The notes beneath the pieces were generated by a model that saw only the letters and a program-made list of their open reading frames with translations, was not told the DNA's origin and made no database searches. The position numbers and the translations under genes are program-made. A stretch of DNA of 63,536 bases, filler included, from Dimorphilus gyrociliatus (Eukaryota > Animalia > Annelida), in the NCBI GenBank assembly GCA_904063045.1. It is 5 parts of 5 records of this genome, joined end to end, with 100 filler letters (N's around TTAATTAATTAA, not from the genome) between each part and the next. Parts side by side here need not be neighbours in the genome. Positions count along the whole stretch, not along the records: positions 33,332 to 48,306 come from CAJFCJ010000050.1; 4 more parts are not named here. The stretch is one strand, 5' to 3'. Below, piece after piece: positions 1 through 63,536 of the stretch (its first letter is position 1; each line of letters begins with the position of its first letter).

Positions 1-1
1 A

Positions 2-252
2 CAGCCGCGGTCATAAATATCTATACATGAAAAAAAAAATTTTTTTTTTCTATAAAATAATTTTTTTTTGGATTTCTTCAACAAAATTGTTTGTTCTTTT
101 TTTAAATATTTGTTGAAGAATATGTTATAAACCAGAAAATGGATTTAGTTTACTGAAAAAAATATTCTTATATAAAAAAAAGAATGTTTTTTAATTCTAT
201 GTTTATTTATCATTAAAAATAGTCCCAAAAAAAATGGCCAAAAATATTTATA
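2..252. repeat. Left inverted-repeat arm with outer (9-25) and inner (236-252) direct repeats
   Basis: GGTCATAAATATCTATA at 9-25 and GGCCAAAAATATTTATA at 236-252. Confidence 0.8.
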
Positions 253-319
253 TAAATTTAATTACATAGTTTGTCAAGGTTTTTTTTCTAAATTTTTGCG
301 TTTTGTCTCAGTCTAAAAA

Positions 320-1312
320 CTACTTTTTAATTCTGTTTCCTTTATTGATAATAACTTGCCAAACTCTCTCCCCGATTCCTCTATATAAATTTTTCACAAA
401 ATCTCTATTGCTTGTATTGATTTTGTCCACCTCTTCCTGTATCCTGTCCCATAAATGGTCAAGGGTTTTTGGTGTTTGAATTTCATACACTTTAATTTTT
501 AAATAACCCCACAAATTCTCTATGGGGTTGAGGTCTGGAGAGTATGGAGGCCAATCAAGGACATGAATTCCATTCTCCTCCAGGATATCCATTGTTACTC
601 TGGCAGTGTGTGGGGGTGCATTATCCTGCTGAAAGGTGAAGTTTTCTCCAAATTTTTCCCTCAAAATTGGGAAAACTGTTCCCTGAAGAAATTCGGCATA
701 AATCTCTCCAGAGATGTTGGAGGGAAGTCTTTGGATAAAAACTTCACCATCTGAGGATATGCACCCCCACACCATCACTCCTCCTCCACCAACTGGAAGC
801 TTATCTCTAAAGAGCCTTGGCCTGTCATTGAGCTGCCAGGTTAACAGATGATCGGGACCATCCAGCGAAAACCTGGACTCATCTGTGAAGACCACATTTT
901 TATATTCAACTTGGCTCTGAATCCATCCACCCAGTATATTTAATCGTGTGGTTTTTGCTCTTGCTGACAAAGGGCATACCTTCAAAATGGGCAGATACTT
1001 TGCTCCATTTTTATTTAGAATCCTTCTAATGGTTCTTTCAGAAAGATCCAGGCTTAAGTTATCCTTAATTTTTTTAGCAGTTGCCAACTCTCTTTTTTCC
1101 TGTAATCTTATGCATTCTCTTTTAATTAGTGACTTCAGTCTTTCACTGGCTTCGGATGGTCTTCCCCTTTTGTCAGGTTTTCCTGCTCTTTTGTTCTCAC
1201 AGATATACTGGAGTGAAGGTTTTGGGATATTTAAGTCCGCCTCAAGTTCTTTATAGGTCATTTCAGCTTTTTTCGCCCTTGCTAGCTCTCTAATTTGAGA
1301 ATGATATTTCAT
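320..1312 (-). CDS. Tc1 transposase, DD34E, 330 aa
   Basis: Motifs VVFTDESRF, FQQDNAPPH and WPPYSPDLNPIENLW are present, with 34 residues between the second D and the E. There is an N-terminal HTH-like region with GRP. Confidence 0.95.
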   Translation of the reverse strand: MKYHSQIRELARAKKAEMTYKELEADLNIPKPSLQYICENKRAGKPDKRGRPSEASERLKSLIKRECIRLQEKRELATAKKIKDNLSLDLSERTIRRILNKNGAKYLPILKVCPLSARAKTTRLNILGGWIQSQVEYKNVVFTDESRFSLDGPDHLLTWQLNDRPRLFRDKLPVGGGGVMVWGCISSDGEVFIQRLPSNISGEIYAEFLQGTVFPILREKFGENFTFQQDNAPPHTARVTMDILEENGIHVLDWPPYSPDLNPIENLWGYLKIKVYEIQTPKTLDHLWDRIQEEVDKINTSNRDFVKNLYRGIGERVWQVIINKGNRIKK

Positions 1313-1403
1313 TTTGACAAAGAAATGTAAGTAATTATCTGCGGAGTCAGATTTGTTCTAAATTCAAATGTTCTAAAAACTATTTAGACAAAAAACATGT
1401 TTT

Positions 1404-1654
1404 TATAGATATTTATGGCCATTTTTAAATTATATAATTTAATTGCAAAAAGCACTTGTTGTCTAAAATTAAAAAAAAAAAGTACTTTTAAAAGCTGAAA
1501 AAAACAAATGTTGTATGAAATTACATAAAATACCCTTTAAACAACATCATTCTATTTAAGAAAAATAATTTTATTTCTCAAAATTAGAGAAAAATGAGTT
1601 TTTAAAAAAAACATTTTCTTTTTTTTCATGTATAAACATTTTTGACCGCGGCTG
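1404..1654. repeat. Right inverted-repeat arm with inner (1404-1420) and outer (1631-1647) direct repeats
   Basis: TATAGATATTTATGGCC at 1404-1420 and TATAAACATTTTTGACC at 1631-1647, with the same 227-nt spacing as the left arm. Confidence 0.8.
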
Positions 1655-1834
1655 TATATATATATATATGTATAGGCTAAATTCTTTAATATTAGTGATA
1701 GTAGTTATCAAACAATATGGCTGTAAAAAAGATTAGTATGAATGAGAAAACAGTAAAATGCACTATCTGTTTAGAATCATTATTACAAAACAAACAAAGC
1801 AGAATTCAAGCATGTTTACAAAATACAACTGCTA

Positions 1835-3247
1835 ATGATTTTCAAAAGTCAAATTTTAAAGAAAATGATAGATACAGAAGTTGCAGAAGGATTTTCAATG
1901 ATTTGTAATGGACTTGTTCAATCATCAAATTCATTAAAAGAATTAAATATTGATTGTTGTAAATTAAGAGATGAAGATACAAAAATAATTGAAACTCTAC
2001 TGTCAGAATGTTGCAAGTTGGAAATTTTTAAATTCAATGGGATTAAACAAAGAATATATGGATTATCAAACATTTTCAATGGATTAGTTCATTCCTTACA
2101 TACTTTAAAACATATTGCCTTTATCTATTGTAATCTGACTGAAGATGACTGTAAAAATATTGGAAATATGCTAAAAAATTGCTGCCAACTAGAAATAATT
2201 GATTTAACTGGAAATGATCAAATGAGAGATGGATTAATAGAGATTTGCGATGGACTTGATCATTTATCAAAGATTTTAAAAATTATTGATTTTAATTCAT
2301 GTAATCTGACTGATAAAAATTTTGAAATAATTGGAAAATTATTGAAAAATTGTTCAAAAATTGAAAAAATTAATTTAAATAGGAGGAAAAAAGAAAGAAA
2401 AAATCCAAATGCATTATTCAACATTTGTAATGGACTTGTTCAATCATTGAATACACTGAAAGAAATTGAACTCAAATATTGTCATCTAAGTGAAATTGAT
2501 TGTAAAAATATTGGAAATATGCTACAATATTGTTCTAAAATAGAAATTTTGAATTTGGGTAGTAATAAGGAAATGGGAAATGGTGTTTCCCATATTTGTG
2601 ATGGACTTGTCAAATCATCAAATTTCTTAACAGGTATCCAGTTTAGATGGTGTAATTTAAGTGAAAATCAATCAATAGAAATTGGCAAATTATTGGAAAA
2701 TTGTTCTAAAATACAATCAGTAAATTTAAGTGGTAATAAAGAAATGAATAATGGATTACTTAGGATTTGTGATGGATTATCTCTATCCATAAACAAACTA
2801 AAAGATTTAGATTTTAGCTGTTGTAATCTAACAGAGAAACAGTCAATAACTATTGGAAATATGCTGAAAAGTTGCTCTCAATTAGAAATAGTTAAATTTA
2901 GTAAAAATATTCAAATGGGTAATGGATTATCAAATATTTGTGATGGTCTTTCCCAATCATCATCGTCATGTTCTTTAAGATGTATTGAGTTTAAGTGGTG
3001 TAATTTAACTGAAAATCAATCAATAACTATAGGAAAATTACTGCAAAATTGTTGCTGTATAGAAATATTAGAATTAACTGGTAATAGAGATATGAGAAAT
3101 GGTTTATCAGCAATTTGTCATGGATTAATTCAATCACAGAATACTTTGACATATCTTGATTTAGCCTGTTGTTATCTAACTGAAATTCAATCCATAAATA
3201 TTCATTGTATACTAAAAATATGTTGTAATTTGAGAATAGTAGAATAA
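1835..3247 (+). CDS. Ribonuclease-inhibitor-like LRR protein (NLR-type LRRs, no NACHT seen); 5' end uncertain
   Basis: About 8 tandem ~57-aa units with consensus ICxGLxxSxxxLKxIxxxxCNLxExxxxxIGxLLxNCxxIExIxLxGN. Confidence 0.85.
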   Translation: MIFKSQILKKMIDTEVAEGFSMICNGLVQSSNSLKELNIDCCKLRDEDTKIIETLLSECCKLEIFKFNGIKQRIYGLSNIFNGLVHSLHTLKHIAFIYCNLTEDDCKNIGNMLKNCCQLEIIDLTGNDQMRDGLIEICDGLDHLSKILKIIDFNSCNLTDKNFEIIGKLLKNCSKIEKINLNRRKKERKNPNALFNICNGLVQSLNTLKEIELKYCHLSEIDCKNIGNMLQYCSKIEILNLGSNKEMGNGVSHICDGLVKSSNFLTGIQFRWCNLSENQSIEIGKLLENCSKIQSVNLSGNKEMNNGLLRICDGLSLSINKLKDLDFSCCNLTEKQSITIGNMLKSCSQLEIVKFSKNIQMGNGLSNICDGLSQSSSSCSLRCIEFKWCNLTENQSITIGKLLQNCCCIEILELTGNRDMRNGLSAICHGLIQSQNTLTYLDLACCYLTEIQSINIHCILKICCNLRIVE

Positions 3248-3321
3248 TTATTGTACAACCTCCACTATATTTTATGCTTAAATTGAATATATTTGAATAT
3301 TGACAAAGAGCATCTTCCAAT

Positions 3322-3720
3322 TCAAAAAATTGGTGTACAAGCTACATCAATAACCAATTTTATGATTAATCCAAAAATGAAGAAAAGGGTTGTCAGTTCA
3401 AGATGATTTTTAGATGCTCCACTAGAATTACTCTTGCCTTGAGATAATAAATAACAAATTGTAGATATATTTTTAAAAAAAAACTACTTACAAAATTTAG
3501 CTATTTCATTTTCAGATGGGATTAAATTAGGAACTGCACAGCCAGTAGATTTCGCTGCTTTTAGATATCTGACACTATTGCTATACATGTTACAAAATTG
3601 TTGAGCTGTTGGATCAGGTGTTCTCAACATTGAATTATTCAATTCATTAGTGCATTTTTCTAGTTTCTTAAGACATTCAGGTGTAGATCTTTTTTCCATA
3701 GACCAACAAAATGATGTAAA
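3322..3720 (-). CDS. 3' exons of a small Cys-containing protein with a hydrophobic C-terminal tail (possibly TM or GPI-anchored)
   Basis: ORF 3484-3699 carries a GTAAG donor. The 54-nt intron 3438-3491 joins it in frame to KSNSSGASKNHLELTTLFFIFGLIIKLVIDVACTPIF*. The first exon was not found. Confidence 0.5.
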
Positions 3721-3849
3721 TACTGAAAAAATTTAAAGAAAATTTTAAATTAAACCTAAGGGATACCCATAGCATACAAAACTTTTAACTTACCCAACAA
3801 CACAATGATGTACTTTCTCCTTCTTGGCTCAAAATCAACAGTGTCATCA

Positions 3850-4400
3850 GGGAAGATTGGACTATTTCTCAGTAGGTTTTGATGATAACCTTCCAAATCA
3901 TTATTTGTTCTTTTAGCTTTGATCAAAAACAGACCAAGTCTCTGGAGACCAAAATGTAATTCTTATCCAAGTATTAGATACATAGTCCAACAAATCAGAT
4001 GGTTTATTTTCTTTTGTCAGTTGATTTTGAATTTTAATGAATTGATTTTCAATCATGCCATGAGGCAAATATGGCAGAGACATAATCATTCTCACGGATT
4101 CCCAAGCTCCCTCTTTTTTTCTAAATTCCCTTCTATAACCAAGTTCCATAAACAAAACATATGTTGATTTCATTATTAAAAATTTTAGAAATTAATAAAT
4201 CTGATTTTTTCTAAATATTGCCTGAGACCAGTGAAATGAACATCCAGTCAAGATAGCATCAGGCCATACATTTTGTAAAGTTTTCCAAACAATCTTTTCA
4301 TAATCTAAGACTATTTTCTTGGGAACAGATAGTTCTTACTCTTGCATTCCATACCATCAAGGAATCTCTTGAAACTTTAGTGGAAGTTATTCAACTTTCA
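3850..4400 (-). pseudogene. MULE (Mutator-like) transposase remnant
   Basis: Motifs GCSFHWSQAIFRK, MSLPYLP, DYVSNTWI..WSVF and, after a frameshift, RTNNDLEGYH. Confidence 0.8.
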
Positions 4401-6249
4401 TCACAACTTAGATCTTAGTATCTAGTTCAACATTATAAAAAAACTAACACTAATGTAACATTGACTGTAGTTCTGCAAGTGGCCTAACCCAAACTCAAAC
4501 TAAAACCTAACCCTATAAAAACTGAATAGCAGAGTAGATAGTTTGTAATAATAGATTGCCAAGTTACCAAACTAGCATCCAGCATTGAAAGAGTAGAAGA
4601 CTTGTTCCATTGGAGGTTGTTTCTATGTTATCTTCCTCAATGGTTCAATTGAGATGTCACCACTTGGGGCAGAAGAATGAGTGTTTAAATACTTTGAGAT
4701 TGGCCTCTTATATCCAATGATCACTTTAAAATCGGTACATTGTCAAATTCATATTTATCTTTAGTAATTGGATGTTACAAAGTTCAACCTTAGGGTAGCC
4801 AATTTGATTATGACTTGGCCACATCTTAAGGAGGATTAATTCAATTGCAACAGGGCCACACCTTATGATGAAAGTTGTACAATGGTGTATTGTGAAGAAG
4901 ATCTAGAAGATTATAAAACATCTGCTCCAAAGTCAATTTACCAATAGTCATCTTCCATTTGTCGAAAATTTTCATGAATCATAAAGTTATCTTTTCCAGT
5001 ATGTAATTTTTGTGGGATGAGGGTTGGTCCGATAAGATCTTCTATTTTCTCCAAAAGTTGATCAAATTTAACATTGTCATTATCCAAATCTTCAATAAAC
5101 TTTTTGAGAACACAAATAAAGATATTACATAGCCTCTCTCCAGAATAGCATTTTTTCCCAGGAATTACAGAATGAATGGTTCTATCATTTGTCTTAAATT
5201 TTTCTTTTACATTTGAAAAATTCCTGCATTTTGCGAAGTAATTAAAGCATTTAGGTAACCAGTTCAATAATTGACAAAAATGTGATGTTTCAATTTCTTT
5301 TCAGTTTCTATTTCTTTTCCTTTGTTGATTCAAATTGTTAAAAATTTCCAAATAATTTTCTGTTTCTTTTAGTGATTCTTGTAAAAGGATTATATCGAAT
5401 CTTTCAATGACCTTTTAGAATAAATCGTGAAATTATGAAATGGTTATAAAATAATTTTTTCAACCTACCTCCATTAGAGTATTATTAACTTTTTTCTGTG
5501 TGTTAAATGCCCCAATTTTCAATGTTTGAATTCTATCACATTTATCATCATCAGTTGCATCCATTTCAGTTTTTTTTTCCATTTGATTATTAGAAGATCT
5601 TTTCTAATGACAAAATTTCAGCAAAATCACCCAAGGTGTTAGGATCTGTGGAGCCTTGAAATTCAGGGTGTTAGGTGCTTGGCAGCTGTAGACTTTCGTA
5701 CTAGTATCGACTTATCTTCTCTAGTAATTATAGTGTATTGTTTTGAATTATTGCAGGTATAACAATTAGGTAAGTCACTTTTCATAAATTGTCACACAGG
5801 AAGATGTAGATTTAATCTTGATCCAAGAGAGTATCAACAGAAATTTTATAATCATGGTTCAGTTTGTTAGCAAGATGTACCTGGAGGGTATGGGAAAAAA
5901 CGTCTCAAGGTTGGGAAAAACATCCAAGAAGTAGGAAAAGATATTTGAATTTTAAAAAAAATTGTTCTATTTTGGGAACCAATGTCAATATACTGAAAAT
6001 ATAATAATTAATAATGAATACATGTTTATTAAAATGTATTAAAAAGGAAAAAGCTAAGAATGTTATACAAAGTTTAAAAGTTACCAGAATAAAGTAAAAA
6101 CTATGTTATGACACTGAGAATTATTTTGAATAGATTAATGCAATCTTCTGCAAGAGGACAGCAGATGTAATAATGCCCAATTTGTATTCATTCCAAACAG
6201 CATATACTTGGTTCTGCTTCTGGATGACACTTTTCTTCTGATACTTCTT

Positions 6250-7220
6250 TAGCCTTTTTCTGATAGAAGTTTCTCTACAACTGGAATAAGACTTGATTCC
6301 TGTTTTAAAATATCTATGAGCATATAAAATGACCCTTTTGCAGGAGTCTTTTCATTTATTCTTCTGTGCCATCCTTCAACATCATTGTTGGTCCTGATGG
6401 CAAGATCAAATACAGACCAACAATTTGATGTCCAAATTGAATGCTTAATCCAAGTACTTTCAATGTATTGGAAAAAAATTCAAAAATTCATTTCTCTCAA
6501 AGGCCTCATCTTTTAGCATGTAGAAACTGTTTAGAATGGCTTCATCTGGAAGAAAAGGTAATGCCAAAACTTTTTCAGCAGTCCTGCCTTCTGCTTTCCC
6601 CTATTATATTGTTGTGTGTATCCCAAATTCTATAATAATTTACTAATAAGGCCAACCACTGAATTTAAATATTAGCTTACTTGAATTTTTCTGTAGACAG
6701 CTTGTGTCCAATGGAAGACACAATCTTGAATAGGAATATTAGGGTAAACTGAGTTAAGAGCACTCCATATGCCTAATTCAAAATCAATTTTGTTTGGTTC
6801 TTTAGGCCTTGATTTTTGCCTATTGATATTAGCTAATCTCCTCAGATTTTCCAGATATGGTAGGCTATTTTCACTTTTATTTAAATTAATTAATAGATCT
6901 TCAGCAATTGCTCTTCCAGATGACTTGACATCTGCATTACAGATTACTCTCAATTCTTTTCTAGCAGAAATATTCACAATAAGACTTTTCCTTTTGTTAT
7001 GATTGTGTTCATGTTTACTCTTTATGAAAATATTTCCTTTTTGTTGAATAATAACTGTAAACCATAAACCATAAATATTCTTATTTCTAACAAAACATCT
7101 CCAGATGGTTCTCATGTCACTTCTAGATTTTATATTAAAAGCATAAAATACAAAAATTATAAATAATAACTCACTGGAGAGAAGGGTTCTTAAAAAAATG
7201 TATAATCTTGTAATATTCAA
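6250..7220 (-). pseudogene. MULE transposase remnant with FLYWCH-like N-terminus and internal deletion
   Basis: Motifs WRC...HEHNH, CVFHWTQAVYRKIQ followed by a GTAAG donor, LALPFLP and WSVFDLAIRTNNDVEGWH, with frameshifts. Confidence 0.8.
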
Positions 7221-8166
7221 TAAACCAAATCAATACAAGAGTTTCAATGCTTAAAAAACAAATTAGCCTGAAAATATGCCAAGAAATGCAAAATTTATCT
7301 TTCACTTACAGACAATAGAAGGAAATAATTTATTTCTCTTTTAATAGCATTACATAATTCAGAGAAAACTGGTAAAAACATCACAATACATATACCTTTC
7401 TTCAAAAATATTACTATTTTATTCTATAAATGAAGTAAACAGCAAAGAGAAAAACATTTCTGATGAGTATCAATAATTATGCCAAGTATATCTTTAGCCA
7501 GGCATAGGACATTTTTTCGCAACACTGGATATATTAAAAGTCAATTTCAAATATTCAAAATGTGTAAAATTATGGACTTTTTTGTTCCACATAGGCCTCC
7601 AATTGGAAGGAAAATTATGAATAGTTGGTTTTTCCAACTAAAGATATTTTTCTGTGATTGTTTTAATGTACAGCTATTGTTATATTTTAGGCTTAAAATA
7701 TCAATTGATAAAAACAAAGATGATTTTTATAACCATAGATTTGGGTATATCCATTATGTCCTGTGACTGAAAACAGACCTATTGATTGGCATTTTTCAAG
7801 CAAATGCACAAAATGTTTGCCTTGTTCCTCCGGCCAATTCGAATTTGTATTTTATACAATGAAACAGAACCAAATAAATATAAATAATATTCTTGATCAG
7901 ATTTGAAAGATTGAAATTTATAATTTTTATGAAAGTTTGACATGCATTGTTTGTTCTATTGTAATTCCATAGTGGCACAATCTGTTATGGTCAAAGAATC
8001 TATTTCCTAGGAAATAAATGTCTTTTTAAAGTTCTAGAATCTAATTCTACTAATTAATGTGTGTCTATTCATTGTACAACCTACAACCATACATTGCAGT
8101 TAAAGTTTTTTAACTAGTAAATTTTACTGACAAATAATCTGATTTTTGAGAGAAATAAATTAAAAA

Positions 8167-8858
8167 ATGGACTCGACTCTATCAAATTCCAACTCTGGAG
8201 AAGTTTGTAAATCTGCAAGAAAGAAAATAGAAAATTTACAAGAAAGTTTTAAATGTGTTTGTGAAATTTCAGAATCATTCAACATTAAAGATTTAAAAAA
8301 GAAAAAAGTTGTTAAATGGTTAAAGATAAATCAGACAATTTTAAAGAGAATCATTATAAAAGTCAACCTCTTGATATCTATGGGTTAGCTTTGATTTTTT
8401 TTTAGATATTGACTATATTTTTTATATTCAATTAAAAAGGTGGCTCAATTCTTGAAAGCAGGGCAAAAGCTGTTGAAAATGCTATGGTTGTGCTTGTTTG
8501 TTATTCACAAAAATATCAGGATAGTCCATCTTGCAGGAGTGGTAAAACATTTCCTTATTAATTATATAAAATTTTGAAAATAATTTTGAAATTTTGAATT
8601 CAAATAGAAGCTGAATATGCTGCTCAAAAGAGAAGAATCATTATTCCTATAAAAATGGAAGAAAATTTTGAACCTGAAAATTGGTTGGGTTTAATTCTTG
8701 GAAGTAAACTTTATATTAACTTTTCTAAGTCTGCAAAGAGAAATGAATCATTTCAAAATTTATTAAAAGAACTAACAAATAAGGTGGAGCAATTGGATTC
8801 AATTGATAATTCTACAAATGGAGAAAAATCTCCAACAATTAATATAATTTTTATATAA
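8167..8858 (+). CDS. TIR-domain (TIR_2-like) protein, 3 exons; N-terminal part of the TIR degenerate
   Basis: Introns 8384-8439 and 8542-8607 (GT-AG) give MGGSILESRAKAVENAMVVLVCYSQKYQDSPSCRSEAEYAAQKRRIIIPIKMEENFEPENWLGLILGSKLYINF, the typical invertebrate TIR_2 signature. Confidence 0.75.
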
Positions 8859-9336
8859 TGAATATAAATATAAATATAATTTATATAATTAAATATAATG
8901 AATACTCAGAAATTGAAAATTCCTACTTTCTCTTAAACAGTATGCAACATAATAAGCAAAACTGGCAAATATCCATATATGGAAGATAATCTTAAGAAAT
9001 GTCAGTTATATTACAACCATTACCAACAGATTTATCATCTAAAACTCAAATTCCACTTTTAGCATTGAAAGATTGTTTTAAGCTTAAGCTTAAAGTTTGG
9101 AATATTTTACAAACAATCACAGAATACTGAAGAAAGTAGCTGTAAAAAGAACTTTTGTAAATGTTTATATAAATATAGTATTTAATTGAGTTAATTAAGG
9201 TTAGTGATAATGAAATGAATTATGAAAATTAACCTTATTGATTTAACAGATCTAATAAAAACTTAGGGCTGCCTTCCAATCACAACTGTAGATGTTTAAA
9301 TCTCTTAAATACCCAATTTAAATATCACATTTTTCT

Positions 9337-11736
9337 TTATAACTTTCTGTATTTTGTTATAGGAAAATCTTTTAGAAATTTATTTAAACATGGAATTTCT
9401 TCCTCTCTATAAACACAATCGGAAAAGTTAATTTTCACTAATGAAGATGAAGATGACTTTAATCCTTTACATATCTTCTTGAATCCTTTTCTTAATTCCT
9501 TATTATCACTCAGATTAATGGCATTTAATTTTGTGCATTTTTTCAACAAATCTCCAAGCCAATTGCCTTGTTTATCAGATAGATTACAATAAGATAAGTT
9601 AATTTTTAATAAGGAAGATGATGATGTAGATTTTAATGCTTTGAAAACCTTTTTAAATTCATTTCCAAAATAAAAATTCCAACTTAAATCAATTTCTTGT
9701 AATTGTTTACATGAATTTAAGAAATTGCTCAACCAGTAACCTTGTTTTCTGCTTAAATTACACTCAGAAAAGTTAATTTTTGATAGGAAAGAAGATGAAT
9801 ATTTCATTCCATAACATATTTCTTTAAATCCATTTTCAAAGCTAAAATTTGAGCCTATATTAATATCTTTTAAGTTTTGACAAGATGTCCATAGATTTGC
9901 TAACCAAAAACTTTGTTCATCATAGAAATGACAATGAGATAAATTAATATTTAATAATGTCAAAGATGATGATTTTAATCCCTGACAAATCTTTTGAAAT
10001 TCATTTTCAAAATTATAATTCAAACTTAAATCAATTTCTTCTAATTGATTACATTCATTCAATAAATCTCCAAGCCAGAAACTTTGTTCAGCAGTTAATT
10101 TACAACAAGAAAAATCAAGATTTAATAATGAAGATGATGATGATTTTAATCCATTGCATAATCTTTTAAATTCATTACCACAGGTATTATTCCCACTTAA
10201 ATTAATTTGTTGTAATTCTGAACAATCTATTAATAAATTACTTAACCAAATAGTCTGCTCCATTGATAATTCGCAATGACAGAAATTAATTTTCAATAAT
10301 GAAGATAAAGAAAATTTCAATCCATTGCAGATATTTTCAAATTCAACTCCAAATTTAAAATTCCAACTCAAATCAATTTCTTCTAAATGTCTACATTCAT
10401 TCAACAATTTACTTATCCAATGGCCTTGTTCATTTGAAAATCTACAACTTGAAAAATTAATTTTACATAAGAATGGTGAAGATTTTAAACTGGAAAAAAC
10501 TTTTCCATGTTCACTTTTGAATCTATGAAGTGATTGTAAATTAATTTTATGCAAATTAGTACATTGATGTATCAAATTAGAAAGATAACTGCAATTTTCA
10601 GCTGATAGATAACAGGAAGAAAAGTTTAGCTTTTCTAATGATGATGATGATAATTTCAAACCCTTGCAAATATTTTTAAATTCTTTTCCAAAATGAAAAT
10701 TATAGCTAATATCAATTTTTTGTAAATATTTACACTTATTCAACAAAATGGCTAACCAAAAGTTTTGCTTATCAGAGAGTTTACAAGAGGAAACATTAAT
10801 TTTCAATAAGGTTGATGATGATGATTCTAATCCAAGACATATTTTCTCAAATGACAATCCAAAATTTTTATTAAAACTTAAATCAATTGATTGTAGCTGA
10901 GTACATTCATTCAATAAATTACCCAACCAAAAACCACTCTTTTCACATGATCTACAGGAAGATAAATTCATTTTTAATAATGAATTTGGCAATTGTCTTA
11001 ATCCATTGTATATCGTTCAGCAATTCTTTGGAAAACTATTCAAATTCAAATTGAGTACTTTCAATTTTGTACATTTTGTTAGCAAATTGTTTAAACATTG
11101 GTGATTTTCTTCAAGATATAAACAGCAATTGGAAAAGTAAATCTTTTCTAAACAATGAGCAGAGGCTTGTAAACCATTGCAGATGTATTTTAAATGTTTC
11201 AGTAGGCCTATTGGAGAAATTATCTTAATTGTTTGTAAACTATGACAATTTAATAATGAATTTTGTATATGAAGACAATTTTCCTTCTCAATTCTACAAT
11301 TTACTAATACAAGTTTACTGAGACCTTGACTTATGTAGAATTTTCCTGAGTTATTGAAATTATATAACCTTAAAGTTTTAATTGGATGATTTTTAAGGAA
11401 ATCCAAATTCTTTATGTTGGAAAATTTTCCTGATTTGAAAGAAATATTTGCCAATTGTATAAATTTATTACAAAAAAATTCCAATTCCCAATCCAAAAAT
11501 GGTGTATTATGACTACAGAAGTATTTAAATATTTCATCACCAACACCAAAAGGTATAATAGAAGAGTAATTTTTTCTAATCATTTTCAGTAGATAGGCAT
11601 TTTTTCTCAGAAATATAAAGATAAGAACTTTCAGTGATTTCACAAACATTTTGTAGGAAAGAATGGACACTGCATATAGTCGGAATACTTTTCGAAAATA
11701 ACAAATACTATATATAGCTATATGATTTAAAAACAT
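9337..11736 (-). pseudogene. RI-like LRR gene interrupted by a single in-frame TGA (11017-11019); likely ATG at 11649
   Basis: ORFs 11017-11736 and 9337-10992 share one frame (FPKNC*TIYNGLRQLPNSLL). About 10 57-aa LRR units follow the stop. Confidence 0.75.
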
Positions 11737-12739
11737 TTGTTATATTCAATAGATGGCGTTACTAATACCACTTAATACAAGATTATATAAAACTGCATAT
11801 GTGTATTTGTGTATTAAAATTTCTGATATTGAAAAAAACGTGATTTTATTCCAACGCATAAAACATAGAACAGAGGGTGTAAAACATATAGGCCTGTTTT
11901 GGGATGCATCCAATTGGCAACCCATTAAATAAGAACTGTTATTCTCTTATAAAATGATTAAGAAAGGAGGCTGAGTTAATAGAGATCTTTAAAAATTATT
12001 GCCTGGAAAAAAGTTGAGAAAAATATAAAAGAAGAATTATAAATATTCACAATTTCAGATTTTTCAGTTGTGGAGTAAATTTAAAGAAAGAGAAATTCTT
12101 TGGGATGAATGCCTTAAACTAACTTGAAAATGTCAACAAGACGTGAATCTTATCACTAATGATATTTAAGATAACAAAAAGGAGGAAGAGATTTCAATGT
12201 TGAACAATTAAACCAACAAATTTTTTAAACAATTCAAACTTCATTTACCTTTTTTATAAAAATCAGAATCGTTTTCATCATGTCAAATTATTCCTAATGA
12301 ATTATTTGTTGTAAAACTGCATTTATTCTCTGAAGTTTTATAATTGAATTCCCCTTTTTTTTAAATGTATGATTAACAGAAGAAATTTCAAATAGTCAGT
12401 TATATTTCTAGAATCTTATGGAAACAAGGCCAATTAGCTAGATTGATTATCAATTTCTTACTAATGTGTACTAGTAATGTCATATTCAAATACATTTGAC
12501 TGAGCTTGCTATTATTTCTGTCTAGTTTGCAAAGCAAACAATTACAAAATTTTCTATTTGTTCTTTTTTTAATGGATAATATCAAAAATGGAGATAATGA
12601 TATTTTCATGAAAATGACATTTGAAATATTTCAAGAAAACTATTTATACTACTAACCATTTAGAAAGATTTCTTGAACAGTTTCGTATGATATTTCGCTA
12701 TCCCATGCCATTAATTCATCTATTTTACCTTTTCCTAAC

Positions 12740-13090
12740 TTACTTGGAATTATTGGTGTATTCATACCACCAATATAATAATTGTTGTAAATGGATGATG
12801 AACAAAAAATTATATTTATGTCTACTATTTTTCCATCAGCAGCAATTTCAACTGCATTAATATAGACTTTAGTTTCTCCTGTTGTAAACCAGACAACTGC
12901 TAAATGAAACCATTCATTATATATGTTACAATTCTTTATTATAACTCTGAATTATCTATTTTGACTTCTGAGTTGACACCAAAATTGATTGAATTGAGGT
13001 TTACCAACAAGTGCTATGCCATAGGATAGACCAGTATGACTATCAAAACTAACATATTGTACAGCTGGATATTAAAGTATTAATAACATT
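12740..13090 (-). pseudogene. Degraded Laminin G / concanavalin-A-like domain fragment
   Basis: The minus strand reads NEWFHLAVVWFTTGETKVYINAVEIAADG and YYIGG, with flanking stops. Confidence 0.55.
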
Positions 13091-14753
13091 TTAGACATTA
13101 AAATGCTGTTGTACAAACCATGAAATGGATTATCTAGAAAGCTTGATTGAAAAATACTGAAAATTATCACAATGATAAACATTTTCTTTTTTCAAGATGG
13201 TACATTTCATAAATCTACTCTTATTTATTAATAACACTTTTTATATTCAGGCTATTGAACAGTTCTTCAATATTTATTCTAGTCTAGTTAGACTTTTTAA
13301 AAATCACTCAAAATTTAAACTCTAACTGCTCTCTATTTATCTAAAGCTTTTGAAAGTATCATGTAAAACTTTATGAAAAGAAGGATGTATGATTGAATTG
13401 CTGAATTTATATAATGTATATAAAATAAGTTCTGGATTGATATAGTAAAGAAAGGAAATTCTTTTTCTTGTTCATCTTCAATGCTATTCTGCTGATGTAG
13501 AGTATTACAAAAATAAATGCATCACTCTTATTAACAAATGAAAACCCTTTGGGACTTAAACAGACTTCAATTCCTTCTTTTGTAGGCCTTTTTGGTAGGT
13601 CTAAACACTTCTTCAGGGTTAAACTAACCCTGTTATTAATTACAATAGAGTTTTGAAATTTCCTAAATAGGGAAATATTAGTGATTTGATTTTAAATGCT
13701 TTTACAGAATTAGAATACCCTTTATAGTTTTTCTCTCTTTTGGGATTCTCTTCAGGGATAGTCACAAACCTAATAAGTCATTTGATCCCATGCATGTTGT
13801 CAAAAGTGATCAGAGACTAGTTCATTGGATTTGTTCCTATGCATGATTAGTAATCCTATCTTGTATAGTTCTAGTAGTGAGACAGGATTTTGCATAGGGT
13901 ACATTGGATAATGTAAATTATCCAACTGGAAGTACAGTTAAAATCTTCCTCAACTTTAAATACATTACGATTTCTATTCTGGTTATTCATTTACTGGTGT
14001 TCCTATGAAATTATCACAGAATGATGAATTAAAGTTAATGTTTAATAGGATGTTTATCATAAATCCAAACTTTTTAAAATACAATTAACTTCTTTAGTGT
14101 TCATATTAAAGAAATAGTTTGTAATAAAAAAAATTTTGTTGGTTGAAGATCAGGTATTATAGTTTTTAAAATGAGTTTTTGCTTCTGCATTATCCCTATT
14201 CATATGATAATAACGGATTTTTGTCAGGTAGCATTGGTTTTTTAAAATAAATAGTTCTTCATTTCTCTCTTTCAACACTTTGTACATTTCACAGATGGTA
14301 TCAATTTGTTGTACATTATCTTCTGGTTTATTTTCAGTCATTTCATTTCTTTCAACTTCCATCCTCTGCTCATGATAATTAAATTCTTCATCATCTTCCT
14401 GTTCATTCTCTTTTCCCTAAATAGACTCTTAATCTTCCTCTGGTTCCTCAGCATGCTCTTGTATTTCCTCTTGCTGTTCATCTTCATGATAAAATATTTT
14501 TATTTTGCCACATAGTTCATCAGCTAATATCCCAGATGATTGGCACCCAAATATATAATATATATATTAAAAACTGAAATAATTTTTCTACTTCTTACCA
14601 ATTGCACTTTGTTGTATTGTAATTGTAGGAATTTCTTCTTCTTCAGAACAGTATTCATCATTTCGAATCATTTATCAACTTACCAAAGTACTGGTTCGAA
14701 TAGAACCTTTCCAGTTCGTCCACAAACAGTCTTAAGAAATGTTATTACAGTCA

Positions 14754-15155
14754 TATTAGGTATGATCTAAAAGTTCTGCACGTTTTTTATTTATTTTTAT
14801 AGTACTTAGGTTATTTTAATAATTTTTTTTATATTTTAGCCTATAGTCTACTCTAGAAAAATTAACTGTTCTATTCCTTAATTGACCCCCATTGTTTATA
14901 CATGTCTGCCATTTGGATGGAAGTAGATCTATCCCATTCCAATAAAAGGAGGATTGTTTTCTCCTCAAATATTCCTTGACATCTTTTTTTAGCTCCTCCA
15001 AATTTTCATAATCAACTCCTCTGATATGATCTTTCAGTCATCCAAACAGGTAAAAATCAGATGGGGCCAAATCAGGGCTGTATGGGGGATGTGGACAGAC
15101 AGACCATCCCAGATTTCTGATAAAATCAGTTGTGTACAGACTGGTATGGGGTCTG
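14754..15155 (-). mobile_element. Mariner (DD34D) 3' remnant with one terminal repeat
   Basis: NARPHTS...HPPYSPDLAPSDFYLFG*LK...YWNGIDLLPSKWQTCINNGG, plus a mariner-like end TATTAGGTATGATCTAAAAGTTCTGCACGTTTTT at 14754. Confidence 0.85.
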
Positions 15156-15895
15156 GCATTATAATATTAGATCTTAAGGTTTGGGTGAGTTAAAGATTAG
15201 CCATAGGCAAGGGTTAATTGGAGTTAGCAAGTAAAAGTATTGAATTTATGTATCCCATATCATTTTTATTTTGCAGTAAATCTATACTCTTTGCATACTA
15301 TAGATATAAGCCTTATCCTTTAAGAGCCTAGATTAATTTATGAATGAGTCAGTCAGTGAGTGGGTGGTAATACAATTCTATTTTTGATATTATTGAACAA
15401 TATGTCAATGAACTTTTTGTTATAAATGACACACATAATGACCAAAATTTATTATAAATTATTTATGAATTTTTATTTTATATTATGTAAATTAAATTAG
15501 GATTAAAGAGGGTCAGTGTTTGGGTCTCCTTTACTGCAATATTTTCCAAGTGCAATGTCTATGTGCAATTTGTTATAATTTATATCCTGCTAAACAACAT
15601 ACTTAAATATTAAATTATAAATTATACTTTACCTGTATTTGACCTTTTATTAATGTGCTTAGTAATAATAATATTAAACTGTTGTGAAGTGGGTAGTTGT
15701 TTTTTAGTACAAAGGAGTTACTGTGAATCTGTTTACTAGAAATTTTTCCAAGAAAAAAATATACTATATAAACTATAAATTGTCAAAAAATCTTTAAATC
15801 CAATTTGAAAGCTAACTTATGTTAGTTATATGCTAAACTTTTGACAGAAAAAAAAAACTTTTAACATATTCTGAAGATACCAATATTTAAAATCA

Positions 15896-16744
15896 ATGAA
15901 AATCTTAATGTATTATCATTTCATAGTATTTATTGTTTTACATTGTAAGTAAATAATTTGTTTTTGTTTTTTTTTTATTAGATAGTCTGATAATTGTTTT
16001 TTTTATCCTTTTCAATATTAAAGTTTCATCAGTATTCTCATTGAATATTCTTAATTGTAAAACTGGACATACTAGCGATAGGATAAATACTTGTGGAGTT
16101 TGTCAAACTGGAACTATTCTATCAAAGGATAAATTGAAATGTTACAGTAAGTTAAAAAAATAAAGTGAAAAAAATTGGATTAAATAAAATATTTTTTTTC
16201 ATAATTGTTTAAAAAATTTTTTAGAATGTCCAGAATTTTGTGCAAAAGGTTATTGTAAATTAAATTCAAATAAGATAAATGAAGAGGAATCTACTGTCTG
16301 TGATCAATGCATTGAGCACTATTTTGTTAAAATTCAAAATGCCATGGTAAAAAAAAAATTATTTAAAATTTTAAAAATTATAATTATTATTTATTTTATT
16401 TATTTTGATTATTTATAGAATGCACTTCCGGCTGTAAAAATTGTACAAATATTGATAATTGTCTGGAATGTTTACCTAATTACACATTACAAGGGAAAAA
16501 AGAATGTTTCAAGTGTCCGCATAATTGTATGAATTGTAGATGGGATAATTCATTGAATAATGTACAATGCCAAAAGTGTAATGACAGATATACTATAAAA
16601 AACCAAGGATGTTTATGTAAATAAATCAAATATTTTTTATTCTTTTCATAATTATCAAAAAAAAAATATTTTTTTTTCTCTTATAAAAAAATAGCTTGTG
16701 GACCTTACTGTAAATCCTGTATTTATAATAAAGCTACTGGAATC
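15896..16744 (+). CDS. Secreted furin-like Cys-rich repeat protein, multi-exon, truncated by contig end
   Basis: Hydrophobic leader MKILMYYHFIVFIVLH|YSLIIVFFILF across intron 15945-15981. Later exons give CPEFCAKGYC and CTSGCKNCTNIDNCLECLPNY..CFKCPHNCMNC..CQKC, with GT-AG introns. Confidence 0.75.
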
Positions 16745-16844
16745 NNNNNNNNNNNNNNNNNNNNNNNNNNNNNNNNNNNNNNNNNNNNTTAATTAATTAA
16801 NNNNNNNNNNNNNNNNNNNNNNNNNNNNNNNNNNNNNNNNNNNN
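16745..16844. other. Artificial contig spacer
   Basis: 44 N + TTAATTAATTAA (stops in all six frames) + 44 N. Confidence 0.98.
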
Positions 16845-17312
16845 TTTAAAGGTCCTTGCAAAAATCCTACAATCGCACCATCTATAAGGAATATTGAAAA
16901 AGGTAATAAAAAAATTGTTTATAAAAAGTTTCCTTCTTGGTGAATTAAACTTCTCTCTGTTTTTCCTTTTAAAAAGGTAATAATTTAACTTGTGATTTTA
17001 TAAATGGTTTATGTGGATATAAAATTATCAATTATGTTAATTCTTACGCAAAATTATATCATCAAAGAGGTTCCTTGATATCAGAATATATTTCATACCA
17101 CAAAGGTGTAAAATTTGAAATACTATCACCATTAATTACTAATTTCAAAAGTGACAAATGTTTTCGTATTTCAATAAATTCCAACCTTTTTATGTATATA
17201 AGTATATATACAAAATCAAGATTTTCAAATACATTTAGGTGATTTTGCTTCTTTTTTTTTTCTTTTAAGTTTTAATCTGGTTTGTTCATGTTTTTGTTCC
17301 ATTTCATTTGCA

Positions 17313-20013
17313 GACTACTGAAATATGGATGTGGACAATATCTTATTGATAAAGATGTTGAGCAGGTAAGTAAACAACTAAACAATTGAGTAAATAAATT
17401 CTATTATATTTTCACTTTTACTGTATTGAATAACTTTAGATCAAAATTGGTTTTGTATTTGATGAAAGTTTTTTAAATCAAAAACATTCTAGAATAATAA
17501 TCAATGATTTTCAATTTAATAATGAAGATTGTCATAGTAACGAAAAATGTACAAATGAAGTTTGTCTGTAATATTTTAAAAAGAAAAAATTTATAAACAA
17601 GACTTGGAAAATAGAGAAATATAATTCTTTTCTCATGAAAAACATAAATACATTATGTGAGGAAAAAAATTACTCCACTTTACAATAGTCTTCTAGTTCA
17701 TAAATTTATCTCTTTAATTCCTTTTCTAAAGGTAAAAAAGTAATAAAACTTGAAACAGTAAAACCAATTGTGAATTCAATTGGTCATCTCTCAACAAAAA
17801 TGTTTTATCCTCCACATATGAAATGTTTAATTATAAAATACACATTTTGCGAACATTACAATAAATTATTTGTAAGTCAATCATCAATTTTTAAAAATCT
17901 AGTTTTTTTCAAAAAGTTTCTTCCCCCAGATGTTTTTAAAAACAAATAATGGAAGAATAATTAATCCCCTTTCAACTGCTGATAATCACGATAATATTAC
18001 ATTTTCAAGATGCCCTGGCTTTCAATTGGAGAAACAAAGTAGAATTTATGAAATATGTAACTTTCCAAATCAAAAATTCCAAGTAATTATTTTTAAAGAA
18101 TTTATAATTCATTTCATTTTATATCTTTCTAACAAAAAGGTTATTTTACAAATGATGAAATCAGACAATTCAAACTTGAATGATGTCTTACATCTAGAAG
18201 AATTCTATTTTACAAATAAAGAGTTATGTCAAATTGAAAAGGCTAGTAACAAAATTGCAAAAGTCTATGAACCATATCAAATGATTGTTAACTTTACAAC
18301 TGAAATTCCCTTTAACAAGACTTTTTTTTGGAGGAAGAGAGGTTCTCTTATATATAATGATTTATACATTTTGATTTTAATGAAGATTCTCTGTGTTTAA
18401 AGGATCTAAATATTATATTAATAGTATAAACTTGAAAGGGAAATTCAAATCTGAACTTGTTTCACCAATTATTAAGACTGTTGGCAATGGAAATAAATGT
18501 ATTATCATAATAGTTAACTCTTTATATAAAATTGACAAACAATTGAATGTTTCTGTTCTCTCTTCTCAATCCAATGTTTTCAGGTAACAAACAGATTTAT
18601 AGTTAATATTTTATCTGCTATTGTTTAATTCTTTTCTGTCTGATTTAAAGCCATATTGATGGTGAAACTATTTATGCAAATGAAGATTTTTATGTAACAT
18701 CCTACAGAACATTGACCAACTTTCAACAGGTTCTTTTTAAATTCCTTATAATGTTTTCAAAATTAACTTTTTGTTATCTTTTTCATAAACAGTTCAAAAT
18801 TGAAGCTAATTCAAAATATCACCATAAAATCAGTATTAGATCATTTTATAACTACTGCAAAAACGGTATTTATGTAAAACCTATTGATTGAAATATGAAA
18901 GTGTAAAAATTCAGCAATGTCTGTAATTTATTTTTAGAAAGTATTTTGTATTCCATTTTTGGAAGGCCTTACAACTCAAATGTAAACAATTCAAACTTTC
19001 AGGTAAATTTTAAAAATCATTGTAATTAACAAAAAAATGCAGTAAAATCTACAAATCTGCTCATTTAAAGATTTTAGTATATAAATTTGGTAAAGCAACT
19101 TGTTTAGCTGCTTTGGTTGATTTGAATTATGTTGTTACACACAATAGATGCATTGGGTAGTATATAATTTGATAGACTTTATTGTTAAAAAATAAAAATT
19201 TTCCATTAGTTCTGAATATAATGGAGTAGAAGATTTATTGCCAAATGATATTAAAATTGGTGTTTTAAAGAGGAATGGAGAAAAAGTTATACTTTATAAA
19301 ATAGTTAAATACTTTTTATTTCTTGCAACAAGGTTAAATCTGTTTTTTTTTTACTATCAAAAGAATTCTAATTTATTTGAAAATATAGAGAAGACACGTT
19401 TAGAGGCAAATATACATTAGTTGTATTGAAATTGGAAAAGAATATACTCTGGCTGAATACTAAACAAGTGATTTGTTCAGGATTTAATCGAAATGTATTA
19501 AAATTTCAAACGAACAAATGTATAGCGATGAGATCTAGAGAAGTATCACAATCAGGAAAATCTGACGAGTGTGAAACTTTTAATTCATGCCATAGAGAAT
19601 TGAAAATTAACATTTGGAAAACATACTATTCAAAGGTATGAGTCTGTGTTTAAATTGTTAAGAAAAGGTTATATACTTATTTAAGTATTCAACAGTATTT
19701 CTGGAAGGGTGTTTTAATTTTTTGCCCTGTTGATGAAAAATGGAATCTTTTAGGTTTTCCAGACAATGGCAAAAGAGTAAATTATTTTGTCTCTTTATTA
19801 AAATTATGCTACAACCATTGTGACAAAATTCTCTTTGTTTACAAATATGCCAAAATAATATAAAGTTTGTCATAATGCTTGTAACATAACTTGTTTAGTT
19901 TCAATAATTTGTAAACTCTTTTTTGTTTTTTTAAGGATGCTATTGTTAATCTTAAAGCTGAGAAAGTATGTGACACTATAGATTCATATGAAGAAAACTA
20001 TGACATTTATTGA
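17313..20013 (+). CDS. Multi-exon gene of unknown function; one exon resembles a non-catalytic trypsin-like protease homologue
   Basis: Several short exons are bounded by AG/GT sites, and the last candidate exon reads DAIVNLKAEKVCDTIDSYEENYDIY*. The exon near 19090-19157 reads KATCLAALVDLNYVVTHNRCI. The full exon structure is unresolved. Confidence 0.35.
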
Positions 20014-20797
20014 ATAATTGAGATTCTTTCAAAATAATATCCTATTTAGTCTAAAATACAAAAGTCCCAACTCCAACTGGTTGTCTTGAATGTGTTGAAA
20101 ATGCATTTACTGATAAAGATAAATTGTAGTATAGACATACTTCTTCATAATAGTTTTACAATTACAATTTAGATTACAATGACTAAATTGAATAGATGAC
20201 AGAGTATTTGATGATGAAGAAGTATGCACACTAAATAAACGAGCCCATATATAGTAACCGATACCATTTTTTGGCCATTGGGTTATTTTGAAGTGGAAGA
20301 GGTAGAGACTTGGAATGGAATCACTTTGATTACACATGAAAGAGTGCCATTTCTAGTAGGTGCCCATAATCCTAACTAGTTCCAATAGAACTAAAAGTTC
20401 ATCCTTTACATTAGTCCACACAAAGTACTAAATTCGAAATAAAAACCAAAATTTGCTAATTAGAATATATGCATTGAATAAAATTAATTAATAAACTACA
20501 ATAGAATTTTTATGAAACCGGCATTGTGATTGCATGAAACTGTTGAAAATAGATATCTTAAGCATGTATTTAGATAACAGAATTCTATAGAAAGGGAGAT
20601 AGTTTATGGTTGTATCCAACATTGTAATAATCTACTCAATATCCATCATTTTATAGGCATGTATATGATCAGAAAAATATTGAAATGAATGGAACCATTT
20701 AAAGGCAAAACTATTTTTAAAACTTTCAATTGTGTCAAACATTACTTAACATTAAACTTTTAGCTTTTATTGTTTTAATTTGTATTGATTTTTTCTT

Positions 20798-22687
20798 CTA
20801 AAGATTTACAATATTTGCTCCAAACTTACTAATAATACTTTTACTGATATTATCATTTAAAATACAATTTTCTAGGTCAAGTAATTCTAAAGTTTTTACT
20901 GATTTCTCTAATCCTTCACATATGGCAATCCATCCACTCTTCATATCTTCATTTCCAGACAGATATACTCTTCTTATGTTTGAACAATTAAAGAACAAAT
21001 TTCCAATTCCTATACACATTAACTCATCTATATTACAACTATCAAAACTAATCATTCTTAAGAAAGTAGATGATTTTTGAAGACTTTCACAAATACAAAA
21101 GATTCCATTTTTAATGTTGCCGTTAAAACCGAAATATATCTCTAAAATATGTGAACAATGCTTTAGTAAATTTCCTATTGAAATGCTCATCTTTTCATCC
21201 AAATTGCAATGTTCAAAATTTAAAACTTTTAATGTATTACAAGATATTTGCAGTGTATTACATATTTCCAAAATTCCATATCCAACTAATCCATTCCTTT
21301 GATAAAAAAAACCTTCTAGTTTAATACACTTCTTTAATAAATTTGAAATAATTTTGCAGTCGTCTTCATCTAGATTGCAGTCCTGAAAGCCTAAAACCTT
21401 CAAAGATGCCGAAGTCTCTTCCAATCCCCTACATAAATGCAGCAATTCAAGATTGTGATTGTATCCAAAATATACTTTTTTCATTACTGAGCATTTCATT
21501 AACAAATTTTCAATACAAATACAAATGCCCTCATTTAAATCACAATTCTCAAAATCAATCAACTCTAAAGTTCTACAAGAGTTTTCTAGTCCTTTGCAAA
21601 TTGGTTTAAATGCATTTCCAATATTTGTAATCTCCTTAAAGTAGACATTTTCAAGTTGACAGCATTTTTCTAATAGAAAACCTATATTTAAACAAATATT
21701 ATCACCAAAGTTACATCCTTCAAAGTCAACAATTTTTAAAGAGTTGGCAGAATTTTCAAGACCATTTATGATACTTAACCAACCACTTTCTCTCATATTT
21801 GGATTTTCTGTTACAAAGATTACTTCAATTGAACAATCCAATAAAAACTTTCCGAATGAAATAGCCATATTTTCATCTAAATTGCAGTTTCTTAAATAAA
21901 TCTCTTTTAAGCTGTTTTTAGAGTGTCTCAATTCTTCAAAAATCTCAAAAAGACCATCTCTCATTGTTGTATTTTGCTCTAAATATAATTCGGTAATTTG
22001 ATTACAGTTTTTAAATAATTGTTTTAAAGCAATACACCCATCTTTGTTTAGATTGCAATTTCCAAACAAGCATTGTTTTAAATGAGCAGAAGATTTGCTT
22101 AGTTCTTCAAAAATTCCTAACATTCCATTTCCTATCTCTGGATTATCACTCAGGTTTAAACATTCAATTTTGGAACAATGAGAAAGCAATTCTCTAACGT
22201 AATTGCACTTGTTCTCATTCAAATCACAGTCACACATGCTCAATACTTTTAAACTATCTGAGGATTTTTGAAGTCCATCACAAATGTTACGCAATCCATT
22301 TTCCATATTTTGATTTCCCCCAAGGTATATTTCTTCAATTGTAATGAAATCCTTCAATATGTTGCCAAAATCCACACTGGTTTCCATATCCAAATTACAA
22401 CAAGAGATATCTAAAGCCTTTAAAGTGTTGGATGATTGACGCAAAGCTAGAAAGATTGTTAAAATACTACTTTCTATAAGTTTATTATCTGCTAGATTAA
22501 TGCATTCAATTTGAAAGCAATTGCTGCATAATTGCGCAATACTAGAGCAATTCTCTTTCGTTAAGTTATAGCCTTCAAAGCTAATAATTTTTAGAGAAGA
22601 TGAAGAAATATTTTGAAGTTCTTGACACATTTTAGAAATTAAATCTGTTTGTCCATTCCCTTTAATCATTGTAATGTCAGATGCCAT
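20798..22687 (-). CDS. RI-like LRR-only protein, 629 aa, single exon
   Basis: About 11 tandem 57-aa units (ICxGLxxSxxxLKxLxxxxCNLDE...). The ATG sits immediately before the repeats and no P-loop is present. Confidence 0.85.
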   Translation of the reverse strand: MASDITMIKGNGQTDLISKMCQELQNISSSSLKIISFEGYNLTKENCSSIAQLCSNCFQIECINLADNKLIESSILTIFLALRQSSNTLKALDISCCNLDMETSVDFGNILKDFITIEEIYLGGNQNMENGLRNICDGLQKSSDSLKVLSMCDCDLNENKCNYVRELLSHCSKIECLNLSDNPEIGNGMLGIFEELSKSSAHLKQCLFGNCNLNKDGCIALKQLFKNCNQITELYLEQNTTMRDGLFEIFEELRHSKNSLKEIYLRNCNLDENMAISFGKFLLDCSIEVIFVTENPNMRESGWLSIINGLENSANSLKIVDFEGCNFGDNICLNIGFLLEKCCQLENVYFKEITNIGNAFKPICKGLENSCRTLELIDFENCDLNEGICICIENLLMKCSVMKKVYFGYNHNLELLHLCRGLEETSASLKVLGFQDCNLDEDDCKIISNLLKKCIKLEGFFYQRNGLVGYGILEICNTLQISCNTLKVLNFEHCNLDEKMSISIGNLLKHCSHILEIYFGFNGNIKNGIFCICESLQKSSTFLRMISFDSCNIDELMCIGIGNLFFNCSNIRRVYLSGNEDMKSGWIAICEGLEKSVKTLELLDLENCILNDNISKSIISKFGANIVNL

Positions 22688-23151
22688 TTTCCAGTAATGA
22701 AAAGAATTGTTCTACCTTGCACTAGAATGTGTTTATTTCAATATGTTATGGCCATTATGAGAAGCCATTTTCATATTGATCAAAATGTTATAGCAACGAA
22801 AAATCAATACTGAGATTATAGAAATAGCCTTAGTAGGTTTTACCAATGAAAATTTGGAGGGATTATTGAGAGATAATAAAGACATTAAACAAACTATTTT
22901 GTCAAATATTAAAAATATAATATAAATATTAAATTAAATAAATTATCAATAAAAACTGTATTGTTTGTTGAAGTTGAGTAGTGTTGAAAAACCAATTGGT
23001 TTACGATTTATTTTACATAATTGCTGAATAAATCTTAACGCCATTTTGTTGGTTAAAGATTAGCGCCTTTATTAACATAACAACCAACATCACATGTATC
23101 AAGGTCACTTTTTAAATGTTTGGCTATTGTTTTTAAGAAAACTACAAAAAG

Positions 23152-23898
23152 TTAATGTATTTCAATTTCACAAAGTTGAAGTGGATTTGAAAATTTATTC
23201 CATAATGAAATGATAATCTCTGTTGAATATTTTTCACAAAAAAAATTGAATTTTCCAACTTCTTTACACAATTTAACTTGGCTTTTTTCTGATTTAAGGT
23301 AAACATTTGCTTGCATACTATCATTTAATTTACTAAATAATTTAAAATTTTCTTTATAGTCCATTTGAAATAGAATAGAATATGATTGAAAGTTAATACA
23401 AGAGTTTTTATCATTATCTTTCAAAATATTTAAATTTTGATTGCAGTCATTAGATGATAAAAATTTTATTTTAAAAGAAAGTGTACAAACTAGAGAACTT
23501 ATATAATGCTTTGCCCATTCCGAATTACCATCTATATCACCATAACTTGTTTGGATTAATGGTAATCTTTTAGGCAAAACAGATATTTTTCCTACTGCAT
23601 GATAGTTCTGGTTATACCATATTGAGCCTGTATCTAGGCAAGTTGCTGTGTCATTGTTTGTATTAAGACAAATTTTTGTTGTTAAACATCTTTCTGTGAT
23701 ATATTCATTATTTGAATTGAAAGAACATTTTATCTGAGCAGTTTTACCATTTTCCAATTGAATTGTATAGGTTGCATTTAAATGATTATTATCAATAAGA
23801 GCTTTAAAACAACTTTTATAAGCAGATTCAACATTCAGAAAGATATTTAATAAAAAAAAGACAGGAATATTTGAATAAATGAAAATATCTGATTTCAT
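23152..23898 (-). CDS. Secreted protein with a Caspr/neurexin-IV fibrinogen-like-type segment
   Basis: Signal-like MKSDIFIYSNIPVFFLLNIFLNVESA, then SC...YTIQLENG...C...DTG...RLPLIQTSYGD...LVC. Confidence 0.5.
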   Translation of the reverse strand: MKSDIFIYSNIPVFFLLNIFLNVESAYKSCFKALIDNNHLNATYTIQLENGKTAQIKCSFNSNNEYITERCLTTKICLNTNNDTATCLDTGSIWYNQNYHAVGKISVLPKRLPLIQTSYGDIDGNSEWAKHYISSLVCTLSFKIKFLSSNDCNQNLNILKDNDKNSCINFQSYSILFQMDYKENFKLFSKLNDSMQANVYLKSEKSQVKLCKEVGKFNFFCEKYSTEIIISLWNKFSNPLQLCEIEIH

Positions 23899-24680
23899 AT
23901 TATCCTTGAAATGAGTATAACTTGTTGGTGTTTTTCGCCTCTGCTGACAAATAATTTCAATGTGTAAGAATTCTTCTATTATCTCTCTAAGTAATATATG
24001 GATACTTATGATAAAGTAATATGATTTTTTTATAATTGACATTTACAAATTTTTTATTATTTTTAATGAAATTTGTTGATGTTTCATGAATGAGTATCGC
24101 TTTGAATGGCATTATTCAATAACAATGACGTATCTGCATACTAGAACATTAACTAAATTTTTAAGACTTGTGATTACTATAGGTAAATGAAAACACATCT
24201 GAAATAGTAACTAGTTTTTGAAATAGCCAACAATAAATGATCTTTACTGTAAATTAATTAACATTAGACGGCTTTGAAATATTTCAAGAGCAAAGAAGTG
24301 AAATTCAACATAGTCTTATTTTTTATTTACTTGACACTTTTTAAAAAATGAATTATATCTTCATTATGTTGATCTAGGCCTAAAGCATAACGCTATAGAA
24401 CAATTTGCTATGGATTTAGAGTAGAACGGAAGATTATAGATTTTATAAGACCATTCAGCCTATAATTTACGTTCAGCGAATGTTGTAATAATAATCATAA
24501 TAATGAATTATGCATGAAAATATTTAAATTAAAGAGAATTTTCTTAGTTTAGACTGGTCCTCATATAGATTATGAATCATTTTGTGGCGTGTATAGACAT
24601 GCGCCAAGTTGCTGATTCAACAGAAATATTTGTCTATATATTCGCCTAACTGTGTAGTTTATTCGTAAAATTCACAAAGA

Positions 24681-26220
24681 ATGGTACGATATATAATTAA
24701 AAGAGAAATATAACTTTGTTTTTCTTCGATTCTATAACCAGTTTTTTCTTAATAGGATAGAAAGCAAAAGAGGAAATTAAGCGATAGCGAAGACGAAGGA
24801 AAACGAAAGAAATGCAAATATTGGGAAAAATGCTATAGAAAAAATGCTGATCATCTTAAAAATTTCTTGCATCCTAAAGGTAAAATTTTACTTTTTCATT
24901 TATTCTCATTAATTTATTAATGATTAAAACTATTAATATATAAATAGATAGTGTTGAAAGCGATTCAACATCTGATGACGAAGAAAAAACTGGTAATAAT
25001 TTTCACTCTAGCCAAGACTATTTTACTTACGATAAACTTTGTTTAGATTCTGCTGCTGCTAAAAGAAGACCAAAACATAAATCTATTGCAGTTTTATTGG
25101 CGCAGAAATATGATGATAGGTTTGTAATTTTTTTTTAATAAATCATTCGAAAATTCCTAGTTAAAATTCGTATGAACAGCGTCGATCCGAAAGGTTGGTT
25201 GATTAGTGAAAAACTCGACGGAGTTAGAGCATTTTGGGATGGAAAGTAAACGTTTTTTTTTTAAATTTACCATTCTTTATGAAATATTCACGTTTTTATT
25301 GTTTTTAGATCATTTTACTCTCGTTTGGGTAATGAATTCATTCCACCAAAGTGGTTTATAAAAAATTTCCCTTCCGATATCACTCTCGATGGAGAATTAT
25401 TTGCCGGTAGAGGGCAGTTTCAAAAAACTGTTAGCATAGTCAAAAATCCAGGAAGTGAGAGATGGAAACATGTCAAATACTATGTTTGTTTTTTTTTTAA
25501 TTGCAATTTCTAACCCTAATTCTAAATGTTGACGTCATCTTGCTTAGGTGTTTGATTCTCCATCGATGAATTCCAAATTTGAAACTAGAATCAAAAATCT
25601 GGAAAAACTCTGTAAAGATGAAGAGTAAGCGAACTTTTTTTTGAAAATTGATTGGCATGAAAACGGTTTTTGATGTAAATTTCAGTATTCCAAAGATTGT
25701 AATAGTTGATCATAGCGTTTGCGAAGGAAAGGAAGATGTCGAAAAGAAACTAAAGGATGTTGAAGATTTGGGAGGAGAAGGTTTAATGCTAAGAGATCCG
25801 AATTCAATGTACGAAGCATTTCGATCAAAAACACTTTTAAAAGTTAAAACATTCTACGATGCCGAGGCGATAGTTATTGGTTACGTTGCCGGAAAGGGAA
25901 ACAATACTGGTAAAATTGGAGCGTTACTTTGTAAAATGGAATGCGGAAAAGAATTTAAAGTTGGCTCTGGGTAATTAAAAACAAAATTTCCAATATAAAT
26001 AAAAAATCATGTCACTTTTTACAAAGAGAAATCTATTAGTCTTTCAGATAAAGAAAGGTCTAAACCTCCTAAGAAAGGATCAATTATAACATACAAATTC
26101 CAAGAATTGACGAACAGCGGTTCTCCAAGATTTCCATCATACATTGGAATACGAATAGATATGGATAAGCCGAAAGATGCGGTAATAACTAAAAAGAAAA
26201 TCGATCTGGCAGATATTTAA
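24681..26220 (+). CDS. Minimal ATP-dependent DNA ligase (adenylation + OB domains) with N-terminal PBZ zinc finger, 9 exons
   Basis: Exons 24681-24683, 24756-24879, 24948-24992, 25047-25119, 25180-25245, 25309-25483, 25548-25624, 25686-25970 and 26040-26220 splice in frame. Ligase motifs: EKLDGVR (I), LDGEL (III), VFD (IIIa), EGLMLR (IV), LLKVK (V), PRFP (VI). PBZ: CKYWEKCYRKNADHLKNFLHP. Confidence 0.9.
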
Positions 26221-27210
26221 AAACATTTCTTAGAACTGATAAATCTAAATGTTCACCTTAGAATTTTTCAAGGTTTTCTCCAATTTTTCACACGATTACT
26301 TGACTATTTTCTGAACTATATTTATAAATTATGCGTCTTGTAGTTTGTTGTTGCTTTGTGTCAATCTCAATAAGAAATAAATATTCTTTTTTTTTGGATA
26401 TTAGCCAAGTTCCCAGTTTTAGTTATGCTTATAGTTTTATGGAGTTTGTAAACCAGGAATGGATTTTGAATTATTGATATGTGAAAGTGTATGTTTTTCC
26501 TATTTGTAATTAATAGAGGGAGCTAGTGGTTTTCTGTTGAAACTGTTATATTTTCTATTGTTAAACTTTTATGTAACTTATAGTAATGCTCTGTAAAATA
26601 TACTTAAGAAAATTTGGTCAAGATATTTCCGCTTCTTTTTCAAATTAAGACTTTATTCAGTATTATTCAGAGTAGAACAGTTACCCGTCTATTTTACACA
26701 AACTGCACTGGCCAAAACTAGGTCAACAATTTTCATATCAATACGGCAAAGAGGCACTGCTTAATACTAATTCAATACTATTTGTTTATAGTAGGACTAA
26801 TTTGTCGAACGTATTCGCGTACATTGTTCGTATTCTGTTCCATTCTCAAATTTATTTGTCAATGTTAGCAGTTGAATTTAGACGTTCAAAATCAATTTGT
26901 TGTTATTGGTTGCTCTGGCAACCATGCTTATTCTATTTTTAGATTTTTAGTGAAATAAACTATCAACCGCAATTTTTTTAGAAGTTGATAGTTGTAAAAT
27001 TTCAATGTTTACAAAAGCCAAAGCAACAATAGAAGACATGGAAAGTAGTTTTTAAAAATTTGGCATTAATAGAAATATATGTAAATAAGAAAGATGTCTG
27101 CTTAAAGCATGATATACTAAGTAGTATTAGATATTGTTGAAAATGCCCACTGGATTTTAGGTGACGAGTCTTATAAGAGACTCTGAGAGATGTGCATAAC
27201 ATTAACACAT

Positions 27211-28809
27211 TTATACATGATAAATTGCGGAACATTTTTCCAAAAGTTCACTACCGCAAATATCACCATTCTGAAATTGATCCCAAAGTTCATAAATATT
27301 CTTTTGAATGTTAATATAGATATTTTTCTGCAATTTACAAATCTTTTTCTCTGAGAGTACCTTTTGATAAACATCATTTAAATCGATTTCTCTCTTTAAT
27401 TCATCTATAGTGCAGTAAAATGAAGAATTTTCTAGTAAATATCTATTGAATATGTTATGGAATCCTTCAAAGTCATTATTTGTTTGAATAACTCTGTTAA
27501 AAACAGACCAATTGTTCGGTGACCAGAGTTTATTATCCATCCACGTTTCTTCCATATAATTAATAAAATCGTGTAATTTATTAATCTCTGCTAAATTTCC
27601 TTTTATCTTTTTAAAGTAATGCTTTATGATATTACCGGGAAGAAATGGAAGAGCTAATATCATCCTCATTGCATGACACTCTCCTGTTTTGTTTTTATAG
27701 TCAATACTATAGCCAAGTTCCTAAGGTGTTTTTTTTTTCAAAATTAAAGATTTTAAAATTTTACTTAAGAGTAATACCTTGATTTTCTTAAATACGGCCT
27801 GAGACCAATGAAATAAACATCCACTTATTTCTGCATTTACCCAAACATTTGAAATTGCTTTCCACACTGCCTTTTCATAATCAATTACAAATCTTTTTGG
27901 CTGATAATTATTTGTCATTTCACAAATTGCCTGGAAAATTTCAAAAAATATTTTAGGATGATATAATAGAAAAACTTTTGCTCTTACTTGAAACAGCAGT
28001 TCGTATGCTTTTCTCTTTTTTGAAGACATAAATACAATCAACAGTGGTATTCGCTTCAATTCATCGTTTTTTTTCAGAAATCCATATATAGAAAAAATTT
28101 GTATAAAAGGATTAGAGGTATGACTGAAAGTGCCATCAAAAAACCATGTTTTTGTTGAACAAAGAAGTTCAATTTGCTTGTTTGTTGCAAATATTAACAT
28201 ACGAAAGCCATTTTTATTAATATCTTTTCTTAAAAATCTATCAGGTAGGAGAGTTTGATTTAGGATAAAGTTAATACTATCTGGTTCTCTTTGACAATTT
28301 TTTCTCTTGTGATAATTGACAACTTGTATACAAGATGTTATTTTTGGTAAATTTTCAGCATCTGGGTGATCTTTCAAAACCTCTTCTGCAATTCTTCTTC
28401 CGCTTAATGTCAGACTTTCTTTACTTTTTATTTTTAAATCATTTCTTATCAACAGCTTCTTCTTGTTATCCTTATTTCCCATATGTATGTGCGCTCGTTT
28501 ACCTAATGTAAAAGACGTTCCATTTTGATTGACACTAGCAGGACATCTTTGGCTTTTATTTCTTCTGCTGCAAATCCATACAGTTCTCTTCTTAGTTTTT
28601 AATTTAATGTTAAAAGAAAAGCCATTATAAATTAATAAATCCTTTCCTTTTTGGCTTCCATTTTCTACAATTTGAAATTTAGATGAATCGCAAAATTGAA
28701 TATCAGATGATTCTTTTTCACATGAGATTTTTTCTCTATCCGTTTTTTTAAAATGGGGATTACTGCCAGTACTTGATTTTGTGCCAATTAAACTGTTGTC
28801 AGTATCCAT
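27211..28809 (-). CDS. MULE transposase with FLYWCH-like domain, intact when spliced (494 aa, 3 exons)
   Basis: Introns 27931-27987 and 27721-27777 (57 nt each, phase 0). Motifs: LIYNGF..WIC..C..H.H, WFFDGTF, IDYE, GCLFHWSQAV, LALPFLP and TNNDFEGFH. Confidence 0.85.
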
Positions 28810-29955
28810 CTTTTCTTCATCATATAAATCGAGAATTATTTTATCTCTTAATCAGATTAATAATCTTTAAATTAATTACAAAAAATTACAAAAATAAAAA
28901 TTAGATCTTCTCGCTTTCTGAGCGATATTTAGAGCGGAAGTAGAATTATAAATGGCGCATATTAATATAAATATTAAAGAATAATATTTAGAATAATATT
29001 AACATTAACATTAATTCTATTATAATCAGTAGCTAGAACATAAGTTTTCAATTGTTTATTAGTATCAGTGGGTGTTTTCAATAGTGGGCGTTTCCATAAC
29101 CCCTCCTTTATATTGATAGTAGCATATTGAGCCTGAATGATTTTTGTCTGTTCAACATTACTATCAATTTCTATGATAATTTTGTTTAAGCTGAATTTTA
29201 TTGGTTGAATTTTAATTAATATTATCAATAAGAGCTTCTCAAGTATCCTCCTAGTTTAATACATTCGATGGTTTTGCCACAACTTTCCAAGGTGAGATAG
29301 GGACAAGGAGGTGTTGCCCTTTCTTTGGATTAAATATGATAACTGAATCCAGTGCTCTACAGAATTTTTATTTTATAGAACAGTCTTCCGTATATTCTGG
29401 ATTTGTAGTTATTTTGTCTTGGCTAGGTTGCCAATAAGCTTTACCAATTTGTAATATTGTTGTAAATTCTTCAATAACTGTTGTTCTTGGCCAGTTGTAG
29501 TATGGTCCTTTGTTTTCATCATACACCAGAAGTTTTCCTTTCTGGATAAGTTTTTGTCAATTAAGAGTTTTCTATATTGCTTTTCAATGAAGGTGAGTTT
29601 TGGTTTTTTAATTCTGTGCTTCTTTGCTCCAAAGAAGAAATGTGTGTGCAAATTGATTCTTCTTTTTACCTTACACTTAAGTGCTTAAATTATCAGTTTT
29701 TCAGCTATGATTTCATAAGGTTTACATACTCTTTTAAGTGTTCATAGTTCACAAATTTCAATGTTAACATAAACAAAAGTAACATTTTAAGACAAAGAAA
29801 AGTTCTAAATATGCTCATGTTTTTGTTCTTTTCTTCTAAGAATTTCGAAGGTCTTGTCAGCGCAGCTCAATATGGTTTCAATACTACTTATCTAGTGTAG
29901 AATATTGCTGACGAATGTATATGTGCAGTTTTTCTAAAAACTTTATGTTGATTAT

Positions 29956-31060
29956 TTAAAACCAGAATTTTTGTATAGATTGAATACCCATTTCAAAAAT
30001 TTCTTTCAATTTAGGTAAAGATTGACGTTTGGTCATTGTTAGTGTATAAGGGTCAAGCGCATTTCTCTTTAACAATCCCCAATAGCTTGCAAAACTTTGC
30101 AAAAATCTTGCCAATACACAATAGATTAAGGCTTTCTTTTCAATTTCCTCTAATCTACGTTTTGATTGATATCCATCAATGACACTTTTACCAATTTTTA
30201 ACCAATCACCTATATCTTCTCTTTTACAATCTACCATTAAATAGAAAATACATATTGCTAAATCAAAGACCAATGCACTTTCTGTAGAATCTCCAAAATC
30301 AATTATTCCAACTATTTCATCATTTTCGCAAAGGACATTATGATCATTGAAATCTCCGTGTATCATTCCATGCGGTAATTGATCTTTAATGGACAAAACA
30401 TTTTCATAGAACATATCTAGTACAGATTGTAAAATGTTCTTTTCTTCTAAATCGTCAACGCAATCGAGATAAGAACTCCAATAAGAAATGTTTGAAAATA
30501 GCCATACAGAATCGCTACTTTCCATTCCTTTATGCCTTAAATTGGCTAATGATAAATGTAAATTTGACATAAAAACACCGCAATTATAGGCCAATTTTTC
30601 AGTATAGGCAGAATTTTCCATTAAATTTCCAACAATATATTTAAGTAAATAAATAGCATGAAATCTTCCTTTGATTTTCTTTGAACTATAGTAAACACCA
30701 GTTTTCTGTGCAACTGGTTCCGGAACGTTTATTCCATTCTTTAGAAGCTCATTCATCATTGCATGTTCGCCATCTAAATATAGATTATTAATAAAAATCA
30801 TAGTTTTATTAAATATTCTCACCGATATGATCAAAATTTTTAGAATTCATTGTGTTCATTATTTTCAGAACGTAACCATCTTTATTAAAACAAGTTATAC
30901 CACTCTCTTTCGTGATTTTACCATCAGAAACACGAAAATTGCAATCATCGTAACTGCTTACTGAATTCAATTTTGAATCAACAATTCCATACAATTCTTT
31001 CAATATTTCGCTAGCCTCTTCAACTGTTATTACAGGTTTGAAATATTCAATTTCACTCAT
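29956..31060 (-). CDS. HYKK: Hydroxylysine kinase (APH/choline-kinase family), 2 exons
   Basis: Intron 30774-30822 joins the two ORFs. Motifs: SYDDCNF, YVLKIMN, IHGDFNDHNVL, IIDFGD and FDLAI. Confidence 0.85.
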
Positions 31061-32189
31061 TTTAATATTATTAAAATTAAAATCAGGCTAAAACGCAATG
31101 TTGCACGATTAAAAAAAGGCACTCTGGCCTGGTGAAACACTCCCTACAATGTATACATTATCTATGAACTTTGTACGCACTAACTAGGTCTGTTTATACT
31201 CAAAGCCAATTGATTGTTGTATACTTTTAGCCTATTTTTTTCTTTATTATAACTTTTTATTTATATCAATGATAAATTAACTTTATTTCACCTGAAATCC
31301 AGCAACAAACGACTTCTTTTGATCACATGACATATTTTGGTAAAATTTGTCATGGATAATAAATTATATTAACCTTTTGTTGCATGGTTATTTTATTCAA
31401 TTGAGTGACATTGCAATTGAGCTATCTAGATTCCATTAAAGTCTTTTATTTTAAAACGTCATAACATTGCTTTTGCGAAAAATGTTTGACATAAGAAGAC
31501 AAACAAACTTTTATGAGAGACACCTCACAGAATTGACTTTGGAAGAAATGCTTGCCATGGGAAGACAACCAAACTTTAATAACAAATGTCTTATATGTTT
31601 TATATTAAGAAATTCAAGAAAAGTATTAGGATGAGAAAAAGAAGAGGAGACATTTAAATGTTAAATGGAATGTTTAAATGGTACATGTTTGAGGGAAATT
31701 GCAAACAATATGTTAAAACATTGTTCATTGCTAAAAAGCAATAAAGAAATCAAACTTCCTAAAAGCATCATTAAACTGATTGTTACAAATTTGAATAGAA
31801 AATTGAACAGATAAGCCATTTTTATTAAATATCAATCTAGCCTCATTTGTAAAAATACCTCTAGACCAATCTAGATTTTTGCTAATCGTTTTGAGACAAT
31901 ATTTGTTCTTTGCCTGATTCTTTTGTATTTAAAGTTTTGTCTTTTCAGCTCCCTCTGAACTGTTCTGAGGCTTACATCTACTTCTAATTTCTTTAATGTC
32001 TTTTATGCTGTCACTCTTTTCTTGTTATCTTTCAGTTTCTTCACAATCCTTATCAATCAATGAATTGGAATCTTTAAAATGGGCATTAGAAAAAGAGTTT
32101 AGCTGAATTATTAGCATGAATGTTTAATATGTGCTCATCATTACAAAATGTTCGTTTGTCCATTAATTACGACATGGGAAAAAAATTCA

Positions 32190-32710
32190 AAATGATATGT
32201 GAGTGACTCAAATTGTCCTCAAAAACATTTATTCCTCGATTCAAACAAGGAAAATGGATTCAAAATCATATGTGATGGACTGAAATTTTCTTCAAACACC
32301 TTAAAAAATCGCTGTTCGAGTGGTAAACAAGCTAAATATTTAGGAGAAATCTTTCAACAGTGTTCATCATTAGAAAATATTGATTTATCACAGAATTAAG
32401 GTATGAGAAATGGATTTGAAATGATATGTAAGGGACTGAAACCTCTTTCAAACACCTTAAAAAAGATTGATCTTCAATGGTGTGATTTAAATGATGAAGA
32501 AGCTAAATCTTTAGAAGTCTTCAAACAGTGTAATTCTAATGTATTCCGCAATTGAGACAGGAGAAATAGATTCAAAGTGATAAGTGGTGGACTCAAATCT
32601 TCTTCAAACATCCTAAAAAATAGAAATATTTCAATGTGCTCCTTATATGGTGCCTTAGCTGAATCACTAGGAAAAACGTTTCACATTGTTCGTCATTAAA
32701 AAACGATGAC
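32190..32710 (+). pseudogene. Degenerate RI-like LRR fragment of the same family as the NLR
   Basis: GFKIICDGLKFSSNTLK, LGEIFQQCSSLENIDLSQN* and GFEMICKGLK, with stops and frameshifts. Confidence 0.75.
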
Positions 32711-33231
32711 TTTTCTGACAGTGACAATATTGGATTTACTAGTAATAATGGAACTTTGGAAAGACTTTTTTTTCTTAGGAAATAAAAGTCTTTAGCCAAA
32801 ATGTATGATGCCGCATTTGAAGGTCAATTTGAAGGTCAATTCTCTGACCTTTTAACCTTTCCAGTTCATTACACTGACTTGAACAACAATTAAAGCATAT
32901 AGATAATATTGGTAAAACAACAACATATATTGTCAGTATAGTATAAATAAATGTAGATAGATTTTTTCTATAAGTTAAAAGTAAGACAGAGCATTCGTGA
33001 AAGTTGTTTTTTAAATTATTCTAAAAAATCATCGGTTGGGGAAAGGGCGTTTACTCTCATTTAAAATGTAATACCTTAAACGGTAATAGTAGGACCGCAT
33101 TTAATATTACAGACATAAAAAATGTAAGAAAATCTGTTACTTGAAGTTGTCTTATAGAATTTTTAACTATATTATATTTGTTCAACAATTTTAAAATATA
33201 ATATCTAAAATTTAAAAGTTGTGCAAGAAGT

Positions 33232-33331
33232 NNNNNNNNNNNNNNNNNNNNNNNNNNNNNNNNNNNNNNNNNNNNTTAATTAATTAANNNNNNNNNNNNN
33301 NNNNNNNNNNNNNNNNNNNNNNNNNNNNNNN
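33232..33331. other. Artificial contig spacer
   Basis: 44 N + TTAATTAATTAA + 44 N. Confidence 0.98.
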
Positions 33332-33582
33332 TTTTTACTTTTTACAGGTTTTGCTCAATATTATTTTTTATTTTAATTCTAAGTGGTAACTGAGTATTGG
33401 TATTGTTAGCATTGTTAGACTATGAGAGTTTTTACTTACTTTGATTGTTCTGTGATTTTTTAAAATTATTAGAGTCCTATGATTGAAGATTGTTGTTTTG
33501 ATTGGCTTGTAGTCTTTTTCTTTTCCTTCCAGTTCTTTGGATGTTTTGTTGGTTGAGAATGGTTTGAGCCTGTACGATAATT

Positions 33583-34542
33583 TCATTCATAATTATTGTT
33601 AACAGCATTCCTTAAAGGTGATAATTTAGTTGGAGGTATTCTTGCATGGAATGGGTCTCCTTTTATCATTTGGTTAACATTGATAATATTTGTAAACATT
33701 TTCTGAAGGATATGTTGGAATGTGTTGTTGATTGGAGATTTCTGAAGCTGATATTTTTGAACCAACATGATATGTTTTGTTATTGAGTTATTTTCTGATA
33801 TCAGGTAGAAGTGTTTATCAGTGTCATGTTCTTCTTGAAATGGAACATTTAAACAAACTACCTTTGCTTTTAACTTCCAGTTTAAAAGTATTTCTTTACA
33901 GTTGGCAAATGACAATTCTTTAATATTCAAAATGATTATATTTCCTTGAAATCTGATGTTGTTCTGAACAAGTCTAACATTATTCAAATCAACATCTCCC
34001 AAACTATGATCACTTAAGATTAGCAAATCCAAGACATCTGGAAAGTTGATTGCTGGTTGTTGTATTTTAAAAGAATTTATAGCTTCATCTTCACTCAAAT
34101 TTATTCCAATTCTGTGGAGTTGCTGTATAATATTTTCTCTGATGTCAATTGTTTTCCTGTTTAATTTGAAAGAATTTTCAAGTTTGACAGTGTTGTCTGT
34201 TTTGTTCAGATGCTCATAGATTAAGTTAACAAGATGTTCTGTGTTAATAAATCTTTTCTGTTCATTATGTTCAACTAGCCATAATTCCTTGTTACAAAAT
34301 TCTTTGAATTGTGACATTTTGGTAAGAAGAGCTTTTTCATGTTCCTTCTCATTGTATAGTGGAGGTTGGATGGCTTTATTTCTCATATACTTTTTTATGC
34401 AATTGTAATACAATTGAAAGTTGAAAAAGTCTTGAAATGAAGAAGGAAGAAAATGATCAACATTGATGTTATTTGCAATCACATTTTTTGAGTTTTCAAT
34501 GATCACTTTAGTATTTGTATTAATTGGATTACTTGAAGCCAT
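33583..34542 (-). CDS. 319-aa accessory ORF (ORF2) downstream of the Penelope-like RT; degenerate SGNH-like domain
   Basis: Intact ATG-initiated ORF. DLLILSDHSLGDV and IKELSFANCKEILLNWKLKAKVVCLN align by eye to DVLMICDSSFRDV and INKLTFEDILPILSNWDIECKYLCIH in ORF1. Confidence 0.6.
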   Translation of the reverse strand: MASSNPINTNTKVIIENSKNVIANNINVDHFLPSSFQDFFNFQLYYNCIKKYMRNKAIQPPLYNEKEHEKALLTKMSQFKEFCNKELWLVEHNEQKRFINTEHLVNLIYEHLNKTDNTVKLENSFKLNRKTIDIRENIIQQLHRIGINLSEDEAINSFKIQQPAINFPDVLDLLILSDHSLGDVDLNNVRLVQNNIRFQGNIIILNIKELSFANCKEILLNWKLKAKVVCLNVPFQEEHDTDKHFYLISENNSITKHIMLVQKYQLQKSPINNTFQHILQKMFTNIINVNQMIKGDPFHARIPPTKLSPLRNAVNNNYE

Positions 34543-34758
34543 TGGTATAAACCTATTTTAAATGAAGCAAACTGGTTAATGAAATGTATTTTTTCAAAAA
34601 TGTGTTCTATATATATATTGGGATAAATGTATACTTTGTGGAAGTTCTACACATACTGCCTACAACTTTTACAAAATGTTTTAACTATTTCTACAATTTA
34701 CCATAAGGTAACTTTAACAAATTCTATGTTCTACAAGAAACTAATATTAAGTTTTTGT

Positions 34759-37700
34759 TTAATTTTTTGCTATCTTCTTAATTCTTCTTCCAGTTCTTTT
34801 AATTACAGGTGGATCACTTGTTTTTCCACAACTCCCTTCATTGTGCTCATTGGATTTAAACTTTCTGGTGATTGTTTCATCCAATTTTGGCTTCTTATCT
34901 GGAATGCAAGAAGGTTCTTTTTGACAAGTTGTCCTCTTGTAGAAGTTCTTGATTGTTGGCAATTTGGCTTTTTCTAATAAAGATGTTTCAGTACTTGTAT
35001 CATGTGAGCTATTGTTCTTGGAGCAAGCAAAAGAAGTGGATTCAATTTGTTGCTGTTGATAGCTTGTATTAGTATTTATTAGTTTTACATATATATTTGT
35101 GTTGTTGGTATAAGCAAATATCAAATGAAGGTTTTTCAAAGTGGGATTTTCTATTCTAAATTTACAATAACATTTATGAATTTTTTTAATCAATGGCTGT
35201 AGTTGGTTTCCAAAAGGTATAATGAATGGTAATTTTGTTGAATTTTGGCAAGAAGTGAATTTTGCCAAACCAAAAGGATGAAACATGATATATTTTGTAT
35301 TTAATATATAAACATGTTTACAGACTTCAATTGGAGACATTTCTTTTTGTATTTGTTCATATGGAAATATTGTAATATTTTGTTGATTTTCATTAAAATG
35401 ACCATGTTCAATAAAATTCTCCACTAGTTCATCATTTTTAATTTTCAAGTACTGTCTTGACAGTAAATAATCAAGTGTTTCAAAAATATTCACATCTGTG
35501 TACTTTTGGAAAATGGAAAAAAACATTAACTGTCCACACTCTTTACATTGAAGGAGGTAAATCTGGGGTTTTTCAGCCAAAAAATTAATATAACCATTTC
35601 TATAAAGGAATTGTAATTTAAGAGGATGATATATTTTGCTTGAGATGTTGAAAAAGATTTTCATCTTCACAGGTATGTCATTGTTTTTTTCACATATTTC
35701 TTTTAATTCTCTCTGGCAGTGCTCTCTATACAAATCATCTTTCAGTACAGATTTTATTGCTTTTCTTATTTCTTTTAGGTGATAGCCTTGCTGTAAGAGT
35801 GGATGGATAACAGTTTGACAGGTTAGATAAAAAATAACATTGGAGGAACTATTTTTAAAAAGTCTTTGAAATTGAGCTTTCAACAATCCTTTAAAAGTGT
35901 GCTTTGGATGAAGAGAATTTCGATGTAACTGGTGAAATGTTTCACATTTTTTGAAGTATGTTATATGATCCAAATGATTGGAAGACAGAAATCTTGTTCC
36001 TTTAAAGAGAACCAAATCAAGAAAGTTGACTGAAGTTGAGCTAATTTTTTCCTTGAATTTCAGATTCTTTAAAATACTGTTGGCTTTTCTAAGATAATTA
36101 ACAAATTTTTCAACTCCTTCAGTCCAAATCAGAAAGATATCATCTAAATATCTTTTATAGAAAAATGGCTTTGGTTTTATATTAAAAAGAAAAACTTCTT
36201 CAATCCAAGCCATCCATAAATTAGCATATGCTGGAGCATAACTCTGACCCATAGCACATCCAAATTTTTGAAGAAATATTTTGTTTAAAAATTTAAAATG
36301 ATTCTTGTGCAAATTATACTGGAGAAGTTCTATTAGAAAGTCATCAGGTCTATTGTTTGAAGGGTACTTTTGAAAAAAGTATTTGACAGCTTTCAGACCA
36401 GTATATGTATCAATATTTGTGTACATATTTTTAACATCAAGTGTTATAAGAAGAGCATCAGAGGGAATGTTAATTCTACTTAGTTGATTTAAAAAATTTT
36501 GAGAGTTGTCAATATAGGAAGCATGTAATGTACTAATTGGTTTCAAGTAGTGTGATAGAAATCTTGATATTTCATAGGATTCAGTTCTCAAGTTGCTTAC
36601 AACAGGTCTACCTTTAGGTATTTTTCCATTTATAAGCCATTCATCTCTTTCTTTGTGAATCTTTGGCAATCCATAAAATATCCTATGCTTGATTAAATTT
36701 TGTTTCATACAAACAGAGTCTAACAGTTCTTGATATTCATCATCATTAAGCATAACTTTGAATCTTTTTATCAAGTTTTTATAATAAGTAATAGACTGTT
36801 TTAAAAAGCTATCATTTTCTGTTGTTTGGTTACATGATATTGTTGATAGGACAGAATACTGTTTTGAGTCTGAAAGAAGCTGTTCACACATAGTGACATA
36901 ATCATCAGTGTTTTGTATAACAATGCAAGATCCTTTATCAGCTGGCTTAATAACAATATCTAGTGAGAGAAATTTTGAAAGAGAAGAGAAAAATGTCTTA
37001 TCAAACATTTGCAGTTTACCATTATTTTCTTTGAAAATATGTTTCTTTATAGCAGATTTACATTCTTTAAAAAGTTTCATTAATGTATCATTGTCATCAT
37101 CATCATTTTCAACAATAACTGGATTACAATACTCTTTAGGGTGCATGGGTTTCCATTTGTGATTGATGAATCTGAGACTTGATGAATTTGAATTAACACT
37201 TTGCTTTTTCAAAAATGATATTTTTTTGTAAAATTTTTCTAAATTCAATAAAGCTTGTTCTCTCCATTGCTTTTCTTTGATGAGTTGATAAACAAATTTT
37301 AAGCCAAGATTTAAGAAATTATTAACATCATGGGGTATTTGATATTTGCTTAAGTTAACAACATATTGTGTATTTAATTCATTTGGAATAGAAAAAAGGG
37401 ACACAATTATTACCTGATTATTAACTTCATCCTTGCTGATTTCTGATCCTACCAATGTCTTTTCTTTGTCATGTTTAATAATTTTCTCAAGGGACTTGAA
37501 TATAACATCAATGGAAAATTCTTGAGCTTTTTTGGTGAGGTGCTTTGATTTGGAGTTTCCTGTTGGGTTATTGAGATATCCAAGATTTTTCATGTTGGAG
37601 AAGTCTAATATTGTTGCATTCTGTGAGGTAGCCTGTTTAAATTCTTTGATTGGAGAAAATTCTCTCTTTGTGCCAAATGGGATGGCAAGGATAACATTTT

Positions 37701-39258
37701 TACAATCTCCAAATGTTGCTTTCAAAAAGTTCACAACTCCAACTGATCTTCCTGTGATGTTCAGACTTGCATGAATGCAAAGATATTTACATTCAATATC
37801 CCAATTTGAGAGTATGGGCAAAATATCTTCAAAAGTTAATTTGTTAATATTTATCAAAATTCCATGTTTTAAAAGTTTATTAGTAGCTGCAGATAGAGCA
37901 ACATTCTTTATCTGAACATCTCTAAAAGAGCTATCACAAATCATTAAAACATCTGTTTTAAGAGGAATGTTTGGGGGTAAAGTTTTTATAAAGCTTTTTG
38001 CTTCTTTCTCTGATAAGAAGCTCTTTCCTCCTTCTCTGTACCAGTCAGTTAACTTTTTATCTTTTCTATATTGATTTCTTACAACCATTCTCCATCCAAG
38101 ATATTTTCCAATATGGTCTGTGATAGTGAGTATTGATGAATTTATGTTGTGTAATGAATTATTCTGATCCTGACAATCATTTGGTAATTCATTTAACAAT
38201 CTTCTTTCTTCCAATTCCAACCATGCATCTTCATCAAATAAATCCAATTCACTAGAATCAACTGACAAATTGTTAAATCCCAGAGTTTGACCAAGACTAT
38301 TTTCTGGTGGAGATTCACCAATTTGTGTTGATGTTTTCAAGGGTGATCCAATTGTTGATAAAGACATTTGTGGTGAAAATTGACTAACAATACTTTCTTG
38401 ATTAGAGTCATTCTTTTCTTTGGCAGTTTTGATTATAGTTTCTTCAGCTTTTGAACCATCATTCTTAGCACTTCCTGCATACAGTTCATCAGAAGGTTTT
38501 AAAAAATCTTGTTCATCACATTCTGTATAAAATTTTTCAACAGTTTTAGAACAGTCCTTTTCCACATTTCCAACATTTCTTTCTTCATTATCTTCTTCAA
38601 TGTTTTCACAAATAATGTCCTTGTCTTCAAGTTTAGAGTGCTTTTCTATTTCGAATTCAATACCATTAGGATCTCTGACAGTAGATGTTGATCTTTTATC
38701 CAAATCTTGAGCAGTTTTACTTTCTGGAAGAATACATTCATTGCTTTTAATAGTCTTTGATTTGTTATCTATTTCAGAGTTTCTTTTACATTCCATACAA
38801 AATTCAAGCAGAGTCTGTTTAACATTTTCCACAAAATTTTTATCCAAGTTTAGATATTTTTCAATGAATGGCTTTGATATGCATCTTTTCAAATCAGTGA
38901 CATCAACTCCTTTGCATAAAATAATTAAATTTTTTGCATAGTTTTCTAATGTTATAAACATATCCAGATTCTCCTTATACTTTAGTTCAATTTTAGTTTT
39001 AAACTTTTCAAATTCATCTTTCATTACATTTTGATAGAATTTTGTAATGTTGAATCTATTTTTAAAGTACAAAAACTCTGACATAGAACATATCTTTTTG
39101 AATGGAATTCCATTTTCATATTCAATCAACTTTTCAACAATAAATTTAATTTGTTTGCATAGGTCATAGTAGGCTGTTTTTGGATGTAGAGTAAACAATT
39201 CCTTATTCTCAATGATGCTTGGATAGTACCAGGGGTAGACAAGTCCTTTATTATCCAT
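34759..39258 (-). CDS. Penelope-like retroelement polyprotein (ORF1); first ATG at 39258 (the track starts at a TTG at 39303)
   Basis: PLE RT motifs IVIKPADKG, FYGLPKIHK, GRPVVS, LITLDVKNMYTNI, QKFGCAMG..YAPAYANLWM, KRYLDD, VNFLDL and HP..TFKG..KAQFQR are present in an uninterrupted frame. Confidence 0.92.
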   Translation of the reverse strand: MDNKGLVYPWYYPSIIENKELFTLHPKTAYYDLCKQIKFIVEKLIEYENGIPFKKICSMSEFLYFKNRFNITKFYQNVMKDEFEKFKTKIELKYKENLDMFITLENYAKNLIILCKGVDVTDLKRCISKPFIEKYLNLDKNFVENVKQTLLEFCMECKRNSEIDNKSKTIKSNECILPESKTAQDLDKRSTSTVRDPNGIEFEIEKHSKLEDKDIICENIEEDNEERNVGNVEKDCSKTVEKFYTECDEQDFLKPSDELYAGSAKNDGSKAEETIIKTAKEKNDSNQESIVSQFSPQMSLSTIGSPLKTSTQIGESPPENSLGQTLGFNNLSVDSSELDLFDEDAWLELEERRLLNELPNDCQDQNNSLHNINSSILTITDHIGKYLGWRMVVRNQYRKDKKLTDWYREGGKSFLSEKEAKSFIKTLPPNIPLKTDVLMICDSSFRDVQIKNVALSAATNKLLKHGILININKLTFEDILPILSNWDIECKYLCIHASLNITGRSVGVVNFLKATFGDCKNVILAIPFGTKREFSPIKEFKQATSQNATILDFSNMKNLGYLNNPTGNSKSKHLTKKAQEFSIDVIFKSLEKIIKHDKEKTLVGSEISKDEVNNQVIIVSLFSIPNELNTQYVVNLSKYQIPHDVNNFLNLGLKFVYQLIKEKQWREQALLNLEKFYKKISFLKKQSVNSNSSSLRFINHKWKPMHPKEYCNPVIVENDDDDNDTLMKLFKECKSAIKKHIFKENNGKLQMFDKTFFSSLSKFLSLDIVIKPADKGSCIVIQNTDDYVTMCEQLLSDSKQYSVLSTISCNQTTENDSFLKQSITYYKNLIKRFKVMLNDDEYQELLDSVCMKQNLIKHRIFYGLPKIHKERDEWLINGKIPKGRPVVSNLRTESYEISRFLSHYLKPISTLHASYIDNSQNFLNQLSRINIPSDALLITLDVKNMYTNIDTYTGLKAVKYFFQKYPSNNRPDDFLIELLQYNLHKNHFKFLNKIFLQKFGCAMGQSYAPAYANLWMAWIEEVFLFNIKPKPFFYKRYLDDIFLIWTEGVEKFVNYLRKANSILKNLKFKEKISSTSVNFLDLVLFKGTRFLSSNHLDHITYFKKCETFHQLHRNSLHPKHTFKGLLKAQFQRLFKNSSSNVIFYLTCQTVIHPLLQQGYHLKEIRKAIKSVLKDDLYREHCQRELKEICEKNNDIPVKMKIFFNISSKIYHPLKLQFLYRNGYINFLAEKPQIYLLQCKECGQLMFFSIFQKYTDVNIFETLDYLLSRQYLKIKNDELVENFIEHGHFNENQQNITIFPYEQIQKEMSPIEVCKHVYILNTKYIMFHPFGLAKFTSCQNSTKLPFIIPFGNQLQPLIKKIHKCYCKFRIENPTLKNLHLIFAYTNNTNIYVKLINTNTSYQQQQIESTSFACSKNNSSHDTSTETSLLEKAKLPTIKNFYKRTTCQKEPSCIPDKKPKLDETITRKFKSNEHNEGSCGKTSDPPVIKRTGRRIKKIAKN

Positions 39259-40104
39259 ATTGGTATTTGTTGTTTGATTGAAAGATTTCAAATCTTTAGA
39301 CAAAGAAATAAAAGAAACATAAAAGTATGTTAGAAGGAACCCTAAAGTATGTAAAGGTATGTGTAGACCTTACAAAGAACACCATTATCAATATTATATG
39401 ATTAAAATCAATAGTATGTAATCAAAAGAGTAACTGTTAAACCAAAAATATTTTGCTTATGTAGAGGAATTCCTTTAATATTATATATAAATATATGTAC
39501 ATACTTTGCAAAATATATATAACAAAACTTAGAACTCAGTTGACCTGCCAGCTAAAAGCCAGAAAGCAACTTAGGTACACTGGACAATATATAATATAGA
39601 GTACATACCAGAATATGTTCACTTGATATTTTCCAAAAATGTTAAAGAAGAAGTTCAGGAGAAGTTTTTCACTCAGAAGAAGTTAGCACTTGCACAAGGT
39701 AGTCCTTTCAGGTGTAGAGCTATAGCTAGACTGATAAAACAAGGAGTATTTATACCAATGGATGAAGAAAATTCCCATGTCAAGAAAGACCCTCTGCCAA
39801 CTGTTATCAAAACAAATCTATCTAATAGATTGTGCCACTTGTGAAATGGCACTTTGAACAAAGACACCCAAGTGAGAGTGCTACCTCTTATTACATAACC
39901 TATATGTGAAGTTTCATATATACCTATGAAATATTATTCCTATTTATTTAAAATAATATTACTAAAATCTTAATGTACAATTAATTCCTTATATTTTGAT
40001 ATTAAAATCATTATGATCAAGAAATTTTTTTTGAAAAGACAAGTTTTGGAATAATTTGATAAATTAAAATAAACTACCAAATTTCTAGTCATTAAATTTA
40101 ATAA

Positions 40105-40289
40105 CTATGCCAAAGGAATAGACATGCTTCCTGCCAGATGGCAAACATGCATTGACAATAATGGGGAATTTGAAGCTAAATAGACATACCTAAGACATTA
40201 ATTAACATTTATGAATAAGCATATTTTGTATTTTTTTATCTTTTAGCTGTTAGATAAAAATCATGAGAATTTTTCAGGTGACCCTAATA
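40105..40289 (+). mobile_element. Mariner 3' remnant with terminal repeat, next to (TA)n
   Basis: YAKGIDMLPARWQTCIDNNGEF, then an end GAGAATTTTTCAGGTGACCCTAATA; (TA)n at about 40297-40320. Confidence 0.65.
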
Positions 40290-40459
40290 TAATAGATATA
40301 TATATATATATATATATATAACATTTTTCACATTTTTCATTTAAAGAAAATATATATAACCTATATATATATATAGAATTTCATATTTCTTAAGTAATTT
40401 AGAAAGAAATATAATTTTCAACTAATTAAAACTCATTACAAGTTTTTGCCATATTAGTA

Positions 40460-41330
40460 ATTGACCCCCCATGGTGATAAAACAATACTTCCTTTTAAAA
40501 CTATATGTAGAGTCTGTAGTTGAACTAGTTTAAATATTTTTGCAACATATCTATTAAACCCCACATAGTGAAAAAACTTTTTGTCATAACTTATCTTTAA
40601 TTTTTAATGTTTGTTGTGTATTAAGAAAAGTAACAAAAACTATGGGAAAGCAGTGGGGAAAATATTATGCCAAAATTTATTTGTATTGGAAACTGCATTG
40701 TAAATGTTATTTTGTATTTCATTTTTTTAAAAAAATATTTATTAAAATGTGCATTTCACAAGGTTGTTCAGACCCCCTATAGTAAACTTAGGAAATTAAT
40801 ATAATTTTTTTACTTTTATTTGTTATTTGACATAAATATTTTCAAAATATTTAAATTAACCACCATGTTTTAACTTTCATTTCTGTTAATGATCCTTGAT
40901 TTAAACTAGATTTCTACCATATTTTTGCAAAGTTTGAATGATTATAATTAAAGGAAAATATACATGCAATATAGATACCCCTTATGGTGAAATTACAGAA
41001 ATTTGTCAAGGTTATTTGGTTGATATAGTTATTTATTGCATCAGGGGTGCATTTTTTAAATAATTAAAACTCATTGAAAATTTAGTTCAAATTATTAATT
41101 AACCCCCTATGATGGTGATACAATGATTATACATATTAAGGATTTAACACTGGGAAATGGTTAGTTTCTTAAGGTTTCCAATACATGATGTTAAGGTAAT
41201 GGACTACTTTTAAGGGTTAGGAAACTTTGAACAGATAGTAATAAAAGAAATTCATCAAGATTCTATATAACTTGATGAATATAAAATTATTATTTCAATT
41301 GGTGAAGTTTCTTCCCTATGGTGAAAGGAT
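40460..41330 (+). repeat. Dispersed array of ~7 copies of a motif ACCCC(C/T)ATGGTGA with unrelated spacers
   Basis: Copies near 40464, 40557, 40772, 40859 (weak), 40977, 41102 and 41312. Confidence 0.6.
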
Positions 41331-41730
41331 ATCTAGCTGTTGGTTATGAAATTGACAAATGACAGAATGTTACATTATCATGTCAAACATATGATATTAT
41401 TGTATAGCATAATATCAAATGGTTGTATTCTTTGTTTTTTATGTGAAAGACATGTGGCAATATGAAATTTCTTATATATCTGTTTAGGGCAAATGATTGG
41501 AGGTACATCTGGTGTTATTTAAAAACAGTCATGCTACTCTTCTTATTTTTGTGTTATGTTTTTGGTATTCTTTACAAAAATAGTTGAATAGCTAAAAAAT
41601 GTATATTATTCCAAAAATACAAAGTTCAAAATAACTTTAATAAGAAGAATGTTCTCAAATATAACATCAGTTAATAGCATTATAAGAGGAGATCCATTTC
41701 AGAATTATATTCCACTTGGAAAAATATATC
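41100..41730 (+). pseudogene. Decayed, inverted paralogue of ORF2
   Basis: MFSNITSVNSIIRGDPFQNYIP (from 41649) versus MFTNIINVNQMIKGDPFHARIP in ORF2; IAKKCILFQKYKVQ versus ITKHIMLVQKYQLQ. The 5' boundary is approximate. Confidence 0.7.
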
Positions 41731-42129
41731 TGCATTGAGAAATGATTTATTGATGTCTTTTAAATCCATGAATATGATTGTAAAATATACTAAAGTTAAA
41801 AAATTAGTTGAAAGAAGATGGTAGAAAATATTCAATTCCAAATGTTTAATAGATTATATTTCAATTATTTTCTATTCTTTCAATCTGGTTTTGTTGTGTT
41901 CTGTTTGCTATTTTAAAAAATCTAAAACAAAACTTTCAAGTAAGATATTGTTATATTTTTTTTCAACAGAATTAAGATGGAGCAAAAAGAATACCAAGAC
42001 ACACACAACACAACAGCCATAATATATATGTGAATAAATGTTTATAATCCTAATCTAATGGTAACACAACAAAAAAATATTCTAACTACATAAACAACTT
42101 GCTAAAAAAGGCTGAATATTTAAAGTTTC

Positions 42130-43680
42130 TTCTTGATTTTTTGGCCAATTCTTACAATTTTTTGTGATACTTCTGGTTGTTGCTGTTGTTCTTCTGTTTC
42201 ATTTTCCATCTTTCTCTTTACAGTAAATTTTCTTGTTACTGTTTCCAAATTCTGCTTCTCTAATGAAGATGGAGTAGAAAGTGTTTTATTTGCGTTTGCT
42301 TCATTTACAGTTTTGGCATTGTGACATTTTTCATTTATTTCCTTTGATTTTCTAACCTAGTCATCAGAATTATCTCTATTTTCTAATTTTTTTTAAATTT
42401 TCTTGTGGAGAAGGCAGATTGTTGAATTGTGTTGCAAGTGTGTTTTTTTTCTTATAAAAATTCTTAATTGTTGATATTCTTAATATGTTCAATATATTTT
42501 TTTCTTTTAAAGTTTCATTTCTATTTTGTTTTTCTTTCAATGTTCTGTTATCTCTATCATTATTATCCCTTTCATTGGAAAATGAAGTAGACTGTGCTGG
42601 TTCCTGTTAGTTAGATATTTTATTATGAATTAATTTGAAATTACTACATTTGTTGTTTGTAAAAGCAAACATCAGTTGAATTTGTTTAAATTTTCAATCT
42701 TTTTTGTCAAGTTTCCATAAGTCTTTAATATATTTTAAACACAGATTTAAGAAATGATATATGTCATTTGGAATCTGATAGCATATTGCAAATTTAATTG
42801 GCTATTGAAAATATCTACCTTATTAAGAGATGAATATTTATTGTTTGTTACTTCATTTTCATCTTTCAGTAGTCAATGTAAACTTTTCATCACCAAGTCA
42901 ATGGAAAATTCTTAAAAATTTTTTGTTAAATGATTGGATTTTGAATTTCCAGTGGGGCTTTCTGAATATCCCAACTTTTTGATATTTGTCATATTAAGTA
43001 TAATAGTTTAATTTTTTGCTGCCACTTTAACATCATTATAGGAACAGAATGATGGTTTAATACCAAATGGCATAGCAATAATTACATTCTTACAATTCCC
43101 AAACTTCTTTTTCAGATAAGTTGTAATTCCATTAGTGGCTTTTGGAGAATTCAAGTTCAAATGAATAAAAACATATTTATAATCAATATTCCATTAAAAT
43201 CAGAATTTTTCATAATATGCTCATCCCCTTCTAGTATTGGCAGATGTTTTTAATGGTTACACCAAATTAAAACTGTTTGATAAAAATAGTTTTGTTACTA
43301 CATTCTCTTCATTCAAAGCATGCTTAATGATATCATTTAAAAGGTGTTCAGAAGGAAATTTTTTCCAACTTTCTTCAATGTTTTTATCAATAAAAGTGTG
43401 ATTTTCAACTTGATCTGAATTTTTTTTTGGTCTCATCACTTGTAGTAATTATCTTTTGTTCATGGATTAAATGTAATGATGTATAATCTACATTTTCTAT
43501 ACCTGTCTCTTTTGTTATAGGTATTTTTATTTCATTCTTGTTAACCATATTAATAAATTTAAGATTTTAGAGATCCATTTCTTGATGGAAGCATTCCTTC
43601 TCTTTAAAGATGATAGGGTAAAACCATGGATGATGTTGATTAACTTTGCTTTTGTGTTCCATCTTCTTTGGTTTAGAATT
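42130..43680 (-). pseudogene. Decayed paralogue of ORF1 lacking the RT and endonuclease region
   Basis: HPWFYPIIFKEKECF versus YPWYYPSIIENKELF; FGNCKNVIIAMPFG versus FGDCKNVILAIPFG; PTGNSKSNHLTK versus PTGNSKSKHLTK; YQIPNDIYHFLNLCLKYI (42780-42727) versus YQIPHDVNNFLNLGLKFV. No RT motifs follow. Confidence 0.8.
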
Positions 43681-43984
43681 CATCATTCTATTTTGATAAC
43701 AAAAAAAGGAAAACATAAATATTCAAAATAATATGTTAATTATAGCAGAGAGCAAAAAGTAAAAGGGCAAACCACAAAAAGCAAGAAGTAAAATGCAATA
43801 TATATCTGATATCCTTCCTCTTTAAATACATATTAAAAAAACAAAATTTAAGAGTGTTTTTTAGGGATAAAAACAATTCTCAAAATTAAATTGAAATACT
43901 ACAACTTGAATTAATTACAATGAATCCTTAATTTCTAAACTACTTTTTTAATCAGGAAAAAATCATTATTTTTATTAAGGACAT

Positions 43985-44370
43985 TTTAAATTTATTAAGT
44001 CAAAATCATTAGCAACAAAAGCCAAATCATTTAACATGAAATCTATAAACCTCTATTGCAAAAATAATAAATTTTAGAATCAATTGAATGGAATCTATGA
44101 AAAAATGGATAAATGAATGTTAATGAATATACCTTATAGATTTGCTAAATTCAAATTATTAGCCAAGATAAAGCCAAATTATTAAACATTAAATCTATAA
44201 GATGGTTTATTCTTAGATTCAGAAAGTCAATATCAAATACTTAGAAAGCATAATCAATTGAAAAGAACCTATATTTAAAAAAAAGAGAATTTTGCTGATA
44301 ACATAGATTTAAAAAGTTTAAATCATTAGCAAATGAAGCCAAATCAATTAACACAAAATCTAAATGTCTC
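43985..44370. repeat. Degenerate tandem repeat, 3 units of 150-167 bp
   Basis: AAAT(C/T)ATTAGC...AAGCCAAAT...AACA..AAATCTA at about 44003, 44153 and 44320. Confidence 0.65.
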
Positions 44371-47300
44371 AGAAGAAGAAAAAAAAGAAAAATTCAATGA
44401 AAATATTTAGAAAAGAGGATTCACTTTCCATCTATTTTATGGATGTTTTCAAATTGAAGAGTCATAGCAAAAGCCACTGTATTCAAGTATGAAAAAATCC
44501 AAACTTTTATTTAAAAGGTATGGAAAAGTTAAAGGAATTTTGTAAAAAGGAAGAATACCTTAGTTCATGAATGTGTTTGTTTTTAAATATATTTAAAGAG
44601 CAAAACAAATAAGAAAAAATTGTAATAAAAACACTGATAAATGAGAAAATTTATAGAAAAAGTCTAGAAATCTCTCCAAATAGATAAAAACCTTCAAAAC
44701 AAGACATAAACAACCTACCTTGTTAGATTTTGATGATTCCTTTCAAAAGTAGTGGTATAAATCAAAACTCAGGTACTGTCCTTATCAACTGGTGGGCTAG
44801 GAACTTGTTAACAGTTTCCATTTATATGTAATTTTTAAATGTTTGTTGGAAAATGCCTACAAAAAATTTGTTATTTAAATATTTTCTTACTTACTCTTGT
44901 AGAATATTCAATGTTTTCTTTTCACTTCATTCAAGTTTAGTTAAGGTAACTGGGTAATTCATTCAAAATGTTGATGATCTCTGTTTAAAATGCCAAAAAA
45001 ATAAAGATTAAACAGGGTCTACAAAAGACTTATCTGAACTTTTTAAAAATCAAATATATTATTGTCAGAAGGAAAATTTTCTGTGGTGGATTGTCTTTGT
45101 GTGTAGACTATGTTAAAGGCCTGAAAAAAGACAATTCTAATGATATGTAATATGTATATACTTGTTGCAATATTGTGCAAAAATATTGAAATAAGTGAAA
45201 TTTTTTCTTACTTTTAAAAAATGCAAATTGTTTGATGATATTTTCATTAACTTTTGATAATGAGATAGACAAACTTGATTACAGCTGTTTGAAATGAAAC
45301 TGTCAAATGCTTTTATAATCTAACTAAAAATAGTTTTAATGAATTTCTTACATTCAGAAGTTAAAAAAGGTTTGCCAAATGCAAAGGGATAATCAGTTTA
45401 AAAACAGTCAATCACAACTGTTATAACAATATAATCCATTATTATCTGTAAGGAAAAGAGACATGTTAATGGTTAATTTAACAAATACATATGTACCTCC
45501 TCAATGGTGACAAATGTTAGAATGAGCAAGTGTGGGGTTTATATACATACAGGTAGAGAAGACCCCCATGTTAAAAAAAACCCCTGATAAGCTTCAATCA
45601 GTAATTATCACACTATGTGTTACATCATTCAAGATAAAAAGGATTTTCTTTCCATGTAATTAAGTGAAAGTGCCACTCTGTTCCCTTGATTTTTGGGATT
45701 AAGCATATCAGTATGTCATATAAGTCATTTGCTTTTTTGATTAATATACTTAATTCATTTGATTTGTGAATTACAGTTTTATACAGTAAAACAATTATAT
45801 TATTTGAATTGTTATTTTTTAAGTAGGTCACATCATCATTAACCAATGCATACAGCTGCTCCAGTTGCCATATATTCTATTTCAAGTATAACTACACCAA
45901 ACTATTAATTGGATAAACTGCAATCATTTGGGAAATGGTTAGTGAATGTATCCTGCAACATATTTTGCTAGGATAAAGGATTACAATTAGGGTTAGGAAA
46001 ACTACATCAAATTATTCATTGTAGATGTATAAAAAAGTTTGTCAGGATTGGAAAAGAATCTATGGAGATGGAGCACTAACAAGTATTTTTAATTGTACTA
46101 TTATATTATGATGATTATGAAATGTTAAACTTTGTAATACAACAAGGTCAGTTAATATTCTACCTTTTTTTTACTTAAACATTTCTCAACTATTAGATGG
46201 AATATTATATTAAATGTTTGAAGCAAATTGATGGTAAATTTATTTACTTATTTATTGTTGACACAGAAAAGTAAGAAAACTTTACAAAATGTTTAGAAAT
46301 ATCTAACCTACAATATAAATACAACACAAGTTAATAATGAATATTTATAAGTTAGCAAATAAGTGTTCAAGTACCATCTTTTGATCTTCTTTTTCTTCAA
46401 GTATATTGAATCCACCTTTATGTTTTATCATTTTCTCTTCAATGTTCTTTAGTAACGAAATAAAGTTCATTTGATCATCTTTCAATATTTTTTCATAGTG
46501 TTTTGTAAAGTAATGATTTGGAAAAACTATCTTTTCTAATTTAGTTGGCTGTGTTTTAAATTTTGTAGAAAAAAGTTTTATAGGGCATAAACCACTTAAT
46601 ATTCATCCTAATTATGAAAAATAATAATTATTTTGTTTGAAAAATATCCTATAAAAATCCTATAACTTAAATTTAATGTTTCTGAGCTTCTAATTCAGGT
46701 TTGTACCTACATATAGTTTATTTAATTTACTAACACCTAACTTATACAGCCTTCCAAAAATAAAAATTTTTTCCATAAAAGAAATTATTTTTTGTTGAAA
46801 AATTCAATCCTAAACATCCTAAAAACTATGCACAAATCCTTGAATAATTGATTTAATTTAGGCATAATAATAGGCACATTCCTTGTCTAAAGAAAGTAAT
46901 TATTCAGCATAACTCTTATTTTTATTACTGATTTAATAATTTTCGCAAGAAAAGTTAAACATTTCTAACTTAACCTAAATTCATAATCTTTTTCTACACA
47001 CAAAACAAAGATTCTAACCTGGCAAAAGCTAGAATGGAACCTGTCTTCACCAAACAATACTACAAATAACTTACTTTGAAACTGTTATGCTATGTTGAAG
47101 GATGTAAAACCAAAAGAATACTTTTGCTGAGGAAAGGGAAGCTAATAGTAGACTTGATGGCATTTGCAAATGTCAGACATGTATTGAGTACAAGGTAGGT
47201 GTAGGTTTGGCTTTAAAAGAAATATAATTAGTTATTAGTTAACTAAAGAACAAAAAAATTATATTGTCAATAATTTGTATTGTAAATTTTTGGTGAATGA

Positions 47301-48306
47301 ATACAAGGTTACAATATTTGTATAAAAATATGTCTCTATTCACCCATTAATTTCAATTCAAACATTTGATTTTTTACTTTTTACCCACCAAATCTGAAGT
47401 AATTCCACCTCAATTCAAATAGAATGCCAAGAAGAGTTTGTAACCCTGGATAAAAGAATGAGTTTAATAGAAAAAAAGCAATAGATATGTTGTCAATAAT
47501 CTTACAAGATTTAATATCCTATTTGCAAATGTAGATTGTTCAGATCTGTATGAAAATAAGTAAAGTGAAATACAAAGTATCAATCTATGAAGAATACAAA
47601 ACCTTTTTCCACATGCACAGTCCAAGATAACAAAAGCTTGAATGATTTTGGTTAGATTTTTATCAAGTATATATACCTTACCTGAATGTTTGTTTGGCAA
47701 TTTAATGTTTGTTTAGTACTTTACAATCAAGTTTTTATTCAATGTAATAAATTGAATTATTTAGTCTTATGTTTATTGACCACTACTGTTAATCAATCTT
47801 TAAACATCACTAATTGTTTTGATAGAAAAAGGCTTATGAGACTTGACAATTAGCAATTGTATAAGCCAATTTAAATGTACCAAACAAACACATTTTTAAA
47901 GAATAATCGTTTGCAATCCTTAAGTATTATGTAACTGTTAATAGTCATTTATTTTGTATTTTTTGTTTTATATGTAGAAATATCATTTAAAAATACTTTA
48001 TATATTATACTTTATATATCTGGTTGTTATTTCAGATGGAAAATTGGTATGCTAGGGTTGAAAATTCAAACAAATTTCTTATCAATCTTGGATATCATAT
48101 TGACAACATGGATGAAACTGACAACTTTGTAACTTATATTAATTTGTATGATAGGAAAATTGAGATTATGAGATTATTTAATAAGGAAAGGGATGAAGCA
48201 ATGCAAAGTTTATTACATGAACATGGTAAAATTGTTGAACATCTGAAAAGATAAAAGAAAAATACAATTTTGAAATATGTCCATTCAAATTTGAAGATAT
48301 ATTTTC

Positions 48307-48406
48307 NNNNNNNNNNNNNNNNNNNNNNNNNNNNNNNNNNNNNNNNNNNNTTAATTAATTAANNNNNNNNNNNNNNNNNNNNNNNNNNNNNNNNNNNNNN
48401 NNNNNN
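48307..48406. other. Artificial contig spacer
   Basis: 44 N + TTAATTAATTAA + 44 N. Confidence 0.98.
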
Positions 48407-49780
48407 AAAAATTTTAACTTTCTTGTAATGATGACTAAGAGAAAAAGGGATATAATTTTTTTTTTCAGCAGTAATCCTTTATAATTCCGTTTTTTTACAA
48501 GCAGTTGATCAATAATTTAAATATAATTCTGATAAAATTTAAGAATGTTATTCAAAGAAACTACTTAACACAGTTATTGGAAAGGTCAATGACATCAAGA
48601 ACTAACTTGAACATTTTATAGGTGTTAACTAGAATAGTAGAGCATAGTACACTAGTTACATTTAGTACAATTGGAATAGTTTGAAGACAGCTGAAATAGA
48701 TTACAATAAGTTTCGCAAGCAGCAGACTCAAAGGAGGATTTTGGGTTATATCTAAAAAAAAATAAAATTCATCAAAAGGCTGTCAGAAAAATGATGCAGA
48801 AAGATCTTTGTTAAGCTAATGAGGACCAAAGAGATACGAGGGTGTGCCATTATACATATCTATTCTAAAGGTAAAAGGCAAAAAGAGAGGACTTGTTGGA
48901 AAACATTGCCACTAAAGTTGAAAGTTGGATACATCTATATGATCAAGAATGAAATAAGAGGAGTTTTTACAGCAGATTACACAAGAGATCAAGGATGGTT
49001 TTTGTGTTCTCATCTACAACACAGCTCTCAATTAGCTATTTAACTTTTTAAAAGACAATAGCAGATCCACTATGGAAATTTGAATCAGTTAAAGAATAAC
49101 ATAAGGAATTTTTTGAAAAGAAAACAATCTATCAGTTAGGGGAATGTATCTCTCTCTTTCTCTCTTCTTTTTCTTATCTTTAAAAAAAGAATATTGAACA
49201 AAAAGTGCCCTACTAATTGTTACAAAATATAAAATATAACAACTAATAATGAATTAGGCTCAAAGTTATCTTGTCTACAACACAATTCTTATCAATTTCT
49301 AATTTAGATAATAAAACTCAAACTCATGATTTTAAATTTGTCAAAAAGTAATTTAAATGAATATCAACTTAATTGTGCAGAATGTGATAAAAATGATTTA
49401 TTCTATCCAGTTAAAGTATCTAAAAAATTACTATCATCCTATTTTTATTGATAATAAAGAATGATCTATTAAAATAGAAATATTTACAAACTAACCAGGA
49501 GAAATAACATTTTCGGATTTAAATATGATTTAAGCCTAACTCTCTAAATAGATCAGATAAGGGATTAATGCTTTCTTCTGATGAAACACAGCTTATGGAT
49601 GTGAGATTGCTTACTGATACAAGGTTATAGTTAAAGAACTGAATGACACACTGTTTATATCCATCTATAATACTTTATTGATAAAAAAATAACCTTCACC
49701 TTCACCTACTCATTTTTCTTAAAATAGCACAGAGGATAGTCTGAGTAGTTTGGTTATCTGTTTAACAGCTAAGTGTATTA

Positions 49781-49854
49781 GCTTCCATAGCTCAGTTGGT
49801 TAGAGCGTCGTGCTAATAACGCGAATGTCCTGGGTTCGACCCCCAGTGGGAGCA
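49781..49854 (+). tRNA. tRNA-Ile (anticodon AAT), eukaryotic type
   Basis: Cloverleaf: acceptor GCTTCCA/TGGGAGC, D stem GCTC/GAGC, anticodon arm TCGTG-CT AAT AA-CGCGA, T arm CTGGG-TTCGACC-CCCAG. No encoded CCA; an oligo-T run follows. Confidence 0.95.
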
Positions 49855-51203
49855 AATATTTTTTTCTTTTGATTCAAGTATTAGTAAAACATAAGCATAA
49901 AATAAAATCTTATTCAAAATTTAAACCCCAAAAAAGCTTCTCTTAACTACAATTCATAGTTAAAATTAAGCTGACTTTACAAATCAGTAAAGATTTATGG
50001 AAATTGTGACCTAGATATCAAACATTTTGAAATTATGCATAACTATCTGAAAATTTTTCCTGAAGTTCTACATCTATATTCCTCAGATTTTTCTGGTTGA
50101 ATGTTCTTTATCTGTGTGAGTAGTTTGGACAAACTTTAAAGGTTCTATTTGTATGAGTACTTTGGTGAGTTGATAAATCATTGGATTCTAGGATACTGTT
50201 TTAAAGAAGCAGCAATTTTTGAAATTACAATACAACAAAGTACAAACATGACGTGATACAGCCCAAATTGCGAAGCGTTTCACTTTTTAAATAAATTTTT
50301 AAATATTATTTTTACTATTTCATCTGAAAATGTGCTGGCGGTATCTTGAGTAGTCACAAAAATAATCCTAGCCTAGTCTCTCTCTCTCTCCCTAAAAATC
50401 AATATCTTTAACAAGTTTGTTTCATTTCACATGATATACTGATGCATAGGACAAAAAATTTTTTTATAATTTAATTTTAAGTACTACACACATGACTTGT
50501 GCATATGGAAAGACCAAAAATGGTTATAATGTGGTGTTTATGTGATCAAAACGGCGTGTATTATTACCACTTTAGAGTGTTTATTGATGTACTAGTGTCT
50601 CTTTAATAAACAATATATTAGAGTTTGGGTAGATAAATGGTATCAGCTTCAGTGTATACATTAGCTTCCCTTTATTGATGGTGTTCATGCTCCATTTCCG
50701 CTCTCAAATATATGTTATAAAGTCCACTGCAAACTGATAATAAACTATATCTGAGTAAATCTATTTAGGAAAAATATCCATCACTGCCAACAATCTTGTA
50801 TCTATTTCTACAGATGTCACCACCCGCACAGTAACATCTTTTAGTGCAAGTTGTTTTAGTTTTCAATTTTTTTTATATTATTTGGCAGCCTCTGCATAAA
50901 TAATATGAAGTATGTTTTTGCTATAATACTGTTTTTATCTTTGGCATTCTTAGATAAAGTTTTAAAAGGAAGAAACTTTGCTTGAAAAAAATTGTCAACG
51001 ATGTCAACAATAAAACCATTTTGATAAACAACTGTGCCAAATTCGGTACAGAATTATTCTTCTTGTATATCCTGAACAAAATATTATGTTCATTCATACT
51101 TTATTTTAATTCTATCTTTCTTACTTAGATGATGGAGTGTAATGTCATTTAAGAGAATTCTATTCTCTCTGCTTCTACATTGTTCAACAACAGACAACTA
51201 ATG

Positions 51204-54200
51204 TTAAACAAAGTGTAAATGTGGAAATATCTCTTTTAAACATCCTGTTTGCAAAACATTGAAGAAACAATTTTCAACATCAATACATTTTAAATTGCTT
51301 AATGATAGTTTCAGTCCTATGCAAATATGATCAATTCCATCACCCATATTGCCATTGTAACTTAAATTAATGTTTTCCAATGATGAACAACACTGAAATG
51401 TTTCTCCTAATGTTTTTGCTTGGTCAGGATTTAAAGAACAACTTTCTACATTAATGTATTTTAGAGTGTTAGATGATGATTTCAGTCCTTCACAAATCAT
51501 TATAAATCCCTGTCCCATATTTGTATTATAACTTAAATTAATGCTCTCCAATGATGAGCAATGTTGAAATGTTTCTCCTGATGCCTTTGATTGTTCAGAA
51601 TTTAAACAGCAATCTTGTAGATTAATAATTTTTAAATTGTTTGATGAGGATTTGAGTCCTTCAAAAATCTTTTTAAATCCATATTCCATATTTGGATTAC
51701 CACTTAGGTTAACACTTTCTAAAGATGAACATTTTTCAAATGCTTCTCCCAGAGTAAATGCTTGATCAAAGTTTAAGTTACACTGCTGTAATTCAATAGA
51801 TTTTAAAGTGCATGAAGAGAATTGGAGTCCTTTACAAACAAATTTAAATCCAGCTCCCATACATGTATTAAAACTTAAATTAATAGAGTCTAAAGATGAA
51901 CAATCTTCAATTGCATATCCTAATGCCCTTGTTTGATTAATATCTAGTGAAGAATGCGCTACATAAATATATTTTAAAGTCTTTGATGTTAATTTAAGTG
52001 CCGCACAAATTGTTGTAAATTCAGATCCCATTGTCATATTACCAGTCAAGTTAATGCTGTCCAAAGAAATGCAGTGTTGAATTGTTGTTTTTAATAATTT
52101 TGCTTGATTGGTATTTATTAAACACATACTTAAATCAATAGATTTTAAAGTTCTCGATGAGAAAAGGAGCCCTTTACAAATGTTTTCAAATCCATTTTCC
52201 ATATTTCCATTATTACTTAAATTAATACTTTCTAATGATGAGCACTGTTCCAATGCTTTTCCTAATGTTTCTGTTTCCTCAGATCTTAAACAGCACTCGC
52301 TCAGATCAATATATTTTAAGGTTTTTGATAATGATACGAGTCCTTTACAAAGAAATTTAAATCCAATACTCATATTGCCATTGCCACTTAAATTAATACT
52401 TTCCAAAGACGAACAACATTGAAAGGTTTCTCCTAATGTTTTTGCATAAACATCATTTATCTGACAATAACTTACATTAATATACTTCAAAGTAAGCGAT
52501 GAGGATTTAAGTCCGTCACAAATCTTTGTAAACTCAAAATTCATATATTTATTTCCACTTAAGTTGATTCTTTCTAATGAGAAGCAATGTTTAAATAATT
52601 CAGCCAAGGCTATTGCTTTATCAGAATTTAATGAGCAACATTGTAAATCAAAAGATTTTAAAGTGTTTGCTGAAGTTTGCAGTCCTTTGCATATTTTATG
52701 AAATCCATTTCCCATATTGGTATTACCACTTAAATTAATATTTTCTATTGATAAACAATTTTGCAACATTTCTCCCAATGCTGTGGCCTGATCAATGTTT
52801 AACTCACACCATGCTACATCAAGATATCTTAAACTATTTGATGAAGATTTTAATCCCTTGTAGATTGTTTTAAAACCGTTTCCCATGCTGTTAACAGCGC
52901 TTAAATCAATGCTTTCTATATATGTACAAAGTTCAAGTGTTTCACCTAATACTATGGCATCATCAGTGTTTAGCTCACACCATTTTATACTGAAATATTG
53001 TAAACTATTTAATGAGGATTTGAGTCCTTCACAAATATATTTAAATCCATGTCTCATATTAGTATTACCATTTAAGTTAATGCTTTCCAGTAATGAGCAA
53101 TCGTTGAATGTTTCTCCTAATTTAGTTGCTTGCATTGGATTTAAAGAACAACTTTCTACATTAATGTATTTTAGAGTTCTATATGAGGCTTTGAGTCCTT
53201 TACAAATCTCTATAAATCCTTGTCCCATAATTCTATTAAAACTTAAATTAATACTTTCTAGTGATGAAAATTGTTGAAATGTTTCTCCTAATGTTTTTGC
53301 CTGCTCAGGATTTAAAGAACAACTTTCTACATTAATGTATTTTAGAGTGTTGGATGAGAATAAGAGTCCTTTACAAATCTCCATTAACCCATCTACCATA
53401 TTTCTATTTTCGCTTAAATTAATACTTTCCAATGATGGACATTGTTGAAATATATCTCCTAATGTCTTTGCTTGTTCAATGTTTAAAGAACACCCATGTG
53501 CATTAAATAATTTTAAGGTGTTTGATGAGGATTTGAGTCCTTCGCAAATCTTTATAAATCCATCTCCCATATTTCTATTTCCACTTAAGTTAATACTTTC
53601 TAATGCGAAGCAATTTGTAAATGTTTCTCCTAATATTATTGTTTGGTCAGCATATAAAGAGCAGCTTTCTAAATCAATAAATTTCAGTCTATTCGATAAA
53701 AATTCAACTTGTTTTATGAAACTTGAGCAAATTGAAGGATAGTTAGACAATTTTAAAGATTCCATATTTGAGCATGATTTAAGTATATCTGATGTCTGGA
53801 ACTGATCATTTTCATAATTTGAATGATTTTTGCTATTAAATTCCCTAATTCCTTGAGCAGATATTTTTATTAGGTCTTTAATTTCACTTTTAAGTGAAAC
53901 CTTCTTTTGGTATTGATTTAAATCAATTGGTATATTTGTATTTTGAACTTGATTTGTTTTTAAAGCATATGTAAGTATATCTAAATGATTTTTCTTCAAG
54001 TCTATACAAAATCTTTCAACCTGCTCAACTGAGCTTCCATTGTCATTTAGAAGGAGTAATAGTTTCTGTTTTGAAATCAATTTAATTTGTATATGATTTT
54101 GAGAGGTTTCTTTCTCTTCTGTATTTGTAAACTCCTGATCAGATATAAAATTTTTTGATACAAATTTATTGTAATTGGAAAAAAAGTTTAAAGTTGGATT

Positions 54201-56456
54201 AACTATTTTGCAGTTTTCAAATATCAAGTCTTGAAAACCTTCATTATCAATTTTGTCTTTAATTATATTAAAAAATCTATCTGAGTCATTGCCAGAGAAT
54301 AGTTTGTTTTCAATGATGATATACTCTAAAGATTGACATTCTCTTATAAATTCTAATATTTTATACGAAAAAAAATTTGTTTGATAATTGTATGTTTTAT
54401 CAATAATTTCTTTGATATCTTCAGAACCATATGTTGCTCTAATTTGCCATAATTTTTCATTTAGACTGTTAGATATGCTTATCTTTTCTATCTTATTATT
54501 CAATTTACTTTTGTGAGTATTAATTTGTCTAATAATTTGAATATCTGCATCTAAAAAGTGCAGAAATTGTACATTTGTTGTTGATATTAAATTGATAATT
54601 CTTTCATAAATAATATCAAACTTAAATTTATATTTTGTATTTTCTATTCTTATTGTTTTCAAATTGGAAGAATGTAAAGAGAGTTGTTGTAGTAGTAAAC
54701 TAATATTTACTTGTGTATTATTCATAATAACCTCTTCTATATATGCTCCACTTGTCTTAATCAATGCTTTCAATATGGTATCATTCAAATTTTCATCTAG
54801 TAAACATAGTATCCTATTTCTAGGTAAAGTTTCTGCTATATGTAGTTGGATAGTTGGACTACCAGTAAACATTTGATAAACAATTTCGGATGATTGTAAA
54901 ATATTTTGAAAAGCTGATGATTTATGTTGTTGAACAAATGCAATGACACCATAGATTTTTAAATTATCAGTTTCTTTTAAAAATTCATCAAGTGTCTTTT
55001 CTTTACTCTGGCCAATTCTGAATTTTTTACCTTTCCTCTTCTTTTTTAACTTGAACTCTTCTATTAAGCATTGAGCAGAAAAAAATTCTTGGAATGATAA
55101 ATGATAGAATTGTAACTCTTTTTTGTCTGACTCTGAAGGAATAACATCTATGATACCTTTCAAACTTTTTTCAAAAAGATTTTGTTGCTGTGTGGTATCT
55201 TGAAATATAATTTTACATTTTGAAAGATGAAGAAAGCTTATACTACAAATTTCTGTTAGGTTACATTGTTCTTCTGTTATATCAGGTAAATTGTTTCTTT
55301 GAACAACATTTATAAAATCCTCATATATATAGTAAAGAGTTTTCTTTAATATATCTTCTTTAACCTTCCAAACAAAAAATAAAATCATTGCTAAAAGTGG
55401 AACTTTACAAAAATCTTGAATATGTCTGTGTCTTTTTACATCGGATAGAAAGTCTGAAACTTTTGTTTCATAACTTTCAAAAAAACACTTTCTAAAGAAT
55501 TTTTCCATAAGATGATTATTCCATCCAATTAATTCAAATGTAGCATCACACGTACACATAATTTCTTTTGCTTTCCATTTTCTAGACCAAATTGCAGTTG
55601 GAATATCACAATTAGCATTTTTAATTATATCACTAAATTGATGTTCTAATATTTGAAATTCATCAGCTCCATCTATAAGCAATATAATATCATTTCTCTT
55701 TTCATCAAAAAATAATTCAATAATACTTTCATCTATATATTTTATTTTTTTAAAATTTTGTCTAATAATCTCTTGATAAATAGTTGTATCATTTTCAACA
55801 TTTCTTAAAATAATAAATAAACATAATTTATCATTTGGAACAATCCAATCATCATTTGCCCATGTATAAATTAAATTTTTGATATGAACACTTTTCCCCA
55901 TTCCTGGTTCACCTTGAATAAGAAGCTTGTTAAATTTTTGATAAAAAATCTGATAGAAATTATCATAATCTATTTCTGTAGAGACAAGATGTTCATCAAT
56001 GATATCTGTATTTTTAATCTCTTTTATTATGATTGATGTAACAATATCTGTAAGTTTAATATGCTTTTTTTCATCAAATGGAAGAAGTTGAATAGTAGAG
56101 AAATCTTTTTTTCTTTGCTCCTTTGTATCTAGAATAAGTTGTTTCCATATATCAAAATTGGCCATAGTAATGGCTAATGATTCTATATGGGAGTTGTCAA
56201 CATCCATTAGAACATTGATTGTTGTTTCAAAGTCAAGATAATTTAGATGTTTTATAATCCCATTAATGGCTTTTTCTGGATTGCTCTTATATTCATTTTC
56301 TAGCATACATCTAACATCAAAATCTAACTTTCCTTTTGAATTTAAACATTGTCCAAGTTTTTTAAATGTGTCTGATTCCATTAAGTAATTTTCTAAATAT
56401 TTTCTATGATAGTTCAATGATAATTTTCCTAATGAATTCGAAATTATAATATTCAT
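51204..56456 (-). CDS. NLR receptor: putative death-fold N-terminus, NACHT, ~14.5 57-aa RI-like LRR units
   Basis: Walker A GEPGMGKS, Walker B LLIDGADEF, CKVPLL and winged-helix FYHLSFQEFFSA. LRRs repeat with a 171-nt period. First ATG at 56456; an upstream exon is possible. Confidence 0.93.
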   Translation of the reverse strand: MNIIISNSLGKLSLNYHRKYLENYLMESDTFKKLGQCLNSKGKLDFDVRCMLENEYKSNPEKAINGIIKHLNYLDFETTINVLMDVDNSHIESLAITMANFDIWKQLILDTKEQRKKDFSTIQLLPFDEKKHIKLTDIVTSIIIKEIKNTDIIDEHLVSTEIDYDNFYQIFYQKFNKLLIQGEPGMGKSVHIKNLIYTWANDDWIVPNDKLCLFIILRNVENDTTIYQEIIRQNFKKIKYIDESIIELFFDEKRNDIILLIDGADEFQILEHQFSDIIKNANCDIPTAIWSRKWKAKEIMCTCDATFELIGWNNHLMEKFFRKCFFESYETKVSDFLSDVKRHRHIQDFCKVPLLAMILFFVWKVKEDILKKTLYYIYEDFINVVQRNNLPDITEEQCNLTEICSISFLHLSKCKIIFQDTTQQQNLFEKSLKGIIDVIPSESDKKELQFYHLSFQEFFSAQCLIEEFKLKKKRKGKKFRIGQSKEKTLDEFLKETDNLKIYGVIAFVQQHKSSAFQNILQSSEIVYQMFTGSPTIQLHIAETLPRNRILCLLDENLNDTILKALIKTSGAYIEEVIMNNTQVNISLLLQQLSLHSSNLKTIRIENTKYKFKFDIIYERIINLISTTNVQFLHFLDADIQIIRQINTHKSKLNNKIEKISISNSLNEKLWQIRATYGSEDIKEIIDKTYNYQTNFFSYKILEFIRECQSLEYIIIENKLFSGNDSDRFFNIIKDKIDNEGFQDLIFENCKIVNPTLNFFSNYNKFVSKNFISDQEFTNTEEKETSQNHIQIKLISKQKLLLLLNDNGSSVEQVERFCIDLKKNHLDILTYALKTNQVQNTNIPIDLNQYQKKVSLKSEIKDLIKISAQGIREFNSKNHSNYENDQFQTSDILKSCSNMESLKLSNYPSICSSFIKQVEFLSNRLKFIDLESCSLYADQTIILGETFTNCFALESINLSGNRNMGDGFIKICEGLKSSSNTLKLFNAHGCSLNIEQAKTLGDIFQQCPSLESINLSENRNMVDGLMEICKGLLFSSNTLKYINVESCSLNPEQAKTLGETFQQFSSLESINLSFNRIMGQGFIEICKGLKASYRTLKYINVESCSLNPMQATKLGETFNDCSLLESINLNGNTNMRHGFKYICEGLKSSLNSLQYFSIKWCELNTDDAIVLGETLELCTYIESIDLSAVNSMGNGFKTIYKGLKSSSNSLRYLDVAWCELNIDQATALGEMLQNCLSIENINLSGNTNMGNGFHKICKGLQTSANTLKSFDLQCCSLNSDKAIALAELFKHCFSLERINLSGNKYMNFEFTKICDGLKSSSLTLKYINVSYCQINDVYAKTLGETFQCCSSLESINLSGNGNMSIGFKFLCKGLVSLSKTLKYIDLSECCLRSEETETLGKALEQCSSLESINLSNNGNMENGFENICKGLLFSSRTLKSIDLSMCLINTNQAKLLKTTIQHCISLDSINLTGNMTMGSEFTTICAALKLTSKTLKYIYVAHSSLDINQTRALGYAIEDCSSLDSINLSFNTCMGAGFKFVCKGLQFSSCTLKSIELQQCNLNFDQAFTLGEAFEKCSSLESVNLSGNPNMEYGFKKIFEGLKSSSNNLKIINLQDCCLNSEQSKASGETFQHCSSLESINLSYNTNMGQGFIMICEGLKSSSNTLKYINVESCSLNPDQAKTLGETFQCCSSLENINLSYNGNMGDGIDHICIGLKLSLSNLKCIDVENCFFNVLQTGCLKEIFPHLHFV

Positions 56457-56979
56457 TTTCACCAATTTTCTTTATCTAAATATTCTATATAAAAAATATA
56501 GAATTAAACTTAGAAATACAGGAAGTTTAAACCTATAGAAATGTTTTTTTGTTCAATATTCATATGAATCATTATTGATATATCTTATTATACTTTCTTT
56601 TTTCAAGATTTTTTTTTAAACAATTTCTACTTTTTTCTAGATTTTTTAAATAAATTTTCACAGAATTTTTAAGATAATTTTTTGATTAACATAAAAGTAA
56701 TTTTAAATTACCAAAATATTTTTGGGTAAGGTGGGTACTTCAGCTGAAATATTCCTTTGACTCTTATACACTAAGCACTATGTTTCAAAATGTTTATTAG
56801 TAAGTTTTGGCCTGAGATTTAACTTTGTAAAGAAGATTATTATTCTTGATAGGCTTGATTATACTTGTATTCTTTACTGTTCTTTTGCTTGTATGAAATT
56901 TACTTTGCACTTGCTTGAGAATTTTATTGATTCTGTATACATAAATAGTACTTGGAGGTTTAGCGTCAACATGAAAGAT

Positions 56980-57079
56980 NNNNNNNNNNNNNNNNNNNNN
57001 NNNNNNNNNNNNNNNNNNNNNNNTTAATTAATTAANNNNNNNNNNNNNNNNNNNNNNNNNNNNNNNNNNNNNNNNNNNN
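56980..57079. other. Artificial contig spacer
   Basis: 44 N + TTAATTAATTAA + 44 N. Confidence 0.98.
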
Positions 57080-57177
57080 AAATTAAAATATTTAAATTTA
57101 TGTAAATAGAAATAAAGACTTTATTCAATAGTATATAAAGGGGGTTTATGTTATTTTGAATAAAAAAAAGTAAAAAA

Positions 57178-58466
57178 AGTGGTAAAAAAATTGGAATTCG
57201 GTTTTACTGTTAATTTAATCTCTTATATGACCGCGATTTGACCTAATAACTCTAGACATCTATTATGCATACCACTGATTAGTTTTTTCAAAAAATTTTG
57301 AGGGATTTTTTACCAAATTTTTTCTATTATAATCTTTAGTTCTTTCATATTTTTTGGTGCAAATTTTGCTATTTATTTTTTAAAGCATGCCCATATATTC
57401 TCTATTGGATTCAAATCCGGTAATTGTGGTGGCCAGTTCATTAATTCAACCTTATTTTCTCTAAAATAATCCATACTTTTTTTAAAAATATAACATGGTG
57501 GAATCCTGTTGAAAAATGTACCCTGAAACACTTTTATGTGACATGGAATCATGAAAATTTTTAGTAATAAGATCTATATAGTCTATGTAAATTTAATTTT
57601 TTATCTACAAAAACACGTTTTCCAATGGTTTTACCGTACCCATAGACCATAATACTTTGCCTCCAAATTTTGAAGAAGGTTGTAATTTTTTTCTTGTAAC
57701 GTTGAATTAACTTTTCTCCATACATATTGGTTTCCATTAGATCCGAAGAGCTTAAATCTACTTTCATTGTTCTAGATTACCTTATTCCAGCCTTCATCAT
57801 TGTAATTAATATACTTATATGCCCAATTTAACCTAAGAACTTTATTTTTTTAGTCAAAAAGGGCTTTTTGCAGCCACTTGCCCGAAAGCTTCAACTGCAT
57901 TTAGGCTTCTTCTAACTGTCCTCGGTGAAACATCTACTGGAATTTTTTTTAACTATATCTCTTGAGCAGATTTTCGGATTTGACATCACCAAGTGTTTGA
58001 TTGTAATGAGCGAGCCGATATTTAACGGCCTTCTCCTGCCAGAACCAAGTTTCCTCCCAATACTATTCCTTTCAAAGTAATTTTTGATTAATAAGGATAT
58101 CGATGAAGTCGGTCTGTTTAGATTTTCTCCTATTTTCTTCAACGATAATCTAGCTTCTCTTAATCCCAAAATCTTACCTTTTTCAGAGTCAGATAGATGT
58201 CTTCCAATAATAGGGGATATAATGAGTTGGGTTCATATATTGTTGTGGAGGGAAAATCTCTATTTAGTTATAAAGTAAAAAATTATAGTTTTTTGTCCAG
58301 TTTTCTAAAAAAACTGATAATTTTATGGAAAGAATTAGATAAAATTTTCTTTTAAACTTATAAAATTTATTACTATTATATAATGTTTGTGTTTTTAACT
58401 TCCATCATCTTAATTAACTACCTAAATTAGCTTTTTGAAAATTCCAGTTTTTTTTGACCACTAGTG
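57178..58466 (-). mobile_element. Degenerate Tc1 element; far end probably beyond the contig edge
   Basis: HTH fragment ..NSIGRKLGSGRRR and WPPQLPDLNPIENIW, with frameshifts. Candidate end TA|CACTAGTGGTCAAAAAAAACTGGAATT at 58466 and a related inverted copy AGTGGTAAAAAAATTGGAATT at 57178. Confidence 0.75.
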
Positions 58467-58847
58467 TAGATATCTAGTGTTATAGATCCCATTTAAGAAG
58501 TCACATTTGGAGAAAACTGCGGGATACTAATGGATGGTACATTCAAATATGTTCTTAATGGATTTAATAAATTAATCACTATACTTGGGAAGGGACTAGG
58601 TAAGTCTTTTCCATTACGCTTTATTGTCATGACCAATAGAACTGAGTTTTGAGCTCCTTAAATTATTGTGCCATCTACTATATTTGGAAAGTATATTTGA
58701 GTGTGGCACTACAGCTTAAGGAGATGGTTTTTCAAAATAATATAGAATATAAAAATATAAATTAAACAAAATTAATAGTTTAATCGCTAAATAGTAGTTC
58801 TAAGATGCTGATAAACATTTGATCAATGTTATTCTTATCATAATAAT

Positions 58848-59693
58848 TTAAATATCTTTTCGAAATTCAAACTCAAACAAAAACTTAGAAATATTATTTC
58901 TAGCGACACCATGTTTTGATGCAATAACTAGTTTCAAATGTGACCAAAAATTTTCAATATTATTTGTATGATCAGCATTAGTGTTTTTACCTCTCCCCTC
59001 TATATGATTAACTATTTTATGAACTGAGCCCAGGTTACGAGCTACAGCAGGGTAGGATAGATAACCATCTGTAACCAAAACCGAATCAGACTCTACGTAT
59101 TGTCTTACAACCTCTGTTAGTGTCTCTGCCTGTCTGTTTGGTACGATCTTAATAAAAAAATTTGATTTATCAGATTCATCGATGCCACCAAATAGCCAAA
59201 CAGTCGATAAAATGTCATCATGAGCTGAAGTAGGGGAGTTTATATGCCCTTGGTGAGAAATTACCGATTCATCCAGTTGAACACGTATGCTTGGTCCTCC
59301 TAATTTTCTGAAATTTCTATTATTATAATTAGCAAAAGACTTAATAATATGCTTTTTGTATCTGATGTATGTTTTTTCACTTAACCCAGTGCTTAATACA
59401 TATGTATAATTGTGTTGATTTAATATGAACATAAATACTAAATATAAAAATTCACTGATTTTCATTCTACTATTTTTGAGTGTAGTACATATAGTTATTT
59501 GCTTCCTACAAGCTTTTCGAGTACATCTGTAATAATAGACATCATATGCATTTGATTTTCTTTTTAATTGCATACTATTATTGGTTGTACAACTAATTCC
59601 ATTTTTTTCTTGTAATATAATACGATTTTCTATAAGAAACTCTATTGCCTTTTTAGAGTCGGTAAATATCGCATTATAAAAAAGTATGTTCAT
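58848..59693 (-). CDS. Merlin / IS1595 (ISXO2-like) DDE transposase, 281 aa
   Basis: N-terminal zinc-ribbon remnant (YRCTRKACRK), VQLDES, VWLFGG, VTDGYLSY, VNH and HTNNIENFWSHLK. Confidence 0.88.
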   Translation of the reverse strand: MNILFYNAIFTDSKKAIEFLIENRIILQEKNGISCTTNNSMQLKRKSNAYDVYYYRCTRKACRKQITICTTLKNSRMKISEFLYLVFMFILNQHNYTYVLSTGLSEKTYIRYKKHIIKSFANYNNRNFRKLGGPSIRVQLDESVISHQGHINSPTSAHDDILSTVWLFGGIDESDKSNFFIKIVPNRQAETLTEVVRQYVESDSVLVTDGYLSYPAVARNLGSVHKIVNHIEGRGKNTNADHTNNIENFWSHLKLVIASKHGVARNNISKFLFEFEFRKDI

Positions 59694-60479
59694 TACAAGG
59701 TTTAAATTTTTTATTATTTTATTTTTGCTTTCCTTAAGTTATTGTGCCCGAGTTTCTATATAATAAATGTTTCACATATTTATTTTCGGCCGCGCGGCGT
59801 GTAACCCATACTCAGCGAGTAACAATTAATTTAGTAAAATATTGTTTTTAAGATATATTTCACCAAATTGGTGATTACGAAATTTTCAACAACTTATGAA
59901 TGTAAGGAAGGGTACTTTTTCGCTTTTTTATAGCATAGTGGAGGGATCACTTTTTCCTTTTTGGTATGTTATGCTTATATTCAGCTCTACTTTGCCCCAT
60001 TTTATGTTTTTTATAATTATATAAATTTTAAATTTAAAGTTGATTTTTTGATAAACAAAATATAATGAATTATCGAGGTTCTATTTCATTGAGTTGAAAA
60101 ATAAAAGGTATATATGATAGAAAACCTAAGTTTTCTATAATGTTATTAATCGGTTATGTTTATTATGATATAAGTGTTTTTAAAAATAGGATACCTCGAT
60201 CAAAAATATAAAAACTGCAATCAGATTTGTACTTTTTATTTTAAGTATGGTCAAAACAATTTTAAGTAAAAAGTCTTTAGATATTTCAGTCAATGCTTAA
60301 TATGGCAAAGTCATCAATTTAAAAATAAAAAAATATCACCCTATACATATAGGGTGATATATTAGAATTATTGAAGAAAAAAACTAATAATCACAATAAA
60401 AGAAAGGGGACTTATCAATGATGCTTATTCAAAAGCATCTAAGTCTAGACTATTAAAGAAATCAAAAAAACTAGTGTTG

Positions 60480-61850
60480 TAAACGGAATATTATATTTAG
60501 ATGAAAATACGGGCCAGAATTTTTTAAAAAAGAGAGTCATCCCTCTTGCGTCAACTGAAGAGATGAAAATTCCTTGTAAACAAGTACATAAAGACGTTTT
60601 CATCCTAGTTATAACAAACTTGTATACCTTTGTTCGAGGAAATTCTTTTGGATCAAGTCCGCAACACCCTATTAATCTAAATCAGACTCAAGTCTAAAAT
60701 TTCTCACTCTACTTTTTTTATGCCACAACAATCCGACATCATTAGAACAATTCAATGATTTCTCTTAAACTTTTTTCTTCTTTAGCTTATAAAGCACAGA
60801 TAGATGACTTCATAAGTAAGGGGTATAATTATTTGTATGATATAGTGTTGCATAAAGAAAATTTTGTAACCGAAACAGCACACATATTCAAACAGTTTAG
60901 TCTTTTCACAATTGCTTAAAAAGAAATTAAGGTTAGAAAAGGCGTACAACCAGAAAAATGTCAACAATTATTGAATGAATTCTGTTATATATTAAATTAT
61001 TAGCATAGAATTGGAGACGTAGTGTGGACTTACTAAAAGCGGTCAAATTATATATTTTTTATTCTATTATTGTTTTTTATATTATTTTGTTGTATTATTA
61101 ATGTTTATGTTTTTAGATCTGCACGTTATAGATTTTTTTAAGTATTCCATTTTTTACTATAATTTAATGATGTACAATTTGGCTCTATATATTATAAAAT
61201 TTTCGTTTTTATTTGAATAGTTCATTTTTCAATTATTTAGTTTTTTTTGTATTTTTGCAGTTAGACACAAGTCAAAACTTCTCCCTGGGAGGAAATTTTT
61301 GACTTGATCCATTCTTTGTAATAAAAAAAATTATAAGGGAGATAATGGCAAGCTGTGGACTATGTGCAAAAGTCCGGCTGTTAAAAACATACTACGTATT
61401 AATGCATGTAACTGTAAAAAAATCTTTGGAAATGCTACAAATAGATTTGACTGATTTTTTAGTCTATAAACTATAAAACTGCTCTTGTTTATGGATACTC
61501 ACTATAAAAGATGAATATTTAACATATGCTATTTGTTTTCCTATAAAAAATAAATCTGGTATTTCTATATCTGAAAAAATATTGAAAGAATTTAAAAATC
61601 AAGATTTAAAAGAAATTTATACTAAATATAACATCAAGGAGATACATGGAAGAGCTAGACATCATATGTCTCAAGGACAAATTGAACGTTCCAACCAAAC
61701 AATTAGAGGTTTACTAACTAAAAGGATGATGAATAAAAAAAGAATGGATAGAAGAGTTAAATGAAACAATATTTCACTATAATACTACCATTCACTCTGC
61801 TAATAAGAGTTTTCCTTTTAAAATCTTTATAAGAACTCCCCTTTAACAGT
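60480..61850 (+). pseudogene. Retroviral-type (rve) integrase remnant with an HHCC zinc finger split by an insertion
   Basis: HKDVFHPSYNK...CGLC, EMLQIDLTDF and HGRARHHMSQGQIERSNQTI, with stops and frameshifts. Confidence 0.7.
60650..61310. mobile_element. 661-bp non-autonomous element (MITE-like), 10-bp TIR, 8-bp TSD
   Basis: GGATCAAGTC (60650-60659) and GACTTGATCC (61301-61310), flanked by ATTCTTTT and ATTCTTTG. Confidence 0.8.
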
Positions 61851-61916
61851 ATAATTCAAAAAGAAGAAACTATGAATTCAGATGATGATTATACAATGAT
61901 AGTAAGTATAAGAACA

Positions 61917-63375
61917 CAATATGCAAAAAAAAATCGACAAGTAAAATATGCCTATAAAACTCTTATATAATTTGATTAAACGACAATATATACGAGAATT
62001 TTTTTTCAAAAATTCTGTTAAAACCTAATTATATTGTTTATCTTTCCATAAAACAAGTTTGATTGATAGTCAATATTTTTTAAAGCTGAATGCAAAAAAA
62101 AATTCAGAAAATCCAAAAATTCATTTTTCTCCATTTTCTCTGTAAAAAATCAAGGCAAAAATCCCCTTAATGTACCATAAATATAATAATATCACCAACG
62201 GCAAAATAGCAGGCTTGTAGATCCTGGAATGACAAATAAGGAAATTATTGAAAAACTTAAAATACCTAAATCTACAGCAAGTGACATTATTAGAAGATGT
62301 AAAATAACGGTTAGTTTTGAAAGAAAGCAAGGGGCTGGTCTTCCCTGTATTTATAAAGAAGATGATATTAAAGAGATTCTCAAGATAAAATACAAAAAAA
62401 AGAATCTGCCCGGGTATCGCCAAAAAAATAGTAGACTCCGAAATGGTTAAATCCACGCTCAAACAATTCGTAATGAATTAAAAAATATATGCGGGGGTGT
62501 TTCTCCTCCCACTACAGTACCATTATTAAGGGACCACCAAATAAAGTCGAGATATGCAATCTGTTCAAGTTGGTCATATGAACCTAATAGCTTCTAGGAT
62601 AATGTAATCTATTCTGATATAGTATTATTTAATCTATATAATAGTGAAGAAGGGCAATATGTGTGGAGAAAAAAGGAATGCGGCTTGATTCGGATTATAC
62701 AACTAAGCAAGTTAAGCATGGGAGAGAAAAAGTGATATTATGGGTCTGTTTGAGCAGTAAGAGAGTTTTAGAATAGCATTAATAGAGGGAAAGATGGATA
62801 AATATAAATATGTAGAGATATGCGCCAACAACTTGTTTATTTCTTCCGATTTTCTAGGAATGAAGAGCCTTAAATTCCAACAGGATAATTATCCGAAGCA
62901 TACTACAGGATATGATAAAGAATAATTCAAAACTAAGCAGATTCAAGTTCTTGATTGGTCCTCTTATTCACCAGTCTTGAATCAAATTGAGAATCCTTGG
63001 TCAATCTTAAAGAAAAAATTAAGAGGTGTGAAACGTAAAAATCAAAAAGATTTATTTGGTAAAGTAAAAAGTGAGCGGACAAAAATCCCTAATGAAGCAT
63101 GTATTGCACTAGTAAACTTAACGAGAAGCGAGTTACATCAGTTCTAAAAGCAAAAGGTGGCATAACAAGGTATTAAATAATTTGTCCGATTTTTTTTTGC
63201 ATAAGTAAATAATAACCTTGGCTAAAATAATAAATGGAGCATCTAAAAAAAATTATATCAGACAGTAAACATTTCACTCTCATATGAATAATTATTTATA
63301 ATAAAGTGAACTTGTAAAAGACATATTTTTAGAGATTTTAAATATTTTTACTTGTCCCATTTTTTTTGTATATTG
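61917..63375 (+). mobile_element. Degenerate Tc1 element with IR/DR-type ends
   Basis: TIRs CAATATGCAAAAAAAAATCGACAAGTAAAA and TTTTACTTGTCCCATTTTTTTTGTATATTG|TA. Transposase remnants from 62229 (IPKSTASDII; FQQDNYPKH; YSPVLNQIENPW) to about 63177. Confidence 0.8.
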
Positions 63376-63536
63376 TATATAACTAGAATGGATCGTAATG
63401 CAGGATACCAGAACTCTAAATACAATTTGTCAAGAAATGATATAATATTGCTAAAAAGTGACTTCGATAATAATTCTAAAATCAAAAAGATGAGGTTCCA
63501 AGGATTTTATGATGAAAGTAAATACATTATATCCGA

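Follow-up and report, generated by a model that had tools for sequence, protein, structure and literature searches.

Introduction

Canonical Penelope-like elements (PLEs) with a C-terminal endonuclease (EN), such as Neptune, Nematis and Penelope/Poseidon (Arkhipova 2006; Craig et al. 2021, PMC8557442), encode a reverse transcriptase (RT) followed by a GIY-YIG domain and a tail motif; inside these EN+ clades, Craig et al. 2021 describe subclades with an EN remnant (EN*) or without EN. Terminons/Athena, on the other hand, are EN-minus PLEs of bdelloid rotifers that carry GDSL esterase ORFs (Arkhipova et al. 2017; PMC5408684, PMC6431247). In another retroelement class, an SGNH esterase domain is found in the ORF1 proteins of CR1/L2/RTEX non-LTR retrotransposons (Schneider et al. 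2013, PMC3905857).

Here we analyse the AT-rich, 15-kb contig CAJFCJ010000050.1 of the annelid Dimorphilus gyrociliatus, which occupies positions 33,332 to 48,306 of the window (the whole stretch of 63,536 nucleotides that was analysed). We read its left 6 kb, with a probability of about 0.6, as an intact two-ORF Penelope-like retrotransposon copy from a rare nuclease-dead lineage with SGNH-fold modules. This lineage parallels the Terminons and the LINE esterase ORF1 proteins, probably independently of both.

Results

Organization of the intact unit

ORF1 (34759–39303, minus strand) is an intact polyprotein of 1514 codons counted from a TTG, which is the numbering used below for its domains. 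Its first ATG at 39258, aligned with the start of the relative P0001, is likely the eukaryotic start and gives a protein of 1499 aa. ORF2, also intact, encodes 319 aa (33583–34542, minus strand) and lies 216 nt downstream of ORF1 in the same orientation. Thus both the 1.5-kaa RT polyprotein and the co-oriented accessory ORF of the original prediction are present. Neither is interrupted by an intron, TATA-like runs are found upstream of each, and the contig edge cuts the 3′ end of the unit 250 nt past ORF2. In the available sequence, with the 3′ end cut off, we found no terminal repeats, target-site duplications or hammerhead ribozymes, and telomeric repeats were neither in excess nor present in reverse-complement orientation; canonical EN+ PLEs differ by their hammerhead ribozymes, and Terminons by these as well as by reverse-complement telomeric repeats.

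The prediction of a "giant" element, and of a whole contig built from one module set, was overstated, because only about half of the piece is recognisable: approximately 7.8 kb of the 15 kb are module-derived (33583–39303 and 41637–43722), while 39304–41600 and 44700–48306 showed no resemblance to the modules when the contig was compared with itself by protein, profile and DNA. The recognisable unit measures about 5.9 kb with its 3′ end missing, unlike Terminons, which reach 40 kb.

ORF1 reverse transcriptase and nuclease remnant

From its N-terminus, ORF1 is composed of a lineage-specific region, an acidic linker, an SGNH-hydrolase-fold domain, a PLE RT, a GIY-YIG remnant and a basic tail. 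The N-terminal region (residues 16–170; 38794–39258, minus strand) is conserved with P0001 and P0002, shares 25% identity with the DgyrCDS14925 locus of Dimorphilus and matched no known family in Pfam. The linker (residues 171–389; 38137–38793, minus strand) is rich in Ser/Thr/Asn/Gln, has 22% D+E, is poorly conserved and is probably disordered.

Motifs and comparison with relatives place the PLE N-terminal motifs, RT and thumb at residues 655–1180 (35764–37341, minus strand), with GLKF at 667–670, DKG at 789–791, LPKIHK at 879–884, RT3(A) TLDV at 954, RT4(B) FGCAMG at 1014 and RT5(C) YLDD at 1052. The catalytic motifs of the RT are intact. An insertion-in-fingers domain (IFD) is absent from the ORF1 RT, the RT3–RT4 spacing being as in IFD-less relatives; in both this absence and the GxKF and DKG N-motifs, ORF1 resembles the canonical EN+ PLEs (Craig et al. 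2021). A HMMER search with ORF1 gave 16058 matches which, together with the N-motifs, bear out the assignment of the RT as Penelope-like. The two closest aside, the matches listed are mostly PLE-type proteins of 450–1000 aa, seven of the nine scanned among them carrying a Pfam GIY-YIG domain; of the matches listed, the ones extending over the EN region are canonical PLE proteins with a C-terminal EN (E-values 1e-54 to 1e-86).

The order of RT, GIY-YIG-derived domain and tail motif (LPF..PF ... NLKD-like) is likewise that of canonical EN+ PLEs. Alignment with relatives, nonetheless, identifies the endonuclease as a degenerate remnant (residues ~1245–1350; 35254–35571, minus strand). It retains one His and the CxxC pair (C1253, C1256), which lies between the GIY and YIG positions as in canonical elements, but unlike these it has replaced the Y and G of YIG and the catalytic Arg, Glu and Asn (GLN to GLA). 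The corresponding alignment columns Y574, G576, R585, E641 and N657 are 97–99% conserved in 90 relatives, whereas ORF1, P0001 and P0002 have, respectively, M/M/M, F/A/G, N/D/P, V/I/L and A/A/A, with the CxxC retained. Judging from these columns, the lineage is nuclease-dead, the catalytic Y, R, E and N being lost in all three members. Therefore, the "EN+ type" ascribed to this RT holds by descent only, and functionally the lineage sits with the nuclease-deficient PLEs. In this it is comparable to the EN*/EN-minus subclades, which also lost nuclease function from an EN-bearing ancestry, yet an SGNH-fold domain or an extra ORF is not reported for them in the parts of PMC8557442 that cover these subclades.

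Sequence comparison further revealed a post-EN tail motif (LPFIIPF ... FAYTNNTN; 35068–35241, minus strand) common to ORF1, to canonical PLE relatives with the linker Cys motif and to EN-deleted relatives (among the matches, P0079, P0141, P0101, P0114, P0074, P0098 and P0128 retain it). The linker CX2-5CxxC motif itself is missing from ORF1, unlike in canonical EN+ PLEs. The protein ends with a basic low-complexity tail (34762–35067, minus strand; 21% K+R, with a terminal KRTGRRIKK-type cluster), which may direct nuclear localisation.

SGNH-fold modules

Canonical EN+ PLEs have neither a second ORF nor the N-terminal extension of ~640 aa that in ORF1 holds the SGNH-fold domain (residues ~449–622; 37438–37959, minus strand). 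This domain was located by structure prediction; the AlphaFold2 model, from whose build P0009 was left out, has a pTM of 0.71 and a pLDDT of 68.8. Foldseek ranked PAF-acetylhydrolase first (E 3e-5) and TesA and GDSL lipases next, and in an exhaustive VIA-align search PAF-acetylhydrolase reached Z 11.7, with SGNH or GDSL-type enzymes as 49 of the 50 top matches (ranks 1–49). Language-model neighbours of the domain, taken as a single sequence, were GDSL clusters. Hence the domain common to ORF1 and ORF2 is predicted by these models to be an SGNH-hydrolase fold, and the "SGNH-like" naming of the accessory modules is borne out at the fold level. The candidate catalytic Ser458 lies in a "CDS" motif after strand 1, Asn515 follows strand 3, and His588, in "KHLT", directly precedes the last helix; without a block II Gly and without an Asp at His-3, the catalytic set is incomplete.

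Residues ~104–319 of ORF2 are, by sequence, a paralogue and partial duplicate of this module: residues 149–233 share 34% identity with ORF1 residues 430–512 (E 7e-10), and a profile of the ORF1, P0001 and P0002 sequences detects ORF2 at E 1.9e-10. Residues 1–100 matched nothing known. ORF2 is probably non-catalytic; it lacks the candidate catalytic Ser and His, with SDH instead of GDS at the nucleophile position and the block V region missing. Catalytic residues are also missing from some GDSL derivatives (Athena-L; PMC5408684, PMC6431247). In contrast to Terminons, the module here is an in-frame fusion on the N-terminal side of the RT and recurs in duplicate as a second ORF downstream.

A decayed second copy

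The decayed RT-less polyprotein copy of the original prediction was recovered 2.3 kb upstream of the intact one, on the same strand and head to tail, as colinear N-terminal, SGNH-domain and C-terminal fragments (42448–43662, minus strand). ORF1 residues 501–616 correspond to 42846–43193 with 47% identity, residues 654–671 to 42727–42780 and residues 1392–1457 to 42448–42681, while weaker matches to the N-terminus extend to 43662. No counterpart of residues ~672–1391 remains, and the reading frame is disrupted. Downstream and co-oriented lies a remnant of ORF2 residues 15–56 (41750–41875, minus strand; 45% identity over 42 codons, 43.9 bits) with three in-frame stops, next to an inverted fragment of residues 278–307 (41637–41726, plus strand; 47% identity over 30 codons, 35.4 bits); the best of 200 shuffles scored 26.2 bits, below both. 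So, of the decayed inverted copy of ORF2 once proposed, the 30-codon fragment is indeed inverted, but the larger remnant is not. The whole decayed copy (41637–43662) keeps ORF1 and ORF2 remnants in the order of the intact unit, has diverged from it, is the older of the two, and has lost the RT and both reading frames. ORF2 would thus belong to the unit, given its paralogy to the ORF1 domain and its remnants in that order, and the multi-ORF description stands with two ORFs.

Self-comparison also showed three copies of a ~70-nt motif spaced by ~150 nt (43987–44362), adjoining the decayed copy on its upstream, 5′ side; no such motif was seen on the upstream side of the intact copy. The repetition announced as a motif array is real, albeit limited to three copies.

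Lineage

Only two close relatives of ORF1 were found, namely DgyrCDS14925 and one sequencing-run (Logan) contig. The three members, each seen on one contig, share 37–44% identity with long and intact ORFs and form a clade on a long stem with 100% support, in line with the distinct lineage that was suspected. A sister relation of this clade to the EN-deleted group was recovered by FastTree but not with the mixture model. Profile searches found no SGNH-fold domain in the listed PLE relatives outside these three. The combination of RT, SGNH-fold domain and catalytically dead nuclease is rare, occurring otherwise in only two sequences so far. DgyrCDS14925 is annotated as a gene; its locus is surrounded by pieces of transposons, one of which matches DDE_3 at E 2e-8, and has no detectable flank similarity to the present contig.

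Discussion

The context is transposon-like, with two diverged copies on the contig, no introns, and no flank similarity found to DgyrCDS14925, itself amid transposon debris. ORF1, with or without ORF2, might instead be a domesticated host gene of PLE origin that uses the RT and the SGNH fold and not the nuclease, the decayed copy being a dead paralogue. Loss of the same nuclease residues in three members whose ORFs stayed long and intact despite their divergence speaks for this, as do the single sighting of each member, the gene annotation of DgyrCDS14925, whose genome is compact and poor in transposons, and the failure to find terminal repeats, hammerhead ribozymes or target-site duplications. 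Yet the RT-deleted copy with its ORF2 remnants, the intron-free ORFs and the unshared flanks make domestication unlikely. Moreover, nuclease-deficient PLEs (Athena, Coprina and EN-minus Neptune derivatives) are known to persist as mobile elements (PMC8557442).

It is quite doubtful that the unit is the 3′ part of a larger, Terminon-like multi-ORF element whose decayed upstream ORFs fill 39.3–48.3 kb. The pairing of a nuclease-deficient PLE RT with GDSL/SGNH-type modules, and the head-to-tail copies, do recall Terminons (PMC6431247, PMC5408684); the 3′ end is lost beyond the contig edge, and 7 kb of sequence lack an explanation. Against this, 39304–48306 contains no ORF >78 aa and no family match, and neither a hammerhead ribozyme nor a telomeric-repeat excess was found. 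The RT protein also carries a nuclease remnant, unlike the Athena and Coprina clades, which are wholly devoid of an EN domain (PMC8557442), and, among the matches listed, its relatives over the EN region are canonical EN+ PLEs.

Finally, that ORF2 is a gene in its own right, or a segmental duplicate of the ORF1 domain that arose locally, and lies downstream by chance, is highly improbable: a word search found no homologues, the readable parts of the DgyrCDS14925 locus hold no ORF2-like sequence and the TATA-like runs would allow separate transcription, but the expected position there is a 3.2-kb assembly gap, the paralogous domain was found only in this lineage among the listed relatives, and an independent decayed copy has ORF2 remnants directly 3′ of those of ORF1, the larger on the same strand.

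For the preferred reading, a mobile two-ORF element, both proteins would be made from a single transcript or from two that lie close together, and the RT would copy the element RNA. Since the element would be unable to nick DNA, priming would need pre-existing 3′-OH ends, at breaks, at chromosome ends or in replication intermediates, or else a nuclease provided in trans, as has been proposed for nuclease-deficient PLEs. The analogy with Terminon GDSL ORFs and with the esterase domain in ORF1 proteins of CR1/L2 LINEs suggests that the SGNH-fold modules may serve the ribonucleoprotein as accessory domains that bind lipids or membranes, or possibly as an esterase. The CR1/L2/RTEX proteins belong to another retroelement class, and they differ in that the module here is RT-fused as well as present in a separate ORF, has an incomplete catalytic set and showed no sequence-level similarity to theirs, with no match in Pfam. 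What both systems have in common is a retrotransposon-encoded SGNH-fold accessory domain, for which PAF-acetylhydrolase is among the best structural matches here.

Organization of the element

Two open reading frames, both on the minus strand, are the only long ones in the piece of the window at 33332-48306 (CAJFCJ010000050.1; G+C 24-32%), and we read them, with a probability of about 0.6, as an intact copy of a Penelope-like element (PLE) lineage that is nuclease-dead, has two ORFs and carries esterase-fold modules of the SGNH type. ORF1 (34759-39303, minus) has 1514 codons counted from a TTG, the numbering followed here for its residues, while its first ATG, at 39258, lines up with the beginning of the closest relative, P0001, and gives a protein of 1499 aa. 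ORF2 (33583-34542, minus; 319 aa) lies 216 nt downstream of ORF1. An antisense ORF of 116 codons (34627-34977, plus), overlapping the 3′ end of ORF1 and the spacer between the two ORFs, matches no family and probably arose by chance; the remaining ORFs of the piece are all of 78 codons or fewer, and no credible Pfam family match was obtained for the short ORFs tested. In character the DNA is unlike human sequence and resembles that of an AT-rich invertebrate.

A second, decayed copy lies head-to-tail with the intact one, to which it is about 47% identical at the protein level. Its ORF1 remnants, on the same strand and colinear with ORF1, are found 2.3-4.4 kb upstream of the intact ORF1 and correspond to the N-terminus (~43588-43662), the SGNH domain (42846-43193; 47% identity over 116 codons), residues 654-671 (42727-42780) and residues ~1390-1457 (42448-42687); the entire reverse transcriptase (RT) is gone between the fragments and the reading frame is broken. 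Directly downstream of these, and in the same orientation, comes a remnant of the N-terminus of ORF2 (41750-41875; 42 codons at 45% identity, with three stops). It adjoins a stretch of the ORF2 C-terminus that is inverted (41637-41726), and the two score 43.9 and 35.4 bits, whereas the best of 200 shuffles reached 26.2. Since the ORF2 remnants lie beside those of ORF1, the two ORFs travel together in a second copy that is independent and far older. The original prediction had turned on whether ORF2 accompanies the RT element in other copies, and the decayed copy provides such a case within this contig.

Reverse transcriptase and close relatives of ORF1

Judged by its sequence, ORF1 is a PLE protein. 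An exhaustive HMMER search with residues 315-1514 (E <= 0.001) matched 16058 proteins. Beyond the two closest, the listed matches are mostly of 450-1000 aa, and many combine a CX2-5CxxC linker with a GIY...CxxC...YIG core, as is usual in canonical PLEs with a C-terminal GIY-YIG endonuclease (EN), as these features are defined in PMC8557442; Pfam GIY-YIG was found in seven of the nine matches scanned, with RVT_1 also present in two. The N-motifs of PLEs are seen in ORF1 as GLKF (667-670) and DKG (789-791), followed by LPKIHK (879-884), and its RT catalytic motifs are intact and invariant or near-invariant with those of the relatives, namely TLDV at 954 (RT3), FGCAMG at 1014 (RT4) and YLDD at 1052 (RT5). 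RT3 and RT4 are as far apart as in canonical relatives, thus ORF1 is without an insertion-in-fingers domain (IFD). Against Pfam, the two ORFs and sub-domains taken from them returned nothing meaningful, RVT_1 included (ATP13, DegQ and similar matches below the cut-off were ignored), and PDB sequence searches gave nothing relevant. Precomputed Pfam labels on P0001 and other PLE matches, PF28514 (DUF8422) and PF26215 (HTH_animal), disagree with the scan run here, which assigned no family to P0001 or ORF1.

The two closest relatives are P0001 (Dimorphilus gyrociliatus DgyrCDS14925), 44% identical to ORF1 across the N-domain, RT and C-terminus, and P0002, a protein of 1327 aa encoded on an 8.3-kb contig from sequencing run ERR14224706; in a word search of clusters at the 90% level, no members beyond ORF1, P0001 and P0002 turned up. 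Exact look-ups of ORF1, from either start, and of ORF2 matched no recorded sequence, and cluster look-ups gave no clade names for the relatives. These three form a clade with 100% support and a long stem, both in a FastTree phylogeny of 144 RT cores and in an IQ-TREE analysis (LG+C20 PMSF) of 49. FastTree placed a group of EN-deleted proteins as their sister, a position that was dropped when the IQ-TREE mixture model did not recover it. Seven of the PLE matches (P0079, P0141, P0101, P0114, P0074, P0098 and P0128) cleanly lack the whole GIY-YIG domain, with the post-EN tail motif IP.V.PY ... GGPP..A.....L.D.LV..K directly after the RT thumb, and make up an apparent EN-minus group among EN+ relatives (93% SH-aLRT) in which the EN-intact P0068 is nested.

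A nuclease remnant at the C-terminus

The EN region of ORF1, P0001 and P0002 was compared with 90 relatives that cover it, those listed being canonical C-terminal-EN PLE proteins. The Tyr of YIG (column 574; 99% in the relatives) is replaced by M in all three and the Asn of GLN (column 657; 97%) by A in all three, while at three further columns, each 99% conserved in the relatives, ORF1, P0001 and P0002 respectively have F, A and G for the Gly of YIG (576), N, D and P for the catalytic Arg (585) and V, I and L for the Glu (641). Pfam GIY-YIG matched neither ORF1 nor P0001. The linker Cys motif is likewise lost in the three proteins, ORF1 having C,K,C at its three columns, P0001 I,N,F and P0002 L,L,F. 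What the remnant retains is the overall spacing, the CxxC pair of the GIY-YIG core (C1253 and C1256 in ORF1), which is invariant in the three, and one His, the CCHH His columns being T/H/I at 589, N/N/N at 608 and H/H/H at 614; the post-EN tail motif LPFIIPF ... FAYTNNTN is also kept in ORF1. Losses at the same positions in proteins that share only 37-44% identity indicate that inactivation of the nuclease is old rather than a recent decay, and on this alignment the GIY-YIG domain is an old remnant retained as a fold. The element had been called EN+ in type, a description that holds for its ancestry and fails for its function, as the catalytic Y, R, E and N are replaced in all three members.

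An SGNH-fold module shared by the two ORFs

Residues 149-233 of ORF2 match residues 430-512 of ORF1 (E 7e-10), and a profile made from ORF1, P0001 and P0002 alone finds ORF2 (E 1.9e-10) and none of the other 160 PLE proteins. A first fold model of this module was discarded because its alignment held the GDS-like N-terminus of P0009, a row that was not demonstrably homologous (it is missed by a profile made in the absence of P0009; hhalign E 0.22) and could bias the fold. The prediction was repeated on an alignment of ORF1, P0001, P0002 and ORF2 only; the model was better than the first (pLDDT 68.8, pTM 0.71) and the SGNH result held. The top Foldseek match was PAF-acetylhydrolase Ib alpha (E 3e-5, probability 1.00), next came TesA, GDSL lipases and acetyl-xylan esterases, and SGNH/GDSL hydrolases dominate the list. 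In an exhaustive VIA-align search of 48161 chains the best Z was 11.7 (1bwp_A, 169 residues aligned), and among the best 50 chains ranks 1-49 are all SGNH or GDSL-type hydrolases. Language-model neighbours of the single module sequence were GDSL clusters (score 0.90), and the same search with ORF2 gave no usable match. At the sequence level no match to Pfam Lipase_GDSL families or to PDB sequences was found, nor did word-based protein searches with ORF2 and the N-domain region return any, the N-domain search being of low power as it missed even P0001. On the predicted structure, an SGNH-hydrolase fold of the shared accessory module can be taken as established.

In the ORF1 model, three candidate catalytic residues occupy the positions expected for blocks I, III and V: Ser458 (‘CDS’) comes after strand 1, an Asn after strand 3, and the His of ‘KHLT’ 3 residues ahead of the last helix. 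Neither ORF1 nor P0001 has the Gly of block II or the Asp at His-3. P0001 keeps the candidate Ser, Asn and His, P0002 is without the Ser and His (TDE at the nucleophile position), and so is ORF2 (SDH at that position, block V region absent). With the candidate residues kept in ORF1 and the Ser and His gone in ORF2, esterase activity appears possible for the modelled ORF1 module and unlikely for ORF2. P0009 itself is a canonical EN+ PLE protein (951 aa, Logan) with an intact GIY-YIG domain, and its N-terminal extension (~24-240) carries ‘LGDSN’ and ‘GINH’, resembling SGNH blocks I and III. If this extension is a true SGNH domain, it would represent a separate SGNH-PLE fusion.

A mobile element or a domesticated gene

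Our reading builds on observed features: the way the domains are arranged, the replaced nuclease residues, the fold, the relationship of the two modules as paralogues and the presence of both ORFs in two copies. The lineage is seen in at least one annelid (Dimorphilus), besides the contigs of ORF1 and P0002. Such an element would be mobile, and may prime from pre-existing 3′-OH ends or use a nuclease supplied in trans; priming of this kind was proposed for EN-minus PLEs (PMC8557442, PMC6431247). By analogy with the esterase ORF1 proteins of LINEs (PMC3905857) and the GDSL ORFs of Terminons or Vesta (PMC5408684), the SGNH modules could have a lipid- or membrane-related accessory role.

The main rival is that ORF1 is a domesticated RT gene. 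The long retention of an ORF that lacks a nuclease, and what looks like a single copy in Dimorphilus, could be put forward for it, yet the decayed paralogue on the same contig speaks against it, and the Dimorphilus locus adds two further objections. At that locus (CAJFCJ010000101.1, 10001-17215) the ORF of DgyrCDS14925 is open until a 3215-N assembly gap at 13960, hence the deposited 1212-aa model is C-terminally truncated, and the stretch where ORF2 would sit is inside the gap. Its readable flanks have no similarity to this piece, so that domestication finds no synteny to lean on, and the context is rich in transposons, the right flank holding transposon debris (DDE_3, E 2e-8; weak Retrotrans_gag and MULE matches). 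We therefore regard domestication as unlikely, although it is the strongest of the rivals.

Comparison with known PLE groups

ORF1 shares with the PLE RT class the RT homology, the GxKF/Y and DKG N-motifs and intact catalytic motifs. [quoted passage not shown] Canonical PLEs also have a hammerhead in their terminal repeats; Rfam E-value scans detected none on this piece or at the Dimorphilus locus, with the 3′ terminal region of the element off the contig, which ends 250 nt after ORF2, and no terminal repeat shared between the element ends was found within these bounds. Neptune and Nematis have a CX2-5CxxC linker between RT and EN that is absent in ORF1, P0001 and P0002. Naiad/Chlamys elements, described with an N-terminal GIY-YIG EN, a CxC motif, DKA (or DK) and an IFD between RT3 and RT4 (PMC8557442), were excluded against this feature list by the C-terminal EN remnant, the DKG and the RT3-RT4 spacing without IFD. 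Similarly, the Hydra clade, with DKT instead of DKG, an RWK motif and neither GxKF/Y nor CCHH (PMC8557442), was excluded by the GLKF, DKG and CxxC pair of ORF1.

Athena/Terminons, in which GDSL/SGNH modules are already known, raise the possibility that the piece is one part of a far larger element of the Terminon type. Yet EN is wholly absent from their RT protein, whereas ORF1 carries an EN remnant, and their 3′ hammerhead followed by reverse-complement telomeric repeats has no counterpart here, telomeric (TTAGGG-type) repeats being not above chance in the piece, which is weak evidence with the 3′ end off the contig; we consider such a fragment improbable. That ORF2 is unrelated to the element, as a gene merely lying next to it, is more improbable still, given its module match to ORF1 and its remnants in the decayed copy.

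SGNH/GDSL modules were acquired separately by LINEs (CR1/L2), bdelloid LTR elements and Athena/Terminons. For a nuclease-dead, two-ORF lineage as preferred here, we tentatively propose, at somewhat under even odds, that a Terminon-like solution evolved independently, an undescribed PLE lineage having dropped its GIY-YIG nuclease and recruited SGNH modules, one by fusion to the RT and a second, non-catalytic one in an ORF of its own. If this is true, it would suggest that esterase-fold domains have repeatedly become functionally linked to retrotransposition that does not depend on a nuclease, and a further SGNH case would strengthen the idea of a general need of retroelement ribonucleoproteins, for example membrane or lipid association. 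Already known are PLE RTs, sublineages with an EN remnant or with no EN, and the GDSL/SGNH modules of Terminons, of LINEs and of bdelloid LTR elements; in the literature searched, we found no SGNH domain fused in frame to a canonical-type PLE RT with a degenerate C-terminal EN and a paralogous second ORF. The piece offers a compact, intact two-protein system for testing, with SGNH in frame with a PLE RT and duplicated as ORF2, and the nuclease lost in all three known members. With it the PLE tree also gains a documented lineage whose nuclease is a dead remnant, a point of relevance to switches between nuclease-dependent and end-dependent integration, and moderate interest to transposon specialists can be expected.

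Other features of the piece

The contig had been described as built wholly from one module set, which overstates the case, as self-comparisons found no similarity to element modules in 39304-41600 or 44700-48306. A motif of ~70 nt is present in three copies at 43987-44362. Between both element copies, a direct repeat pair of 72 nt (40415-40486 and 41053-41124) is 76% identical and 638 nt apart, and an (AT)17 microsatellite is located at 40287-40320, ~1 kb upstream of ORF1. PLEs are known to target (TA)n; an insertion boundary could not be defined around the microsatellite or the repeat pair. On the minus strand, TATA-rich runs were observed at 39470-39530, ~200-260 nt upstream of the ORF1 ATG, and at 34598-34633, ~60-70 nt upstream of the ORF2 ATG, and from the latter run ORF2 could have a promoter of its own.
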